Sequence record: MW481326.1
Reading direction: 5' to 3' (one strand)
DNA length: 64,000 nucleotides
Origin: Escherichia phage vB_EcoM-Pr103Blw
Of this stretch, positions 1-64,000 are shown one piece after another. How positions within the stretch are numbered: position 1 is the first letter of the stretch; the number at the start of each line of letters is the position of its first letter. The position numbers were made by a program, and so were the translations under genes. The notes below the pieces were generated by a model that saw only the letters and a list, made by a program, of their open reading frames with translations, did no database searches and was not told the DNA's origin.

Positions 1-1
1 T

Positions 2-133
2 TCTGCTATCCTCCCTCCTAACGCACCTTCCACAGTCAAGAAAAAAGGCTTTAACGCACCTCTTGTTGAGACAGGTGACTTAAGGGATAACCTTGCTTAT
101 AAAATTTCTACTAAGAAGGGTATTAAGAAATGA
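2..133 (+). CDS. 3' end of an upstream structural-module gene (5' end outside window)
   Basis: Open frame from window edge to TGA at 131-133; stop overlaps ATG of next gene (ATGA coupling). Confidence 0.3.
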   Translation, partial: SAILPPNAPSTVKKKGFNAPLVETGDLRDNLAYKISTKKGIKK

Positions 134-531
134 GACTCTTAAACAGACACAGCTTTGTAGTAAAGCGTAAAGTCTCTGAAGACGGTTATTACAATGATGA
201 TGGTGATTGGGTAGCTTCACAAGATATTGTAGAGGTTAACTGCAAAGGCAATATCCAGCCATATATCAAAGGTTCTGTAAAGAACGGTACACAGATTGCT
301 TTACCGGAAGGTATCAGACTTACCGATACAAGAATCCTGTATACCACATATAAGCTTAGAACTTCAGATGATGTAGAGTGGAATGAGTCTGATATTGTTA
401 TGATTGATGGTCATGAGTATGAAGTATTTATGACTATGGATTGGTCACAACAATTAGCCCATACATCCCATTATGAATATATCATTATTAGAAGGGATAA
501 AATGAATGCAGTTAGAAACAGCAGAACTTGA
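130..531 (+). CDS. hypothetical virion protein (tail-proximal module)
   Basis: 133-aa ORF, coupled to neighbours, immediately upstream of sheath/tube genes. Confidence 0.5.
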   Translation: MRLLNRHSFVVKRKVSEDGYYNDDGDWVASQDIVEVNCKGNIQPYIKGSVKNGTQIALPEGIRLTDTRILYTTYKLRTSDDVEWNESDIVMIDGHEYEVFMTMDWSQQLAHTSHYEYIIIRRDKMNAVRNSRT

Positions 532-1105
532 AAAAGGTCTAGTTAGAACCTTAGTGGATGTTATTGGTCACAGACTAGCTCGTGATAAAAATAATAGACC
601 AAACGTAATTAGAGCTTACCCTTCTGATAACTCAAATGACAAAGGTTTAAAACCTGACCAGCCATTTATCACCGTATATTGTCAAGATGCTGCAACACCT
701 TATGGTTGGGTTCTTGATAAGTTTGTTGAGGATGATGTAGTTTGCTACAGAATTGCTTTTCAGATTCCTGTACTAATTACGGTGAATGGTAAAGGTGCTC
801 ACAGCATCATGCTTGAGCTTAAACAACGATTAGAGATGAGTTCAGTCAGAGATTTAATTCTTGAAGAGACAGGAGCTACAGTTCTAGACACTGGAGCTAT
901 TCCAAATGACTACACTTATCTTAATACAGATTTCGAAAATTCTGCACCTCTTGTTGTAACTCTTGTAAAAAATTCGGTCCTGAAAGATGAACGTGGAAGT
1001 ATTATCGAACGTGTTATTGTGGATGGTGAATTAGTTTACGAAGAAGGACAAGAGCCACCAGAATATACTATCCATCTAGATGTAGACTCCAAAGGGGTAA
1101 AATAA
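506..1105 (+). CDS. hypothetical structural protein (possible tail completion/neck)
   Basis: 199-aa ORF, ATG with AAGGGA SD; position before sheath gene. Confidence 0.5.
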   Translation: MQLETAELEKGLVRTLVDVIGHRLARDKNNRPNVIRAYPSDNSNDKGLKPDQPFITVYCQDAATPYGWVLDKFVEDDVVCYRIAFQIPVLITVNGKGAHSIMLELKQRLEMSSVRDLILEETGATVLDTGAIPNDYTYLNTDFENSAPLVVTLVKNSVLKDERGSIIERVIVDGELVYEEGQEPPEYTIHLDVDSKGVK

Positions 1106-2458
1106 ATGTGGAATCCAATTGTTAATGTAGATATTACATTGAACACCGCAGGAACTACAAGAGAAGGTTTTGGGCTGCCACTATTTTTAGCTTCAACAGA
1201 TAATTTTGAAGAAAGAGTGCGTGGTTACACTTCCTTAACTGAAGTTGCTGAAGATTTCGATGAGAACTCTGCTGCATATAAAGCTGCTAAACAACTTTGG
1301 AGTCAGACTCCTAAAGTAACTCAGCTTTATATTGGTAGACGTGCTATGCAGTATACTGTATCAATTCCTGATGAAGTTTCTGAAAGCACAGATTATTCTC
1401 TAACTGTAGCTGTTAGTGGTGGAGTTTCTCAGCCATTCCAGTACACTGCACAGTCAGAAGATACTGCTGAGAAAGTACTACAGCAGTTTAAAACACAGAT
1501 TGAAGCAGAGCCTTCTGTTAAAGACCTTGTTACAGTTAATGTAACTGGTTCTGGCGGTTCAGCAACAATGGTAATTACCAAAGCTGGTGATAATGACTTC
1601 GTGAAGGTGACTTCTACAGCACAAACAGTATCAATTGCAAGTACTACTGCTGACACAGCATCGACTGCTCTGGCAGCTATTGAAGCTTATTCAACTGACT
1701 GGTATTTCATTGCAGCAGAAGACAGAACTCAACAGTTTGTCTTAGCAATGGCTTCTGAGATTCAAGCTCGCAAGAAGATTTTCTTTACAGCTAACTCCGA
1801 TGTAACAGCCCTACAAGGTACAGAATTAGCTAGTGCAAATGATGTTCCAGCACAACTTGCTAAGAATAAGTACACTCGTACAGTTTGCTTGTGGCATCAC
1901 ACAGCAGCAGAAGATTATCCAGAAATGGCATACATTGCTTATGGTGCTCCTTATGATGCAGGTTCAATTGCTTGGGGTAACGCACAGTTAACTGGTGTAG
2001 CTGCTTCTCTACAGCCATCTAACCAGAGACCTCTGACAAGTATTCAGAAGTCAGCTTTAGATGCACGTCACTGTAACTTTATTGACCTTGATGGTGGTGT
2101 TCCAGTGGTTCGTAGAGGGATTACTTCTGGTGGGGAATGGATTGATATCATCCGTGGTGTTGACTGGTTAGAATCAGACCTGAAAACTTCTCTGAGAGAC
2201 TTGCTAATTAATCAGAAGGGTGGTAAGATTACTTATGATGATACTGGTATTACCCGTATTCGTCAAGTCATTGAAACCTCTCTGCAAAGAGCAGTCAACA
2301 GAAACTTCCTGTCATCTTACACAGTTAATGTTCCTAAAGCCTCTCAAGTTGCTTTGGCAGACAAGAAAGCTCGTATCCTGAAAGATGTTACCTTCGCAGG
2401 TATCTTAGCAGGGGCTATCTTGGATGTTGACTTGAAAGGTACAGTGGCTTACGAATAA
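1106..2458 (+). CDS. putative tail sheath protein
   Basis: 450 aa; canonical order sheath-tube-chaperones-tape measure; size like P2 FI / Mu L; assignment positional. Confidence 0.5.
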   Translation: MWNPIVNVDITLNTAGTTREGFGLPLFLASTDNFEERVRGYTSLTEVAEDFDENSAAYKAAKQLWSQTPKVTQLYIGRRAMQYTVSIPDEVSESTDYSLTVAVSGGVSQPFQYTAQSEDTAEKVLQQFKTQIEAEPSVKDLVTVNVTGSGGSATMVITKAGDNDFVKVTSTAQTVSIASTTADTASTALAAIEAYSTDWYFIAAEDRTQQFVLAMASEIQARKKIFFTANSDVTALQGTELASANDVPAQLAKNKYTRTVCLWHHTAAEDYPEMAYIAYGAPYDAGSIAWGNAQLTGVAASLQPSNQRPLTSIQKSALDARHCNFIDLDGGVPVVRRGITSGGEWIDIIRGVDWLESDLKTSLRDLLINQKGGKITYDDTGITRIRQVIETSLQRAVNRNFLSSYTVNVPKASQVALADKKARILKDVTFAGILAGAILDVDLKGTVAYE

Positions 2459-2473
2459 TAGAGGTAAATTGGA

Positions 2474-2920
2474 ATGGCTATGTATCAGCAATATTCCCCT
2501 AAAGACGTTGTGTGTAGCTGGAATGGTATTGCCATTGAAGGCTTTGCCCCAGACTCATTCTTACGTCTACAGAGAACATCACCACTTGTAACACCAGTTG
2601 TAGGTGCAGGTGGTCAAGTTGCTCTGACAAGAAATGCAGACAAGACAGGTACTATTGAGATTGAGCTAATGCAGACTTCTCTCTCTAACCAGATGCTTTC
2701 TGCAATTCAAGCTAAACAAGACAATATGGAACTTGAAGAAGATATCTCTTCTAACTTCGTAATCTACGACCCATCAGGCTCTGTTCTGGCAACTGGTATT
2801 AATGCTTGGTTGCAGGAATTACCACAGATTGAACTTGGTCGTGACCAGAACTCTAAGACTTGGATTTTTGGTTGTGAGAAGCTAGACTACACTTCTACAA
2901 TTCCAGCGTCAAGTGTTTAA
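2474..2920 (+). CDS. putative tail tube protein
   Basis: 148 aa directly after putative sheath, followed by strong terminator as expected for abundant tube gene. Confidence 0.5.
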   Translation: MAMYQQYSPKDVVCSWNGIAIEGFAPDSFLRLQRTSPLVTPVVGAGGQVALTRNADKTGTIEIELMQTSLSNQMLSAIQAKQDNMELEEDISSNFVIYDPSGSVLATGINAWLQELPQIELGRDQNSKTWIFGCEKLDYTSTIPASSV

Positions 2921-2932
2921 TAAATCCTATAA

Positions 2933-2965
2933 GGGGGAGACTTTAAAAGGTCTTCCCCTTTTTTG
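2933..2965 (+). terminator. rho-independent terminator
   Basis: GGGGAGAC-tttaaaag-GTCTTCCCC stem-loop followed by TTTTTTG. Confidence 0.6.
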
Positions 2966-2992
2966 TTTCTTTTAAAGTATTAAGGAATCACA

Positions 2993-3391
2993 ATGAAAAC
3001 AGAATTTAGAGTAATTAATGGTAAGAAAGTAAATATCGTTCTGCTTGGGGCAAGAGATGGTATTAAGATGTCTATGAAGTTGGGTAAAATTGTTGTTCCA
3101 ACTTTTGCACAGATGCTGTCAAGTCTGACTGATAAAGATAAGAAAGAAGCTCCAATGGTTCCATTTAAAGAACTTGTTGAAGCTTGTTTTGACAGAATTG
3201 AAGAAATTAACCTTGAAGAAATGGCTACCTTACTATTTCAAGGGGCAACTGTTGATGACTTCCCACTAAATATTGATACCTATTTCCAAGCAAACTACGG
3301 TGAATTTATTGACTACTTAGCATTTGCGCTGGAGGCAAACTTCGGAAGTTTTTTCGAAGCAAGCATTTTCAAAAGCCTAACTTCTCAGTAA
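2993..3391 (+). CDS. putative tail assembly chaperone
   Basis: 132-aa acidic protein between tube and tape measure genes. Confidence 0.4.
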   Translation: MKTEFRVINGKKVNIVLLGARDGIKMSMKLGKIVVPTFAQMLSSLTDKDKKEAPMVPFKELVEACFDRIEEINLEEMATLLFQGATVDDFPLNIDTYFQANYGEFIDYLAFALEANFGSFFEASIFKSLTSQ

Positions 3392-3393
3392 AC

Positions 3394-3632
3394 ATGGGTA
3401 ACACTCTACAGACACCACTAACTGATGCTGCTGTAGAGGCAACCTATGAAGAAGCAGACGAGATGAAATTTGTGCTTGCTATTTATGGTATGGAAGGGTG
3501 TAAAGAAACACTTGACCAACTCTTTGCTATGACATTCTCTGATTTATTATCATTGAGACAATTTCTTGAGATTCAGAGGTCGTATAAAGAGGAAATTGCT
3601 TACAACGAACTTAGAAGAGCAGGAAAAATGTA

Positions 3633-3633
<1 letters not shown>
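3394..3633 (+). CDS. putative tail assembly protein
   Basis: 79-aa ORF immediately upstream of tape measure; ATGA-type coupling to next gene. Confidence 0.35.
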
Positions 3634-9017
<5,384 letters not shown>

Positions 9018-9018
<1 letters not shown>

Positions 9019-10487
9019 TGGCAGGATTAACTACAACAGGATTACAAACTCTAAGATATCAGGAAATTTTTGATAATATCAAATCAAGACTTCTTAGAGA
9101 TATTTCACCAAACCTTGACGTTTCTGAAGATAGCCAATTAGGTCTCTTCCTAGCTTCAATTGCAAGGTCTTTAGCAGATACACATGAGATTCTATCAGAA
9201 ATCTATGACGGCGGGACAATTGACAAGGCTGAAGGATTTAACCTTGATGATATTACAGCTTTGAATGCTGTATACAGATATGTTGCTCAGGCAACAAGAG
9301 GTCAAGTTGAGTTTACTGGAACTACTGGTGCTACCATTCCTTCAACAACAAGATTAAGAAGTACTGCCGGAAACATCTTTTATCCAGTTAATAACATTAC
9401 CCTTACTCCATCATATTGTGTTGAAGCTACACTTGAAGTTAACTCTTTACGAACTGATGCAGATTATGTTATTATTATTGATAACGTCATTTTCTCATAT
9501 AAACCAACCTCATTAGACACAATCACTACGCTGCTAACAAAATTAGCAGAAGCTATTAATGGTGGTATTGTAGCAAAAGCAGAAGTCATTAATGATGGAG
9601 CCGCATTAAGAGTCTATAAAGACGAAGGTGATATCATTGCAAGAACAAACCCTATGGTTGTCACTGCAACAACGTTTCTGACCTTTACAAAGATTACAAC
9701 TATTTCAGATGTAGTAGCTGAAGAGGTTGGTGCTACCCCTGCTTTGGCTGGTACGCTTATTGAGATTGAGACAACTGTTGATGGTCTTGACAGTATTTAT
9801 AACAGGTATGACTTAACAACTGGTAGAAACGAAGAAACTGACACAGAACTTAGACAGAGATATTTAGAATCCTTAGCAGTTACTGGTGTAGGGACTTTGG
9901 ATGCAATTGTGGCTGCTGTTAAAAGAGTTCAAGGGGTCTCAGATGCTTCAGGTGTTGAAAATGATACTGAAGAGACGAACTCAGAAGGTCTTCCACCAAA
10001 ATCTTTTAAGATTGTCGTAGTTGGTGGTCAAAACGATAATGTTGCTCAAGCAATCTGGGATACAAAACCTGCTGGTATTAGGGCTTATGGCTCGATTTTT
10101 GGCACAGCCTATGATTTAGGTGGTTTAGCACATAATATTTATTTTAGCAGACCAACACCAAAATACGCATTTGTTAAGGTGTCTTACTCATTATATGACG
10201 AAGAAAGTTTGACAATCCCTGAAGAAGATATCAGAGATAGTATTGTGCAAGGTATTAACGCCTACGGAAGAACTCTTAAGGTTGGTAATGATGTTATCCC
10301 TAACAGAATTTATGGGTACATCTATGACGTAATCAAAGGTATTGAGATTAATGAGGTGAAAGTAGCATTATCAAACAGCCAATCAGTTCCACCTAGTGAC
10401 GGACAATATACTACAGCAAGAATTACTGTTGACGGTGACCAATATACTGTTTGGGAAAGTAGCCAGTATACCATCACTAAGGAGTAA
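9018..10487 (+). CDS. putative baseplate J-like protein
   Basis: 489 aa; order after gp25-like ORF. Confidence 0.4.
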
Positions 10488-10489
10488 TA

Positions 10490-11344
10490 ATGTTTGAAAA
10501 GATTGATAGTGTTTACTATAAAACACTTGATGAAAGGACTGTAACACAGTTTAAAGATAAATTTATCTATACAAGTATCTTGAAAGCAATCACTGATGAA
10601 TTACAAACTCTAGAGGATGTTTGCTGGCAGATGCACACAGAGAGAAATATCAGGACGTCAGTAGGCCAACAACTTGATAACATTGGCTCACTGATTAAAG
10701 TTCCTAGACCTTTAGGTGCAGATGATGAAACATATAGGGCTATGCTTTATATCCAAATCTTCCTAAGACGCTCTGACACCACCCCAACATTCTTGCAAAA
10801 AGCAATTATGACGCTATATGGTGCAACTTTCTCTCAGATTTTTGAGCATATTACTCCTAAGACTGGTGGTATCGTTATCCGTATCAACACTAGAAAAAGC
10901 GTTCTAGATGCTGCATATACATTGTCAAAGATTTCTGCAACAACTACTGGCTCCGCTGTCATCTTAAGAGATGTTACTTTAAATGGAACTGCTTGGACTC
11001 CTGTAGAGGTTGCTGATTCATCACTTGCTATTGTTGATGATAAAGAGAACTGGTTTGTAACTGATGCTAACAGAGGTCTTGTCACAAATAACACTGGCGG
11101 CTCTCTGGAGTCCAACTTAGTAGGTAGTCTTGCAGATGCTGGTGTTATTGATGGTTACTTTAAGGTTGACAGAACAGCAAACCCACAGAGCGATGATTAT
11201 ATGACTGTAGATAGGTCTAATAATAGTGGCTATTTCATTGCTGGTAAAGAAGCTATTGCAGGTGGTGCATATGGAATCATGGCTGAGGTTGCACAAATTG
11301 TCAAAGGCAGAAAAGATAAATCACAACAAGAAGGAAATTCTTAA
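10490..11344 (+). CDS. putative baseplate/tail-fiber attachment protein
   Basis: 284 aa between J-like gene and tail fibers. Confidence 0.35.
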
Positions 11345-11646
11345 TGGCAGTTCTAAATTGGTCTACAAACGAAGTAGATACTGATGGTAATCAGTTAAAA
11401 GTTTTACCACCACCGGAAGTTCAAGAGACAGGTCTTTTAAAGGGTGAGCCTATGGGTAGACAGTGGTTCAACTATATTATCAACTACCTGCTGAATAAAG
11501 TAAATGGCACTGTTGGTGAAGTTCGTTCATATGCAACTGAGCAACCAGATTTAGTGGCTAATGGCTGGAATCTCATTAAGTCTGAGACAGGGACTGCATC
11601 AACAAGTACAAGAAACCTTTACACATATGAATACGTAGGAGCTTAA
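11344..11646 (+). CDS. hypothetical tail protein
   Basis: 100 aa, ATGA-coupled, precedes fiber genes. Confidence 0.35.
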
Positions 11647-11648
11647 TA

Positions 11649-12824
11649 ATGGCAGTAGGTGAAATTCAAATTAGTGCCTTGCCACAAGCGGCCTTACCAG
11701 TTGATTTGAGTGATATCTTCCACCTTAAGCAAGGTGTTGAGGATAAAAGATGTACGCTTGAGCAGTTGTTAGCACCTCACGCATCTTTGAGGAATAACCC
11801 TCATGGTGTAACTAAATCACAAGTAGGTCTTGATAATGTTATTAACTCTCTTCAATTAGTTGCAGCTAATAACTTGTCAGATATTGTAAGTGTTGCTGAG
11901 GCAAGAGCAAATCTACAAATTATGTCGTCAGAGGAAGTGAATAACTTAATTCAGCAACATATTGACGACAAAAGTAACCCACACAATACAACGAAAGCGC
12001 AGGTCGGTTTAAGTAATGTTCAGAACTGGACAACATCTAATCTGTACAATGAAGATGCTGATAAGTATGCTACCGCGAGAGCAGTGAATAATTTATACAA
12101 AGCTATCCAAGCATCATATCCAGTAGGGACTATTCATCTATCTGTTAACTCTGCTAACCCATCCACTTACTTGCTTTGTGGAGGTACTTGGGAGTTAGTT
12201 TCCAAAGGTAGAGCACTAGTTGGTTATGATACAGATTCTAGACCTGTTGGTTCAATGTTTGGTTCTCAGACTGTAGCATTAACAAATAATAATTTACCAG
12301 CGCATACTCACTCTATCTATCTAACAGGTGGTGGTCATACACACTCTGCAAGCGTATCTATCTCTAGCTTTGATTATGGTTCAAAAAGTACATCGACTTT
12401 TGATTATGGTACGAAGACAACTAACAGTGCTGGTGCTCACACGCACACGTTTAGTGGCACAACAAGCAATGCTGGTAACCACAACCATAGAGTACCTATG
12501 AGGGGTAATGATAGAGGTGGTACAAATGCTATTACTGCATCTGCTGATGCTGGTGTTGGTAATGCTATGTATACTGATTTAGCTGGTGCTCACACCCATA
12601 GCTTCTCAGGCACAACTGCATCATCTGGTGCTCATAGTCATACTGTTGCAATTGGTGCTCATAGTCACACTGTTAATATTGGTTCACACAGTCATACAGG
12701 TACTGTTACTGTTTCTAGCTCCGAGCATACACACTCAGGAACATCTGGTTCTGTTGGTGGTGGTCAAGCTTTCAGTATTGAGCAACCATCTTTTGTAGTA
12801 TATGTGTGGCAGAGAACAGTTTAA
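11649..12824 (+). CDS. tail fiber protein with His-x-His repeat tip
   Basis: 391 aa; repeated AGAHTHTFSGTT / GAHSHTV / GSHSHTG motifs as in the metal-binding needle of T4 gp37-type fibers. Confidence 0.7.
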   Translation: MAVGEIQISALPQAALPVDLSDIFHLKQGVEDKRCTLEQLLAPHASLRNNPHGVTKSQVGLDNVINSLQLVAANNLSDIVSVAEARANLQIMSSEEVNNLIQQHIDDKSNPHNTTKAQVGLSNVQNWTTSNLYNEDADKYATARAVNNLYKAIQASYPVGTIHLSVNSANPSTYLLCGGTWELVSKGRALVGYDTDSRPVGSMFGSQTVALTNNNLPAHTHSIYLTGGGHTHSASVSISSFDYGSKSTSTFDYGTKTTNSAGAHTHTFSGTTSNAGNHNHRVPMRGNDRGGTNAITASADAGVGNAMYTDLAGAHTHSFSGTTASSGAHSHTVAIGAHSHTVNIGSHSHTGTVTVSSSEHTHSGTSGSVGGGQAFSIEQPSFVVYVWQRTV

Positions 12825-12833
12825 TTTCTTTAC

Positions 12834-12856
12834 AGGGGCTTTATAGCCCCTTTTAA
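12834..12856 (+). terminator. terminator-like hairpin
   Basis: AGGGGCT-ttat-AGCCCCT followed by TTTTAAG. Confidence 0.45.
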
Positions 12857-12870
12857 GAGGAAAATTCATA

Positions 12871-15243
12871 ATGGCAGATTACAAATTGAGTCAATTAAAC
12901 TCAATCGACACAATTCGTTCAGAAGACCTATTGCACATCAGAGTTAAGAAAAGACCTGAAATGTTGGGTGACGAAGACCGTAGAATGACCTATCAAGACT
13001 TCTTAGCTTCCTTCAAACTAGAAAGGTTTGTTCAGATTGCTGGTAGCACTATGACGGGTGATTTAGGTATTGTCAAGTTACTTTACGGTGGCAAGGCTGT
13101 ATTTGACCCTACAGGCTCTTCTGAGATTACTATTGGGGATATTTTAAAGACTTTTAAAATTAACTCAAATGGTCTTAAACTCACTATTGCAGATGCTTCA
13201 AGGTCAGCAACTGTTTATCATACTTTGAATAAACCAAGCCCTAATGAACTTGGTATGAGAACTAATGAAGAGAATGATGCGAGATATGCAAGACTTGCTG
13301 TCACAAACACATTCTCTGGAACTCAGAACATTCAAGGTGATGCTAACTTACTTCGCCTTAGAAACCAAAATGCAAACAATGCACAATACATTGAAGGTGT
13401 AAACCTAGATGGTTCAGCTAGATGGTGGGTTGGTATTGGTAGTAATGGTTCTGATGAAGTGAAGCTGTATAATAACAAATATAATTCAGCCTTGACTGTT
13501 GCAAGCAATATCTCTGTTAATAAATCTTTAGCAATCACTGGTCAAGTTCAACCTTCAGATTTCTCTAACTTAGATGCTAGATACTTCACTCAGACAGTTG
13601 CTAATCAGAGATTTGCACAGTTAGCTGCTAATAACAATTTTACTGGAACAAACACATTCAGCAGAAACCTCACCATCATCAGTGATAGTGCTGCTTTAAG
13701 GTTGAAAAATGCAACAGCTAGCTCACTATTCATTCAGGGTGTTGACTCTCAGAACACTAACAGGTGGTATGTAGGGAACGGGGATAACACAGCCTCTGTG
13801 CTGTTACACAACTATGTACACGGTTCAAATATTAGGCTTGATAATGGCTATATCTCAGTCAACCAGAACTTCAGAATCACTGGTCAAGTTCAACCTTCAG
13901 ATTGGGCTAACATTGACTCTAGATATATTCCGGCAGCAACATTAAGTACTATTGCAAGAACTAATGCACAAAACACTTTTAACGGTGTACAGAAAGTTGT
14001 TACGGATAATGAAGCTCTAATTTTGAAAAACTCTACTCAGAACAGACCATTGTATATCCGTGGTGTGGACACTGCTAATGTGTCAAGGTGGTGGGTAGGT
14101 GTTGGTGGGGCAGATACTAATGATGTTACCCTAAATAACAGTTTTTCTGGCACTCAGTTAGTTTTAGGTAACTCATCTGCAAGCATCAATAAGACACTAT
14201 CTCTGACTGGACAGATTCAACCTTCAGATTTCTCTAACTTAGATGCCAGATATTATACGCAATCTGTCGCAAACTCTAGGTACATGCTTGCTGTATCTAC
14301 TGGTTCTGGTACAGAGGTTGGTGATGGAGATGGTATTGCTTGGAATGCTAGAACTGGTTTGTATAATGTTACAGGGAAAACTGGCGGTTCAACACAACTG
14401 GTTTATCAGATGTTTATCGGTGGTGGTTCAACACCAACTGCACAGTTGAAGTTTAGCTACGGGAATGGTGGTATTTTGTACAGGACAGCACGAGATGGGT
14501 ATGGTTTTGAGAAGGCATGGGCTAAAATCTATACAGACCAAGATAAACCAACCCCTTCAGATATTGGTGCATACACTAAAGCAGAAACTGACCAGAGAAT
14601 CGCAGAAGCAATTAGTGACTCTACAGACCTGAATAAAATCTATCCAGTAGGTATTGTGACGTGGTTTAACAGTAATGTCAACCCCAACACAGCACTTCCT
14701 GGGTTAACTTGGACGTACCTGAACAATGGTGTTGGTAGAACTATTAGAATTGCAGCAGCAAACGGTTCAGATGTTGCTACAACTGGTGGTTCAGACTCTG
14801 TAACGTTATCTGTTGGTAACTTACCTTCACATACACACAGCTTCTCTGCTACCACTTCATCATTTGATTATGGTACTAAGACTTCTAGCACAACTGGTAA
14901 CCATAACCACAACAGAGGTACTATGGAGATTACTGGTACAGTGGGTTACTTTAGAAGTGACTCTAGCAGCTTCTACACAGCAAGTGGTGCATTCACACTT
15001 GGTAGCTCAACTGCTTCTAAAGGCTTCACTGGTTCTAACTTTACTTATGGTATCCCTGCTAACTTTAATGCGTCAAGAACTTGGTCTGGCGTTACTAACA
15101 CAACTGGTAACCATAACCATACTGTAGGTATTGGTGCTCACAACCACACAGTTAGCGGTAACACAGGTGGTACTGGTTCTGGTTCAGCATTTAGTGTTAC
15201 TAACCAGTTCTATAAGTTAATGGCTTGGGTAAGAACTGCTTAA
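12871..15243 (+). CDS. long tail fiber protein with internal triplicated repeat and His-x-His tip
   Basis: 790 aa; three ~110-aa repeats (ITGQVQPSDFSNLDARY...); C-terminal HTHSFSATT/GNHNHTVGIGAHNHTV like the upstream fiber. Confidence 0.7.
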   Translation: MADYKLSQLNSIDTIRSEDLLHIRVKKRPEMLGDEDRRMTYQDFLASFKLERFVQIAGSTMTGDLGIVKLLYGGKAVFDPTGSSEITIGDILKTFKINSNGLKLTIADASRSATVYHTLNKPSPNELGMRTNEENDARYARLAVTNTFSGTQNIQGDANLLRLRNQNANNAQYIEGVNLDGSARWWVGIGSNGSDEVKLYNNKYNSALTVASNISVNKSLAITGQVQPSDFSNLDARYFTQTVANQRFAQLAANNNFTGTNTFSRNLTIISDSAALRLKNATASSLFIQGVDSQNTNRWYVGNGDNTASVLLHNYVHGSNIRLDNGYISVNQNFRITGQVQPSDWANIDSRYIPAATLSTIARTNAQNTFNGVQKVVTDNEALILKNSTQNRPLYIRGVDTANVSRWWVGVGGADTNDVTLNNSFSGTQLVLGNSSASINKTLSLTGQIQPSDFSNLDARYYTQSVANSRYMLAVSTGSGTEVGDGDGIAWNARTGLYNVTGKTGGSTQLVYQMFIGGGSTPTAQLKFSYGNGGILYRTARDGYGFEKAWAKIYTDQDKPTPSDIGAYTKAETDQRIAEAISDSTDLNKIYPVGIVTWFNSNVNPNTALPGLTWTYLNNGVGRTIRIAAANGSDVATTGGSDSVTLSVGNLPSHTHSFSATTSSFDYGTKTSSTTGNHNHNRGTMEITGTVGYFRSDSSSFYTASGAFTLGSSTASKGFTGSNFTYGIPANFNASRTWSGVTNTTGNHNHTVGIGAHNHTVSGNTGGTGSGSAFSVTNQFYKLMAWVRTA
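13537..14262 (+). repeat. in-frame intragenic direct repeats (3 copies, period ~330-340 bp) in long fiber gene
   Basis: actggtcaagttcaaccttcagat...ctagat recurs at about 13540, 13880 and 14210. Confidence 0.7.
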
Positions 15244-15322
15244 TCCCTTGTTGACTGATTGTTAAGATGGTGTTAATATTCTTTATGGGTATTCTCACCA
15301 TCTTGGCTGATGAGGTGATTAA

Positions 15323-15520
15323 ATGCCTACAATCCTAGCAATTCTTCTAAAAAATCTAGGTAGCTTCTTCTGGAAACTCATTTTATCCCTTCTAAGTGAA
15401 TACATGATTGAGAAAGTGTTCTTTAAGCTTGCAAGATATCTTGCGAGTAAGACAGACACACCTATTGATGATGAGTTCGTAGATAACTTAGAAAAAGCTT
15501 TTAAGGGGGAGAATAAATGA
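15323..15520 (+). CDS. small membrane protein (possibly holin-like)
   Basis: 65 aa, hydrophobic N-terminal half (ILAILLKNLGSFFWKLILSLL), downstream of fibers. Confidence 0.35.
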   Translation: MPTILAILLKNLGSFFWKLILSLLSEYMIEKVFFKLARYLASKTDTPIDDEFVDNLEKAFKGENK

Positions 15521-15888
15521 AGTGGCTAGAGGATGCTTTTAAAAATAATATTGGTGCAATTGTAGTTGGTATTTTTAGTGTTATTGGGATGTATACCACG
15601 ATGCAAGTTTCAAGTGGTAAGCAAGAAGTGTCTGTCACAACGAAGTTACAGCAGCTAGATAATTATTCCAAAAGTAACTATTCAGCTATTCGTGATTTAC
15701 AGTCTGACATGAGACTTATTCAGTTAGGGATGGAGAATCAGAAAGTTCAGTTAGAGAATGTTAAGGGTGAGAATGCAAAACTTACCAAAACTCTTGATAA
15801 GTTCTCTGACAGTGTAAATAATCTGGCTCAATCAGTATCAGCCCTCCAAGCTATTACTGAGAAGAACACAAAAAGTACTGAAAAATAA
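15517..15888 (+). CDS. membrane-anchored coiled-coil protein
   Basis: 123 aa; N-terminal TM (IGAIVVGIFSVIGMY) then heptad-rich region; ATGA overlap with previous ORF. Confidence 0.4.
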   Translation: MKWLEDAFKNNIGAIVVGIFSVIGMYTTMQVSSGKQEVSVTTKLQQLDNYSKSNYSAIRDLQSDMRLIQLGMENQKVQLENVKGENAKLTKTLDKFSDSVNNLAQSVSALQAITEKNTKSTEK

Positions 15889-15895
15889 AGTTTAA

Positions 15896-15921
15896 GGCTC
15901 CCGTAAAAAGGAGCCTTTTTT
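15896..15921 (+). terminator. rho-independent terminator between convergent blocks
   Basis: GGCTCC-cgtaaaaa-GGAGCC followed by TTTTTTG; sits between + strand late genes and - strand thyA. Confidence 0.6.
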
Positions 15922-15925
15922 GTTT

Positions 15926-16825
15926 CTACTTACCTACTGACAAAGGTGCTTCAATCTTTCCTGCATGTTGGTAGTTGTAAATGCCACCAATAAAATCACT
16001 TGCAGTAAGGTGTTTTAGGTCACTTAGTGTGCTAAGTGGCACACCAATCTCAAAAGTAGGTGCATGGAAATCTTCATTGTTCATCAGTTCATAAACCTGC
16101 TTCATATGGTTCTGATAAATCTGGGTATCCCCAAAGACACCTATCAAGTACCGTGGAGTGTATCCAGTCATCTTGCAAAGAACTTCTAAGATGAAGCCAT
16201 AAGACGCAATGTTAAATGGAAGCCCTAAAAAGGTGTCTACAGAACGTTGATACCATTGCAAGTCAACTTCACCTTCGTTAGTGATATAAATCTGAAACAG
16301 AACATGACAAGGTGCTAAAGCCATTGAGTTTGCTGCGATATCTGCTGCATTCCAAGCATTAACAAGCATGTATCGGTCTGTGATATCACCCTTCATCTTC
16401 GTTACTAAGGTCTCTAGCTGGTCTACAACACAACCGTTATGACCTTCAAAGTTTCTCCACTGAACTCCATAGATTCTCCCACCTGCATCCTCTAACCAAT
16501 CTTGTTCAGAAGAATAATTAGAGCTTAACCAACGTTTAAAATCATCTGACCAGATAGTCCAGCGTTCTCCGTCATTTTCATCCCAAGTACGGTAACGAAG
16601 TTCACCCAGCTTATTCTCACCATTCAGGAACCATAAAGCCTCCCCAATAACTTGCCGTGTAAACACCTGTTTAGATGTTAAGAGCGGGAAACCAGTTCGC
16701 ATATCAAAACGAAACTGAGGTGGAGCAAATGCAGAGATAACATCTCCAGTTCGTGTAGTACGCAGTTCACCAACGGATAAAACATGGTTCAGGATATTTT
16801 TGTAACTCAAATCAGCTTGTGACAT
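15926..16825 (-). CDS. thyA: thymidylate synthase
   Basis: 299 aa; active-site region ...LAPCHVLFQ... and ...GLPFNIASY... characteristic of ThyA. Confidence 0.9.
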   Translation of the reverse strand: MSQADLSYKNILNHVLSVGELRTTRTGDVISAFAPPQFRFDMRTGFPLLTSKQVFTRQVIGEALWFLNGENKLGELRYRTWDENDGERWTIWSDDFKRWLSSNYSSEQDWLEDAGGRIYGVQWRNFEGHNGCVVDQLETLVTKMKGDITDRYMLVNAWNAADIAANSMALAPCHVLFQIYITNEGEVDLQWYQRSVDTFLGLPFNIASYGFILEVLCKMTGYTPRYLIGVFGDTQIYQNHMKQVYELMNNEDFHAPTFEIGVPLSTLSDLKHLTASDFIGGIYNYQHAGKIEAPLSVGK

Positions 16826-16826
16826 A

Positions 16827-17372
16827 TTAAAAGTGTCCTTTTACTTGTGGAACATAAATTTCAAAGGTTGCTTTACCGTCTTCTGAAAGTCTTGACTGAA
16901 CCTTTGCAAATACACGGTTATCATACAGCTTATCGAAGAAGTTTTCAAAAGGTAAATGTACAGTGGCCTCTTCAGTCACTTTATGGAAGACTGTGTGGAA
17001 CACTACATCAGCATACGGTAAAGCACTGACAAGAATACCTGCACCACCAATTACAAAGACATCTTCATCAATAGAGCTGTCAAGATACTTCAAAAATGCT
17101 CCAAAGGATTCTTTACTGGCCTTAGCATACATTACATCATCTTTGTCAAAATCTATACCTAAATATGGTACAGAATTTGTTAAGATAAGGTTTTCACGGT
17201 CAGGTAAAGGCTTACTACCCAGAGTCTTAAAAGTCTCATTACCCATTACCACTAAGTTGTTTTTAGTGAGTCTCTTAAATTCTTGCATGTCCTGTTTATG
17301 TCTAGGCCACGGCATACCAGTCGGTGTACCAAATTCACCATTTTCGCCACTTGCAAAGATTAGTTTAATCAT
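16827..17372 (-). CDS. folA: dihydrofolate reductase
   Basis: 181 aa; N-terminal IFA..GENGEFG..G.PWP and VVMG..TF DHFR motifs; adjacent to thyA. Confidence 0.85.
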   Translation of the reverse strand: MIKLIFASGENGEFGTPTGMPWPRHKQDMQEFKRLTKNNLVVMGNETFKTLGSKPLPDRENLILTNSVPYLGIDFDKDDVMYAKASKESFGAFLKYLDSSIDEDVFVIGGAGILVSALPYADVVFHTVFHKVTEEATVHLPFENFFDKLYDNRVFAKVQSRLSEDGKATFEIYVPQVKGHF

Positions 17373-17629
17373 TTTGTAAATCCTTTCTTAATGAACCAGT
17401 TAATAACATTCTTCACAGCTTTATTGCTGTGATAGATTAAGTGTGGTGTAGGTTGGTATGAACCATAGGCCCAGAATGATAGATGCTCACCACAACAAAC
17501 ACATGTCGTACTCTCTTCAGCTATATGACCATTAACAATCACATGAACTTCACCTTGCAAGTCTGTACATCCACAATGTGGGCATCGGATAGGGGTTCCA
17601 TCAGACTCATAGCAGTGTTCAATTTTCAT
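17369..17629 (-). CDS. zinc-ribbon protein
   Basis: 86 aa with CPHCGC ... CVCCGEH cysteine pairs; ATGA overlap with folA. Confidence 0.5.
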   Translation of the reverse strand: MKIEHCYESDGTPIRCPHCGCTDLQGEVHVIVNGHIAEESTTCVCCGEHLSFWAYGSYQPTPHLIYHSNKAVKNVINWFIKKGFTK

Positions 17630-18151
17630 TTATTTAACCTCAAAAACTGGTTCAAGAACCAATATAAAATCTACACAGTCATCTTCTTCATCCAGAATAC
17701 CATCAAAGTTCTTAGGAACGAAGTCGAAGAGGCTCATAGAGTAGCGGTCAGAAGTAATCCTGATAGTTCCTCCGATATTCTCTACAGTTAATATTGTACG
17801 GCTTTCTGTTACCTCACTAAGAAGATTACTTACAAAGTCATCTAAGAAGTGCTTCATCAGTGACTTGAAACCTTTAGGATAATCTGTACCAGAGTATGTT
17901 TCAATCTGAGGTACAAGCTTAACATTTATACTAGTCTTTGTTAAGAACGTGCTAGAGAACATACTATCAGGTAACTTACAAACAATCTTTCCAGTGCCTT
18001 CATGCTCAATCTCAACAAAACCAGCTTCGTCGCCACATGTAACTATTTTAAAAGATGCTTCATTCTCATACTGTGAAGCCATAAACTTTTTAAGCATCTC
18101 TTTAAGGAAATCTGCATGAGCATCTTGTAAGTAGATATCAATCATAATCAA
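17630..18151 (-). CDS. hypothetical protein
   Basis: 173-aa ORF in tightly packed - strand operon. Confidence 0.5.
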   Translation of the reverse strand: MIMIDIYLQDAHADFLKEMLKKFMASQYENEASFKIVTCGDEAGFVEIEHEGTGKIVCKLPDSMFSSTFLTKTSINVKLVPQIETYSGTDYPKGFKSLMKHFLDDFVSNLLSEVTESRTILTVENIGGTIRITSDRYSMSLFDFVPKNFDGILDEEDDCVDFILVLEPVFEVK

Positions 18152-18158
18152 TCACCTA

Positions 18159-18518
18159 TTATGGGAACAAGCACTTAATGTCATCGTTTTTAAAAACGAA
18201 ACTTGTGTAGTTGTGACCTTCAACATCCAGCCAAACAGCCTGAACATCTACACCATCAAGGTTGTGGTAAAGTTCTTTGATGAAGTGGTCTTTCACAATC
18301 TGGCTGCTAGTTGTTTCCAGCTTAATATTTGAGATTGCTGAACCTACAGCCATATAACCCATGACACGTTTCTTCTCAGTATGCTTAATCTTACCATCTT
18401 TGTAAGCCATAATGAGATTGGAAAGAATTTTTACACCGTAGTACTTTTCAAGGTGAGTAGGTGCACCATAAAAGCCTAATGCGAAGTTTTCAAAGTGGAT
18501 AATGTTTTCACGTTTCAT
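18159..18518 (-). CDS. hypothetical protein
   Basis: 119-aa ORF. Confidence 0.5.
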   Translation of the reverse strand: MKRENIIHFENFALGFYGAPTHLEKYYGVKILSNLIMAYKDGKIKHTEKKRVMGYMAVGSAISNIKLETTSSQIVKDHFIKELYHNLDGVDVQAVWLDVEGHNYTSFVFKNDDIKCLFP

Positions 18519-18519
18519 A

Positions 18520-18849
18520 TTAATCTGCCAACCTTAAATTGAAATTAACACCAAATTTTTCACACACTTCCAACATATACTCAAGAGAGACATTCCCAGT
18601 GAGGTGGATTATGTTGGATACACGAGCTTGAGAGATACCACAAATTTTAGCGACTTGCTCTTGAGAAAGACCTCTGGATTTAATCTCTCTCTTAAAACGA
18701 TGTGCAACGAAGTCTCTCATTTCGTCTACATCCATTGGACAAATATAACTCTCCATTTCAGCCTCTCTATCAGCCTCCCAATCATCTTGTGGAGCATAAG
18801 GGTCAAAAACCTCATTCATCTTTCTTCTTCCGTTTACGTGAAGTATCAA
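18520..18849 (-). CDS. helix-turn-helix (XRE-like) DNA-binding protein
   Basis: C-terminal LSQEQVAKICGISQARVSNI resembles HTH_XRE motif. Confidence 0.5.
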   Translation of the reverse strand: MILHVNGRRKMNEVFDPYAPQDDWEADREAEMESYICPMDVDEMRDFVAHRFKREIKSRGLSQEQVAKICGISQARVSNIIHLTGNVSLEYMLEVCEKFGVNFNLRLAD

Positions 18850-19024
18850 TTAATGAGTCTATGTTTGTAGCTCTGACCTTTTCACGTTCATCATTAAGAT
18901 AATCATCAAGAGCCTTTTCAATCTGTGAATCATCTTGACAGATGACTGTAAAGACTGTAAAGCCGTCTGTATCGTCAATTATCTTACCATAACCGCTTCT
19001 GGGATGTAACTTTTTAAGAGCCAT
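18812..19024 (-). CDS. hypothetical protein
   Basis: 70 aa, basic C-terminus (RKRKKKDE). Confidence 0.4.
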   Translation of the reverse strand: MALKKLHPRSGYGKIIDDTDGFTVFTVICQDDSQIEKALDDYLNDEREKVRATNIDSLIDTSRKRKKKDE

Positions 19025-19025
19025 A

Positions 19026-19409
19026 TTAAATACCTGTGCAGCTTCTGTTTTCTAAGAAATACTCAACACCATACATAGCTTTTTGCATCAAATCTTCTTT
19101 AAACTGAATACGATGGTTAATCATGGCCTGTACATCAATATCATCATGGTGTTTCTCTTTAATGTTTGCAGATTGCAGGAAATACTCTGCAAGGACACGA
19201 TACTGATAGTCAGTTACCTTATCAGTCATCTCTGTCAAAGATTCTTCAGAGATTGGTTTAAGTAGTTCACCATTAGCTAGAGCAACACCTTTAACAATCT
19301 GGCAAGTGTCTTCTGGAACACCTGATAAGTCCACATTGGGAAGTTCTGTTGCATTGACTGGTAAATTTATTGCCATAACCATTGCAGCAGCTAATAAAAT
19401 CTTTTTCAT
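19026..19409 (-). CDS. secreted/periplasmic protein with signal peptide
   Basis: N-terminus MKKILLAAAMVMAINLPVNA typical cleavable signal peptide; AGG SD before ATG. Confidence 0.55.
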   Translation of the reverse strand: MKKILLAAAMVMAINLPVNATELPNVDLSGVPEDTCQIVKGVALANGELLKPISEESLTEMTDKVTDYQYRVLAEYFLQSANIKEKHHDDIDVQAMINHRIQFKEDLMQKAMYGVEYFLENRSCTGI

Positions 19410-19447
19410 AATGACCTCAAAGTTATATTAAATTTTGTATTACATTG

Positions 19448-19482
19448 AGTATAAAAATAAGCTATAACACCTAACTTGTCAA
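19448..19482 (-). promoter_or_regulatory. sigma70-like promoter (- strand)
   Basis: On - strand TTGACA-17 nt-TATTTT(TATACT) about 40 nt upstream of the 19409 start. Confidence 0.35.
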
Positions 19483-19630
19483 CAGATTTTATAGCTTATT
19501 TGGCAGATTTTTTTATAAGGCTACTGCCATCCTTCCATACCAGACTACACCATGCAAGACCAGACTTCACATCACCTTACTGTGCAATATATTACTTAAA
19601 AACCCTCTTAGAAGACTCTTAAGTGATGCT

Positions 19631-19670
19631 GGTGAGTATACGTTGGCTTATGCTGCTCAGTATACTCACC
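19631..19670. promoter_or_regulatory. perfect 11-bp inverted repeat (operator-like)
   Basis: GGTGAGTATAC-18 nt-GTATACTCACC; right arm overlaps -10 of the - strand promoter. Confidence 0.6.
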
Positions 19671-19686
19671 AAATTTTCTATGTCAA
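19659..19686 (-). promoter_or_regulatory. near-consensus sigma70 promoter (- strand)
   Basis: On - strand TTGACA-16 nt-TATACT. Confidence 0.5.
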
Positions 19687-19691
19687 CAACT

Positions 19692-19838
19692 TTATATAAA
19701 AGTCCTGATAACTATATGTGTTACAAAACAGAAGATTGTGAACAAGACACCCATTGCAAAGGATGTGTTCAAAAGTTTACTTGCTATGTAAGACAACACA
19801 AAGACAACTAATGCAAACAGAATGATTGTGCTTAACAT
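19692..19838 (-). CDS. small hydrophobic membrane peptide (48 aa, below ORF-track cutoff)
   Basis: ATG 3 nt after ligase stop; MLSTIILFALVVFVLSYIASKLL... two hydrophobic stretches. Confidence 0.35.
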   Translation of the reverse strand: MLSTIILFALVVFVLSYIASKLLNTSFAMGVLFTIFCFVTHIVIRTFI

Positions 19839-19841
19839 AGT

Positions 19842-20945
19842 TTACTCATAATCCCTAATAACTAGCCCAACAGGAAACTGTAAAGAACCCTTACGAGTCA
19901 TCTTCTGGAACTGAACCGTTAAAGGTTTCCCGATAAACTCTTCAGGATGCTCAGCAAGATACTGTTTCTTCTCATGAGTAGTCTTCCATGAGACATCTAC
20001 AAAGACGTTAGGAAGAGTCTCTACAACGAACTTACCGTGACCACGTTTATCAGTCTTGACACCAGTCACTTTAAACTCTTCAGTGTGCATCTTCTTGTGC
20101 TTAATCAAGAAGTATGAACGGTGACAACACTCATAGAAAGATTCTTCAGAGATTGAACGGTACATTGCACCTTCAAACTGAGCTTCAACCCACTTATCAT
20201 GGGCTTCATCAAACTCTTCCCAAGAATTTACACGACGAGACTTAACAGGAACAACTTTACAGCCGTCTCTGAAGTCATTCAATGGTGAAGTCTCAATAAT
20301 ATCTCTACGCTCAGGCCACGTCTTAGTACTGTCACAGATATCATACCAGTAAAACTTGAGTAGATGTCGGTCAGGATTGTCTTCATTTTTAATCATGGAG
20401 ACAATATCTTCTAAGTCCAACCCATGAGCATAGATTTCACCATCAAATTCATCAACATCTTTATGGAGCCTCAACATTGCCATAATGTCAGGTATTAGCT
20501 CAGTAGGAATTTTATAAATAGTGTTCTCACGAGAATATGCTGTAAATACACTACCAATACTTAAGTGTCTTGAAATTCTACAACGTACACCATCCAGTTT
20601 CGGTTGAGCATCAGCAGGGAACTTCAGATACTTTGCATGACTAACCTTTGCAGCATCATGAGCAAGCTGTACACCTACCTTCTCAGTATTCTGTGCAGAC
20701 TCTTTTGTGTAAGCATAACCTTTGCGGTCTACTTGTTTCTTGTACTTAGCAGAAACTTCAAAGAGAGCTTGCTGTTCAGCGTTACGCTCATTCTTTTTAC
20801 CAATGTTTTTAGGTTCTGCTGTATACTCTTCAAACATCATCTTGCCATTTTCTTTACCGTAGGTTGTAATAACTTTGTCACCTACAGCAACGCATGACCA
20901 GACGTTAAAAGAGCCGTCTTTATTTTGTTTGTACAGTATTGTCAT
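19842..20945 (-). CDS. ATP-dependent DNA ligase
   Basis: 367 aa; adenylation motif KLDGVR (lysine nucleotidyltransferase motif I). Confidence 0.85.
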   Translation of the reverse strand: MTILYKQNKDGSFNVWSCVAVGDKVITTYGKENGKMMFEEYTAEPKNIGKKNERNAEQQALFEVSAKYKKQVDRKGYAYTKESAQNTEKVGVQLAHDAAKVSHAKYLKFPADAQPKLDGVRCRISRHLSIGSVFTAYSRENTIYKIPTELIPDIMAMLRLHKDVDEFDGEIYAHGLDLEDIVSMIKNEDNPDRHLLKFYWYDICDSTKTWPERRDIIETSPLNDFRDGCKVVPVKSRRVNSWEEFDEAHDKWVEAQFEGAMYRSISEESFYECCHRSYFLIKHKKMHTEEFKVTGVKTDKRGHGKFVVETLPNVFVDVSWKTTHEKKQYLAEHPEEFIGKPLTVQFQKMTRKGSLQFPVGLVIRDYE

Positions 20946-21480
20946 TTAACTCACCTTGAAGCGTATGCTTCCTTACAGGAATGATAATGCCAGTCTCTGA
21001 AAGTGCCTCTCCATATGGTTCGAAGCACTGTTCAGGTAAATTGATAATACCTCTCCCATAGAGGTCTATGAAGTCACCATCTTTTGTTTTGTAAGCAATC
21101 TTACCTCTAATGCCAAGTTTATACAACTTTAAAGAGCCATCACAATATTTTACACAATCTCTAAACTGCACTTTAAAAGCATATTTAGAAAACCTTTCAT
21201 ACAAGTCGCTTAAAAGTGCTCCAATGTTATCAAATTGTGGTGTGCATAGATTCTCGCAAATATTCTCAAACTCTTCATAGAAGTCTTCATAATTTAATGG
21301 CGTAGCATTTGTCTCATACCAAAACTGAAGTATAGCTCTCTTTTTGGGTGCTTTGTCTGAATAATCAGCCTTCTTTATTTTATACCAAGACCTACGAAGA
21401 CTATAATCATTAAGTCTTAAGTGTATGCACCTTAAGTTATGTTCAAATTCTTTATGGTTAAAGTGTTTAGTGTATATCAT
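20920..21480 (-). CDS. hypothetical protein
   Basis: Track ORF 20920..21513 starts at TTG; ATG at 21480 has GAGG SD and sits 2 nt after upstream stop. Confidence 0.45.
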   Translation of the reverse strand: MIYTKHFNHKEFEHNLRCIHLRLNDYSLRRSWYKIKKADYSDKAPKKRAILQFWYETNATPLNYEDFYEEFENICENLCTPQFDNIGALLSDLYERFSKYAFKVQFRDCVKYCDGSLKLYKLGIRGKIAYKTKDGDFIDLYGRGIINLPEQCFEPYGEALSETGIIIPVRKHTLQGELNDNTVQTK

Positions 21481-21482
21481 AA

Positions 21483-21674
21483 TCAGGCCTCTGAGTGATA
21501 CCAAGTATTGCAAGCATTACATGCGTAAAGCTCTAAGTCATTTTTATCTGGTTTATGAAAACAGTTTGCTCCGCAGTGGCAACGAAATGGTTTTCCACCA
21601 ACTGTCAGGATGAAGGATTGAACCTTTCCATCAGGAGTTCGTACAGCATTTTTATGCTTATCTTCTTTACTCAT
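21483..21674 (-). CDS. zinc-ribbon protein
   Basis: 63 aa with CHCGANCFH ... CNACNTWYH cysteine/histidine clusters. Confidence 0.45.
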   Translation of the reverse strand: MSKEDKHKNAVRTPDGKVQSFILTVGGKPFRCHCGANCFHKPDKNDLELYACNACNTWYHSEA

Positions 21675-21834
21675 TTGTGCTCTTACCTTTGTCAGATTTC
21701 ATATAGGACATGTTACTATTCCTTTTAATAAAATGTACAACGCATTTTGGTGTATCTTTTGCATCTTTGATGTGCAACCTTTCGAAGCTGTGTACTGTGA
21801 AGATTGCATCTGTCATTGTTTGCTTAGTTTTCAT
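21667..21834 (-). CDS. small protein (55 aa, below cutoff)
   Basis: ATG overlaps stop of upstream gene (ATGA); fills otherwise empty 160-bp gap. Confidence 0.25.
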   Translation of the reverse strand: MKTKQTMTDAIFTVHSFERLHIKDAKDTPKCVVHFIKRNSNMSYMKSDKGKSTNE

Positions 21835-22037
21835 TTTCTCTTACCACCAATCTCTACGTCAATAACTTGAACATCACCAGCAACATCAAACTTATGAATG
21901 ATGCTTTCCACAGTGTAAGTCCAACCCTCGATGCGAACCAACTCACCTTCTCGTGGGACGATTGGATTACGTTGAGCTACGGTTGTAGTGGAGTGAACAA
22001 CATCATAACAATAGATGTAGTTTACTAAGACTTCCAT
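21831..22037 (-). CDS. hypothetical protein
   Basis: Track ORF 21831..22136 would overlap lipoprotein gene by 89 nt; internal ATG at 22037 has GAGG SD and follows lipoprotein stop. Confidence 0.45.
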   Translation of the reverse strand: MEVLVNYIYCYDVVHSTTTVAQRNPIVPREGELVRIEGWTYTVESIIHKFDVAGDVQVIDVEIGGKRK

Positions 22038-22047
22038 CGTGAAAACC

Positions 22048-22305
22048 TCACTCAATAACCGTAGTATGTGATTGACCATTTTTGCCATAGCTATAAGATG
22101 TTGTTGTTTGAGAGTTTGGGCATCTGACAACAACAATATCTCTGCTTATAGCATCACCATTGAGTTTGTAGATTTTGCAGTCTTGCATCTCTGGAGGAAG
22201 GCTGTAAGAAGCATCTTTGTTTTCATAAGATGGGTTGCAGCCAGCCAGAAAAATTACTCCAAGTGCAACCATTGCTTTCACACAACTCTTAACCTTATTG
22301 TTCAC
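22048..22305 (-). CDS. lipoprotein
   Basis: GTG start with AGAGAGG SD; signal peptide with lipobox (MNNKVKSCVKAMVALGVIFLAGC). Confidence 0.5.
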   Translation of the reverse strand: MNNKVKSCVKAMVALGVIFLAGCNPSYENKDASYSLPPEMQDCKIYKLNGDAISRDIVVVRCPNSQTTTSYSYGKNGQSHTTVIE

Positions 22306-22441
22306 GATAGTCTACCTCTCTGTATGTTTTTAAATAGTGAGTGATGAGTTCTGGTAATTCACTACGTTTAACGTTTGAACGAAGAAGTGTCCAGTCAAAA
22401 CCTTTACCAACCCTTCCCCAGAGACTGTACATTTTCTTCAT
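22295..22441 (-). CDS. small protein (48 aa, below cutoff)
   Basis: ATGA overlap with upstream stop, GGAG SD; overlaps lipoprotein start by 11 nt. Confidence 0.25.
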   Translation of the reverse strand: MKKMYSLWGRVGKGFDWTLLRSNVKRSELPELITHYLKTYREVDYREQ

Positions 22442-22656
22442 AGCAACTCCAGAATATCAATACGTTCACCTTTGAGTACTCCAGTACGGTCTTTTGCAAT
22501 CTTACCGTCAACGATAAGGATGTGTGTAGACCTTAAAGCGTCGTTGTTAAAGGTTTTTACGAACTTGCTAGGCATGACTACAATGGACATCTCCTGAATT
22601 AACTCTGGAGTATAGCAGTTATCATGAAGTTGCTGAATAACGTCTGCAAGTGTCAT
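22438..22656 (-). CDS. small conserved protein, paralog 1 of a pair
   Basis: ATG at 22656 (track start 22671 is TTG); MTL... N-terminus and C-terminal DGKIAKDRTGVLKGERIDILELL shared with paralog 2. Confidence 0.55.
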   Translation of the reverse strand: MTLADVIQQLHDNCYTPELIQEMSIVVMPSKFVKTFNNDALRSTHILIVDGKIAKDRTGVLKGERIDILELL

Positions 22657-22681
22657 TTTTGATGTCTCCAATATTCAATAT

Positions 22682-22861
22682 CTACAAGTTCTTGTGCAAT
22701 ACTTTTAAGGTTACTTTAAGGAAAACTTTCTCACCACCAGACAGGGAAGTGTTATCAACGAGTCTATTCATTCTCTCAAACAACTTCTGCTTACGGTTCT
22801 TGATAGTTTCCTTTGAAGCACCTTTCATCATTGCTGCATGGGTTCTTCCACGGTGGCTCAT
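22682..22861 (-). CDS. small basic protein (59 aa, below cutoff)
   Basis: ATGA overlap with paralog 2 stop; MSHRGRTHAAMMKGASKETIKNRKQK...; lies between the two paralogs. Confidence 0.35.
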   Translation of the reverse strand: MSHRGRTHAAMMKGASKETIKNRKQKLFERMNRLVDNTSLSGGEKVFLKVTLKVLHKNL

Positions 22862-23067
22862 AGCAAATTCTCGATGTCTACACGCTCACCTTTCAAGTAT
22901 CCTGTCTTATCTTTTGCGATTTTCCCTCCAGCAATAAAGATATCTACTGTACGCAGAACTTCAGGGTTTACTCTATAACCACTGCAAATAACAATAAGCA
23001 TGTCTTCAATCTCTTTTTGAGAATAACCTGCACATTGCAACTGAACTTCAATCTCTGAAAGCGTCAT
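22858..23067 (-). CDS. small conserved protein, paralog 2 of a pair
   Basis: 69 aa; strong AGGAGG SD; C-terminus GGKIAKDKTGYLKGERVDIENLL. Confidence 0.55.
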   Translation of the reverse strand: MTLSEIEVQLQCAGYSQKEIEDMLIVICSGYRVNPEVLRTVDIFIAGGKIAKDKTGYLKGERVDIENLL

Positions 23068-23128
23068 ATGACCTCCTATACAAGATACAGTATAAGGTAC
23101 TCTTCCGTGAGCACCTTGTCAATACTAA

Positions 23129-25828
23129 TTAGTGAACCTCAAGCCAGCTTTTACCAACCTTACCAGTACCTGTAACAAGTGTTTCTTTCTTAAGACCTAA
23201 GTTTTTAGAAGCTTGTCCATAATACCAGTCAGTAACTGCTTTCACTTCTGCCGTCATACTTTCTGGACATTCCCAACTTGTTTCATCGTGATATGCGCAG
23301 AGCAAACGAGCACCAATAGCTGGTTGACGACCATTCAACTTCATCAAACCTTCGTCAATCATACGACGACAAGCAAGGTTGATTGCCTCATTTTGAATCT
23401 GAGCCTCTGAACCCATCAAAAGGTAGTTCAACAGTTTGTGTGGAGATTTACACCACAACCAAGCTCCAGCAACCTTTACGAAGCCCCCTTTAGAGATTGC
23501 AGCGGTCTTACCAAACACCTCTTCAAGTGCCTTCTTAGTTGCTTTGTAGTCAGCTTCCAAGTTATCTAATAGTTTCTTAATCTTTGGTAAACGCACAAAG
23601 TAAGTCTGTTTAGTTAATGCACCTTCCTGAGTAGTGGCTGCCTTAATAGTTTTAGCAAACTTTTCATCACCTGCACCGAACAGTAGTGCATAGATACCAT
23701 TCTTAGCTTTCTTACGACCTTTGCTAATCTCATGAAGAAGATTCTCATCCTGAGTAGCTCGACAATTCAAGATATCCTGCTCATCATTCAAGCTAAAGTA
23801 AATACTGTTCAGTGTATGTGCATCAGTCCCTGAATAAACAACGTACAGGTCATTCTCAGGGTCATAACGTAGGTACTTATCAATCTCTGGGTTGAGGTAC
23901 TCATCAAAGTGTTTGCAGTAATAGCGTCCATCTTCTTGACGAATAAACTCAATCTCTTCTTTACCTTGCGTCACCGCTTTGGTGAAGTCTTTGTCACCCA
24001 TAAAGTTGCAAAGAAGAACTAGCTGGGCTGAGTTCATGTCTACAGAGACAACGTTAGTACCTTCTTCACAAATCCACACTGCCCTCATTGGTTCACCATA
24101 GACAGCAGCACCAGACGGTACGTTTACAATACCATACTGTGTCATACGTCCAGTTGAAGTACCAAATACCATTGCACCAGCACTAAGGCGACCATCTGGA
24201 CGAATCTGGTTTAGCCAACCTTTCTCATCATCCTTTGAGTTCTCAATAGTTCTGCGTCTGTGCATCAAAGTATAGTACTTAGCAATCTTCTGTCCAAGCT
24301 CACCTTCAATCGTATCATAAGATGATTCCGTAAGTTTTGGTGAAGTACGGATTAAGCAAGGTTCAAGCAAATCTGTGTACTTCTTCACAGACCAGTTATG
24401 TTCAATGTACTGGACACCTTCATGTTCGACATAACTCAAACCACACCGTTCAACCATCTCCTGCCACTTAGGATGTTTTGTAATCATCTTTTTGTTGTCT
24501 TTGAAACGACAAACTTTGACAGGGCGACCATCTGAGTCTTTCTTGTAGTTCCAGTCATCTGGAATCCAACCAACTGATTTCAAGTAGTCTTTAACAACTG
24601 CTACCTGAGTCATACGAGAAACTTCAAACTCAATTGGTGTATATGGTGCATCAATCAATCCTGTGTAGCGACTTGACTCCAGTTCAAAGTGGTTAACAAC
24701 ATGGCTGTTATAGTACTTCACAGTCTTAACTGTCTTCACTGGCTTCCAGTCTTTGCATTTCTTACCAATCTTTGCATTCAACTCGTTGCAAATTGCACGA
24801 GCATCCTTCATTGCTACAAAACCTTCCTTGTACTCTTCACCAGTTACAGAGTTGGTTGGTGTATAGCAATTTCTCTTTTCAATGTTAAAAATCTTTGTAG
24901 TTGGCTTACCAAATGGTTTGATTTCGTATGTCTGCATCTCACCGTTACGTACCTGCTGACGGTACTTCGTCTTAGGGTACTTGGTAATTCTCTTCAGTCC
25001 ATCTGCATGACCGAATGCTTCCACATACTCATTCCAAGCTTTTGCAAACTCTTCTCCAGTAACTTTACCTTTAGTTTTAATAGTTGGAGGAAGATGTGGT
25101 TCAACTTCTGAAGCAAGCTCATTAGTCAACTTGTCAAGTTCCTTTACATGGAACTCCATAAGCTCTTTATCAGCCTTCCAACCATTAATAGCCTGTTGAC
25201 TCATCCAGAAAGATGTTTCTTTAGCTCGCATGTAGGTTTCATAGGTGTCTATGCCACACTTCTTTAGCTTCAGGTATTCATTATCCAGTGCACGTTTAGT
25301 TTTGGCGTTAATACGGATATCTTCTACAACACGAGTGAAGATTTCTGCATTCCACACACCCCAATGTTCAATCTCTGGTTTACGTACACCAACACGAGCA
25401 CCCCATGCTGCCAAACCATGAGCACCTTTATAGCCTTTTGGAGTTGGTCTATCCATCCACTGAACACGAGATTGGATAAGAGAATCCTGAAAGAAATTAC
25501 TCCACGGCTTACACTTTGGATTATCAAAGTTCCATAAATCAGGTGCAATGTGATTGAAAACCCACCAGTCATATCCAAGACCGTTATGGATGCAAAGCCG
25601 TTTTGCCTTTAACGCAAACTCAATACCTTCACGTAAGCCACCCTTAATGTACTTGGTATACTTGTGACCGAGGATAGGCTCATCTGTAAAGACCCATACA
25701 GGTGGCTCTTCATCGTCAGATTTATAGTCTGCGAAAGCCATTACGTGCACTTTAGTGAACTCAAGGAGTAAACCATCAGTTTCTGTATCACCAACTAAAT
25801 GTAAGTTTTTAAAATCTACGTTTTCCAT
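23129..25828 (-). CDS. DNA polymerase, family A (T7 gp5-like) with 3'-5' exonuclease domain
   Basis: About 899 aa from ATG at 25828 (GAGGGAG SD); exo motif VGDTETDGL near N-terminus; Pol I-type palm/fingers downstream. Confidence 0.9.
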   Translation of the reverse strand: MENVDFKNLHLVGDTETDGLLLEFTKVHVMAFADYKSDDEEPPVWVFTDEPILGHKYTKYIKGGLREGIEFALKAKRLCIHNGLGYDWWVFNHIAPDLWNFDNPKCKPWSNFFQDSLIQSRVQWMDRPTPKGYKGAHGLAAWGARVGVRKPEIEHWGVWNAEIFTRVVEDIRINAKTKRALDNEYLKLKKCGIDTYETYMRAKETSFWMSQQAINGWKADKELMEFHVKELDKLTNELASEVEPHLPPTIKTKGKVTGEEFAKAWNEYVEAFGHADGLKRITKYPKTKYRQQVRNGEMQTYEIKPFGKPTTKIFNIEKRNCYTPTNSVTGEEYKEGFVAMKDARAICNELNAKIGKKCKDWKPVKTVKTVKYYNSHVVNHFELESSRYTGLIDAPYTPIEFEVSRMTQVAVVKDYLKSVGWIPDDWNYKKDSDGRPVKVCRFKDNKKMITKHPKWQEMVERCGLSYVEHEGVQYIEHNWSVKKYTDLLEPCLIRTSPKLTESSYDTIEGELGQKIAKYYTLMHRRRTIENSKDDEKGWLNQIRPDGRLSAGAMVFGTSTGRMTQYGIVNVPSGAAVYGEPMRAVWICEEGTNVVSVDMNSAQLVLLCNFMGDKDFTKAVTQGKEEIEFIRQEDGRYYCKHFDEYLNPEIDKYLRYDPENDLYVVYSGTDAHTLNSIYFSLNDEQDILNCRATQDENLLHEISKGRKKAKNGIYALLFGAGDEKFAKTIKAATTQEGALTKQTYFVRLPKIKKLLDNLEADYKATKKALEEVFGKTAAISKGGFVKVAGAWLWCKSPHKLLNYLLMGSEAQIQNEAINLACRRMIDEGLMKLNGRQPAIGARLLCAYHDETSWECPESMTAEVKAVTDWYYGQASKNLGLKKETLVTGTGKVGKSWLEVH

Positions 25829-26085
25829 TTTTACTCCCTCTAAAATCATTAACCTCATACATTACTGCAAAAAATTATAAAAAGCAAGTTGACAATGTAC
25901 TTGACAAGGTGTTAATCTTTGCGAAGTGGGTTTTTACTTAAAAGGTTACTTAACAGTTTAACTATACAGATACTTTAAAACTCTTAAAAGATTATTTAAT
26001 AGCTTTTAAAAAGCTTTAAAGTATAACGTATAGAATACGTTAAGATAAAAGATTAAAACTTAATAGTTACTTAAAAGAGGCTTAC

Positions 26086-26508
26086 ATGCAGAAAATGTTT
26101 GTTCACCCAGACATAGCTGACTTTGTTAGAGCTTTGCAGAAGTTGGAAGAACTTGACATTGCTGCTCAACGGGAATATGCTCACCATCACAGGAGAATGG
26201 TTGATATACAACATGAAATAGAGTTGTCTGAAAACTATGAAGATGACTTAAAATGCTCTGTATTTGAGCATATGAAAGATGTTGCTACAGCGAGACGTAA
26301 AGCTAAAGACACAGTTGCTTTACTAGATTCTCTTAAAAAGAGGTTGCAAAGTGGTACAGACCTGTGTAATCTAGCGTCACTGATTAATGATGTTGAAACT
26401 TCTTGGGATAGACATTACTATCCACGTTCTGAAAAGACACTTGACTTTTCTTCATCCGAAAACTTAAAATGTTCTAGAAAGAAACTTAACCAACTGAGAG
26501 AGAAATAA
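26086..26508 (+). CDS. hypothetical protein
   Basis: 140 aa, first gene of + strand block. Confidence 0.5.
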   Translation: MQKMFVHPDIADFVRALQKLEELDIAAQREYAHHHRRMVDIQHEIELSENYEDDLKCSVFEHMKDVATARRKAKDTVALLDSLKKRLQSGTDLCNLASLINDVETSWDRHYYPRSEKTLDFSSSENLKCSRKKLNQLREK

Positions 26509-26509
26509 T

Positions 26510-27322
26510 ATGAATACTACTGTAGACCAGATGCTTGAAGAAAAAGGTATTGACGAAGCTTTCTTAATCAATGCCGTAGAAAGCATGGCTATGATTCTTC
26601 GTGGAAACAACTACACAGAACAGTTTATGCCTGCAAGCTATAACCTGCCTAAAGACAAGTCTGATAACGGTGCTTTTGCAGAACAGGTTAATATGATGCT
26701 GTGTGACAAAACACTTGCTTTAGCATCTATTGTTGTAGGTGTTGATGCTCTTGCAGAGTTCATTTTTTATGAGATGCAGAAAAATGACTATATTGCCATG
26801 ACCTCTGAAGAAAAAGACTCGCTATTGCTCTTAGATAATAATGAGCTAGTTGACCTGTTAATTTCGTCAACGAGTGCTGTTATGGCTGCTCTTGAGAAGC
26901 GCATGGAAGAGAAGCTGTCACGATATGAAAAACTTGATTGGGGTGTAGAAGAGTTAAACCCACGAATCAAAGAGATTATCCAGCAAACTAAAGATTCTTT
27001 AGAAGAAGCTGTGAAAGATGATTCTGTAGCTGATGTAGAACCACTACAGGTGAAGGTTGCTCTGATGATTCCAGCTATTTCTACAATGATGAATATCGTT
27101 GCACTAATCCAACTTTCTCAGATGTTGGGAGTAACCATTGAGTTCGTTGAGGAAATGACTGGCGGTGTGAGTATGCAAGCAATCAATGATGTTTTGGTAA
27201 GCATCGGTGCTTCAATCATTGAAGAGAAGCTTCGCATTAACTTCGGTGATGATTTTGTTAAGCAAATCTCAGCTATGGCTGAAAAAGAACACTCACAGAT
27301 TAATACTAACCAACTGCACTGA
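26510..27322 (+). CDS. hypothetical protein
   Basis: 270 aa, acidic, coupled to previous ORF. Confidence 0.5.
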   Translation: MNTTVDQMLEEKGIDEAFLINAVESMAMILRGNNYTEQFMPASYNLPKDKSDNGAFAEQVNMMLCDKTLALASIVVGVDALAEFIFYEMQKNDYIAMTSEEKDSLLLLDNNELVDLLISSTSAVMAALEKRMEEKLSRYEKLDWGVEELNPRIKEIIQQTKDSLEEAVKDDSVADVEPLQVKVALMIPAISTMMNIVALIQLSQMLGVTIEFVEEMTGGVSMQAINDVLVSIGASIIEEKLRINFGDDFVKQISAMAEKEHSQINTNQLH

Positions 27323-27340
27323 GTTTTTATAAATCTTACA

Positions 27341-27365
27341 AGCCTCCTTAGTTGGGGGCTTTTTA
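27341..27365 (+). terminator. terminator-like hairpin
   Basis: AGCCTCC-ttagtt-GGGGGCT followed by TTTTT. Confidence 0.4.
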
Positions 27366-27383
27366 GTAATTAATGGAGATAAA

Positions 27384-28127
27384 ATGAGTAATATTATCGC
27401 ATTTACTGGAAAGGCACGTTCTGGAAAAGACACCTCATGTTCTATTGTGAAGAACATCTTAGAGGATGAGTATGGCTACAATGTTGCTGTAATGGCCTTT
27501 GCAGACAACCTTAAACTATCTGCATCAAAGATATTTGACTTGACTTGGAATGACCTGTACGGTGAAACTAAAGAGACTCCACAGGTTTTTGACTTATCAT
27601 ATCCTGAACTGATGTTTAAAGTTACGGAAGCTATGGAGTTCACCTTCAGAGATGAACGTTACCATATGGACTTCAAGCTTATGTCAGAGTTAACCGGACG
27701 ATTAATCATGGAGCTTAAGAAGGTTGCTAAACCGACTCTATTGACACGTCTGGGGTTTAGCAAAAAGTATAAATTCTCATCAAGACAAATTCAACAGATT
27801 TGGGGTACTGAAGTTGTCCGTAAGGTAATGGGCGACAAGTTCTGGTCTAAAGACCTTGAAAAAAGAATGGTTAGATTCCATGAAATGTGCTCACTTAGAA
27901 ATCAATATGGTTTTGTCTTAATCAGTGATTTAAGATTTGACTCTGAAGCTGAATGGCTGAGTAGATTTGCACACCAAACTATTGAAGTAAAAAGAGACAA
28001 TGTGGACAAAGTTTCATCACATGTTTCAGAAAATGGGATTTCTACAAAATATGAGCGTGACATTATTCATAATAATGGTACTCTTGCAGACCTTGAGAAC
28101 AAGCTAAGAGCCATCATTAAAGTTTAA
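27384..28127 (+). CDS. deoxynucleoside monophosphate kinase (P-loop)
   Basis: N-terminal IIAFTGKARSGKDT matches Walker A of T4 gp1-type dNMP kinase (MKLIFLSGVKRSGKDT). Confidence 0.6.
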   Translation: MSNIIAFTGKARSGKDTSCSIVKNILEDEYGYNVAVMAFADNLKLSASKIFDLTWNDLYGETKETPQVFDLSYPELMFKVTEAMEFTFRDERYHMDFKLMSELTGRLIMELKKVAKPTLLTRLGFSKKYKFSSRQIQQIWGTEVVRKVMGDKFWSKDLEKRMVRFHEMCSLRNQYGFVLISDLRFDSEAEWLSRFAHQTIEVKRDNVDKVSSHVSENGISTKYERDIIHNNGTLADLENKLRAIIKV

Positions 28128-28135
28128 AAGAGAGA

Positions 28136-28336
28136 ATGAAGATGAGAGTAAAAGACAATTTTAAAGTTATTGACCACCGTTTAGTGGAACTCTCATCTCT
28201 TTCCAATGAGGTAATGATTGAACGTCTTAAGAGAGTTGAATCACGAAGGAAAGAGATTGCAGATGAAATTCATGAACTGGACAAGATTGAAAATGGATTG
28301 AAGGCAGAACTACAACGAAGAGGTGCTAATGTCTAA
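28136..28336 (+). CDS. small coiled-coil protein
   Basis: 66 aa, charged, overlaps primase-helicase start. Confidence 0.4.
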   Translation: MKMRVKDNFKVIDHRLVELSSLSNEVMIERLKRVESRRKEIADEIHELDKIENGLKAELQRRGANV

Positions 28337-30314
28337 AGGTCGTAAATTGAAAGAGGCTGGTCAGTTTATTGGTCATTGTGCATGTCCACGTTGTGGTTCA
28401 TCAGATGCTGGTTCAATCTATCATCATGACGATGATTCTTATTCAATGACTTGCTTTAGTTGTAACAAAGGTTTCCCAGAGTGGGATTTTGATAAAGGAC
28501 AAATCGTGAGCACTTATTCTACTGGTTCAGACAATAAAAACCGTACTTTCCGTGGAATGGATTTAGACGATGTGAAAGAAAACCTTGAAGCAATGGACTT
28601 AAAGGATAGGAAGATTCCTGCAAAAGTCCTTGAACGCTTAGGTATCAAGGTTGACATTGACAGTGATGGTGAAATTGATGCGCACTTCTATCCAACTTAC
28701 AAACGTAATGAAGATGGTAAGCTAGAACATGTTGGTTACCGTGTTCGTCACCGTTACCCAGAAGACCATCCAAAAGAGCACCTACGTGGTAAGCTAAAAG
28801 ACTTTTCTGGTGGTGTTGGAGACATTAAAGGTGAACTGGCAATGTTCGGTTCATGGATTGCTCCAGAAGGTGGTAACCGTCTATTCATCTGGGAAGGTGA
28901 GATGGAATGTGCGACAGCAATCTATATGACCTCTCTTGCGATTAAAGACAAGTCTCGTCGTAAGAATTACTGTCATGTATCTGTTCCGTCAGGTGCAAAC
29001 ATCAAGTCTATCAAAGATAACTATCAGTACATCACATCATTTGATGAGATTTACTTGTGCTTTGATAATGATGAAGCAGGTGCTAAAGCTACCAAAGAGG
29101 CTGCTGGTATCTTACCTATTGAGAAGGTTCGTTTATTCCAGTATCCAGAAGGTGTAAAAGACCTTAATGAATGGTGGACAAAGTTCTATAAAGAAAAAGA
29201 CACAGTTCTTGAAGGGTTTAAGCAGCGTATCTACAACGCACCTCGTTATTGCCCTGCTGGTATCAAGAACTTTGCAGATGGTTTTGAGGCAATGAAGAAT
29301 CGTGGTCAGATTCCTTTGATTCCTTTCCCAGAATCTTTCGGGGATTTGAACAGACTAACTTACGGTGGTTATGGTTTAGGAGAGATTACAACTCTGGCAG
29401 CACCATCTTCAGTAGGTAAATCAGCTTACACTCGTGAGATGATTTATTCAGCTTGGAAGGAAACCGATTACAATATTGGTGTAATTCCGGTAGAAGATAC
29501 CTATGAAGAGTTGATGGAGATGCTCTGTGCAATTCACCTGAGCAAACAGATTTCTGAGATTCCTTATGACGAACGTGATTGGGATGAATTAAAGGAAGCA
29601 CACGCAGAACTATCTAAAGGTCGTCGTATCCACATCGTAGACCATCAAGGGGCGATTGACCAAGACAACCTGCTGGAATTTGTTGACTATCTTGTTAACA
29701 GTTTAGACTGTAAGATTATTATTCTTGACCCTATTACGTTGGCTCTGTCACGTTCAGATACGGATGAAGAGGAAGTTTTGTCTGAGCTATTGCGTCGTTG
29801 CAAACGCTACCAGTATGCACAGGTTAACGTCTGTCACGTTCGTAAGAGTGCAGGTGGTCAGAAAGCTAACTCTGAAGGTGGAGATATCTCTGAAGAGGAT
29901 ATTAAGGGTTCTGGTGCGTATTTCCAGATTTCCATGAACAACATTCTGTTAATGCGTAACAAGGTTGACCCAGACCCTGTTAAGAAAAACTTGACAAAAA
30001 TCAAGTTAACTAAGTGTCGTCGTCATGGTAAGTCAACAGGTATTGCTGGTCATACTTGGTACAATCCAGACACAGGACGTCTTATCAAAGCTTCTGGGTG
30101 TGGTGTTGACATTGATGGCGCAGCAGAAAATATTCGACAACAGTTTGGCATTGGTGAAGCTGAAGACCATTATGATGACTCTTTACCTCATTATGAGGAT
30201 GAAGTGTTTGACCGTGAGACTGGTGAAGTCTATACTGAAGAACAGCGTCAAAGCTCAACGATTCCACCTGTATTAAGTGAGGATGCAGATGACTGCCCGT
30301 TCGAAACTGAGTGA
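28323..30314 (+). CDS. primase-helicase (T7 gp4-like)
   Basis: N-terminal zinc ribbon (CACPRCGSSD...CFSCNKG), central TOPRIM-like region, C-terminal DnaB-type Walker A (APSSVGKSAYT). Confidence 0.85.
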   Translation: MLMSKGRKLKEAGQFIGHCACPRCGSSDAGSIYHHDDDSYSMTCFSCNKGFPEWDFDKGQIVSTYSTGSDNKNRTFRGMDLDDVKENLEAMDLKDRKIPAKVLERLGIKVDIDSDGEIDAHFYPTYKRNEDGKLEHVGYRVRHRYPEDHPKEHLRGKLKDFSGGVGDIKGELAMFGSWIAPEGGNRLFIWEGEMECATAIYMTSLAIKDKSRRKNYCHVSVPSGANIKSIKDNYQYITSFDEIYLCFDNDEAGAKATKEAAGILPIEKVRLFQYPEGVKDLNEWWTKFYKEKDTVLEGFKQRIYNAPRYCPAGIKNFADGFEAMKNRGQIPLIPFPESFGDLNRLTYGGYGLGEITTLAAPSSVGKSAYTREMIYSAWKETDYNIGVIPVEDTYEELMEMLCAIHLSKQISEIPYDERDWDELKEAHAELSKGRRIHIVDHQGAIDQDNLLEFVDYLVNSLDCKIIILDPITLALSRSDTDEEEVLSELLRRCKRYQYAQVNVCHVRKSAGGQKANSEGGDISEEDIKGSGAYFQISMNNILLMRNKVDPDPVKKNLTKIKLTKCRRHGKSTGIAGHTWYNPDTGRLIKASGCGVDIDGAAENIRQQFGIGEAEDHYDDSLPHYEDEVFDRETGEVYTEEQRQSSTIPPVLSEDADDCPFETE

Positions 30315-30570
30315 TAGTTACAAAAGAGAGGGGTTCATACCCTTCTTTGAAGAAAAAAGTTTAAATAAATTTCAGGAAGAGTGTTTGACAAAGGTTGATA
30401 GGTTCTATAGAATGCTCCTCATGAAATGCAATGGGGAAGTTGATATAAAAGAAGATTTCTACCAAAGCACGATTACAGTCATCATTACACTGCCTCAGCA
30501 TAATATTAGTTGGCTGTTTATCATTAAAGAAAATGTGTTTGAATATCAAGTATATCGGAGAATATCATGA
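30289..30570 (+). CDS. hypothetical protein
   Basis: Track ORF starts at GTG 30277; ATG 30289 is 6 nt after GAGGA SD. Confidence 0.35.
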   Translation: MTARSKLSDSYKREGFIPFFEEKSLNKFQEECLTKVDRFYRMLLMKCNGEVDIKEDFYQSTITVIITLPQHNISWLFIIKENVFEYQVYRRIS

Positions 30571-30716
30571 AACACTCTAAAGCATTTGAAAAAGTTTTTG
30601 GGGATTCCTTAAAAGCCACTGCTGGTAAACCAGCAAAATACTATGAAGAGAAGCGTGTAAGAACTGGAAAAACTGCACGTAAAGCAGCTTCTAAAGATAA
30701 GCACAACTTCCAGTAA
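30567..30716 (+). CDS. small basic protein (49 aa, below cutoff)
   Basis: ATGA overlap with upstream stop, GGAG SD; lysine-rich (KAASKDKHNFQ). Confidence 0.35.
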   Translation: MKHSKAFEKVFGDSLKATAGKPAKYYEEKRVRTGKTARKAASKDKHNFQ

Positions 30717-30723
30717 TTAATGT

Positions 30724-30752
30724 TTGACAATAGAGTATCAACAAATTAGAAT
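30724..30752 (+). promoter_or_regulatory. sigma70-like promoter
   Basis: TTGACA-17 nt-TAGAAT about 40 nt upstream of SSB gene start. Confidence 0.55.
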
Positions 30753-30788
30753 TGGTACTTTTCATAAATTGAGATAGAGGTTTAAATA

Positions 30789-31646
30789 ATGTCTAAAGTT
30801 GTTAAAATGAAAGCTCCGGTAGAGAAGTACAATGGTACTGAACGTCAAACTCTGCGTTACCTTCTGAAAGATGTTTGGTTTTATTACCTGAACACTTCAC
30901 CACGTCCGGGAAAAGGCAAATCCATTGATAAGAAATTCCCAGGCAAAGACTGTAACTACAGTGTTTCAATTCTGGCAGAAGATGGTAACAAACTGTTTAA
31001 AGAGTTTACTAAGTCTAAGAAAAACCCAGAAGGTTGGGATAAAGTTACTACTGAAGCAGTTGATGCAGATGACTTCGAAGAGAAGTTTGGTTGCAAACCA
31101 CCATTTGAAGCAGACACTTACTACATCTTGAAAGTAAGTCGTGCAGCAGCTTATAAAGATGGTGCTGTGTGGACAGCTAAACAGTCATTCCCTGTAATGC
31201 TGATTGAAGAAGTAAATGGTAAGCGTGTAGCTGTTAAACAGCCGATGAAGAAAATCAAAGCTCAAGCATCTGACAAACATGAAGATGACAAGAACTATGA
31301 TGTAATTCATCCAGATATTGCAGTCGGTAATGGTTCTTTTGGTAGTGTGATTCTTTCTACTCACTTCTACACTTTTGAGAACAATGTCCTGACAAAACCT
31401 ATTCAGGAACAGTTTATCATTGACACCCTTGTACCCTACACTGGTGGTAACGGTGCTAACGGTGAACCTGAACTGGATGAAGACGAACTGGCTATGCTTG
31501 GTCTTGATGGTGTTGAAGACAACGGTGAAATCACTGAAGAAGACGCAAAAGACCACAAGCCTTCTAATGATTCTGATGATGGTGACGATGAAGACTTGCC
31601 AGACCCAGATGACGAAGAAGATGAAGACTTCGATACAGAAGACTAA
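30789..31646 (+). CDS. putative single-stranded DNA-binding protein (T7 gp2.5-like)
   Basis: 285 aa with acidic C-terminal tail ending DDEEDEDFDTED, like gp2.5; sits in T7-like replisome cluster. Confidence 0.5.
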   Translation: MSKVVKMKAPVEKYNGTERQTLRYLLKDVWFYYLNTSPRPGKGKSIDKKFPGKDCNYSVSILAEDGNKLFKEFTKSKKNPEGWDKVTTEAVDADDFEEKFGCKPPFEADTYYILKVSRAAAYKDGAVWTAKQSFPVMLIEEVNGKRVAVKQPMKKIKAQASDKHEDDKNYDVIHPDIAVGNGSFGSVILSTHFYTFENNVLTKPIQEQFIIDTLVPYTGGNGANGEPELDEDELAMLGLDGVEDNGEITEEDAKDHKPSNDSDDGDDEDLPDPDDEEDEDFDTED

Positions 31647-31664
31647 TCTTTAAAAGTTACTTTA

Positions 31665-31692
31665 AAGCCCTGTACTTAGTATGGGGCTTTTT
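31665..31692 (+). terminator. terminator-like hairpin
   Basis: AAGCCC ... GGGCTT stem followed by TTTTT. Confidence 0.35.
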
Positions 31693-31708
31693 CATATGGA
31701 GAGTCACA

Positions 31709-32749
31709 ATGGAGAAGTACACGCTAACAAAACTTCCCGATTCAGTTACACATGTCTTTATTGACTCTGACAGTATTGCCTATAAAGGTGCTTGTGTAGT
31801 TGAGAAAGCAAAATATAAGTATGTCAATAAACTAACAGCAGAAGAATCTGAACCATTTGATAATGCAAAAGATGCGGCAAGATGGTTAGCAGACCAGAGA
31901 ATCCTTGTGGAAGAACTTGGCCTGACATTTGATGAAGATGAATGGGAAAGACAGACTTGGAAAGAAGCTAAGAGTGAAAAAGAAGCTATCATGGCTACTC
32001 AGCAGGTTCTTCAGGAATGGCTTAAGGTTGTTGGTAAAGAGAGAACTTGGGTAGGTTACTTAACAGAGAAGGGTGTACATAAACATAAAGACATTAAAGG
32101 TCTTGAGCACCAATATCAAGGTAACCGTAAAGAGGCTGTCACACCAACACACTTGGTTGCTTGTCGTGAATATCTTCTGTCAAGACCAGAGTTTAAACTC
32201 TTAAAGGGTGGCTTCGAAGCCGATTCCATCGTAATTGCTAAAGCTGAAAAGATGGGTAAGAAGGCTGCTCTTATGAGTATTGACAAAGACCTTCGACAAG
32301 CTGAAGGTACTTATTGTATTGATATGACTTATGAAAAGTCACCACTAATTTTTATTGCTGACAATAATGTTGGTGATATCTGGGATTGTCCTATCAAATC
32401 AAAACCAAAAGCTGCAAAAACAGTTGGTGTAGGTTTTAAATTTTTGTGTTATCAGGCTGTTGCTGGAGATAATGCAGACAACTACTTCGGCCTTAAAGGT
32501 GCTGGAAAAGTAGCTGTGATGAATGCTTTAGATGGTAAAGAGACTTATAAAGAGTGCCTTGACGCTATCTATGAACTCTATGCTAAAAAAGAGTCTTACA
32601 CCTATGTGTCATGGGATGGACAGACTGTTACCAAAACACCATTAGAGTTAATGGAACAACATTTCTGGATAGCATATCAAGAGAGAAATCCAAAAGATAA
32701 TTTCTCTTTTAAGAAATATAATTGGGAGCCGTGTATGAATGAAGATTAA
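31709..32749 (+). CDS. 5'-3' exonuclease (T7 gp6-like)
   Basis: VFIDSDSIAYKGA, MSIDKDL and AGDNADNYFG segments parallel gp6 motifs (ILVMDGDWLVFQA, ISCDKDF, KGDITDGYSG). Confidence 0.6.
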   Translation: MEKYTLTKLPDSVTHVFIDSDSIAYKGACVVEKAKYKYVNKLTAEESEPFDNAKDAARWLADQRILVEELGLTFDEDEWERQTWKEAKSEKEAIMATQQVLQEWLKVVGKERTWVGYLTEKGVHKHKDIKGLEHQYQGNRKEAVTPTHLVACREYLLSRPEFKLLKGGFEADSIVIAKAEKMGKKAALMSIDKDLRQAEGTYCIDMTYEKSPLIFIADNNVGDIWDCPIKSKPKAAKTVGVGFKFLCYQAVAGDNADNYFGLKGAGKVAVMNALDGKETYKECLDAIYELYAKKESYTYVSWDGQTVTKTPLELMEQHFWIAYQERNPKDNFSFKKYNWEPCMNED

Positions 32750-33236
32750 AGGATTTGGCAATTGTCCTACCTATGGTCATTGGGTATCTTTATGTGGGGA
32801 AGTTGACCCCACTAAACATTTTGGTTTTGTCTATTTAGTATACTGTAAGAAAACCGGACAATATTATATCGGAAAGAAACAGCTTAATAGTGTGACCAAA
32901 AGAAAAGTTGCTGGCAAGACTCGGAAGAAGGTAGTCACTAAGGAAAGTGATTGGATGACTTATGAGACTTCCTCTGAGTATATTAAAAAGGATATTGAGA
33001 GCTTTGGAAAAGAATTTTTTGACTTTTACATTATTCAAACCTACTACACAAAAGGTGGTCTAGTTTATGGTGAAGCAAACCTTCAACATAAATTCGATGT
33101 AATGACAAAAAGGATTGACTCTAAGCTCAGACTCTTCTACAATGCCAATATTGCAGCAATTAAGTTTATTACTAAAGAAACTTATGAAGATGCTGAAAAA
33201 AGAATCCATAAGGTAATGAAAGCAAATTGTGCTTGA
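32739..33236 (+). CDS. GIY-YIG domain protein (possible endonuclease)
   Basis: FGFVYLVYCKKTGQYYIGKK matches GIY...YIG spacing. Confidence 0.4.
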   Translation: MKIKGFGNCPTYGHWVSLCGEVDPTKHFGFVYLVYCKKTGQYYIGKKQLNSVTKRKVAGKTRKKVVTKESDWMTYETSSEYIKKDIESFGKEFFDFYIIQTYYTKGGLVYGEANLQHKFDVMTKRIDSKLRLFYNANIAAIKFITKETYEDAEKRIHKVMKANCA

Positions 33237-33242
33237 TAACTA

Positions 33243-33506
33243 TTGAGAGAGAATAAAATGTTTAACAAAAGTAAAGCTGTGAGTCATGTAGCAAAAGTTG
33301 ACAGCAAGATTGAAGAACTTGAGCGCATTCTTGCAAATGCCAGAGAGTCAATAATTAAAGAGGTTGAAGCTGTTGAATCTCAAATGCAGCACCTAATGCT
33401 TAAACGTCAAGAGCTACGTGAGCATCTGGAATATATTGAAACACGAGAGCTAAAGGTTAACAGATATTTTAAGGAGTCCAAATGTTTAACTCAAGAGAAT
33501 CAGTAA
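33243..33506 (+). CDS. small coiled-coil protein
   Basis: 87 aa, heptad-rich. Confidence 0.4.
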   Translation: MRENKMFNKSKAVSHVAKVDSKIEELERILANARESIIKEVEAVESQMQHLMLKRQELREHLEYIETRELKVNRYFKESKCLTQENQ

Positions 33507-34237
33507 AAAACTGGAATCTTCGTTGTGGAAAAACTCAAAAGCAACCTTACAGTGATGAGTATTGGGAATCTTTGAAATCTCAATCTCTATGTATGCTTGA
33601 AGAAGCAAAAGAGCTTGTAAAAGCAATTGAAGAGAAAGACCCCATTGAGACACTTGATGCTCAGGCAGATTTGCAATATGTTCTTGACGGTTTGATTTAT
33701 CTGTCACAACATGACCATAATGGTGCTATGGAAGCTGTTTGCCATAATAATGACCTGAAGTACACAGATGACTATGAAGAAGCTTTGAAACGTCTTGCAG
33801 ATATTGAGAAGCGTACTGGTCAAGAATGTATCATCAGAATGTCAGTAGTTGATGGTAAAGAGTGGTATGCAATTGTTCGTGCAGCAGATGGGAAGATTAT
33901 GAAGCAGTCTAATCTCCCTAAAGTGCAGCTTGGTGAATACATTGTAGAACTTGAAAGCCAAGAACTTTTTGTGGTAGTATCTGAGACATGCGTTATCTGC
34001 AAAGGTATTGTAGGTAGCTTAAAGGATTTGGGTGTAGATGGTTTTGTAGAAGTTAATCCAATTACCTCTAAAGCAGATAAAGATTTCTGTAAAGAGAATG
34101 GACTATGGATTGCAGATATTGTCTACTATGATGGTGAGGAGTTCCATGTAACCTCATACCCGAAACTGAATTATGATGCTAATAACCTGAAGTGCTGGTT
34201 AAAAGGGGTTGGTTATAATGGATTCACAGAACATTAA
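33482..34237 (+). CDS. hypothetical protein (weak MazG-like EExxE segment)
   Basis: 251 aa; LEEAKELVKAIEEKDPIETLDAQADL resembles all-alpha NTP pyrophosphohydrolase motif; weak. Confidence 0.4.
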   Translation: MFNSRESVKNWNLRCGKTQKQPYSDEYWESLKSQSLCMLEEAKELVKAIEEKDPIETLDAQADLQYVLDGLIYLSQHDHNGAMEAVCHNNDLKYTDDYEEALKRLADIEKRTGQECIIRMSVVDGKEWYAIVRAADGKIMKQSNLPKVQLGEYIVELESQELFVVVSETCVICKGIVGSLKDLGVDGFVEVNPITSKADKDFCKENGLWIADIVYYDGEEFHVTSYPKLNYDANNLKCWLKGVGYNGFTEH

Positions 34238-34541
34238 TAAAGAAGGTGTGGCTCAGAAGAGCCACTTCTCAAACTACAATATCTCTATGACGGTGTTTAT
34301 GAATGACCCGTTACTTGAGAAGTATGGTGAGACTCCAGATACACTTCTGGATAATGAACAAGTTTTAAAAGCAGTTCTGTACAAATACGGGATTGATATT
34401 GAGAAAGAGTATTCTTTTGAAATCTGTCAACACAGGAATACTTTTGGTAAAGTTGTAATGGCTCCACTCTTCATGGGTGTAGAAAGAACTGACTATGGTT
34501 GGCTATATCTAAAAAGAAACTTGGAGAAATACCGTGTCTAA
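34209..34541 (+). CDS. hypothetical protein
   Basis: 110 aa. Confidence 0.4.
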   Translation: MVIMDSQNINKEGVAQKSHFSNYNISMTVFMNDPLLEKYGETPDTLLDNEQVLKAVLYKYGIDIEKEYSFEICQHRNTFGKVVMAPLFMGVERTDYGWLYLKRNLEKYRV

Positions 34542-34866
34542 AGCAAAAAAGTTATCTTATGATGACATTATCTCAGGTGCTAAATTAGGTGTTGATAGTA
34601 TCGGACAAGATGTTAAGCACGGAGACACAGTTATGTACTGTGACGACCGAAGAGGCAGAAGTGCAATCTTGTTTGGAAGAGTTGTTTGCAAGATGCGAGG
34701 TAATTACGTTGTTGAAGACATGAATGTGGATGTCACAAAACAGCTTGAAATAATTATGAATAGTAATATATCATGGTTCGTCAATTGTATGCACACTTCG
34801 TCAGTCACAAAGGTAAGTGATAAGTTTTACGATATGTGGCAGAATGAGCAAATTTTCAAGATTTAA
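34534..34866 (+). CDS. hypothetical protein
   Basis: 110 aa, coupled. Confidence 0.45.
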   Translation: MSKAKKLSYDDIISGAKLGVDSIGQDVKHGDTVMYCDDRRGRSAILFGRVVCKMRGNYVVEDMNVDVTKQLEIIMNSNISWFVNCMHTSSVTKVSDKFYDMWQNEQIFKI

Positions 34867-34872
34867 ACTAGG

Positions 34873-34895
34873 GAGCCTCTTCGGAGGCTCTTCTC
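34873..34895 (+). terminator. terminator-like hairpin with UUCG loop
   Basis: GAGCCTC-ttcg-GAGGCTC then T-rich. Confidence 0.4.
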
Positions 34896-34912
34896 ATCTG
34901 TAGGATTCAAAA

Positions 34913-37147
34913 ATGATTAAGACAATTAAAAAATCAAACGGTACAGTAGTAAGCTTTGACCCAGAAAGACTGAATAAGTGGGCATCATGGGCAGATAAGC
35001 GTGGAATTATCTGGTCAGAAGTCACTATGGAAGCTATGAAGCGTGTCTATGAAGGTTGCACTACAAAAGAGATGCACCAAGCTATGATTGATGTTTGTGT
35101 TGATAAACAAACTCAAGAGTACTCAGACATGGCTGGACGGCTACTTCTGGGTATTATCTACAAAGAAGCCTTTGGAGGCTTTACTAAGGTTCCTACGCTG
35201 GTTACCTTCGTTAAAAATATGGAGAGAGCAGGGCTTTGGGAGAAGATGGACTATTCTCAGGAAGAGCTTGAATATCTGCAAGGGTACATTGTGCACTCAA
35301 AAGATATCTCTTACGGTTATGCAGTCCTGAAACAGTTCAGAGACAAGTATGGTATCCGTGATATTAAAACGGGAAGACTTTTTGAGTCACCACAATTTAT
35401 GTTTATGGGTATGGCTATGAAAGCCTTCGAGAAGCAACCAAAGCACCGCAGACTGCAAGATGTGATTAAGCTGTACACTTACCTGTCTGACCTGAAGATT
35501 AATGCTCCTACGCCTTATCTGAATGGTTTACGTGCTACTAAGTCAGGTTATGCGTCATGCTGTTTGATTAAGGCAAATGATACTGCTGAGTCACTTGGTA
35601 TTGCTGCAAAGGTTGCTTATGATATGACTACGAAGCAAGCTGGTATTGGTATGCTGATGGAGACTCGCACTATTGGTGATGGTATCCGTCAAAATACTAT
35701 TGAGCACATGGGTAAACTGCCTTATTACAAGCTTGTACGTTCATCTGTAGAGGCAAATAAACAGAAGAGTCGTGGTGGTTCAGCTAACAACTTCTACACC
35801 GCTCTAGACCCGCAGATTGAAGATTTACTACGTTTGAAGCACCCTACAACGGTTCCTTCTAAACGTATTAATGAGATGGACTACTCATTTGGTACAAATG
35901 ATTATTTCTGGCAGTGTGTTCAATATGATACAGATTGGTTGCTATTCTCTTACAAGGATGCGCCAAAACTTTATGATATGTTCTACACCGCATCTGCTGA
36001 TGAGTTCGCTATGGCAGTTGGTCACGCAGTACACTCTGGTGTTAAGCACAGACGAGTAAAGGCTCGTGAAATTGCTAAACTGTTTATCCAGCAGCGTTAC
36101 GCAACAGGTCGTGTGTATCCATTCTTCACAAATAATGCAAATACACATACACCATTTAAAGAACCTTTGAAGATGTCAAATCTTTGTATGGAAATTGTGT
36201 TGCCAGTGTACGGCTTTGAGAAAGAGACAGACCTTTACAGAGACGATGCTGTGAAGGAGGATGGTGAGGTAGCTCTTTGCTTCCTAGCTAGTTTGGTTGC
36301 AGGGAGAATTTCAGAAGATGAATACGCTGACGTTGCTTATTATGCTCTTGCAATGGTTGACTCCGTTATTGACCTTATGGATTATCCGTATCCGTCGATG
36401 CGTAACCATGTTCAGAAGCGTCGTTCTGTTGGGATTGGCCTTACAAATGTGGCTCATTACCTTGCGAAGAACTACGTGAACTACTCTTCAAGGGCTGGTA
36501 AGACAAAGCTTCACGAACTTGCAGAGATGCACTCTTACTATCTGCATGAAGCTTCTCTAAGACTTGCTAAAGAGCGTGGTGTACCTGAATACATGAAGTT
36601 CACTAAGTACCCTGAAGGATGGGTTCCTCCGAAGACAGCTAACAAGAAGATTGATGAGAAGCATGATGCAAAACTAAGATATGATTGGGATGACTTAGCA
36701 CAACGTATCAAAGAAAATGGTGGCATCCGAAACTCTGTACTTGAGGCTTATATGCCTAATGAGAGTTCTTCACTGGCAACTAATACGACAAATGGCTTGT
36801 ACCCAATTCGTGACTTTATTTTAACTAAAAAGTCTGCAACTGGTAACGTACTGTTTATTGTTCCAGATTATGAAGAGTTGAAGTATGTCTATGAAATTGC
36901 TTGGGATATTGACACCTTTGACCTGATTGATTGTTATGCAATTGTCCAAAAGTTCACTGGTCAAGCTATCTCTTCAGATTTCTATGTTGACTACGCAAAA
37001 GCTAAGAAGGTATCATTGGCTCAAGCTTTGAAGTATATGATTTATGCCAACTCGGTAGGTATGAAAACCATGTACTACCTTAACAGTCGCATCGGTGTAG
37101 GTAAGTCTGCACTGCAAGATGCTTATTGCGAGGGCTGTGGTGTTTAG
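34913..37147 (+). CDS. nrdA: ribonucleotide reductase class Ia large subunit
   Basis: 744 aa; N-terminal ATP-cone, active-site NLCMEIVLP region, C-terminal Cys pair (CEGCGV). Confidence 0.9.
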   Translation: MIKTIKKSNGTVVSFDPERLNKWASWADKRGIIWSEVTMEAMKRVYEGCTTKEMHQAMIDVCVDKQTQEYSDMAGRLLLGIIYKEAFGGFTKVPTLVTFVKNMERAGLWEKMDYSQEELEYLQGYIVHSKDISYGYAVLKQFRDKYGIRDIKTGRLFESPQFMFMGMAMKAFEKQPKHRRLQDVIKLYTYLSDLKINAPTPYLNGLRATKSGYASCCLIKANDTAESLGIAAKVAYDMTTKQAGIGMLMETRTIGDGIRQNTIEHMGKLPYYKLVRSSVEANKQKSRGGSANNFYTALDPQIEDLLRLKHPTTVPSKRINEMDYSFGTNDYFWQCVQYDTDWLLFSYKDAPKLYDMFYTASADEFAMAVGHAVHSGVKHRRVKAREIAKLFIQQRYATGRVYPFFTNNANTHTPFKEPLKMSNLCMEIVLPVYGFEKETDLYRDDAVKEDGEVALCFLASLVAGRISEDEYADVAYYALAMVDSVIDLMDYPYPSMRNHVQKRRSVGIGLTNVAHYLAKNYVNYSSRAGKTKLHELAEMHSYYLHEASLRLAKERGVPEYMKFTKYPEGWVPPKTANKKIDEKHDAKLRYDWDDLAQRIKENGGIRNSVLEAYMPNESSSLATNTTNGLYPIRDFILTKKSATGNVLFIVPDYEELKYVYEIAWDIDTFDLIDCYAIVQKFTGQAISSDFYVDYAKAKKVSLAQALKYMIYANSVGMKTMYYLNSRIGVGKSALQDAYCEGCGV

Positions 37148-37202
37148 TTTTAATAACTATGAGGGTCGTAAAAGACCCTCTAAAAATAACTTTGGAGAAA
37201 CT

Positions 37203-37460
37203 ATGAAAGATTTGATAGCAAACCATGAATGGCCTATATACTTGCTCCACAAACCTCGAAAAACGCTGTACTATGTGAGTAGCACAGACATGATGATAAA
37301 ACAAAATGATGACTCATGGGTCGATGGCGTCTCTTACATCTCTACAGCAGATGGTAAAATCTATGCAAGACCTTATGACATGTTTAATAAAGAAAATTGG
37401 GAAGTTTTAGGCAGAAAACAAGCCTTAGAGATGATAAAGAAAGGAGAAATCACATTATGA
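37203..37460 (+). CDS. hypothetical small protein between nrdA and nrdB
   Basis: Track ORF 37119..37460 begins inside nrdA; ATG 37203 with GGAGAAA SD follows hairpin GAGGGTC-gtaaaa-GACCCTC (37161-37180). Confidence 0.4.
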   Translation: MKDLIANHEWPIYLLHKPRKTLYYVSSTDMMIKQNDDSWVDGVSYISTADGKIYARPYDMFNKENWEVLGRKQALEMIKKGEITL

Positions 37461-38530
37461 TTAACCAACACCCAATCTTTTTAGGTGGTGAGAGAAAGAC
37501 ATTTGACTCACTTAACAAGCACTACCCAAAAATCTTTGAGCTATATAAACAACAAAAAGCGCAAGACTGGTCAGAAGATGAGTTCCCTTTTGAACAATCA
37601 CGTCTTGATTTTGAGAGTGTGCCAGCATCAATGTCAGGTGTAATGCTTGAGATTCTTAAGTGGCAGTGGGAAGCAGATACCCAAGTTGCTAAGAGTTTAG
37701 CGTTTGCTTTTGCACCATTCATCTCTGATGACATTTATGCAACTGCAATTATGAAGCAGTCTGAGATTGAAAACTTACATGCTCTGACTTACTCAGAGAT
37801 TGTAAGGCAATGTATTAAAAACCCTGAAACAATCTTAGATGAGATTAACCAGAACATTGCTGTACAAGACCGATTAAAAACTGTGAACCGTGTTCTTGAA
37901 GAATTGCTGGGTGAAGGTATAAACTATCGACTGAGTTATGTCCGTGACTCACTTCTGGACAAAGACCCTTTACACTTTCATAAAGTGATTCTGAAAGGTC
38001 TATTTGCAGTGACTGCACTGGAAGGTATATCTTTTATGGCATCCTTTGCATGTACTTTTGCACTTGATGCTCAAGATAAATTTCAGGGTATTGCTCAAGC
38101 TGTCCAGAAAATTATGCTTGATGAAATCCTTCACACTAAAATTGATATTGAAGTTTTAAAAGAAACTTTAAGAGATGATGAGTGGCAAAAAGCTTTCCAA
38201 CAAATTCTTCCAGAGATTAAAGTAATCTTAGATGAAGTAGTTGAAAGTGAAGAAAAATGGTCGTATTATATCTTCTCCGAAGGACGTGCTGTAGTTGGTT
38301 TAAATACAAAGCTTCTTCATGAGTGGGTTTACTATAATGCTGCCCCACTGTATGATATGTTTGGCATTCCCAGAGATTTTGTAGCTCCTAAAGAACCACC
38401 TTTGAAGTATATGATTAAGAAGATGGAAATTGATAAAGAGCAGAATGCTAATCAGGAGCAACAGAACGGTGCGTATTTATTGAATACTGTTGTAGATGAT
38501 TTGAATAGTGGATTTTTAGAGGTTCCTTAA
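37457..38530 (+). CDS. nrdB: ribonucleotide reductase class Ia small subunit
   Basis: ATG 37457 (AAGGAGAAA SD, ATGA overlap); ferritin-like diiron protein size/position. Confidence 0.85.
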   Translation: MINQHPIFLGGERKTFDSLNKHYPKIFELYKQQKAQDWSEDEFPFEQSRLDFESVPASMSGVMLEILKWQWEADTQVAKSLAFAFAPFISDDIYATAIMKQSEIENLHALTYSEIVRQCIKNPETILDEINQNIAVQDRLKTVNRVLEELLGEGINYRLSYVRDSLLDKDPLHFHKVILKGLFAVTALEGISFMASFACTFALDAQDKFQGIAQAVQKIMLDEILHTKIDIEVLKETLRDDEWQKAFQQILPEIKVILDEVVESEEKWSYYIFSEGRAVVGLNTKLLHEWVYYNAAPLYDMFGIPRDFVAPKEPPLKYMIKKMEIDKEQNANQEQQNGAYLLNTVVDDLNSGFLEVP

Positions 38531-38772
38531 TGACTTATGTAATTTACTCCAAAACTGGATGCCCTCAGTGTGAGACTGCAAAGAATTTTGCGAAAGCTCG
38601 TGGTATTGACCATGTTGTGAGAATGTTAGGGCAGGATTATGAACTGTCAGACCTGATGGATATTGCACAGATGCCAGTTCGTCAGATGCCATTCATCATG
38701 AAAACTGACGGTCAAAACTTAAAACCTGTTGGAACGCTACAGAATTTTATGGCAGAGGTGAATAATGCTTAA
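38530..38772 (+). CDS. nrdH: glutaredoxin-like protein (NrdH-type)
   Basis: 80 aa with CPQC redox motif at N-terminus, directly after nrdB. Confidence 0.7.
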   Translation: MTYVIYSKTGCPQCETAKNFAKARGIDHVVRMLGQDYELSDLMDIAQMPVRQMPFIMKTDGQNLKPVGTLQNFMAEVNNA

Positions 38773-38971
38773 ACGCCTTTTGGAAGGTTTGGTTGTTGAT
38801 GCACCAGCCATTGTGATTGGTATGCTTGTTGTTAACCTATTTACTGATTTTGAACAAGGTTCATTGTTTGGAGCCATGCTATTATGGGTTATCTTTGAAA
38901 TATTAGAGATACAGCTAGGCATCACTGAAAAACTAAGAAAACTCGTTTCAAAGTTTTCTAAAAAGATTTAA
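38765..38971 (+). CDS. small membrane protein
   Basis: 68 aa, two hydrophobic stretches. Confidence 0.4.
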   Translation: MLKRLLEGLVVDAPAIVIGMLVVNLFTDFEQGSLFGAMLLWVIFEILEIQLGITEKLRKLVSKFSKKI

Positions 38972-38976
38972 AATGA

Positions 38977-39000
38977 AAGGGTCTCTTCGGAGACCTTTTT
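38977..39000 (+). terminator. rho-independent terminator
   Basis: GGTCTC-ttcg-GAGACC followed by TTTTT. Confidence 0.6.
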
Positions 39001-39019
39001 AGCATGTAAAGGGGCAATA

Positions 39020-41164
39020 ATGAACAAAGTACAGATTATTAAAAAGAATGGCTCACTTGAAGAACCGGATATCAAAAAAGTTTTAGCAGCAGTAACTAAG
39101 TCAGCTAACAGGGTTGGGTATAAAGAACTCCCACCAGATGTTACCCAAGCTCTTGAGTCAGCATTTATGAGGCTTCTGGTGAAGTCCACTAAGCAGAATA
39201 ATTTGCTCATCTCGGTAAATGACATTCACAGTATTGTTGAGGGTGCTTTGGCAGAAGTCAATCACGAGATTTACGAGTCTTACTCAACATATAGAAATTA
39301 CCGTAAAGAGGTTGCTCAAAATTGGGATGAGCTTTACCAAAAGACTAGAGACACACTCTTCTTAGGTGACCGTGAAAATGCCAACTTTGACAGCAGTTTA
39401 ATTTCTACAAAAGGTTCAATTATTCGTGGTTATCTGACTAAAGAAATCTTTAAACAATACCATTTAACACCAGAGGAACTCGAAGCCATTGAAAAAGGGT
39501 TTATCTACATCCATGACTTAAGAGACCTAATCTTTGGTGGTATTAACTGTTGCCTGTTTGACATTGGTAAAGTACTGAAAGGTGGCTTTGAGATGTCTGG
39601 CATCGAATACTGTGAACCGAAGTCTGTACTGTCAGCCTTACAAGTTATCGGTGATGTAGTTCTTTCAGCAACTGCACAGCAATTTGGTGGATTTACTTTA
39701 GCAGAGATTGATAAGGTACTTGTACCGTATGCTAAGAAGTCTCTACGCTATCATGCTGAGAAAGCAGCATCTTATGGTATTCCTAAAGAACATTACCATA
39801 ATTATGTCATGGAGCAGTTACAGATTGAATTAACTCAAGGTTTTCAGTCACTTGAAATGAAACTGAACACTGTACCTTGCAGCCGTGGTGATTTCGCATT
39901 CACAACTTTGACATTCGGACTACTTGACTCAGATATGTCTAATGAAGACAACCGACTACAATACATGATTGCAAGCACTCTCCTAGATGTTCGTATGAAT
40001 GGACAAGGTAAGAGCAAGAAGCCTGTTGTATTCCCTAAACTTGTTTATATCTACGACCAGAAGAGACATGATGAAAATATCTGTCAAGGTCACCTGTACA
40101 GTAAAGCTATCGAGTGTTGCTCTAAAGCAATGTATCCAGATTTCTTAAGTGTATCTGGTCACGGTGCTGTAGCAGAGGCTTTTGAGCGTTCTGGTAAGGT
40201 AATTTCACCGATGGGTTGCAGAGCTTTCTTGTCTCCATATCTTAACGATGATGGGGGAGAGTTCTACGTTGGTCGTGCTAACATTGGTGCTGTGTCTTTG
40301 AACTTGCCAATGATTTACCAGTATTCTAAAGAGAATGGTTTAGATTTCTGGAAAGAGCTTGATAAGTACCTAGAGATGATTCGCAGCTTCCACAAGAAAC
40401 GCTACGAAATGATTGCTAATATGCCAGCAAGTTCTAACCCTCTTGCATTCACACAAGGTGGTCTGTACAAAGGTACTAAGAAATCTACTGACAAGGTTGG
40501 CTGGGATATCGTGAAGTCCTTCACAGCTTCTTTTGGGGTTACCGCACTGGATGAGTTATCTGTTCTTGCTGAAGGTAAACGACTTCATGAAGTTGGAAGC
40601 TATAGTTTTGCATACGATGTTCTGGCATACATCAACATGAAAACTGAAGAGTTTAAAAATGAAGATGGATTCTTATATGCTGTCTATGGTACTCCAGCAG
40701 AATCACTTTGTGGAACTCAGCTAAAACAGTTCAGAGATATGTTTGGCGTTATTAAAGGCGTTTCTGACAAGGAATACTTTACAAACAGTTTCCATATGAA
40801 TGTTGCAGCAGACATCTCACCATTTGAGAAGCAGGACTTAGAAGAGCCATTCTTCCATATCTGTAGAGGTGGCAGAATCCAGTATGTCAGAGTAGCTAAC
40901 CCAGAAAACTTAACAGCACTTAAAAGCTGTATTACAAGAGGCATGTTGAAAGGTTTTTATCAGGGACTTAACTTTGACTTAGCAATCTGTGAGCATTGTG
41001 GTAACAGACCAAAGGCTGATGTTGAAGAGTGTGAGGTTTGCCATTCACATGATATTTCTGTGATTAACAGGGTGTGTGGGTATCTTGGATGGACTAAGAT
41101 TAAAGGTGAATCCCGAATGAACGATGCAAAAATCGCTGAGATTCGTGATAGAGTCTCTATGTAA
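39020..41164 (+). CDS. nrdD: anaerobic ribonucleoside-triphosphate reductase
   Basis: 714 aa; C-terminal Cys cluster (CEHCGN...CEVCHS) and glycyl-radical motif RVCGYLG. Confidence 0.9.
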   Translation: MNKVQIIKKNGSLEEPDIKKVLAAVTKSANRVGYKELPPDVTQALESAFMRLLVKSTKQNNLLISVNDIHSIVEGALAEVNHEIYESYSTYRNYRKEVAQNWDELYQKTRDTLFLGDRENANFDSSLISTKGSIIRGYLTKEIFKQYHLTPEELEAIEKGFIYIHDLRDLIFGGINCCLFDIGKVLKGGFEMSGIEYCEPKSVLSALQVIGDVVLSATAQQFGGFTLAEIDKVLVPYAKKSLRYHAEKAASYGIPKEHYHNYVMEQLQIELTQGFQSLEMKLNTVPCSRGDFAFTTLTFGLLDSDMSNEDNRLQYMIASTLLDVRMNGQGKSKKPVVFPKLVYIYDQKRHDENICQGHLYSKAIECCSKAMYPDFLSVSGHGAVAEAFERSGKVISPMGCRAFLSPYLNDDGGEFYVGRANIGAVSLNLPMIYQYSKENGLDFWKELDKYLEMIRSFHKKRYEMIANMPASSNPLAFTQGGLYKGTKKSTDKVGWDIVKSFTASFGVTALDELSVLAEGKRLHEVGSYSFAYDVLAYINMKTEEFKNEDGFLYAVYGTPAESLCGTQLKQFRDMFGVIKGVSDKEYFTNSFHMNVAADISPFEKQDLEEPFFHICRGGRIQYVRVANPENLTALKSCITRGMLKGFYQGLNFDLAICEHCGNRPKADVEECEVCHSHDISVINRVCGYLGWTKIKGESRMNDAKIAEIRDRVSM

Positions 41165-41173
41165 AACTTGACA

Positions 41174-41213
41174 AGGTGATGTGGGTCTTGATAGGCTTAC
41201 ATCACCTTTTTTA
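41174..41213 (+). terminator. rho-independent terminator
   Basis: AGGTGATGT ... ACATCACCT stem followed by TTTTTT. Confidence 0.55.
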
Positions 41214-41318
41214 TTGGATGTTAGATATGGCAGAGAGTATTATTGGGTTGTTCATAGGTTCTGTCTTACTAGGGTTCTTTTTAGGACTCTCTTATTGTGA
41301 GTTGAGAGGTAAGTTAAA

Positions 41319-41519
41319 ATGTTTAAAATATCAAAAGCGATGATATACATACTCCACATCCTAATCTTCTTCTTTGGGGTTAGCGTTATGGTATGGGGCT
41401 TTTCAGACCCACAATGGAGTTTCTCATATCATGGTCAGATGGATTTATGGTCATGCTTCAAACCATTTTTAGGGTTAGCTATAGCATTCAGCGCATTGCC
41501 AACTAAGGTGAAATTATGA
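41319..41519 (+). CDS. small membrane protein
   Basis: 66 aa, GAGAGG SD; hydrophobic; an overlapping 38-aa ORF at 41227..41343 is an alternative. Confidence 0.35.
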   Translation: MFKISKAMIYILHILIFFFGVSVMVWGFSDPQWSFSYHGQMDLWSCFKPFLGLAIAFSALPTKVKL

Positions 41520-41911
41520 TTAAGTTGAACCAAAAACAGTTAGAGTGGATTAAAGATTACGCTTCAGAGTGTGGCTCTTGTGAAAAGAATCACGTAAGAT
41601 ACTCAACATTCCGCACGACCTTTACATTGTACATCAGTGACAACGTTCTAAGTGATTCCGTAGAAGATGGTGCAGCGTTGCCTAATGAGTTGCTTGACAA
41701 ATTAGTTGTAGTCACTGGAACTTGGTCTGAAGAAGACGGTCACGAATTATCTAACGATGTTGTCTTCTACAGTATTGAAAACATTATGAATCCAGAGTAC
41801 ATTATGTTAATAACTTGTGCACAAGACTGTGTGCCATTGCAAAACTTCATTAAAGAGCACTGTGAAGAGTTTATTACTAAACTGGTTCCTTATCAGGTGG
41901 TGTTTGAATGA
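41516..41911 (+). CDS. hypothetical protein
   Basis: 131 aa, ATGA-coupled. Confidence 0.45.
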   Translation: MIKLNQKQLEWIKDYASECGSCEKNHVRYSTFRTTFTLYISDNVLSDSVEDGAALPNELLDKLVVVTGTWSEEDGHELSNDVVFYSIENIMNPEYIMLITCAQDCVPLQNFIKEHCEEFITKLVPYQVVFE

Positions 41912-42207
41912 GTAAAACAATTCGAAGAAAAGGTTTAAAGAACGTTCATGGACTCTATGAGTGGAGAAATGAGGTACGTAACAGAGAAAATGCTTCAGAT
42001 GTCTACTTCCATTCTGATATGATGTCCAGAAAAGGTGGCTCTTATGACTTTACAAGTCAGCCGTGTAGAGAGATTAAGAAGGCTACTAAACGTCTTACAA
42101 GAACACAAATAAGGCAGCTTTCTAAGACATCCTTCTTAGATGAAGACTTTGACATTGACAGTAAGTCTCCAAAGAAAGCTGCTCAGAACACTTATATGTA
42201 TTGGTGA
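41908..42207 (+). CDS. hypothetical protein
   Basis: 99 aa, basic. Confidence 0.45.
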   Translation: MSKTIRRKGLKNVHGLYEWRNEVRNRENASDVYFHSDMMSRKGGSYDFTSQPCREIKKATKRLTRTQIRQLSKTSFLDEDFDIDSKSPKKAAQNTYMYW

Positions 42208-42216
42208 GGTAACTAG

Positions 42217-42702
42217 ATGAATTACATGGAGATTCGACCATTTGACACAGCTAATGGTGAAGGGGTTCGTGTAAGCCTCTTCGTAGCTGGTTGTAAGCAT
42301 CACTGTGAAGGCTGCTTTAACAGGGAGTCTTGGAAGTTTAATGCTGGTAAAGAGTTTACTTATGCAAACCTCTACGGCATCATCAAGCTAATGGATGATA
42401 AGGCCATCAGTGGGCTGTCAATACTTGGTGGGGAGCCTCTGGATGACAGAAATATTCAAGAGGTCACCAACATATGCAAACGTGTTAAAACTGTTTACCC
42501 AGAAAAGTCTATATGGCTTTGGACAGGTTTTCAGTTACACGAAAAAATTCACCTAGATGTGATGAAATATATTGACGTGGTGATTGATGGTAAGTATGAT
42601 GCTTCTAAACCAACAGTTAAACCATATCGTGGTTCTGATAACCAAAACCTCTGGAGAAAAGAGTATGGGTGGCAAGGTGATTGTCAATGGCGAGCAGAGT
42701 AA
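42217..42702 (+). CDS. nrdG: anaerobic RNR activating protein (radical SAM)
   Basis: 161 aa with CKHHCEGCFN (CxxxCxxC radical-SAM cluster). Confidence 0.8.
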   Translation: MNYMEIRPFDTANGEGVRVSLFVAGCKHHCEGCFNRESWKFNAGKEFTYANLYGIIKLMDDKAISGLSILGGEPLDDRNIQEVTNICKRVKTVYPEKSIWLWTGFQLHEKIHLDVMKYIDVVIDGKYDASKPTVKPYRGSDNQNLWRKEYGWQGDCQWRAE

Positions 42703-42739
42703 ATCTCGTCGTAAAATTGGCTACGGAAAAGGTGAGATA

Positions 42740-43042
42740 ATGATTATCTCTTTTAATAGTGCTTTATTAGGCACTTATAAGGTTAAGACTGAACTCCTTG
42801 ATGAGTGGAAAAAGTATACAAACTCACTTTTTGGTAATGTTGGAATGGAAGCCTTAGCAGAGATTGAGAAGGCTGGAATATTCGAAGTTGTTGGTAAAGG
42901 CCACTTTACAATGTTCTACAGAACAAACCTAAACGTTGGTGACAGTATTGTTGGTGTCACTGAAGAAGAACTTAAAACATTTTGTGAAAAGATTGAGAGA
43001 GATACGAAATGGGAATCTGGAACAGTTTTAAATCAAAAATAA
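42740..43042 (+). CDS. hypothetical protein
   Basis: Track ORF 42584.. overlaps nrdG; ATG 42740 with GGTGAG SD is first start after nrdG stop. Confidence 0.35.
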   Translation: MIISFNSALLGTYKVKTELLDEWKKYTNSLFGNVGMEALAEIEKAGIFEVVGKGHFTMFYRTNLNVGDSIVGVTEEELKTFCEKIERDTKWESGTVLNQK

Positions 43043-43266
43043 AAGCAGCACTGGCATCACTAGGTATGCTCACTGGTGTTGACGTTACTCATCTCATGCA
43101 GAACTTCAAGATGGATGAGAAACTAGCTAATGAGATTATGGAAAGCATCTATGTAGGTCGTGGTAAAGGTGGTAAAAAACAAGCACATCGACCAACTGGT
43201 GCAGCAGCAATTAAACGTGCAGCTAAGAAAGCTCGTAACCGTAAACGTAACAAGAAGGCTAAATAA
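43009..43266 (+). CDS. small basic protein
   Basis: 85 aa, C-terminal KRAAKKARNRKRNKKAK. Confidence 0.4.
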   Translation: MGIWNSFKSKIKAALASLGMLTGVDVTHLMQNFKMDEKLANEIMESIYVGRGKGGKKQAHRPTGAAAIKRAAKKARNRKRNKKAK

Positions 43267-43268
43267 TC

Positions 43269-43589
43269 ATGAGCAAAGTTTATAACACTCGTAAATTACA
43301 GATTTTCGTACTGTGCCAGTTTATGGCTAAAGAGTATAACTACTACTACTGTGGCACAGGATTCATTAGTGATGATGACGGCTCATATCTACCATTCAAA
43401 GAGGCTGTAAAACTCTTCAATGAAGAGAAAAGCTCTAAGAAAGATATTGAAAAGGTTAAGCTAACCTACAGCAAGAAAGATAAGAAGATTATCTGCCTAG
43501 ATAACTTTGTAAAAGTTACTGGAGAAGCAAAAGAGTTTATGGATGAGAGTGAAATCTCGTTCACAAGTATCTTGAAAGTAGCTCAGTAA
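43269..43589 (+). CDS. hypothetical protein
   Basis: 106 aa. Confidence 0.45.
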   Translation: MSKVYNTRKLQIFVLCQFMAKEYNYYYCGTGFISDDDGSYLPFKEAVKLFNEEKSSKKDIEKVKLTYSKKDKKIICLDNFVKVTGEAKEFMDESEISFTSILKVAQ

Positions 43590-43601
43590 ACAGATACTAT
43601 A

Positions 43602-43630
43602 AGGGAACTGCAAAGGTTCCCTTTTTATTT
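43602..43630 (+). terminator. rho-independent terminator
   Basis: GGGAAC-tgcaaag-GTTCCC followed by TTTTTATTTT. Confidence 0.6.
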
Positions 43631-43640
43631 TGGAGACAAT

Positions 43641-44156
43641 ATGTATCTGTCAAATCTAAAACGTTCTGCTGCAATGTCAGTTCTAAGACTCAGCTTTGAG
43701 GAACGTCAAGAGTTCATCGACTCCCACCAATACGACCCTTCTAACTCAAACCACATGATTCTCTGGAATCGTGAGAGTACTCGTGAACGAGCACTATTCC
43801 GCTATTACCCACACTACACTATAGATAACCTGTATGAATGTTTTGTTGTGAAGAACACCATTACAGTGCTCAATAAGCTTTGTAGATACACAGGTAACCA
43901 GTCCTTCACATTAGGCCACCACAAGCCTGTTACAAAAGGTGGCGAACATCACTGTGCGAACTGGTTTATCCAAACTAAATCTGATAACCAGAAGCAAGGA
44001 GATAATCTTTTAAGCACCTCTAAGATGACCTATGAAGAGCAAGAGAGATATATCAAAAATAATATGCCAGATGTGCTTGACAACAACTATACAGATTTGG
44101 CAATATCTCTCCTGTTGAAGTTCGAGACAGTTTATAGGGCAACTTACAATGGCTAA
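43641..44156 (+). CDS. HNH endonuclease-like protein
   Basis: LGHHKPVTKGGEHHCANWFIQTKSDNQKQGDN resembles HNH core (HH..P..GG...N). Confidence 0.5.
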   Translation: MYLSNLKRSAAMSVLRLSFEERQEFIDSHQYDPSNSNHMILWNRESTRERALFRYYPHYTIDNLYECFVVKNTITVLNKLCRYTGNQSFTLGHHKPVTKGGEHHCANWFIQTKSDNQKQGDNLLSTSKMTYEEQERYIKNNMPDVLDNNYTDLAISLLLKFETVYRATYNG

Positions 44157-44427
44157 AGAGAAGTGGGAAATTTTACCATTAGTGAGTGAAGGTGGTAACG
44201 GTTGTGAGATGTACATGATACGAGGTCATGTTCCAGAACCAATTGCACTTGAGATGGTAAACAATTTTACAGATGGCTCTTACAAAGATTTAGGAGAGCC
44301 AACTATAAAGCATCAATGGGTCAAACCTGTACCAGACAGCACAGGTAACTGTAGTGTACTTTATCACGTTGTAGACCCTGCAAAATGCAAATCTGCAATG
44401 GCAGTAACAAACATAACTTTTGATTGA
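44149..44427 (+). CDS. hypothetical protein
   Basis: 92 aa. Confidence 0.4.
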   Translation: MAKEKWEILPLVSEGGNGCEMYMIRGHVPEPIALEMVNNFTDGSYKDLGEPTIKHQWVKPVPDSTGNCSVLYHVVDPAKCKSAMAVTNITFD

Positions 44428-44440
44428 GAGAGAGAAAACT

Positions 44441-44905
44441 ATGATTTTTTGCAATTCCCAGAAGCATGTAATAGAGATTCTATATAAGGAGTTTGGTACA
44501 GAGAACACCTTTGACTCAAATGAAGCAATTGATGTACTAAGAGAAAAAAGCCTCTTTATAAGAGGTCAATCAATTAACAATGCTCGTGGCTACCTAACAG
44601 TGCTAAGGCAATCCGGTGTACTGATAACTGTAGGCCAAATAAAAAGTAAGGGGAGACTAAGCATCAACCAGATTAACCGAGCTTTTATGGAGAAACACCC
44701 ACAACTATCACGAATGTTAGATGATGGACATGGGGAGGTAAAGAGCCTTCAAAAAACAACCTCGACCGATGTTAATTCAGTTGACATACAACCAGATGTT
44801 AGGTATTTTATTGAGGATGTGATGTTTAAAACAATGGATGAAGCAGTTGAACACTGTAAAAAACATCTGATTAAAGTTAAACGTGCAAAGATTGTTTGGG
44901 AATAA
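44441..44905 (+). CDS. tandem paralog A (unknown function)
   Basis: ATG 44441 after GAGAGAGAG SD; shares EILYKEFGT..FDSNEAI...PQLSR...KYFI.. and C-terminal K.K..IWE with paralog B. Confidence 0.5.
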   Translation: MIFCNSQKHVIEILYKEFGTENTFDSNEAIDVLREKSLFIRGQSINNARGYLTVLRQSGVLITVGQIKSKGRLSINQINRAFMEKHPQLSRMLDDGHGEVKSLQKTTSTDVNSVDIQPDVRYFIEDVMFKTMDEAVEHCKKHLIKVKRAKIVWE

Positions 44906-44938
44906 TACTTCAAAAACTTCTATTGAGAGAAAAAGAAC

Positions 44939-45391
44939 ATGTTAAGTTCATTTTACATAGCACTGACTGAGATTCTATATAAAGAATTTGGTACAGATAC
45001 CATCTTTGACTCTAATGAGGCTATAAAAGCTCTCAGAAGTGGAAGTGACTACCTAAGTAAAAGCCCTATAGCAAACATTCGGTATTACTTGACCACAATG
45101 CGTAAAATGGGGCTACTGATGGCTGTAAGTCAGGGAACAAAAGACTGTGCTTCTCTATACCTAAACCAACTAAATAAAATGATGATAGAGAGCGACCCAC
45201 AACTATCAAGACTACTTGATAGTGTTGACACAACTAATAGGAATACAAGAACATCAAAACCAAAAGGTGAGTTCCTCCCTGATGCAAAATACTTTATTGA
45301 TGAACTAATGTTTGATACCATAGAAGATGCAGTTGAGTATTGCAAAAAGAATATTATTAAGTTGAAAAGAAAGAAAATTATTTGGGAATAA
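44939..45391 (+). CDS. tandem paralog B (unknown function)
   Basis: 150 aa; same motifs and equivalent SD context as paralog A. Confidence 0.5.
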   Translation: MLSSFYIALTEILYKEFGTDTIFDSNEAIKALRSGSDYLSKSPIANIRYYLTTMRKMGLLMAVSQGTKDCASLYLNQLNKMMIESDPQLSRLLDSVDTTNRNTRTSKPKGEFLPDAKYFIDELMFDTIEDAVEYCKKNIIKLKRKKIIWE

Positions 45392-45426
45392 AACCAAGAA
45401 AACTACCATTATCGAGAGAGAGAACT

Positions 45427-46308
45427 ATGAAAACGTCTATCCGTGTTACAGTTCATTCACCAACTAAAGGAACTCATGAAGAAGAGTTTAACATCATCCA
45501 ATTCCCTTCTGGTGAGATTGGTGGACACTTTTCGCCAGAGTTTGTTGATTTTACTGCTTATGCAGCATCATCCATCAACAATGTGATTATGATTGTAAAA
45601 GGTTATGATAAAGACACATTGTTTGCTGTGGCACTTGCTAAAGAAGCAATTGATGATTTAGTACCTCATAAGTTTGCTATGAAGACCATTATCTTTTACT
45701 ATTTGCCAAATGCACGTTATGACCGTCACATGTTTAAAGGTGATGCAGCAGCTTTGAAAGTGTTTGCACAACAGGTTAATGCAATGGGTTTTGATGCAGT
45801 CTGTGCAGTTGACCCTCACAGCTATGTACCAGATAACCTGTTTAACTGCTTCCAGAGTATCCCCCAAAAGGAGATTGCAGTCCACTATGCGAATGACCCA
45901 CTGGTTGATTACTTAGTAGCCCCAGATGCAGGTGCTGCTAAGAAGATTGCAGAAACTGCTAAAGAGGTGGATAAACCATATATCACAATGTCTAAAGTAC
46001 GTAACCTTAAGACTGGTGAAATTACTGGTATGCGAATCCTTGATGATGTTGATTTGGCAGATAAAACCGTCATGATTCTGGATGATATTTGTGATGGGGG
46101 ACGAACCTTCATAGAAGCAGCTAAACATCTTCGTGAAGCAGGTGCAAAACGTGTGGAACTCTATGTAACACATGGTATCTTCTCTAAAGATGTTGAAAAC
46201 CTTCTTGACAATGGCATTGACCACATCTACACTACAAACTCTTTAGGGGAAGCTAAAGACCGTGGCTTAACACATTATGGCCAAGTTACTGTAGCAAACC
46301 TTGATTAA
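45427..46308 (+). CDS. PRPP-synthetase-family pyrophosphokinase (Prs-like; candidate ADP-ribose pyrophosphokinase of a two-gene NAD+ reconstitution cassette)
   Basis: ATG 45427 (GAGAGAGAG SD); Prs-like VDPH, APDAGAAKK and PRPP-loop ILDDICDGGRT motifs; directly upstream of NAMPT-like gene. Confidence 0.8.
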   Translation: MKTSIRVTVHSPTKGTHEEEFNIIQFPSGEIGGHFSPEFVDFTAYAASSINNVIMIVKGYDKDTLFAVALAKEAIDDLVPHKFAMKTIIFYYLPNARYDRHMFKGDAAALKVFAQQVNAMGFDAVCAVDPHSYVPDNLFNCFQSIPQKEIAVHYANDPLVDYLVAPDAGAAKKIAETAKEVDKPYITMSKVRNLKTGEITGMRILDDVDLADKTVMILDDICDGGRTFIEAAKHLREAGAKRVELYVTHGIFSKDVENLLDNGIDHIYTTNSLGEAKDRGLTHYGQVTVANLD

Positions 46309-46317
46309 AACTTTATA

Positions 46318-46338
46318 GGGGCTTAAAAGCCCCATTTT
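46318..46338 (+). terminator. short intercistronic hairpin (weak terminator or processing site)
   Basis: GGGGCTT-aa-AAGCCCC then ATTTT; weak T-run. Confidence 0.35.
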
Positions 46339-46353
46339 GAGAGAGATTAAAAG

Positions 46354-48135
46354 ATGACTAAATCACTTTATGCAGTACCAGCAGGTTTAAACGCAGATGC
46401 TTACAAATCTGGTCACATCTACCAGTATCCTAGTGCAACAGAGTACTTGATGTTCAACCTGACACCACGTAGCGACAAATGGTTTAACAGCCCCTTAGCA
46501 ATTGATGGTGTAGTTGCTTTTGGTATTCAGCGTTTTGTTAAAGATTACCTGATAGACCACTGGAACGCCACCTTCTTCGAACGTGACAAAAAAGAAGCAA
46601 TTGACGAAATCTTAGAAGTCATGAACGGTGTTCTGGGTAAAGATGCTATTGGTCGAGAGCATTGGGAAGCACTTCACGACTTAGGTTATCTGCCAGTTGA
46701 AGTATACGCTGTAGAAGAAGGCACAGTTGTCCCTATGCGTGTTCCGATGATTGTTTTCCAGAACACTGTTTCAGGTTTCCATTGGGTAGCGGGGTATCTG
46801 GAAGATGCTTTCTCTGCTGAGATTTGGAAGGCTTGTACCATTGCAACTATTGCATTGCACTACAAACGTATCTGTAAGAAGTGGGCTGACCTTACTTGTG
46901 ACAACGACTTACATTTACCTTATCAGTGCCATGACTTCGCTATGCGTGGTATGTCTGGCTTTACTGATGACGCATTTAACGCTGTAGGTCACTTAACCAG
47001 CTTTAAAGGAACTGATAGCTTCCCTGCTGTGTATACAGCTAAACGTATCTATGGACAGTCCTACCCAATATCTGATATTGGTAGCTCTGTACCAGCCACT
47101 GAACACTCTGTAATGTGTGCAAACATTGCTTGGGAAGGTGGTAATGAGTTGATTGAAGAAGAAAGACGCTTTAAAGGTGAGTTACAAACCTTCCGTCGTT
47201 TCTTAACAGAAACTTACCCAACTGGTATTGCAAGTGTTGTTTCAGACACTTATAATTTCTGGAGAACTGTGTCAGAAATCTTACCAGCACTTCGTAAAGA
47301 GATTATGGAACGTGACGGCAAACTGGTAATTCGTCCTGACTCTGGAGACCCTGTACATATTGTCACAGGATACAAAGCAATCCATTTAGAGTGTGCTAAA
47401 AAGGCTTATTACGAACACCTAAGTAAGCTGGAAGCCAGCGACACAATGTTGAATGCTGTTCTGAACATGAAGCTTGAAAACATCAATTATGGTATTGCTG
47501 GATGGCTACTGTCAGAAGGCTACGAAATGGTTGTTGACAGAGAAGACTTTGAAGTTGCTGATACAGTGCTGTTGAAAAACGCTTATATGGTTGGTTCTGC
47601 AAATGTTGTAACACGTCCTGTAGCAGAGATTGATGGGGCTATTAAGACCTTGTATAACATCTTTGGAGGAACTATCAACTCTAAAGGGTTTAAGGTACTG
47701 GATGAGCACATTGGCCTTATCTATGGTGACTCTATCACGTTGGAACGCGCAAACGAAATCCTTAAGCGTTTGTATGAAATGGGTTTTGCAAGCTCTAACG
47801 TAGTGTTTGGTGTAGGTTCTTACACTTACCAGTACATGACTCGTGACACCTTTGCATTTGCTGTCAAAGCAACTCTTGCAAGCATTGGTGGTAAAGAGAT
47901 TATGCTTGCAAAAGACCCTAAAACAGATAGTGGTGTTAAGAAGTCTGCTTTTGGTGGTGTAGCCCCTATGTGGGATGGTGAGAATCTGAAAGCTGTAGAT
48001 GGCTATGGATTCCAGAGCTTTGCAGATGCACTTGAACATCCAGCTTGTGCTTTACATTTAGTCTTTAGCGACTCTGAGCAGTTCGGCTACACAACTCTTG
48101 GTGATATTCGAAATAATATTGACAAGCATCTTTAA
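46354..48135 (+). CDS. nadV: nicotinamide phosphoribosyltransferase-family protein (NAMPT/NadV-like; candidate nicotinamide ADP-ribose transferase)
   Basis: 593 aa; DAYKSGH near N-terminus, HDFAMRG, SFKGTD, SVPATEHS, VVSDTYNFW and RPDSGDP match conserved NAMPT segments. Confidence 0.9.
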   Translation: MTKSLYAVPAGLNADAYKSGHIYQYPSATEYLMFNLTPRSDKWFNSPLAIDGVVAFGIQRFVKDYLIDHWNATFFERDKKEAIDEILEVMNGVLGKDAIGREHWEALHDLGYLPVEVYAVEEGTVVPMRVPMIVFQNTVSGFHWVAGYLEDAFSAEIWKACTIATIALHYKRICKKWADLTCDNDLHLPYQCHDFAMRGMSGFTDDAFNAVGHLTSFKGTDSFPAVYTAKRIYGQSYPISDIGSSVPATEHSVMCANIAWEGGNELIEEERRFKGELQTFRRFLTETYPTGIASVVSDTYNFWRTVSEILPALRKEIMERDGKLVIRPDSGDPVHIVTGYKAIHLECAKKAYYEHLSKLEASDTMLNAVLNMKLENINYGIAGWLLSEGYEMVVDREDFEVADTVLLKNAYMVGSANVVTRPVAEIDGAIKTLYNIFGGTINSKGFKVLDEHIGLIYGDSITLERANEILKRLYEMGFASSNVVFGVGSYTYQYMTRDTFAFAVKATLASIGGKEIMLAKDPKTDSGVKKSAFGGVAPMWDGENLKAVDGYGFQSFADALEHPACALHLVFSDSEQFGYTTLGDIRNNIDKHL

Positions 48136-48149
48136 AAGTATATGATAAG

Positions 48150-48172
48150 AGGCTCCTACGGGAGCCTTTTTA
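48150..48172 (+). terminator. rho-independent terminator
   Basis: AGGCTCC-tacg-GGAGCCT followed by TTTTTAATTT. Confidence 0.6.
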
Positions 48173-48188
48173 ATTTCTGGAGAATGCT

Positions 48189-48533
48189 ATGGACAACCTT
48201 TCCATATGGTTTAACAAGAAACCTGTACAACCGAAATACTTACAAGTTGCCTATACAGACATCCTTGAAGTTCTCGGTAAAGAAAAGTTTGAAAAGTTTT
48301 GTGAAGGTATCTACAATCACCACTGCCAATTTGCTACAAAAGAGGGTATGTTTGTCATAGAACAGTTCTTTGGCAGAGACCCAGATGACTATGAAGAGAT
48401 TAGCTTTGTAATAAAATACATGATAGAGTATATTGAAAATCGTGGATTCGAAGTTAATCCTGAATTTTATGAACATGAGGGTGTACCTTTAGCAAAAGGT
48501 TTCGATGGCATACTCGTTAACTGGACTTGGTGA
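48189..48533 (+). CDS. hypothetical protein
   Basis: 114 aa. Confidence 0.45.
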   Translation: MDNLSIWFNKKPVQPKYLQVAYTDILEVLGKEKFEKFCEGIYNHHCQFATKEGMFVIEQFFGRDPDDYEEISFVIKYMIEYIENRGFEVNPEFYEHEGVPLAKGFDGILVNWTW

Positions 48534-48874
48534 AAATTATGAAAATCAAAGAGATGAACATCAACATTGTCTTAGAAGAACGTTGGGAGAACATTAAGAG
48601 AACTGAGGACGGTCATAAGTTCCTTAACAAAATTTTAGTAGCAGCTAAAGAAGAACTGACTGGGAAGATTTCAACAGCAATCACAATAAAAGTTTGTGTA
48701 AAAGGTCTTCCAGACAATCACCAATTTGCACTTGACGAGTTTAAAGAAAACTTCTACAATCCAAACAAACAGATGCTTGAAAGTAACTTTGCAGTGTCTA
48801 CAAGTATCGTCCATGACAGAAGCTTTATCCTTTACAAAAATATGAGAGGTGAGTCATGCAAGCATATTGGGTAG
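48527..48874 (+). CDS. hypothetical protein
   Basis: 115 aa. Confidence 0.45.
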   Translation: MVKIMKIKEMNINIVLEERWENIKRTEDGHKFLNKILVAAKEELTGKISTAITIKVCVKGLPDNHQFALDEFKENFYNPNKQMLESNFAVSTSIVHDRSFILYKNMRGESCKHIG

Positions 48875-49032
48875 AAATTTTACTATCACTTGGTAGCGTA
48901 GCAGTATTTGTTTATCTTCTTTGTAAGTACTATGCAGAGCACAAAAAATGTGACTACTGTAATGGAGAAGGTTATACAAGAGCAGGTTGCTGCCCTATAT
49001 GTGGTGGTTCTGGTAAAATGTTTAATAAGTGA
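48856..49032 (+). CDS. small membrane-anchored zinc-finger protein (58 aa, below cutoff)
   Basis: GAGGTGAG SD; N-terminal TM (WVEILLSLGSVAVFVYLL) then CDYCNGEG...CCPICGGSGK (DnaJ-type CxxCxGxG finger). Confidence 0.35.
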   Translation: MQAYWVEILLSLGSVAVFVYLLCKYYAEHKKCDYCNGEGYTRAGCCPICGGSGKMFNK

Positions 49033-49060
49033 TTTAACAGTAAACTAAGAGGAAAGTATT

Positions 49061-51427
49061 ATGCGCATGGTAAACGACCACGCAGAAGTGATTAAGAGTT
49101 CAACTTCTCTAGAGACGTCTCAAGCACAGATTACAATGACACCTGAAATGTTCAGCCTTTTGAGTTCTGGTGTATACACCTTTAAAGAAAGGGCAGTGAT
49201 TCGTGAACTGTCATGTAACGCAGTAGATGCTCAGAAAGAAGCTGGAAAAGAGAACATCCCGTTCCATGTGCATTTACCTACTCGTTTTGAGCCTTACTTT
49301 GAAGTTCGTGATTTTGGAACCGGATTGACTCATGATAAAGTTATGAGTTTGTACCTAAACTATGGAGCTTCTACGAAGAATGACTCTAATGACTACATTG
49401 GTGCAATGGGTATCGGCTCAAAATCACCATTTGCAATTGCTCAGTCATTCACAGTGTCTAGCTATGTTGATGGTGTTGTTAATAAGTACTCTGTTTACCT
49501 TGAGAATGGTATCCCTCAAGTAACTAAGCTAACTACCAACCCAACGAATGAACCTAATGGTTTAGCTGTACGTGTAGCAGTTGCTGACCATCGTATTTCA
49601 AAGTTCTTTGAAGAGGCTGGTAATGTATACTCATACTTTGCTGTAAAACCAGAAAGTAATATCGAGTATGACGATGTATTAGCAGATATGAACGTCATTG
49701 CCCGTGAAGAAGGTGTTTATGATGCCATGATTCATAAGCAAAGCTGGCGTTCTAGTGGTAACAGGACAGAGTTTAATGTGGTGATGGGTAACATTGCCTA
49801 CCCTGTTAATATGGAAGCATTACTTGGTGATGATTTCTTCAAAGTATTGCCAGAATTTTTCCGTAGGAGCGTAGACCTTGTAAACATCTACATGCCTATT
49901 GGTTCAGTTGCTATTGCAGCTTCTCGTGAAGCATTGCAGATGAATGACACGACAAAAAACGTTATCATTGAGGCTACTAAAAAGATAACTGAAGCAATTA
50001 CAAAGGATGTTATCAAGAAAGTTAATAGCCAACCTACACTCATGGATGCTGCACAGGCTTATGCTGAGTTACGTTTGAACTCACGAGAGATGTTTAATGC
50101 TGTGTGTCCAAAGCTAGAGTGGGGCGGTGTTAAGCTTGATTCTCTGGAAGAAGAATTACTAAACATTCGTCGTGGAATTATCTACGCAGAAGACGGCTCA
50201 GTCATTTACGAACGTGACGGTAAAGGCAATATCAAGGTTGATAGGAACGGGAACAATATCCCTAAAGTAGATTATCTTTATGACCCAGTTGCTTATGTCA
50301 AGTTCAACTCTTTAGAGAGTAAGATTCGTGCAACATCGCTTTCCTACACTCAAGAGGCAAGTATGTTCAATATCTTTGGCGCAATGCGTAAAAGTCAAAT
50401 TGAACAGTTTTTGTTTGTTATAAATGACCGTCGAAATAAAAATGGTACTGAGAAGACTGTAGGACGCAACCAAATCTTGCGTGGTGCATGTCGAGACTAT
50501 GCCAGTGAGTCAAGTCTGTTTCACAGATACAATGGTATTGTCTTTGTATTCTCTACAGAGAAAGAGCTAGACGACTTAATCAATCTGCACAAACTTGATA
50601 AAAGCTTGTTAAAGATTGTGAAGATGTCTGACAAGGAACATCATTATCAGCGTAAAGAAGCTGTAAGAGGTGTTGTAAAACTCTGGAAAGCTGTTCCAGC
50701 AGAAGGTGTAGCTTCATACAAAGAGGTGTCAGAAGACTTAGATACGATTGAAGAACCTCAGCTTTACATTAAGGCAGTCGGTGACACAGTTGATGGTGAA
50801 TGTTTTTGCTCATCTCCAGAAGATGTAGCTAAGTCAGTTGCTAATGTTACAGGTAAGACAGTCTATGTTTTCCGAAAAGCAAATTGGAAAAAGATACCAG
50901 AAGACTGGATTGAAGTAGATGAGAAGCTCTTGAATGACAGCTTAACTGATGTTCACTGGATTAACCATAACAGGTATATGACACGTATCTATATGAATGG
51001 TGTCCTCGACCTTACAAGTAGTTGGATTATTGCCAGAAACTTTACGTTCAATAACAGGAAGATTTCTCGTGGCTATTGTTATTCACGGGATACAAACAAA
51101 ACTATCTTCTTAGAAGGTAATGAAGATGCTGTAGAGGCAATGTTTGGTAAAATCCAATACGTTGCTGCACCGTTTGCATATACTTACACTATTAGTAGGT
51201 TGCAAACTTTGAAAGACTGCCTTGACAATGATACAAAGCTTTACAAGAAAATTAAGAAAGCTGGTGACCGCATGGTCATTAAGGTGACAAACTACCTTTC
51301 AAAAAGAAAACAAGAAAACTTCTTGCTTTCTCATTTAGATTGGAATAAAGTGTCACCCATCGAAGTGAGTAAGTTCTTAGGCTTTGATGTGAAGTGTGTT
51401 CCAGAAGGGACTACAATTTACGATTAA
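49061..51427 (+). CDS. rIIA: rIIA protein (GHKL ATPase-like N-terminus)
   Basis: 788 aa; RAVIRELSCNAVDA, VRDFGTGLT and YIGAMGIGSKSPF parallel T4 rIIA N-terminal segments. Confidence 0.85.
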   Translation: MRMVNDHAEVIKSSTSLETSQAQITMTPEMFSLLSSGVYTFKERAVIRELSCNAVDAQKEAGKENIPFHVHLPTRFEPYFEVRDFGTGLTHDKVMSLYLNYGASTKNDSNDYIGAMGIGSKSPFAIAQSFTVSSYVDGVVNKYSVYLENGIPQVTKLTTNPTNEPNGLAVRVAVADHRISKFFEEAGNVYSYFAVKPESNIEYDDVLADMNVIAREEGVYDAMIHKQSWRSSGNRTEFNVVMGNIAYPVNMEALLGDDFFKVLPEFFRRSVDLVNIYMPIGSVAIAASREALQMNDTTKNVIIEATKKITEAITKDVIKKVNSQPTLMDAAQAYAELRLNSREMFNAVCPKLEWGGVKLDSLEEELLNIRRGIIYAEDGSVIYERDGKGNIKVDRNGNNIPKVDYLYDPVAYVKFNSLESKIRATSLSYTQEASMFNIFGAMRKSQIEQFLFVINDRRNKNGTEKTVGRNQILRGACRDYASESSLFHRYNGIVFVFSTEKELDDLINLHKLDKSLLKIVKMSDKEHHYQRKEAVRGVVKLWKAVPAEGVASYKEVSEDLDTIEEPQLYIKAVGDTVDGECFCSSPEDVAKSVANVTGKTVYVFRKANWKKIPEDWIEVDEKLLNDSLTDVHWINHNRYMTRIYMNGVLDLTSSWIIARNFTFNNRKISRGYCYSRDTNKTIFLEGNEDAVEAMFGKIQYVAAPFAYTYTISRLQTLKDCLDNDTKLYKKIKKAGDRMVIKVTNYLSKRKQENFLLSHLDWNKVSPIEVSKFLGFDVKCVPEGTTIYD

Positions 51428-51432
51428 AGTGT

Positions 51433-51462
51433 TTGACAAGGGGCTTCAAAGCCCCTTAGAAT
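51433..51462 (+). promoter_or_regulatory. sigma70-like promoter with hairpin in spacer
   Basis: TTGACA-18 nt-TAGAAT; spacer holds AAGGGGC-ttcaaa-GCCCCTT stem-loop; upstream of rIIB. Confidence 0.4.
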
Positions 51463-51506
51463 AGCCTTACAAAATGATTTATTAACTAACAAGAGAGAGT
51501 AATAAG

Positions 51507-52616
51507 ATGACTACTAAAACTAAAGCACAGATTGACGCAGAAATTTACGAACTGGTTAAAGAAGGTAAGCTGACTAAAACAGCTATTGCACAGAAGTTCA
51601 ATACTTCAACCCGTTCAGTTGGTCGTGCTGTAGAGCGTCATGAAGCAACCTTAAAAGGTAAGAAGAAGGCGACTTCTACACCAGCTAAGAAGACCCTAAA
51701 GCAAGTTGCTAAGTCAGTTAAAAAGAAAGCTGGCAAACCAGTTGAAAAGGTCGTTAAAGACGCTGTACAGAAAGCTCCAGTAAATAAACTGCATGAAGCT
51801 ATGCAGAAAGATGACAAGATTGAGTACATGATTACTGGTGACTCTGTAATTATGACTTACGGTTCAGAATCTGAAATTGTTGAGTCTACTCATCCGAACT
51901 ATCAAGAGATTGTAGTTCATGTTGTGAAAGGTGAGTTCAAGAAAGCATTTGAACTGATGAACATTCGTAAGTCTATCGAAAACTTCACTCAGGGTGCTAT
52001 CACAATCAAAGGTGACAAGCTCTTCTACGGTGCTGTTGAGATGCGTTCTACTCTGGTTGACCGTATTCTTCACATGATGAAAACTGGTGATAAAGGTTTT
52101 GAACGACTTGTAATGTTCTTCGAAAAACTGATGGAAAACCCATCTAAAGATTCTGTAGAACAACTTTGGGGATTTGTATCTCACCTTGATGTTGAAATTG
52201 ATGAAGAAGGTTACATCATTGGTTGGAAGAAAGTCTCTACTCGTGAAGGCAAGCTGGTTGACTCTCACACCTACAAAGTGCCTAATGATTTGGGTAACAT
52301 TGTAGAGATGCCACGTTGGATGGTTGATAACAACCGTAACGTAACTTGCTCTCAAGGTCTTCATGTTGGCGCTTGGGATTATGTTCGTTGCTTCTCAGGT
52401 GATACCATCCTGAAGGTTCGTGTCCATCCACGAGATGTTGTATCTGTTCCGACTGATTACAACGATATGAAGATGCGTTCCTCTCGTTATGAAGTTGCAG
52501 CAATCGTTGATAATCAACGTAAAGTGCTGAAAGCATGGGATGGTAAGACTGAAGCTTTGCATGTCATCGTTGGCACTGCTGGTGAACTCATCTCTCAACG
52601 TAAACGTGAAATCTAA
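51507..52616 (+). CDS. rIIB: rIIB protein
   Basis: 369 aa; LFYGAVEMRSTLVDRIL, CSQGLHVG and VRVHPRDVVSVPTDYNDMKMR closely parallel T4 rIIB segments. Confidence 0.8.
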   Translation: MTTKTKAQIDAEIYELVKEGKLTKTAIAQKFNTSTRSVGRAVERHEATLKGKKKATSTPAKKTLKQVAKSVKKKAGKPVEKVVKDAVQKAPVNKLHEAMQKDDKIEYMITGDSVIMTYGSESEIVESTHPNYQEIVVHVVKGEFKKAFELMNIRKSIENFTQGAITIKGDKLFYGAVEMRSTLVDRILHMMKTGDKGFERLVMFFEKLMENPSKDSVEQLWGFVSHLDVEIDEEGYIIGWKKVSTREGKLVDSHTYKVPNDLGNIVEMPRWMVDNNRNVTCSQGLHVGAWDYVRCFSGDTILKVRVHPRDVVSVPTDYNDMKMRSSRYEVAAIVDNQRKVLKAWDGKTEALHVIVGTAGELISQRKREI

Positions 52617-52632
52617 TAAGTAATTTCTTAAA

Positions 52633-52656
52633 AGGCTGCTTCGGCGGCCTTTTTTA
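52633..52656 (+). terminator. rho-independent terminator
   Basis: GGCTGC-ttcg-GCGGCC followed by TTTTTTATTT. Confidence 0.55.
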
Positions 52657-52685
52657 TTTGTATTTTGTGCAGAGTGCTGTATAAT
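52657..52685 (+). promoter_or_regulatory. promoter-like element with TGTGCAG motif
   Basis: TTTGTA-17 nt-TATAAT with adjacent TG; contains TTGTGCAGAG resembling the 57.1-57.3 kb repeat unit. Confidence 0.35.
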
Positions 52686-52716
52686 TGTTGTCACGATAAA
52701 CTAAACAGGAGAACCA

Positions 52717-53265
52717 ATGAAGAAATTGATTCTAGGCTTGTGCTTAATGTTTACAGCACACTTATCTTATGCAGTTGACTGCCCAGAGCTAACAATTAGC
52801 CAAAAAGTAAACATGTTAAAAGCTTACCAGTATGGTGAGAATAATATGGGTAAAGGTTGGGGTATTACTCTAGCAGCTATAGCCTTACAAGAGTCAGAGT
52901 TAGGTCTGAAGGTAGAGAATAAAAAGACCCACGACTATGGTATTTTCCAGAATCACTTGAAGACTGTTGTAAAGCGTAACAAAATTAGTCCTAATGTGGC
53001 TAAAAAGAAACTCTTAAAAGATTTTGACTATGCAGCAAAAGAGACGCATAAAGAGCTTGAGTTTTGGACTAAGGTACATGGTCACCCGAAGTCAAAGAAG
53101 ACTTTACAAAAAGTTTTAGCATCATATAATGCTGGGTATTCGTACAAAATCCCTAAAGCTAAGAAATACTCTCAAGATGTCTATAACAATATGAAAGTTA
53201 TTGCTCAATGTGAATTTGCAACAAACATTTCTAAGGTAAATCATGAAAAAATTAAGAAAGTCTGA
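52717..53265 (+). CDS. secreted lytic transglycosylase-like protein (SLT/GH23-like)
   Basis: Signal peptide MKKLILGLCLMFTAHLSYA; AIALQESELG...DYGIFQ resembles SLT catalytic Glu-Ser region. Confidence 0.5.
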   Translation: MKKLILGLCLMFTAHLSYAVDCPELTISQKVNMLKAYQYGENNMGKGWGITLAAIALQESELGLKVENKKTHDYGIFQNHLKTVVKRNKISPNVAKKKLLKDFDYAAKETHKELEFWTKVHGHPKSKKTLQKVLASYNAGYSYKIPKAKKYSQDVYNNMKVIAQCEFATNISKVNHEKIKKV

Positions 53266-53938
53266 TGAAGTCCTGTGCCACGCTTATGACTTGCATCCTC
53301 ATGAGTTAGGTCTTGATTCCTGTGTATGGACTCCAGAACAGTGCAGGGATTTTGAAGACACTGCAAGAGAAGTTGTATGTTCACTTGAAGAGTTCCACAC
53401 ATCAGAACCAATTGTGAACGTTGTGGATAAAGAAACTGGACAAGCTATAGGTGTAAGTCGTGATAGTTTAGTCATAGTCAATAAAGACCTTGTAGAAAAA
53501 GGTAACCTCATCTTAGCAGATATTGATGGTGTTCTTACAAATTTTAATCACGAAGACTGCTCAACGGAATTGACTGATGGGTCATTCTCACAGTACACTA
53601 ATCTTCTTGACTCTGTAAGAGCAAAACCAACATATGTTTTTAGTATTATTGATGCAATTGCTAATCATGCTGCCATTGGACTCTTGACAGCGAGAGGTGA
53701 ATCTCAGAGAATACCTACTGAGATGTTTTTAAGGCATAACATAGAACATGATTACATGCTTTTTATGCGTGGTTTTGGAACTAACTCTATAAGTGCAGAA
53801 AGTTTAAAAGTGAGGATGATTCAGTCTTGCATTCTTCCTTATTTTAATATAGTATGCTTTATAGAAGATACAGAGAAGAATGTTCAGAAGGTTAACAGAA
53901 TCCTTCCACACATTAAAACCATGTTAGTTAAACATTGA
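53243..53938 (+). CDS. HAD-family phosphatase-like protein
   Basis: 231 aa; ILADIDGVLTNF matches HAD motif I (DxDGVL). Confidence 0.35.
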   Translation: MKKLRKSDEVLCHAYDLHPHELGLDSCVWTPEQCRDFEDTAREVVCSLEEFHTSEPIVNVVDKETGQAIGVSRDSLVIVNKDLVEKGNLILADIDGVLTNFNHEDCSTELTDGSFSQYTNLLDSVRAKPTYVFSIIDAIANHAAIGLLTARGESQRIPTEMFLRHNIEHDYMLFMRGFGTNSISAESLKVRMIQSCILPYFNIVCFIEDTEKNVQKVNRILPHIKTMLVKH

Positions 53939-53949
53939 GAGAAAAACTT

Positions 53950-54414
53950 ATGAACAATATCATTACGGTAGCACTGGACGATACGGCAAACAAATCTGAA
54001 GTAGTTCGTAAAATGATTCAAGGTAACTTTGAAGGTAAAATTTTCCGTGCTGTTAATGTAAAAGCTGATGGCAGCATTCGTGAATACCGTGCATTGTTGA
54101 ATGTTAAAAAGCACGTAAAAGGTGCTGGTTCAACGACTGCACACAAAGAAAACCTGATGACTATCTACGATATGGGTAAGGCTTCAGAGTTAGGTGCTGA
54201 AGGTATCGTTAAAGAAGGTGCTCCGTATCGCTCTTTCAATCTGGAAACTACTCTTATGCTTTCCTTTACAAGTGGTTCTAAAACAATCACTTATCTCTTT
54301 ACTGATGCTGCAACGGTATCTGCTATTAAGGATAGCACTGTCAAAGCTGGCGTAGTTGCTGCTGCAAAAGCTTCTTCGATGGCTGCAAATATCCTTGCTA
54401 AAGTCCTCGGTTAA
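53950..54414 (+). CDS. hypothetical protein
   Basis: ATG 53950 (track start 53935 is TTG); about 154 aa, Ala-rich C-terminus. Confidence 0.45.
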   Translation: MNNIITVALDDTANKSEVVRKMIQGNFEGKIFRAVNVKADGSIREYRALLNVKKHVKGAGSTTAHKENLMTIYDMGKASELGAEGIVKEGAPYRSFNLETTLMLSFTSGSKTITYLFTDAATVSAIKDSTVKAGVVAAAKASSMAANILAKVLG

Positions 54415-54426
54415 GGTTAAGATACA

Positions 54427-54447
54427 GGCTCCTTCGGGAGCCTTTTT
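54427..54447 (+). terminator. rho-independent terminator
   Basis: GGCTCC-ttcg-GGAGCC followed by TTTTTCATTT. Confidence 0.6.
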
Positions 54448-54466
54448 CATTTCAGGAGATTGCTAA

Positions 54467-54814
54467 ATGACATTTAAAGAGTTCTGTCAAGCTACTTTCA
54501 TAATTGTTTTCTTAGTTGGGGCAGGTGTCTGGGGAGGATACTCTTACAGAGACTACCAAGTTGCTGAAGCTGAGTTAAGCAATGAGAAACTAATAAGTGT
54601 TGCTAAAGATGCTTATCAGGAAGGTTTAGCCACACTCAGCACCAATTACAAAAATGATTTGAAAGATGTGCTTGCTAAGAATAAGCACACAAAAGAGGTA
54701 CTAACATATGAAAAAACTAAGCCAGAGTTTTATAATGTTTGTGTTACTGATAATTATGTCAGGGTGTTCAACGAACAAAGTGAACAGTACATTCAAAAAC
54801 TACCAAGTAAGTGA
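54467..54814 (+). CDS. putative i-spanin (Rz-like)
   Basis: 115 aa; N-terminal TM (ATFIIVFLVGAGVWGGY) then coiled-coil periplasmic domain; o-spanin-like gene embedded at its 3' end. Confidence 0.5.
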   Translation: MTFKEFCQATFIIVFLVGAGVWGGYSYRDYQVAEAELSNEKLISVAKDAYQEGLATLSTNYKNDLKDVLAKNKHTKEVLTYEKTKPEFYNVCVTDNYVRVFNEQSEQYIQKLPSK

Positions 54815-54977
54815 GAGTGACAAGTACACTCAAGAAGAGTCAAGATTCACTGTCAAAGGTAATACTGGTAGTGATGTGGCAGCAGCCCTTGAGTTTTATC
54901 GTGATGGTTTTTACCAGTGCACAATCAAAGCTAATAACCTTATTGATATGATTTTATTAGGAAATAAACAGCAATGA
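54708..54977 (+). CDS. putative o-spanin (Rz1-like lipoprotein)
   Basis: 89 aa; lipoprotein signal with lipobox (LLIIMSGC); starts inside i-spanin gene in another frame. Confidence 0.5.
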   Translation: MKKLSQSFIMFVLLIIMSGCSTNKVNSTFKNYQVSESDKYTQEESRFTVKGNTGSDVAAALEFYRDGFYQCTIKANNLIDMILLGNKQQ

Positions 54978-55243
54978 CAGAGAATGAAGATACTTTTTAC
55001 GTAGAAGGGTACTTACTGTTACCGCGACCAAAAGAAACTTATATGCGAATTGACTTCATACCAACCATTATGGATAATGTGATGTGTCATATCTTTATGC
55101 AAGGTGTCACAGCACAGCTTAAGCATGTTGGTAAGGAGTGCAAAATAAAGGTTGACACTCATCCAGAAATCAAAGAGAATCACTACACATGGTTCTTACC
55201 AGATTCTAAAGAAATCTTAGCAGTTCTTAAAACGAGGAAATGA
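54974..55243 (+). CDS. hypothetical protein
   Basis: 89 aa, ATGA-coupled. Confidence 0.45.
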   Translation: MTENEDTFYVEGYLLLPRPKETYMRIDFIPTIMDNVMCHIFMQGVTAQLKHVGKECKIKVDTHPEIKENHYTWFLPDSKEILAVLKTRK

Positions 55244-55554
55244 TTATGCAATTCCAGCCAACAAATCGTGGATTTTCTTATGCAGAATTTAAAGATGCTA
55301 AAGGGGAAATTTGTACTTTACAAGAGAGTTCATCATACGAACCATGTATCTGGTTAGGTGCTAAAGAGGTCTCTGTTCAGTACCTAGATAATGGCTGGAA
55401 AGCACTTGATATCCCAGCATTAGTAGGTAAAGACTTTGTAGGTAATCAAAGAATGAAGCTCAATCAAGAACAGGTAAAAGAATTGTTGCCGTACCTTCAA
55501 TACTTTGCTGAAAATGGTGAATTACCAACAGAGGAACTTACAAATGCAGATTAA
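55240..55554 (+). CDS. hypothetical protein
   Basis: 104 aa, ATGA-coupled. Confidence 0.45.
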   Translation: MIMQFQPTNRGFSYAEFKDAKGEICTLQESSSYEPCIWLGAKEVSVQYLDNGWKALDIPALVGKDFVGNQRMKLNQEQVKELLPYLQYFAENGELPTEELTNAD

Positions 55555-55870
55555 TGGAAGAGACTTTGTAGCCGTTTACTACGAGAAAGGTAAAGAAGTT
55601 GGCGTAGCGCAAGTATCTTATGGCAATGGTAAGTGGCTATATGGAACAATCGCAGTAGTCGGAACAAGAAGTGATACAAAAACTTTTAAAGATTGTGTTG
55701 ACCTTCTTGAAGAATCCATCCAGAATCATTGGTGTCTGATATGGATGACTGATAACGAAGTGATGGAGCGTTTCAAAAAGATTGGTATCAGCATTGACAG
55801 TATTGAGCATGTTGATTTATATGAGCTAACTGAGAAGGTAAACTATGAAAGTAATACTAGCCAGAGATAA
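55544..55870 (+). CDS. hypothetical protein
   Basis: ATG 55544 with GAGGA SD (track start 55505 overlaps previous gene by 50 nt). Confidence 0.4.
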   Translation: MQINGRDFVAVYYEKGKEVGVAQVSYGNGKWLYGTIAVVGTRSDTKTFKDCVDLLEESIQNHWCLIWMTDNEVMERFKKIGISIDSIEHVDLYELTEKVNYESNTSQR

Positions 55871-56078
55871 AAAGACCCGTAAGATTGTAAGTTCAGCAGT
55901 ATTCATAGGAAGAGATGAAGTCGTTCCGTTTGCAGGGGAAGATGTGTTAACTTATAAGAAGGGATTAAAACGTAAATTCAGTGACCGTTTACGTGGCTTC
56001 ATCTCTGAACCATTAGAAGACTTTAAAAGTCGCTGTGGTAAAGGCATCATCACTCAAGAGGTAATTATTCATGGCTGA
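55845..56078 (+). CDS. hypothetical protein
   Basis: 77 aa. Confidence 0.4.
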   Translation: MKVILARDKKTRKIVSSAVFIGRDEVVPFAGEDVLTYKKGLKRKFSDRLRGFISEPLEDFKSRCGKGIITQEVIIHG

Positions 56079-56271
56079 TTTCTGCAAAGACTGTTCTATC
56101 GAAATGTTTGGACGTGATACAGGTGACTTAAAAGGTCTCATCACTGAAGATGATTTTAAAGCTGGCTACGCAATGCCAGTAATCTGTGAAGGCTGTGGGT
56201 GCATCTGGGTAGACCACGAAGGACAGCGTGTAAAACCTTCAGAAGATAAAGAATCTTGGGAGAGATGTTAA
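56071..56271 (+). CDS. small zinc-ribbon protein
   Basis: 66 aa with CKDC ... CEGCGC cysteine pairs. Confidence 0.4.
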   Translation: MADFCKDCSIEMFGRDTGDLKGLITEDDFKAGYAMPVICEGCGCIWVDHEGQRVKPSEDKESWERC

Positions 56272-57057
56272 ATGGGTATTGTAAAAATCATCAATGGTGA
56301 TATCTTTGCTGCATTTGATAAAGGTAAGTTTGACATCATTGGTCATGGTTGTAACTGCATGAACCTAATGGGTGCAGGTATCGCTGACAAGATTTCTAAA
56401 CTTTACCCAAAAGCATATGAGACCGATACAGAAGTTTATCTATATGCAGGTGGTATAGGACACAAACCCTGTGAAAATTTACTGGGTAATTTCTCTGTAG
56501 CACGTTTAAAACAAGGTCGTATAGCCAACCTTTACACTCAGCTTAAGACTGGTAAAGATGCCCGATACAGTGCTTTAGAGTTATCTTTGAAACAGCTTAA
56601 CAGATACTGTGAAGTTAATCAGTTGAAGAAAGTTGGTTTACCTATGATTGGCGCAGGTATCGGTGGGTTGGACCCTCAAGCCGTCACAGTTATCATCAAT
56701 CAGGTGATGAAGAGTGTAGATGTTTATCTATATGTCTATGAAGGAGAGATGTACCACAAGTTACGCTCAGGTTGGAAGAACTACTGTGAACCAGAATACT
56801 TTGCAGGTGTAGTTGTGTTCACGGATAATGCAGTTACCCTCTTCAGACGAAGAAAAGGTAAGATACATCAAAGTAACCCTCCGGTTGAGAAGATGTCTCT
56901 AAGTAACGCTCTAGTTACCCACCTGTCGAAGAGCAATCACAGGATAGCCGTAACATTTGGCAGTGATGCAGATACATATATTTATGCAAGAACTGATGAG
57001 GATATTGAGACGGTCTTCTCTTCACCGGAAGTTACCTTCTTAGACGCAAAGAACTAA
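56272..57057 (+). CDS. macro-domain protein (ADP-ribose binding/processing) with C-terminal extension
   Basis: N-terminus NGDIFAAFDKGKFDIIGHGCNCMNLMGAGIA and later LPMIGAGIGGL match macro-domain Gly-rich ADP-ribose-binding loops. Confidence 0.6.
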   Translation: MGIVKIINGDIFAAFDKGKFDIIGHGCNCMNLMGAGIADKISKLYPKAYETDTEVYLYAGGIGHKPCENLLGNFSVARLKQGRIANLYTQLKTGKDARYSALELSLKQLNRYCEVNQLKKVGLPMIGAGIGGLDPQAVTVIINQVMKSVDVYLYVYEGEMYHKLRSGWKNYCEPEYFAGVVVFTDNAVTLFRRRKGKIHQSNPPVEKMSLSNALVTHLSKSNHRIAVTFGSDADTYIYARTDEDIETVFSSPEVTFLDAKN

Positions 57058-57131
57058 GAAACTCTGTATAATATTCACAATAGACTAAGCCTTTCTTATC
57101 TGGTAAATTTTTCAGGTAAGGAGGGCTTTTT

Positions 57132-57320
57132 CATTTCAGGATTGTGCAGGTATATATCTATAGAGAAATCTGTAGAGAGAATTTTGAACTCCAAAGAGAA
57201 AATTCATTTTCAAACTGTGCAGGTAATCTCCAAAGAGCTTTTTCATTTTCAAAACGTGCAGACCCCGCTCAGGTCGGGCAAGAAAAATCATTTTAGAATT
57301 GTGCAGGTAGGTTTTTATAG
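57132..57320. repeat. array of four direct repeats (consensus TTCATTTTCAAAAcTGTGCAGGTA)
   Basis: Copies near 57132, 57205, 57243, 57288; non-coding (track ORFs on both strands here only translate the repeat). Confidence 0.6.
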
Positions 57321-57330
57321 AGAGCCAGAC

Positions 57331-57365
57331 CAACCCCTCTCCCCCTCTTACTCCCCCTCTCCCCA
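57331..57365 (-). other. G-quadruplex-capable tract on - strand (C-rich on + strand)
   Basis: + strand CCCCTCTCCCCCTCTTACTCCCCCTCTCCCC gives four G-runs of >=4 with short loops on - strand; unusual in AT-rich genome. Confidence 0.45.
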
Positions 57366-57484
57366 AAAGTCAAGAGAAAAATTTGTAGCGGATTGAAAAA
57401 TAATTCTTGATTTGTGTTCTGTTTTGTGGTAGTCGTGTGCGCACGTTTCATTACAGTTTTCCAAAAATATTTTTAAAATTTTTC

Positions 57485-57578
57485 TTGACTCTTTGAACGG
57501 GGTTATCTAGTATTTGCATCAACGGGGAGGGAATGACCTTTCCCACTAAGTAAAGTCCTTAAATTAGGAGATTCAAAA
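57485..57578 (+). promoter_or_regulatory. early promoter plus conserved leader cassette, copy 1
   Basis: TTGACT-17 nt-TAGTAT, then leader TCAACGGGGAGGGAATGACCTTTCCCACTAAGTAAAGTCCTTAAATTAGGAGATTCAAAA-ATG. Confidence 0.65.
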
Positions 57579-57959
57579 ATGGCATATCGTGCACCTAAAT
57601 TCATCAACAAAGACAACTTTCGCAACGCACTGGAGAAGTCACTTGATGAGAATTTTAAAGGTAACGTTATTGTTGTTCACTCGTTCAATTTTAAGTATGA
57701 TATCAACGGGAATAAAATCAACCATTACACGGCAACCATGTTAGATGGCACTCTTTCAAGTGAAAAAACAATTCTACATGCACTTGCTGGGCGTGGAAAA
57801 AACCTGATAAGGTGCGATAAGAGACGTTATCAGGGTGGCGCATATGGTTACGATGACGCTATTTATCATCTTGAAAATATGGGCTATCAAGTAGAAAAAG
57901 CTGGAGTATCACAAATCATCGGGAGCGATGGTTATGTAACAATCTTCAAAATTAACTGA
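57579..57959 (+). CDS. early protein, unknown function
   Basis: 126 aa; starts right after conserved leader/RBS. Confidence 0.6.
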   Translation: MAYRAPKFINKDNFRNALEKSLDENFKGNVIVVHSFNFKYDINGNKINHYTATMLDGTLSSEKTILHALAGRGKNLIRCDKRRYQGGAYGYDDAIYHLENMGYQVEKAGVSQIIGSDGYVTIFKIN

Positions 57960-58048
57960 TAAAGTACTTTACAAGGGGCTTATAGTTCGATAAAGTAAGC
58001 CCCAGATAAAGAGCTTTACCACTCAATCCTAAATTGGAGAACTAAAAA
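57960..58048 (+). promoter_or_regulatory. intercistronic palindrome-hairpin element, copy 1
   Basis: Palindrome TAAAGTACTTTA, hairpin GGGGCTTA...TAAGCCCC, then AGATAAAGAGCTTTACCACTCAATCCTAAATTGGAGA...ATG. Confidence 0.55.
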
Positions 58049-58339
58049 ATGGCTATTATCAAAAACGTTGTAATTACTGCAAAGACTCGTGATGACGCTC
58101 GCGTTATGGCTAAAAAGTTAGGCGGGAAAGTGGTTGACAACGGAAAACAATCTGCTGTAAGGTGGGGCGTGAAGGCTGATAAGCAGTTGAGGTTAAAAAA
58201 TTCACCGATAAACCTTTTTACATGTGTAAACACTATCGGGAAGACAAATGTATACACGAAAAAGGCATACATTAGACGCGTAGCATTAACATCCCCCATT
58301 CGTACAATGAGAAGTTATGCAAAGCTGAAAATTAACTGA
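58049..58339 (+). CDS. early protein, unknown function (basic)
   Basis: 96 aa; follows element copy 1; ends ...KLKIN like preceding gene (...IFKIN). Confidence 0.6.
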   Translation: MAIIKNVVITAKTRDDARVMAKKLGGKVVDNGKQSAVRWGVKADKQLRLKNSPINLFTCVNTIGKTNVYTKKAYIRRVALTSPIRTMRSYAKLKIN

Positions 58340-58427
58340 TAAAGTACTTTACAGGGGGCTTAAAAGTTGATATCTTAAGCCCCAGATAAAGAGCTTTACC
58401 ACTAAATCCTAAACTGGAGATTCAAAA
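58340..58427 (+). promoter_or_regulatory. intercistronic palindrome-hairpin element, copy 2
   Basis: TAAAGTACTTTA + GGGGGCTTAA...TTAAGCCCC + conserved RBS leader. Confidence 0.55.
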
Positions 58428-58724
58428 ATGAAACTATCAAATAAAGTCCGTGAAAATCTAAGCAAGTTACTTAATAAAATTGATTTCATTGAAACATCAA
58501 GGAATAGTCATGATGTTATGGAATGGTTACACGGAAAAATCAAAGGCCGTCGTGTAGTGATTTGCTTATGGAATAGTTGCAGGGAATATAAAAAACCTGT
58601 ATTGCAAGTCAATATCTATGATGATACTTTTAAAAGCCCTGTAAAGTCTAAAAGCGATTTATTAGAATCCTATGAGATAACTGTAAATGGCAAAGTATCA
58701 CGTAAAGAGGAAACACCATGCTAA
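58428..58724 (+). CDS. early protein, unknown function
   Basis: 98 aa. Confidence 0.6.
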   Translation: MKLSNKVRENLSKLLNKIDFIETSRNSHDVMEWLHGKIKGRRVVICLWNSCREYKKPVLQVNIYDDTFKSPVKSKSDLLESYEITVNGKVSRKEETPC

Positions 58725-59050
58725 TGACTGGTATCACTGCAATCATTGCCATTTTCGCGCTATATAAGGCATATAAAGCCTATAATCTAGCAAATAAGGC
58801 AATCACACAGCAGGTTAGCAATAACCTTGTAGAGAGCTTTCTAGGGCGTTTAAGTGATGAGCAAATAAAGCGGCTAGAGATGAGCTTCAGATATAAAGCG
58901 AAAACCTATCAAATAAGTGACATCTTCAAAGATGATTTTCAGTTAGTTGATGATTATAATTCTCTGATAAATGCTTTAAATATCAGTGACTTAAAAGACT
59001 ACTACGCTGTAATTGTTCAAGAATTGAGCAAACGAAAACAAAACTGTTGA
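58718..59050 (+). CDS. early membrane-anchored protein, unknown function
   Basis: 110 aa; N-terminal hydrophobic segment (LMTGITAIIAIFALY). Confidence 0.5.
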   Translation: MLMTGITAIIAIFALYKAYKAYNLANKAITQQVSNNLVESFLGRLSDEQIKRLEMSFRYKAKTYQISDIFKDDFQLVDDYNSLINALNISDLKDYYAVIVQELSKRKQNC

Positions 59051-59138
59051 CACTGGTTTTTAGATAGATTAAATTACACATCAACGGGGAGGGAATGACC
59101 TTCCCCACTAAATAAAGTCCTAAACTGGAGATTCTAAA
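59047..59138 (+). promoter_or_regulatory. early promoter plus conserved leader cassette, copy 2
   Basis: TTGACA-17 nt-TAAATT then leader with GGGGAGGGAATGACCTTCCCC hairpin and AGGAGA... wait-free RBS GGAGATTCTAAA-ATG. Confidence 0.65.
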
Positions 59139-59411
59139 ATGTATACTACTAACAACGGTCGCACTTTAAATGTCACACTACGTCACTATGTAGATGGTGT
59201 CATGCACTTTGAAGACTTACAAGCTGAACAACATATCTTAGATTGGCAAGTCGCAGGACTCCAAAAAACTGCTACGGGATACGGTAAAAAAATTCCAACC
59301 AGTTGGAAAGTACACTACGAAGGACGTTTGCGCAGAATTTATCAGGATGTGCAAAGCAATAGTGCATCGAGTTACATTATAGTAAAAGGTAAAAAACTGC
59401 ATTTAGTGTAA
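59139..59411 (+). CDS. early protein, unknown function
   Basis: 90 aa. Confidence 0.6.
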   Translation: MYTTNNGRTLNVTLRHYVDGVMHFEDLQAEQHILDWQVAGLQKTATGYGKKIPTSWKVHYEGRLRRIYQDVQSNSASSYIIVKGKKLHLV

Positions 59412-59495
59412 AGTACTTTACAGGGGGTTATCAAGCTGATAAGATAACCCCAGATAAAGAGCTTTACCACTCAATCCTAAATTGGAGATTCTAAA
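59409..59495 (+). promoter_or_regulatory. intercistronic palindrome-hairpin element, copy 3
   Basis: TAAAGTACTTTA overlapping stop codon; hairpin GGGGTTATC...GATAACCCC (stem co-varies relative to other copies). Confidence 0.55.
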
Positions 59496-59900
59496 ATGGC
59501 TATTAATAACCGTGAATTATCAATCTTAAAAGCACGTTTGACCGTCAACCGGATTAATGTTCTGACATCATCAGCGCCTGATGAGACATTGCACAACATT
59601 ATCGGAAAGATTCAAAGTGTTATCTTAGACGTTGAAAACGTAAAAAACTCATTGGCTGACGTTGCAGCAGGTATCACGCTAGACGGTGCGCAATATGAAA
59701 TGATTGATATGTTAGGCAAATCAAAGGTTATGAATAAAGAGTTAGACCTAAAAATGTTTCGATTTGCCGTGAAAGTATGGCTATCTGTCGAGTATGATGC
59801 TAATTTTGCAATCGCTGATTTCTTCGCCACTTGGTTACAACGTAATTTGACAAATCACGATTTTCGTGGCATCTGCGATGCAATTTATGCAGAACTCTAA
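59496..59900 (+). CDS. early protein, unknown function
   Basis: 134 aa. Confidence 0.6.
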   Translation: MAINNRELSILKARLTVNRINVLTSSAPDETLHNIIGKIQSVILDVENVKNSLADVAAGITLDGAQYEMIDMLGKSKVMNKELDLKMFRFAVKVWLSVEYDANFAIADFFATWLQRNLTNHDFRGICDAIYAEL

Positions 59901-59909
59901 AAAATTTTG

Positions 59910-60003
59910 TTGACACTGGTTTTTAGATAGATTAAATTACACATCAACGGGGAGGGAATGACCTTCCCCACTAAATAAAGTCCTTAAACTAGGAGATTCA
60001 AAA
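59910..60003 (+). promoter_or_regulatory. early promoter plus conserved leader cassette, copy 3
   Basis: About 95 bp nearly identical to copy 2 (TTGACACTGGTTTTTAGATAGATTAAATTACACATCAACGGGG...). Confidence 0.65.
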
Positions 60004-60207
60004 ATGGCTATTATTAACGGTTTAACCATTGAAACTACACACATCAAAGATATCAAAGTTGGTGATATAGTCCTTTCCCACGGCGTAGAAAAAACTGTCA
60101 CTGCAAAGGATATCAAAGAGGATTCTTTCATGGGTAGGACTCTCTTCGGTGATTCTTATTGCTTAGGTTATCTTGCAGTTTTAAAAGTTGTCAAAATTAA
60201 CAAATAA
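60004..60207 (+). CDS. early protein, unknown function
   Basis: 67 aa. Confidence 0.55.
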   Translation: MAIINGLTIETTHIKDIKVGDIVLSHGVEKTVTAKDIKEDSFMGRTLFGDSYCLGYLAVLKVVKINK

Positions 60208-60291
60208 AGTACTTTACAAGGGGCTTATAAGTCTGTAAAGTAAGCCCCAGATAAAGAGCTTTACACAATCCTTAAACTAGGAGATTCAAAA
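60205..60291 (+). promoter_or_regulatory. intercistronic palindrome-hairpin element, copy 4
   Basis: TAAAGTACTTTA overlapping stop; hairpin GGGGCTTAT...TAAGCCCC; conserved RBS leader. Confidence 0.55.
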
Positions 60292-60834
60292 ATGAAATGC
60301 TATCACGGAACTACTCAAGAAAATTTCCTCAACCTGATTAATAACGGTGATAAACCATCAGGCGCATGGAATTGTTCGGATATGGACGGCAATTTTTACG
60401 TGTATCCAGAAAATAAAATCTATGGCGACGATGAGGAAGAAATAGCATCAGAAGGTATCCAACAAGCTCTAGGAAATGCCACTATCACCGCAGCTTTCCA
60501 GATGAAAACCCAAAATATTGTTATCTTAGAACTCGATATTCCAGAGGATGAGCTGAATGATGATTATTCTTGTGATAATATGTCGAGTGTGGCAAGTTTT
60601 ACAGAGTACTTTGATGTAAATTGGATTAAAAAGGTCTATACAACAGAGTTTAACGCTATGTATTCACCTTTTTGTCTTCCTTCATTGGATAACCCAAATT
60701 TAAACTATCTTGATGAGTCTCTGGAGCTTCTTGCTAAAAGTGTTCAACAGTCGGACAGTATTCAGGTTTTTTGTGACATCATGGATACACTGACAGGGAA
60801 CATTGCAGAAGAGGATTTAAAGAGCTTTTTCTAA
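60292..60834 (+). CDS. early protein, unknown function (acidic)
   Basis: 180 aa. Confidence 0.6.
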   Translation: MKCYHGTTQENFLNLINNGDKPSGAWNCSDMDGNFYVYPENKIYGDDEEEIASEGIQQALGNATITAAFQMKTQNIVILELDIPEDELNDDYSCDNMSSVASFTEYFDVNWIKKVYTTEFNAMYSPFCLPSLDNPNLNYLDESLELLAKSVQQSDSIQVFCDIMDTLTGNIAEEDLKSFF

Positions 60835-60866
60835 AAACCTATGCAATCACCTTATAAACACTAATC

Positions 60867-60887
60867 AGCCCCTTGTAGGGGCTTTTA
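60867..60887 (+). terminator. terminator-like hairpin
   Basis: AGCCCC-ttgta-GGGGCT followed by TTTTA. Confidence 0.45.
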
Positions 60888-60900
60888 GGGGGCTTAAATC

Positions 60901-61134
60901 ATGCTTACAACCATTTATCTCATCCTTTCCATTTGTAACGGCCATTCATGCGATTTTAAAGGGCTTGAGGAGTTCACAGGAAGTAAAGAAAATGCCATTC
61001 AAGTTTGTCAGATAGCAAGGCAAGACTATCCCGCCAGTGATGACATACAATGCTACTTTAAGACAGAAGATGAAGAAGGCATTTATTTTGATAGTGTTGA
61101 CGGTCAATATGAAATTATCATTGAAAAAGACTAG
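60901..61134 (+). CDS. early protein, unknown function
   Basis: 77 aa; GGGGGC SD. Confidence 0.5.
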   Translation: MLTTIYLILSICNGHSCDFKGLEEFTGSKENAIQVCQIARQDYPASDDIQCYFKTEDEEGIYFDSVDGQYEIIIEKD

Positions 61135-61225
61135 ACAAGCCTGATAAAAGCTTGTAGAGTGTCAATCAACGGGGAGGGAATAACCTTCCCCACTAAGTAA
61201 AGTCCTTAAACTAGGAGATTCTAAA
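61132..61225 (+). promoter_or_regulatory. early promoter plus conserved leader cassette, copy 4
   Basis: TAGACA-17 nt-TAGAGT overlapping upstream stop, then leader with GGGGAGGGAATAACCTTCCCC hairpin. Confidence 0.55.
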
Positions 61226-61567
61226 ATGGCTTATGTAACTGTAATTACCGATAAAGAGAATTCATCTTGGTCAACTCAGGTTAGTGATAAGATGTCACCT
61301 ATGCAGTGTCTAAAATACTTTGAGCAGTGGAACAAAGGCGAGGATGTAAGCCCCTTTCAGGTAATGCAAATCATCCATACAGATAACGAAGGGAATAAAA
61401 CGACACTGAATAGTGAGTACTATGCAAGCCGTTTTGAAACGAGAAGTAAAACAATGAAGCTTTTACGTGAATCCGGCTATTCTCACATTGCCGCGCTAAT
61501 ATGGGATGACCTGCTGAAAAGCCAGCGTATCAGCTATGTAAAACCTGAAAAAATATTCATCAGTTAA
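61226..61567 (+). CDS. early protein, unknown function
   Basis: 113 aa. Confidence 0.6.
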   Translation: MAYVTVITDKENSSWSTQVSDKMSPMQCLKYFEQWNKGEDVSPFQVMQIIHTDNEGNKTTLNSEYYASRFETRSKTMKLLRESGYSHIAALIWDDLLKSQRISYVKPEKIFIS

Positions 61568-61599
61568 TCAATAACTTATAAAAAACTTTAAAAAATTAC

Positions 61600-61628
61600 T
61601 TGACGATACCCCTTGACAATAGTACATT
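61600..61628 (+). promoter_or_regulatory. sigma70-like promoter
   Basis: TTGACG-17 nt-TACATT in 220-bp gap. Confidence 0.4.
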
Positions 61629-61696
61629 TGTTCGAGGGGGTTTATCTAAAAGGGATTCACTTAAAAGATTCTTTATAGATAAGCTTAAAAAATTGC

Positions 61697-61789
61697 TTGC
61701 AATCAACTATCAAAACAAGTAAATTACTAATCAACGGGGAGGCGATAACCTTCCCCACTAAATAAAGTCCTTAAACTAGGAGATTCAAA
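61697..61789 (+). promoter_or_regulatory. early promoter plus conserved leader cassette, copy 5
   Basis: TTGCAA-17 nt-TAAATT then leader (hairpin GGGGAGGCGATAACCTTCCCC). Confidence 0.6.
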
Positions 61790-62320
61790 ATGAACAAGTT
61801 CAAAGCTATCAACTATATTCGTTCAAATGCTGTAATGTCTAAGCCTGTTAAAGATACCTACGAATTTCGCTGCAACGGTGTACACTTCGCAACCATCACT
61901 AAATCAGAAAACGGGGCTTATTACGTTCATCGTCGTAATGTTTCGACCGTTGTAGTCTCTCACTTTATGCAAGCTGTAGCAGAATTATTACCGTTATTCT
62001 TAGAGATTTACTTAGATGAGTGTAAAAACGTTCGCAACCATGTTAAAAACCTTTTAAATGGTTATAAGATGGCTTATGAACGTTCTATCAAGAATCTTAA
62101 CAAGTTCTATAAAGCCCCTGAAAATACTGTATCAATAGCTTATGATGTAAGCGGTGAAATGGCCAACCTCTCTAATGTAGAACAAATTAGCCTTTATGAT
62201 TTACGTCCTAGTGGCTACTCTAAGACTCTCGGTGAAGGTTTATCCTTCAATATCAAGAACTTAGAAAAAACTTTAAAAGATATTGAAAAAGATATTGACG
62301 AGACAATCAAAAGTCTGTAA
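61790..62320 (+). CDS. early protein, unknown function
   Basis: 176 aa. Confidence 0.6.
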   Translation: MNKFKAINYIRSNAVMSKPVKDTYEFRCNGVHFATITKSENGAYYVHRRNVSTVVVSHFMQAVAELLPLFLEIYLDECKNVRNHVKNLLNGYKMAYERSIKNLNKFYKAPENTVSIAYDVSGEMANLSNVEQISLYDLRPSGYSKTLGEGLSFNIKNLEKTLKDIEKDIDETIKSL

Positions 62321-62382
62321 ATTGTCAATCAACGGGGGATAACCTCCCCCACTAAACAAAATCCTAAACTGGAGTTATCAAG
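62295..62382 (+). promoter_or_regulatory. early promoter plus conserved leader cassette, copy 6
   Basis: TTGACG-17 nt-TAAATT (-10 overlaps stop codon); shortened hairpin GGGGGATAACCTCCCCC. Confidence 0.6.
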
Positions 62383-62646
62383 ATGGAAAACGTAGAATTA
62401 ACCACACTTTTACAAATTGCAACCGACAAAGAAGATGTAGCATTATTCCACCGTATCGAAAGTGATTTGTTCAATGGTGAAATCATTAAAGAATCTTACG
62501 AAGTTGTCGGATTCAAAGATGGTAAAGCATTTGGCTTTTTTGACCTCGACAAAAGCAAAGCGGTTACAATGTACGATGTTCTATCTTGTGAAATTCTGAC
62601 AAAATACAACGAAAAAAGGCTTGCAACCTACGCCAATATGCAGTAA
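62383..62646 (+). CDS. early protein, unknown function
   Basis: 87 aa. Confidence 0.6.
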   Translation: MENVELTTLLQIATDKEDVALFHRIESDLFNGEIIKESYEVVGFKDGKAFGFFDLDKSKAVTMYDVLSCEILTKYNEKRLATYANMQ

Positions 62647-62713
62647 ATTACTAATCAACGGGGAGGGAATGACCTTCCCACTAAACAAAGTCCTAAACTG
62701 GAGAATCTAAATT
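62621..62713 (+). promoter_or_regulatory. early promoter plus conserved leader cassette, copy 7
   Basis: TTGCAA-17 nt-TAAATT then leader with GGGGAGGGAATGACCTTCCC hairpin. Confidence 0.6.
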
Positions 62714-62962
62714 ATGTCAACTATCCGCGTAACTGTTAATGCTTATGGCTGCCACAAACTTGATGCAAAATTCGATATCGGTGGAACAGATAACACCTTT
62801 GACCTTATCAAAATGCTGATTCAGCAGGTGATACCAGATTATAACCCTACTGATGACTTCTGGAAAGATGCCGTAAAAGAAGCCATAAACGAGGAATCTC
62901 ACTACCATTATTGGGGTGACTTGATTGTCTCTCTATACTACAGCAAACAAGGCTACAACTAA
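62714..62962 (+). CDS. early protein, unknown function
   Basis: 82 aa. Confidence 0.6.
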   Translation: MSTIRVTVNAYGCHKLDAKFDIGGTDNTFDLIKMLIQQVIPDYNPTDDFWKDAVKEAINEESHYHYWGDLIVSLYYSKQGYN

Positions 62963-63000
62963 TCGACGCAACGGGGCTAAATAGCCCCAGATACCTTTAC

Positions 63001-63024
63001 AGCCCCTTAAATGGGGCTTTTTTA
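63001..63024 (+). terminator. rho-independent terminator closing the early gene array
   Basis: AGCCCC-ttaaat-GGGGCT followed by TTTTTT; preceded by a second hairpin GGGGCT-aaat-AGCCCC at 62974-62988. Confidence 0.6.
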
Positions 63025-63039
63025 CGTCTATCGAATCCT

Positions 63040-64000
63040 TATACAATCCCTTTCCTTTCTAGAATCTTATCAGACCTTAAAAAGCAATAACTCTATAGTC
63101 TACTCTATAACCTCTTATCAAATCAACTTAAATATAAGCCCATAACCCGAAAGGGAAGGGCAACCACTAAAATGCTCTATAAAGCTCTATAACAGCCTTA
63201 TCAACCTAACTTAAGCAATCATATTAACCCACTCTAAAAAGCCCTTTATAGAGCTTCCTAGAGCCTTAAAAGAATCTTATAAGGGTACAAGCTTATAAGC
63301 TGGCTAGTATCTTGTGAATACCTAAACAACCCCTTGATAGTCACTAAAAAGTATGTTATAGGGGCTATAGAGTTACTTCAAAGTTACGTAAAAAGAGCTA
63401 TAAAGTTACGTAAATGCTAGCCCCCTTAACATTTTCTTAACAATTTCTTAACAAACCCTACATAGTTATGCTTGTTAGAGACTTGTTAGCCCCTTGTTAA
63501 ATCTCTGTTAAGACCACGTAAAAGCCTTGTAAGAGTCTTTGACATATCCTTAAAAGCCTCTGTAAAGCCCTATAAAGAGCTATCCATACAGTTGAGGGGT
63601 AAATACTAGGGAGAGCCTTAAAAGAGCTTACAAGGGGCTGTATAGGGCTTTTAAGAGGTATGTTTAAGAGTTCACTAAGAAAGGAAAGGGAACGATAAGA
63701 AAAGAGATAGTGACCATGTTAATAGCTTGTTAAAAAGATTAAACACTTGTTAGAAACTTGTTAATTATCTTAATAAAATAACTCTTTAAAATTAACTTGT
63801 TAGCTCTTATTAGTCATCTGTTAAGACTCTGTAAAGACTATTCAGCACTTGTTAGAAAACTGTTACATCCTTGTTAGTTCTGTTAAGAGACTGTTAAGAC
63901 CTTTGAAGAGTTGTTAAGAGCTTGTGAGAACTGTTAAGAGATTGTTAAGGATATTTTAAAATTTTGCAAAGTACTTGTAAGGGAGTTGTTAAGGGCTACC
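63040..64000. repeat. non-coding region dense in short degenerate repeats (CTATARAG and yTGTTARr families)
   Basis: No ORF of 60 aa or more; more than 20 copies of TGTTAAG/TGTTAGA-like heptamers, from about 63840 spaced every 10-12 bp; also TTACGTAA x2 and CTATAAAG/CTATAGAG copies. Confidence 0.6.

What the first reader, a model, noticed from the sequence alone, without database searches (positions are those of the whole stretch)
63040..64000. About 1 kb non-coding region with helically phased heptamer repeats: possible genome terminus, packaging site or origin
After the terminator that closes the early array there is no ORF of 60 aa or more. The DNA is instead filled with degenerate short repeats: CTATAAAG/CTATAGAG-type units, two TTACGTAA palindromes 20 bp apart, and especially more than 20 copies of yTGTTARr that from about 63840 onward recur every 10-12 bp, so successive sites face the same side of the helix. 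Phased arrays like this are typical of sites that load a multimeric DNA-binding protein (terminase small subunit at a pac site, origin-binding protein, nucleoid-type protein), and T7-like phages carry short-repeat arrays next to their terminal repeats. The region continues past the window edge.
Basis: seen in the sequence. Interest (0 to 1): 0.65.

Follow-up and report, generated by a model that had tools for sequence, protein, structure and literature searches.

The report
Felix O1-type phage terminal repeat
The repeat-filled non-coding stretch is the right-hand end of a Felix O1-like phage chromosome, namely a 400-bp spacer followed by the 581-bp direct terminal repeat already mapped in close relatives; the one feature that seems undescribed is a conserved array of TGTTA sites, spaced one DNA turn apart, inside that repeat.

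Summary
There is no gene between 63025 and 64000. The TGTTA-core motif is about 20-fold enriched and in phase with the DNA helix (period 10.2-10.4 bp; 0 of 1000 random placements reach this).

The window is a Felixounavirus (Felix O1-like myovirus). Positions 63420-64000 are the right copy of its short direct terminal repeat (DTR), and base 64000 is the physical genome end, not an arbitrary cut. Three relatives' records end at exactly this base and carry the same segment, 100% identical, at both ends. Run-off sequencing of UAB_Phi87 virion DNA gave the same segment. PhageTerm gave 581 bp and 613 bp repeats in two other relatives.

What I add:
- The motif array sits in the DTR, with a few more copies in the left-end flank outside the window.
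- The TGTTA core is 98% conserved against 89% for the DNA around it.
- All length changes in the left array are whole 11-bp units.
- The spacing pattern recurs in two other genera.
- Both cut sites are invariant.

I infer a protein-binding platform for end recognition during packaging. The binding protein is unknown. Interest is modest.

The parts
62973..63024 (+). Two hairpins that close the rightward block of small genes: GGGGCT/AGCCCC at 62973-62988, and the intrinsic terminator AGCCCC..GGGGCT plus a T-run at 63001-63024.
   Evidence: Terminator scan. The stems are conserved in 17 genomes while the loop varies.
63025..63419 (.). Unique right-end non-coding spacer. It holds CTCTATAA, CTTAAAAG and CTATAAAG-type short repeats in both orientations. 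It is not part of the terminal repeat.
   Evidence: No ORF. K-mer enrichment: CTCTATA occurs 4 times against 0.02 expected. 88% column conservation across relatives. Only one TGTTA copy.
63380..63419 (.). Left cut-site neighbourhood: two AAAGTTACGTAAA units 22 bp apart, each holding the 8-bp palindrome TTACGTAA, followed by TGCTA immediately before the cut. This is a candidate recognition sequence for the cut that creates the left end of the repeat.
   Evidence: Exact 13-nt direct repeat (family D16). These are the only two TTACGTAA copies in 64 kb. AAAGTTACGTAAATGCTAGCCCC is nearly invariant in 17 genomes. In Kolesnikvirus the same position reads TTACG-N7-TA|GCC.
63420..64000 (.). Right copy of the 581-bp direct terminal repeat (DTR). 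Base 64000 is the physical right end of the chromosome.
   Evidence: The Ro111lw and D4 records carry this segment 100% identical at both ends. They start at GCCCCCTTAACA and end at GTTAAGGGCTACC, exactly as here. Published evidence: PMC8303462 (581 bp), PMC6454146 (613 bp), PMC11737134, and PMC4837284 Fig. S1 (run-off sequence).
63425..63454 (-). Three CTTAACA units, which are TGTTAAG on the minus strand, at 11-bp spacing and starting 6 nt inside the left end.
   Evidence: TRF period 11, 2.7 copies, 94% matches. Copy number among relatives changes by whole 11-bp units.
63471..63514 (+). Four forward (C)TTGTTA/CTGTTAAG units at exact 11-bp spacing. They point away from the inverted triplet to their left.
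   Evidence: Indels among relatives are 11 or 22 bp only.
63515..63716 (.). Central part of the repeat, without TGTTA units. It holds a CTGTAAAGCCCTATAAAG / CTGTATAGGGCTTTTAAGAG dyad (63557-63577 and 63638-63658) and the purine tract AGAAAGGAAAGGGAACGATAAGAAAAGAG.
   Evidence: Inverted repeat I10: 21 nt, 86% complementary. The only 1-bp indels in the repeat fall here.
63717..63765 (+). Four forward TGTTA units with gaps of 11, 20 and 11 bp.
   Evidence: The cores are invariant in 17 genomes.
63798..63992 (+). Main phased array: 14 forward TGTTA-core units (consensus cTGTTAAGAg) with gaps of 21, 11, 20, 11, 11, 9, 11, 20, 11, 9, 11, 33 and 11 bp. This keeps a 10.4-bp period.
   Evidence: R = 0.90 at 10.4 bp. 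No indel in any of 17 genomes. The same gap pattern occurs in Michonne (Mooglevirus) and, nearly the same, in vEam_PM_6 (Kolesnikvirus).
63987..64000 (.). Right cut-site sequence TGTTAAGGGCTACC, the last bases of the chromosome. Read from the end inward on the bottom strand it gives GGTAGCCCTTAACA, which mirrors GCCCCCTTAACA at the left end.
   Evidence: Invariant in 17 genomes and followed in all relatives by AAGCAGATATACA. Local alignment of the two ends in inverted orientation scores 21, P = 0.006 against shuffles.

Best explanation
The window ends at the physical right end of a Felixounavirus (Felix O1-like) chromosome. Positions 63420-64000 are the right copy of a short, exact, non-permuted direct terminal repeat. 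Positions 63025-63419 are the unique spacer between the last rightward gene and that repeat.

Proposed mechanism, by analogy with T7-type short-DTR phages (my own knowledge: Dunn and Studier 1983; Casjens and Gilcrease 2009):
- Replicated genomes join into concatemers that hold one copy of the repeat between the right-unique and left-unique DNA.
- The packaging enzyme cuts at two fixed sites, here TGCTA|GCCCCC and GGGCTACC|AAGCAG.
- The repeat is duplicated, so that every virion carries it at both ends.

The roughly 25 TGTTA-core sites lie almost all on one strand, about one helical turn apart, with three inverted copies at the left edge. I infer that they form a platform on which an oligomeric DNA-binding protein assembles along one face of the DNA. 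That protein would be an unrecognised small-terminase-like or packaging accessory protein. Its role would be to mark the concatemer junction and position the nuclease at the two invariant boundaries.

What is shown: the identity and limits of the repeat, non-coding status, enrichment, phasing, and selective conservation of the motif.
What is inferred: that a protein binds the array, and that the purpose is packaging.

My confidence in the DTR identity is about 0.95, in the array being a selected protein-binding array about 0.7, and in the binder belonging to the packaging machinery about 0.4. The single confidence figure given with this explanation (0.6) is a compromise over the whole statement.
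For: Identity of the repeat.
- 255 phage records match 63000-64000 at 80-95% identity, almost all Felixounavirus.
- The records of Ro111lw, D4 and I14.1 end exactly at the window's last base. Ro111lw and D4 carry the segment 100% identical at both ends, 613 bp and 581 bp.
- E9 and SPJ41 also start at the same base.
- PhageTerm gave a DTR of 581 bp in Pr103Blw (PMC8303462) and 613 bp in Ro111lw (PMC6454146).
- Bal31 digestion plus run-off sequencing in UAB_Phi87 gave a sequence running from AACATTTTCTTAACAA to GTTAAGGGCTACCAA (PMC4837284 Fig. S1).
- In-silico terminal SpeI fragments of UAB_Phi87 are 4435 and 2747 bp, against the published 4322 and 2819 bp.
- In Felix O1 the 1.6-kb gap is flanked by convergent genes, so it needs no promoter.

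The array is under selection.
- TGTTA core columns are 97.8% conserved against 88.7% for the rest of the repeat. None of 580 circular shifts of the mask reaches this difference.
- All six indel events in the left array are 11 or 22 bp. There is no indel in 63798-64000.
- The same gap pattern occurs in Mooglevirus.
- It also occurs in Kolesnikvirus, whose 412-bp repeat is otherwise too diverged for BLAST beyond an 80-nt stretch.

Link to the ends.
- The array starts 6 nt inside the left cut and ends 9 nt before the right cut.
- Both boundaries are invariant.
- Both chromosome tips read CCCTTAACA 3-5 nt from the end.
- No cluster of the motif exists elsewhere in the 64 kb.
Against: - The left end of this particular genome is not in the window, so the repeat is inferred from relatives and not seen twice here.
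- No binding protein is known. PHROGs and Pfam recognise no small terminase subunit next to terL in UAB_Phi87, and the literature reports none for Felix O1 or UAB_Phi87.
- The motif is not strictly confined to the repeat. About 7 more copies lie in the 600-bp left-unique flank in Ro111lw, and GTTAAGA clusters lie outside the repeat in vEam_PM_6.
- The right boundary in the vEam_PM_6 record falls about 29 nt before the position homologous to the Felixounavirus cut. Either the cut site is not conserved across genera or that record is imprecise.
- The run-off ends of UAB_Phi87 differ from the PhageTerm-type ends by 8 and 2 nt.
- Roughly 25 sites is many more than known small-terminase recognition sites use.
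Confidence: 0.6

Rival explanations
1. The array is a replication origin, or an end-proximal replication element. In this reading the TGTTA units act as iterons that load a phage initiator or the primase-helicase, and the inverted-then-direct arrangement at the left edge together with nearby AT-rich tracts serves as the unwinding region.
For: Direct repeats sit next to AT-rich tracts: 63766-63795 is 90% AT and 63951-63980 is 83% AT. Three inverted units are followed by four direct units that diverge from 63455-63470. The region is free of transcription signals and flanked by convergent genes. The phage encodes its own polymerase and primase-helicase (annotation of UAB_Phi87).
Against: The units are 11 bp long with a 5-8-nt core, not the usual 17-22-bp iterons. 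There are no exact DnaA boxes, and the density of one-mismatch matches equals the background. No initiator gene lies adjacent. The array's limits coincide with the packaging cuts, which an origin does not require.
Confidence: 0.15
2. The array binds a protein that protects or organises the chromosome ends in a telomere-like way. It could shield the ends from RecBCD after injection, or promote pairing of the two repeats for circularisation or concatemer formation. The binder could be a phage protein or a host nucleoid protein such as IHF.
For: Both chromosome ends carry the array by definition. Both tips show the same CCCTTAACA 3-5 nt from the end. Adjacent 11-bp units create AACAAnnnnTTA, which is one mismatch from the IHF consensus, so such near-matches are 4-fold enriched here. 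Bas63, a Felixounavirus, is reported to lack a RecBCD inhibitor (bioRxiv 10.1101/2024.10.10.617714).
Against: There is only one exact IHF consensus match in the region, and it lies outside the repeat. About half the units read CTGTTA rather than TTGTTA, which breaks the IHF-like composite. No end-binding protein is known in this group. AA/TT helical periodicity is unremarkable, ranking 113 of 624 windows, so there is no sign of classical intrinsic curvature.
Confidence: 0.15
3. The repeats have no function of their own. They would be a by-product of replication slippage and unequal recombination in a non-coding terminal repeat that is needed only for its length and its two cut sites.
For: Copy number varies by whole 11-bp units among relatives, as slippage would produce. 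Variable hairpin mini-inserts are tolerated in the spacers of the repeat.
Against: Core positions are 98% conserved while the 6 bases between cores vary. The right array has had no indel in 17 genomes. Motif, orientation and gap pattern survive in genera whose repeats are otherwise unalignable. Compensating 9-bp and 20-bp gaps keep a 10.4-bp phase, which slippage of an 11-bp unit would not produce.
Confidence: 0.1

Closest known systems
Short direct terminal repeats of Felixounavirus / Ounavirinae: UAB_Phi87 608 bp by Bal31 and run-off sequencing, Ro111lw 613 bp, Pr103Blw 581 bp, D4/I14.1/E9 by PhageTerm, and short DTRs in Kolesnikvirus
   Same: It is the same locus, with the same boundaries to the base (GCCCCCTTAACA ... 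GTTAAGGGCTACC) and the same length class. Identity is 83-95%. The flanking gene order is the same.
   Different: Nothing essential differs; this is another member. The published descriptions found here give only the length or the sequence of the repeat. None mentions the phased TGTTA array, the invariant cut-site contexts or the unit-sized indels.
Phage T7 160-bp terminal repeat with its flanking short-repeat arrays SRL and SRR
   Same: Both are short, exact, non-permuted direct terminal repeats embedded in non-coding DNA full of short degenerate repeats. T7's units (CCTAAAG, CATAAAG, CTTAAAG) resemble the CTATAAAG, CTGTAAAG and CTTAAAAG units of the Felixounavirus spacer and central repeat. 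The concatemer-junction logic is presumably the same (inference from general knowledge).
   Different: The T7 arrays lie outside the repeat and are spaced 13 bp apart, so they are not in phase with the helix. Here the dominant array is inside the repeat, has a different core (TGTTA) and keeps a 10.4-bp phase. There is no sequence homology. T7 has promoters (A0, phiOL, phiOR) in these regions, and none is evident here. T7 is a podovirus with an unrelated terminase lineage.
Small-terminase recognition sites such as lambda cosB R-sites and SPP1 pacL/pacR (from general knowledge)
   Same: These are repeated short sites, phased so that an oligomeric protein can bind one face of the DNA next to a sequence-specific terminase cut.
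   Different: Those sites number 2-4, not about 25, and their binding protein is known. Here no small terminase subunit is recognisable, and packaging gives exact repeats rather than cohesive ends or headful ends.
Centromere-like arrays bound by ribbon-helix-helix proteins, such as plasmid R1 parC 11-bp iterons bound by ParR and omega-repressor heptad arrays (from general knowledge)
   Same: These are many contiguous short units of about 7-11 bp, in direct and inverted orientation, that polymerise a small dimeric protein into a helical filament on the DNA.
   Different: The biological context differs (plasmid partition and repression). No ParR-like or omega-like gene has been identified here. 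The resemblance is architectural only and was not tested.

Membership tests
Felixounavirus short direct terminal repeat (DTR) | The segment is homologous and collinear with DTRs mapped in members of the genus and has the same boundaries. | tested here: met
   Positions 63420-64000 align over their full length at 83-95% identity with the DTRs of Ro111lw, D4, E9, SPJ41 and UAB_Phi87. The first and last bases coincide with the record ends and lie within 8 and 2 nt of the run-off sequence.
Felixounavirus short direct terminal repeat (DTR) | The identical sequence is present at both ends of the same virion chromosome. | not testable with these tools
   The window holds only the right end. The feature is met in relatives: 100% identity over 613 bp in Ro111lw, 581 bp in D4 and 412 bp in vEam_PM_6.
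Felixounavirus short direct terminal repeat (DTR) | The physical ends are fixed and not circularly permuted. | not testable with these tools
   This needs reads or virion DNA. It was shown for relatives by Bal31 digestion and run-off sequencing (PMC4837284) and by PhageTerm (PMC8303462, PMC6454146, PMC11737134).
Felixounavirus short direct terminal repeat (DTR) | The large terminase subunit belongs to the Felix O1 DTR clade. | not tested
   terL lies upstream of the window. PMC4837284 places the UAB_Phi87, Felix O1, wV8 and HY02 large terminases in one DTR cluster.
Small-terminase (pac/cosB-type) recognition array | Repeated sites in phase with the DNA helix lie next to the terminase cut site. 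| tested here: met
   The period is 10.2-10.4 bp, with 0 of 1000 random placements matching it. The array lies within 6 and 9 nt of the two cuts.
Small-terminase (pac/cosB-type) recognition array | A small terminase subunit is encoded by the phage and binds the sites. | tested here: inconclusive
   PHROGs and Pfam give no small-terminase assignment for the genes next to terL in UAB_Phi87. These are a 66-aa protein (phrog_4397, function unknown) and a DUF7217 protein. Binding cannot be tested here.
Iteron-type replication origin | Iterons of about 17-22 bp, with an adjacent AT-rich unwinding region, DnaA boxes and an initiator gene. | tested here: not met
   The units are 11 bp long with a 5-8-nt core. 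AT-rich tracts are present, but there is no exact DnaA box and the density of one-mismatch matches equals the background. The nearest genes are small proteins of unknown function that converge on the region.
T7-type SRL/SRR short-repeat arrays | Heptamer arrays lie in the unique DNA immediately flanking the terminal repeat. | tested here: inconclusive
   The unique spacer 63025-63419 does carry enriched CTCTATAA and CTTAAAAG-type units. The dominant TGTTA array, however, is inside the repeat, and its spacing is 11 bp against 13 bp in T7. There is no homology.
Structured non-coding RNA, tRNA or small gene | A match to a known RNA family or tRNA, or a conserved ORF. | tested here: not met
   Rfam gives 0 matches at E <= 1. 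ARAGORN finds nothing. There is no ORF, and relatives carry frame-breaking indels.

The most novel reading that the evidence does not exclude
The helically phased TGTTAAGA array, conserved in the terminal repeats of three Ounavirinae genera, is the assembly site for a so far unrecognised end-recognition protein. This subfamily has no annotated small terminase subunit. The protein would polymerise along one face of about 200-500 bp of DNA and thereby define both cut sites of the repeat, which would be a packaging-initiation architecture unlike the few-site pac and cos systems studied so far. Alternatively the same filament could act as a telomere-like cap on the injected ends.
Probability: 0.3. 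Interest if true: 0.5.

Novelty: already known. Interest (0 to 1): 0.28.

Why it matters
For annotation, this settles where the chromosome starts and ends. About 1 kb of "empty" DNA is a functional end structure and not a missed gene. Many Felixounavirus records are opened elsewhere, lack the second repeat copy, or carry spurious "hypothetical protein" calls across this region.

Biologically, how short exact terminal repeats are recognised and duplicated is understood only for T7 and T3, and only in outline. Felix O1-like phages are widely used for Salmonella typing and for biocontrol of Salmonella and E. coli. Here they offer a clean system:
- two invariant cut sites;
- a conserved, phase-locked site array;
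- no known small terminase subunit.

Finding the protein that reads TGTTAAGA would fill that gap. It would also show which parts of the end must be kept when these phages are engineered.

Tried and rejected
- Coding gene: rejected. There is no ORF, the one long stop-free stretch has no start codon, and relatives carry frame-breaking indels.
- Structured RNA or tRNA: Rfam gives 0 hits at E <= 1 and ARAGORN finds nothing.
- Promoter cluster: 7 sigma-70-like matches against 4.9 +/- 2.1 in shuffles, and the flanking genes converge on the region, so this is not supported.
- DnaA boxes: no exact match, and one-mismatch density equals the background.
- IHF: near-consensus matches are 4-fold enriched. 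This is a by-product of adjacent units forming AACAAnnnnTTA, and half the units break the pattern. I kept it only as a minor lead.
- Intrinsic A-tract curvature: AA/TT periodicity at 10-11 bp is unremarkable, ranking 113 of 624 windows for the repeat and 63 of 627 for the right array.
- Motif acting as a general operator elsewhere in the genome: no other cluster in 64 kb, and only one stray 11-bp pair at 15260.
- Small terminase near terL in UAB_Phi87: PHROGs and Pfam give only unknown-function families.
- Exact reproduction of the published terminal SpeI fragments: I obtained 4435 and 2747 bp against 4322 and 2819 bp. The locus is the same, but there is a discrepancy of about 0.1 kb, possibly because the record version held here (87,603 bp) differs from the paper's 87,669 bp.
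- Literature search for the motif itself (TGTTAAG with "terminal repeat" and "phage") returned only irrelevant papers. This is not proof that the array has never been described.
Full report
WHAT IS IN THE SEQUENCE

The last + strand gene stops at 62962. It is followed by a hairpin (62973-62988) and an intrinsic terminator (63001-63024). From 63025 to the last base there is no gene. The largest ORF is 44 aa. The only long stop-free stretch is 73 codons on the minus strand (63500-63718), and it has no start codon before codon 67. Rfam finds nothing at E <= 1, ARAGORN finds no tRNA, and sigma-70-like promoter matches are not above shuffles.

- The strict pattern yTGTTArr occurs 13 times forward and 2 times reverse.
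- The core TGTTA occurs 19 times forward and 3 times reverse. A weight matrix built from these copies finds 22 forward units.
- About one TGTTA is expected in 581 bp on one strand (P = 2e-18).
- 16 of the 30 best forward matrix hits in the whole 64 kb fall in 63420-64000.
- No other cluster exists in the window.

The phasing is also real. Twelve of 21 neighbour gaps are exactly 11 bp. Most of the others (9, 20, 21 and 33 bp) compensate, so the array as a whole keeps a 10.2-bp period (R = 0.75; 0 of 1000 random placements reach it). The right-hand block 63798-63987 keeps 10.4 bp with R = 0.90.

The two TTACGTAA palindromes are at 63384 and 63406, 22 bp apart, and are the only copies in the window. 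CTCTATAA and CTTAAAAG-type units are enriched in 63025-63419 and in the centre of the repeat.

WHAT IT IS

The window is a Felixounavirus. 255 phage records match 63000-64000 at 80-95% identity. Three records (Ro111lw, D4, I14.1) end exactly at the window's last base. Ro111lw and D4 carry the segment that starts at window 63420 (GCCCCCTTAACATTTTC...) and ends at 64000 (...GTTAAGGGCTACC) 100% identical at both record ends, as 613 bp and 581 bp. E9 and SPJ41 start at the same base.

The literature explains why.
- PhageTerm assigns short direct terminal repeats to Ro111lw (613 bp; PMC6454146), Pr103Blw (581 bp; PMC8303462) and D4/I14.1/E9 (PMC11737134).
- For UAB_Phi87 the ends were mapped experimentally by Bal31 digestion and run-off sequencing (608 bp; PMC4837284).
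- The published UAB_Phi87 repeat sequence (Fig. S1) runs from AACATTTTCTTAACAA to GATGTTAAGGGCTACCAA. That is the same segment, offset by 8 nt on the left and 2 nt on the right.

My in-silico SpeI digest of UAB_Phi87 with these ends predicts terminal fragments of 4435 and 2747 bp, against the published 4322 and 2819 bp. The locus is the same, with a discrepancy of about 0.1 kb that I could not resolve.

The 2010 Felix O1 genome paper had only inferred "short terminal repeats" from genome size (PMC3185647). In the Felix O1 record the 1.6-kb gap (12305-13928) is flanked by genes that converge on it.

Hence 63420-64000 is the right copy of the DTR, 63025-63419 is the unique right-end spacer, and the window edge is the chromosome end. 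It is not an arbitrary cut.

WHAT THE COMPARISON ADDS

I aligned the window with 16 relatives: 13 IMG/VR contigs, Felix O1, Ro111lw and D4.

1. Both boundaries are invariant: AAAGTTACGTAAATGCTA|GCCCCCTTAACA on the left and TGTTAAGGGCTACC|AAGCAGATATACA on the right.
2. The five core bases of the TGTTA units are 97.8% conserved, against 88.7% for the rest of the repeat. The bases between cores vary freely, and no circular shift of the core mask reaches this difference.
3. All six indel events in the left array are 11 or 22 bp, that is, whole units. There is no indel at all in 63798-64000. One-base indels occur only in the purine tract at the centre, and 20-48-bp hairpin inserts occur only in the spacers between arrays.
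4. The architecture is older than the genus.
   - Citrobacter phage Michonne (Mooglevirus, 79% identity) has the same gap series.
   - Erwinia phage vEam_PM_6 (Kolesnikvirus) has a 412-bp repeat that is BLAST-alignable over only 80 nt. It again starts with inverted TTAACA units just inside a TA|GCC cut and ends with forward TGTTAAGA units at gaps of 11, 11, 9, 20, 20, 20, 11 and 22 bp.
5. Read from each tip inward, both chromosome ends show CCCTTAACA 3-5 nt from the end.

Together these results show that the array is under selection for core sequence, orientation and helical phase.

HOW IT PROBABLY WORKS

The following is shown: this is a short exact DTR, its cut sites are fixed and conserved, and it contains a selected, phase-locked array of a 5-8-nt site.

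The following is inferred by analogy with T7-type phages (general knowledge). Concatemers contain one repeat copy between right-unique and left-unique DNA. The terminase cuts at the two boundaries. The repeat is duplicated during packaging.

I propose that the array is the platform on which an oligomeric DNA-binding protein assembles along one face of the DNA, marking the junction and positioning the cuts. The AAAGTTACGTAAA pair and the TA|GCC context would be the left cut-site determinants. I put about 0.4 on the binder being part of the packaging machinery.

The main weaknesses are these.
- No small terminase subunit is recognisable. PHROGs and Pfam give only unknown-function families for the genes next to terL in UAB_Phi87.
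- About 7 further motif copies lie in the left-unique flank.
- The right end of the vEam_PM_6 record is about 29 nt short of the homologous Felixounavirus cut.

RIVALS

- Replication origin. There are AT-rich tracts and a divergent unit arrangement. However, the units are 11 bp, there are no DnaA boxes above background and there is no initiator gene nearby.
- Telomere-like end-protection or end-pairing protein, possibly host IHF. Near-consensus IHF matches are 4-fold enriched, but only as a by-product of adjacent units, and half the units break the pattern. AA/TT periodicity shows no classical curvature signal.
- Functionless slippage product. This is contradicted by the core-versus-spacer conservation, by conservation across genera, and by the compensating 9-bp and 20-bp gaps that keep a 10.4-bp phase.

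COMPARISON WITH KNOWN SYSTEMS

This is a member of the Felixounavirus DTR class: same locus, same boundaries, same length.

It works like the T7 terminal repeat in outline. I fetched T7 for a direct comparison. Its 160-bp repeat is flanked by CCTAAAG arrays that lie outside the repeat at 13-bp spacing. Here the main array is inside the repeat, at about one helical turn. The CTATAAAG, CTGTAAAG and CTTAAAAG units of the spacer and the repeat centre resemble T7's TAAAG units, but this is a resemblance and not homology.

Lambda cosB, SPP1 pac and plasmid parC-type arrays are architectural analogies that I recalled from general knowledge and did not test.

NOVELTY AND VERDICT

The terminal repeat of Felix O1-like phages at this locus is already known, and was mapped experimentally in 2016.

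What I could not find described, in the papers I read and in a full-text search for the motif, is the internal organisation: the helically phased TGTTA array, its indels by whole units, its conservation across three Ounavirinae genera, and the invariant, partly mirror-symmetric cut-site contexts. That detail is useful and testable for people who study packaging, but it is not a new kind of element.

Scores: interest 0.28; novelty "already known".

Noticed in passing
window 57474-62714: At least 7 copies of a 50-90-nt intergenic cassette lie upstream of the small + strand genes. Each has a TTGACA-like box, then TAAATTAC, then a conserved hairpin ACGGGGAGGGAATGACCTTCCCCAC, followed by AAAGTCCTAAACTGGAG and the start codon. 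This looks like a repeated promoter plus structured 5' leader for the early genes (families D1, D3 and D4; also visible).
   Followed up: partly
L001:3790-3807, L004:363-380, L006:5069-5086, L010:2056-2073, L011:4996-5013, L021:13358-13375 (insertion points correspond to window ~63677, ~63772 and ~63797): A 22-bp hairpin insert (ATTGGTA-ttgt-TACCAAT-CCCT) is present in some relatives only. It sits at different positions and in both orientations inside the spacers of the terminal repeat, and L013 has a 48-bp version. It is absent from the window. It looks like a tiny mobile element or a recombination scar.
   Followed up: partly
window 63028-63037; relatives L007/L008, L012, L013, L015, L011, L018 in the unique flanks: A second type of variable mini-insert of about 24-30 bp contains GATAGnnnnCTATCGAATC or its complement. 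It appears at several different sites in the non-coding flanks of relatives. The window keeps a single CTATCGAATC just after the terminator.
   Followed up: no
L004:614-1215 (Ro111lw left-unique non-coding region, outside the window): The 600 bp between the left repeat copy and the first (minus-strand) gene is also non-coding. It holds 7 more TGTTA units, several as pairs 9-13 bp apart; TATAGAG-type repeats; a TATATAG-rich tract; and a block that is nearly invariant in all 16 relatives, TGATGGTGACCCAGAGGTTGGGACAACCGAT, next to the terminator.
   Followed up: no
L022:1-9 (PP079182.1, Erwinia phage vEam_PM_6): The record begins with TTCCGATCT, which is the 3' end of the Illumina adapter, directly before the terminal repeat (bases 10-421 equal the last 412 bases). 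This is an adapter remnant in a public record. It incidentally marks a true read start at the physical end.
   Followed up: no
JN225449.1 (UAB_Phi87), L021: The record held here is 87,603 bp, is opened in the tRNA region and has no second repeat copy, whereas the paper reports 87,669 bp including a 608-bp repeat. Several 25-50-aa "hypothetical proteins" (Phi87_32 to Phi87_34) are annotated inside the non-coding end region. D4, FG1m, L27 and LinBro have similar calls.
   Followed up: no
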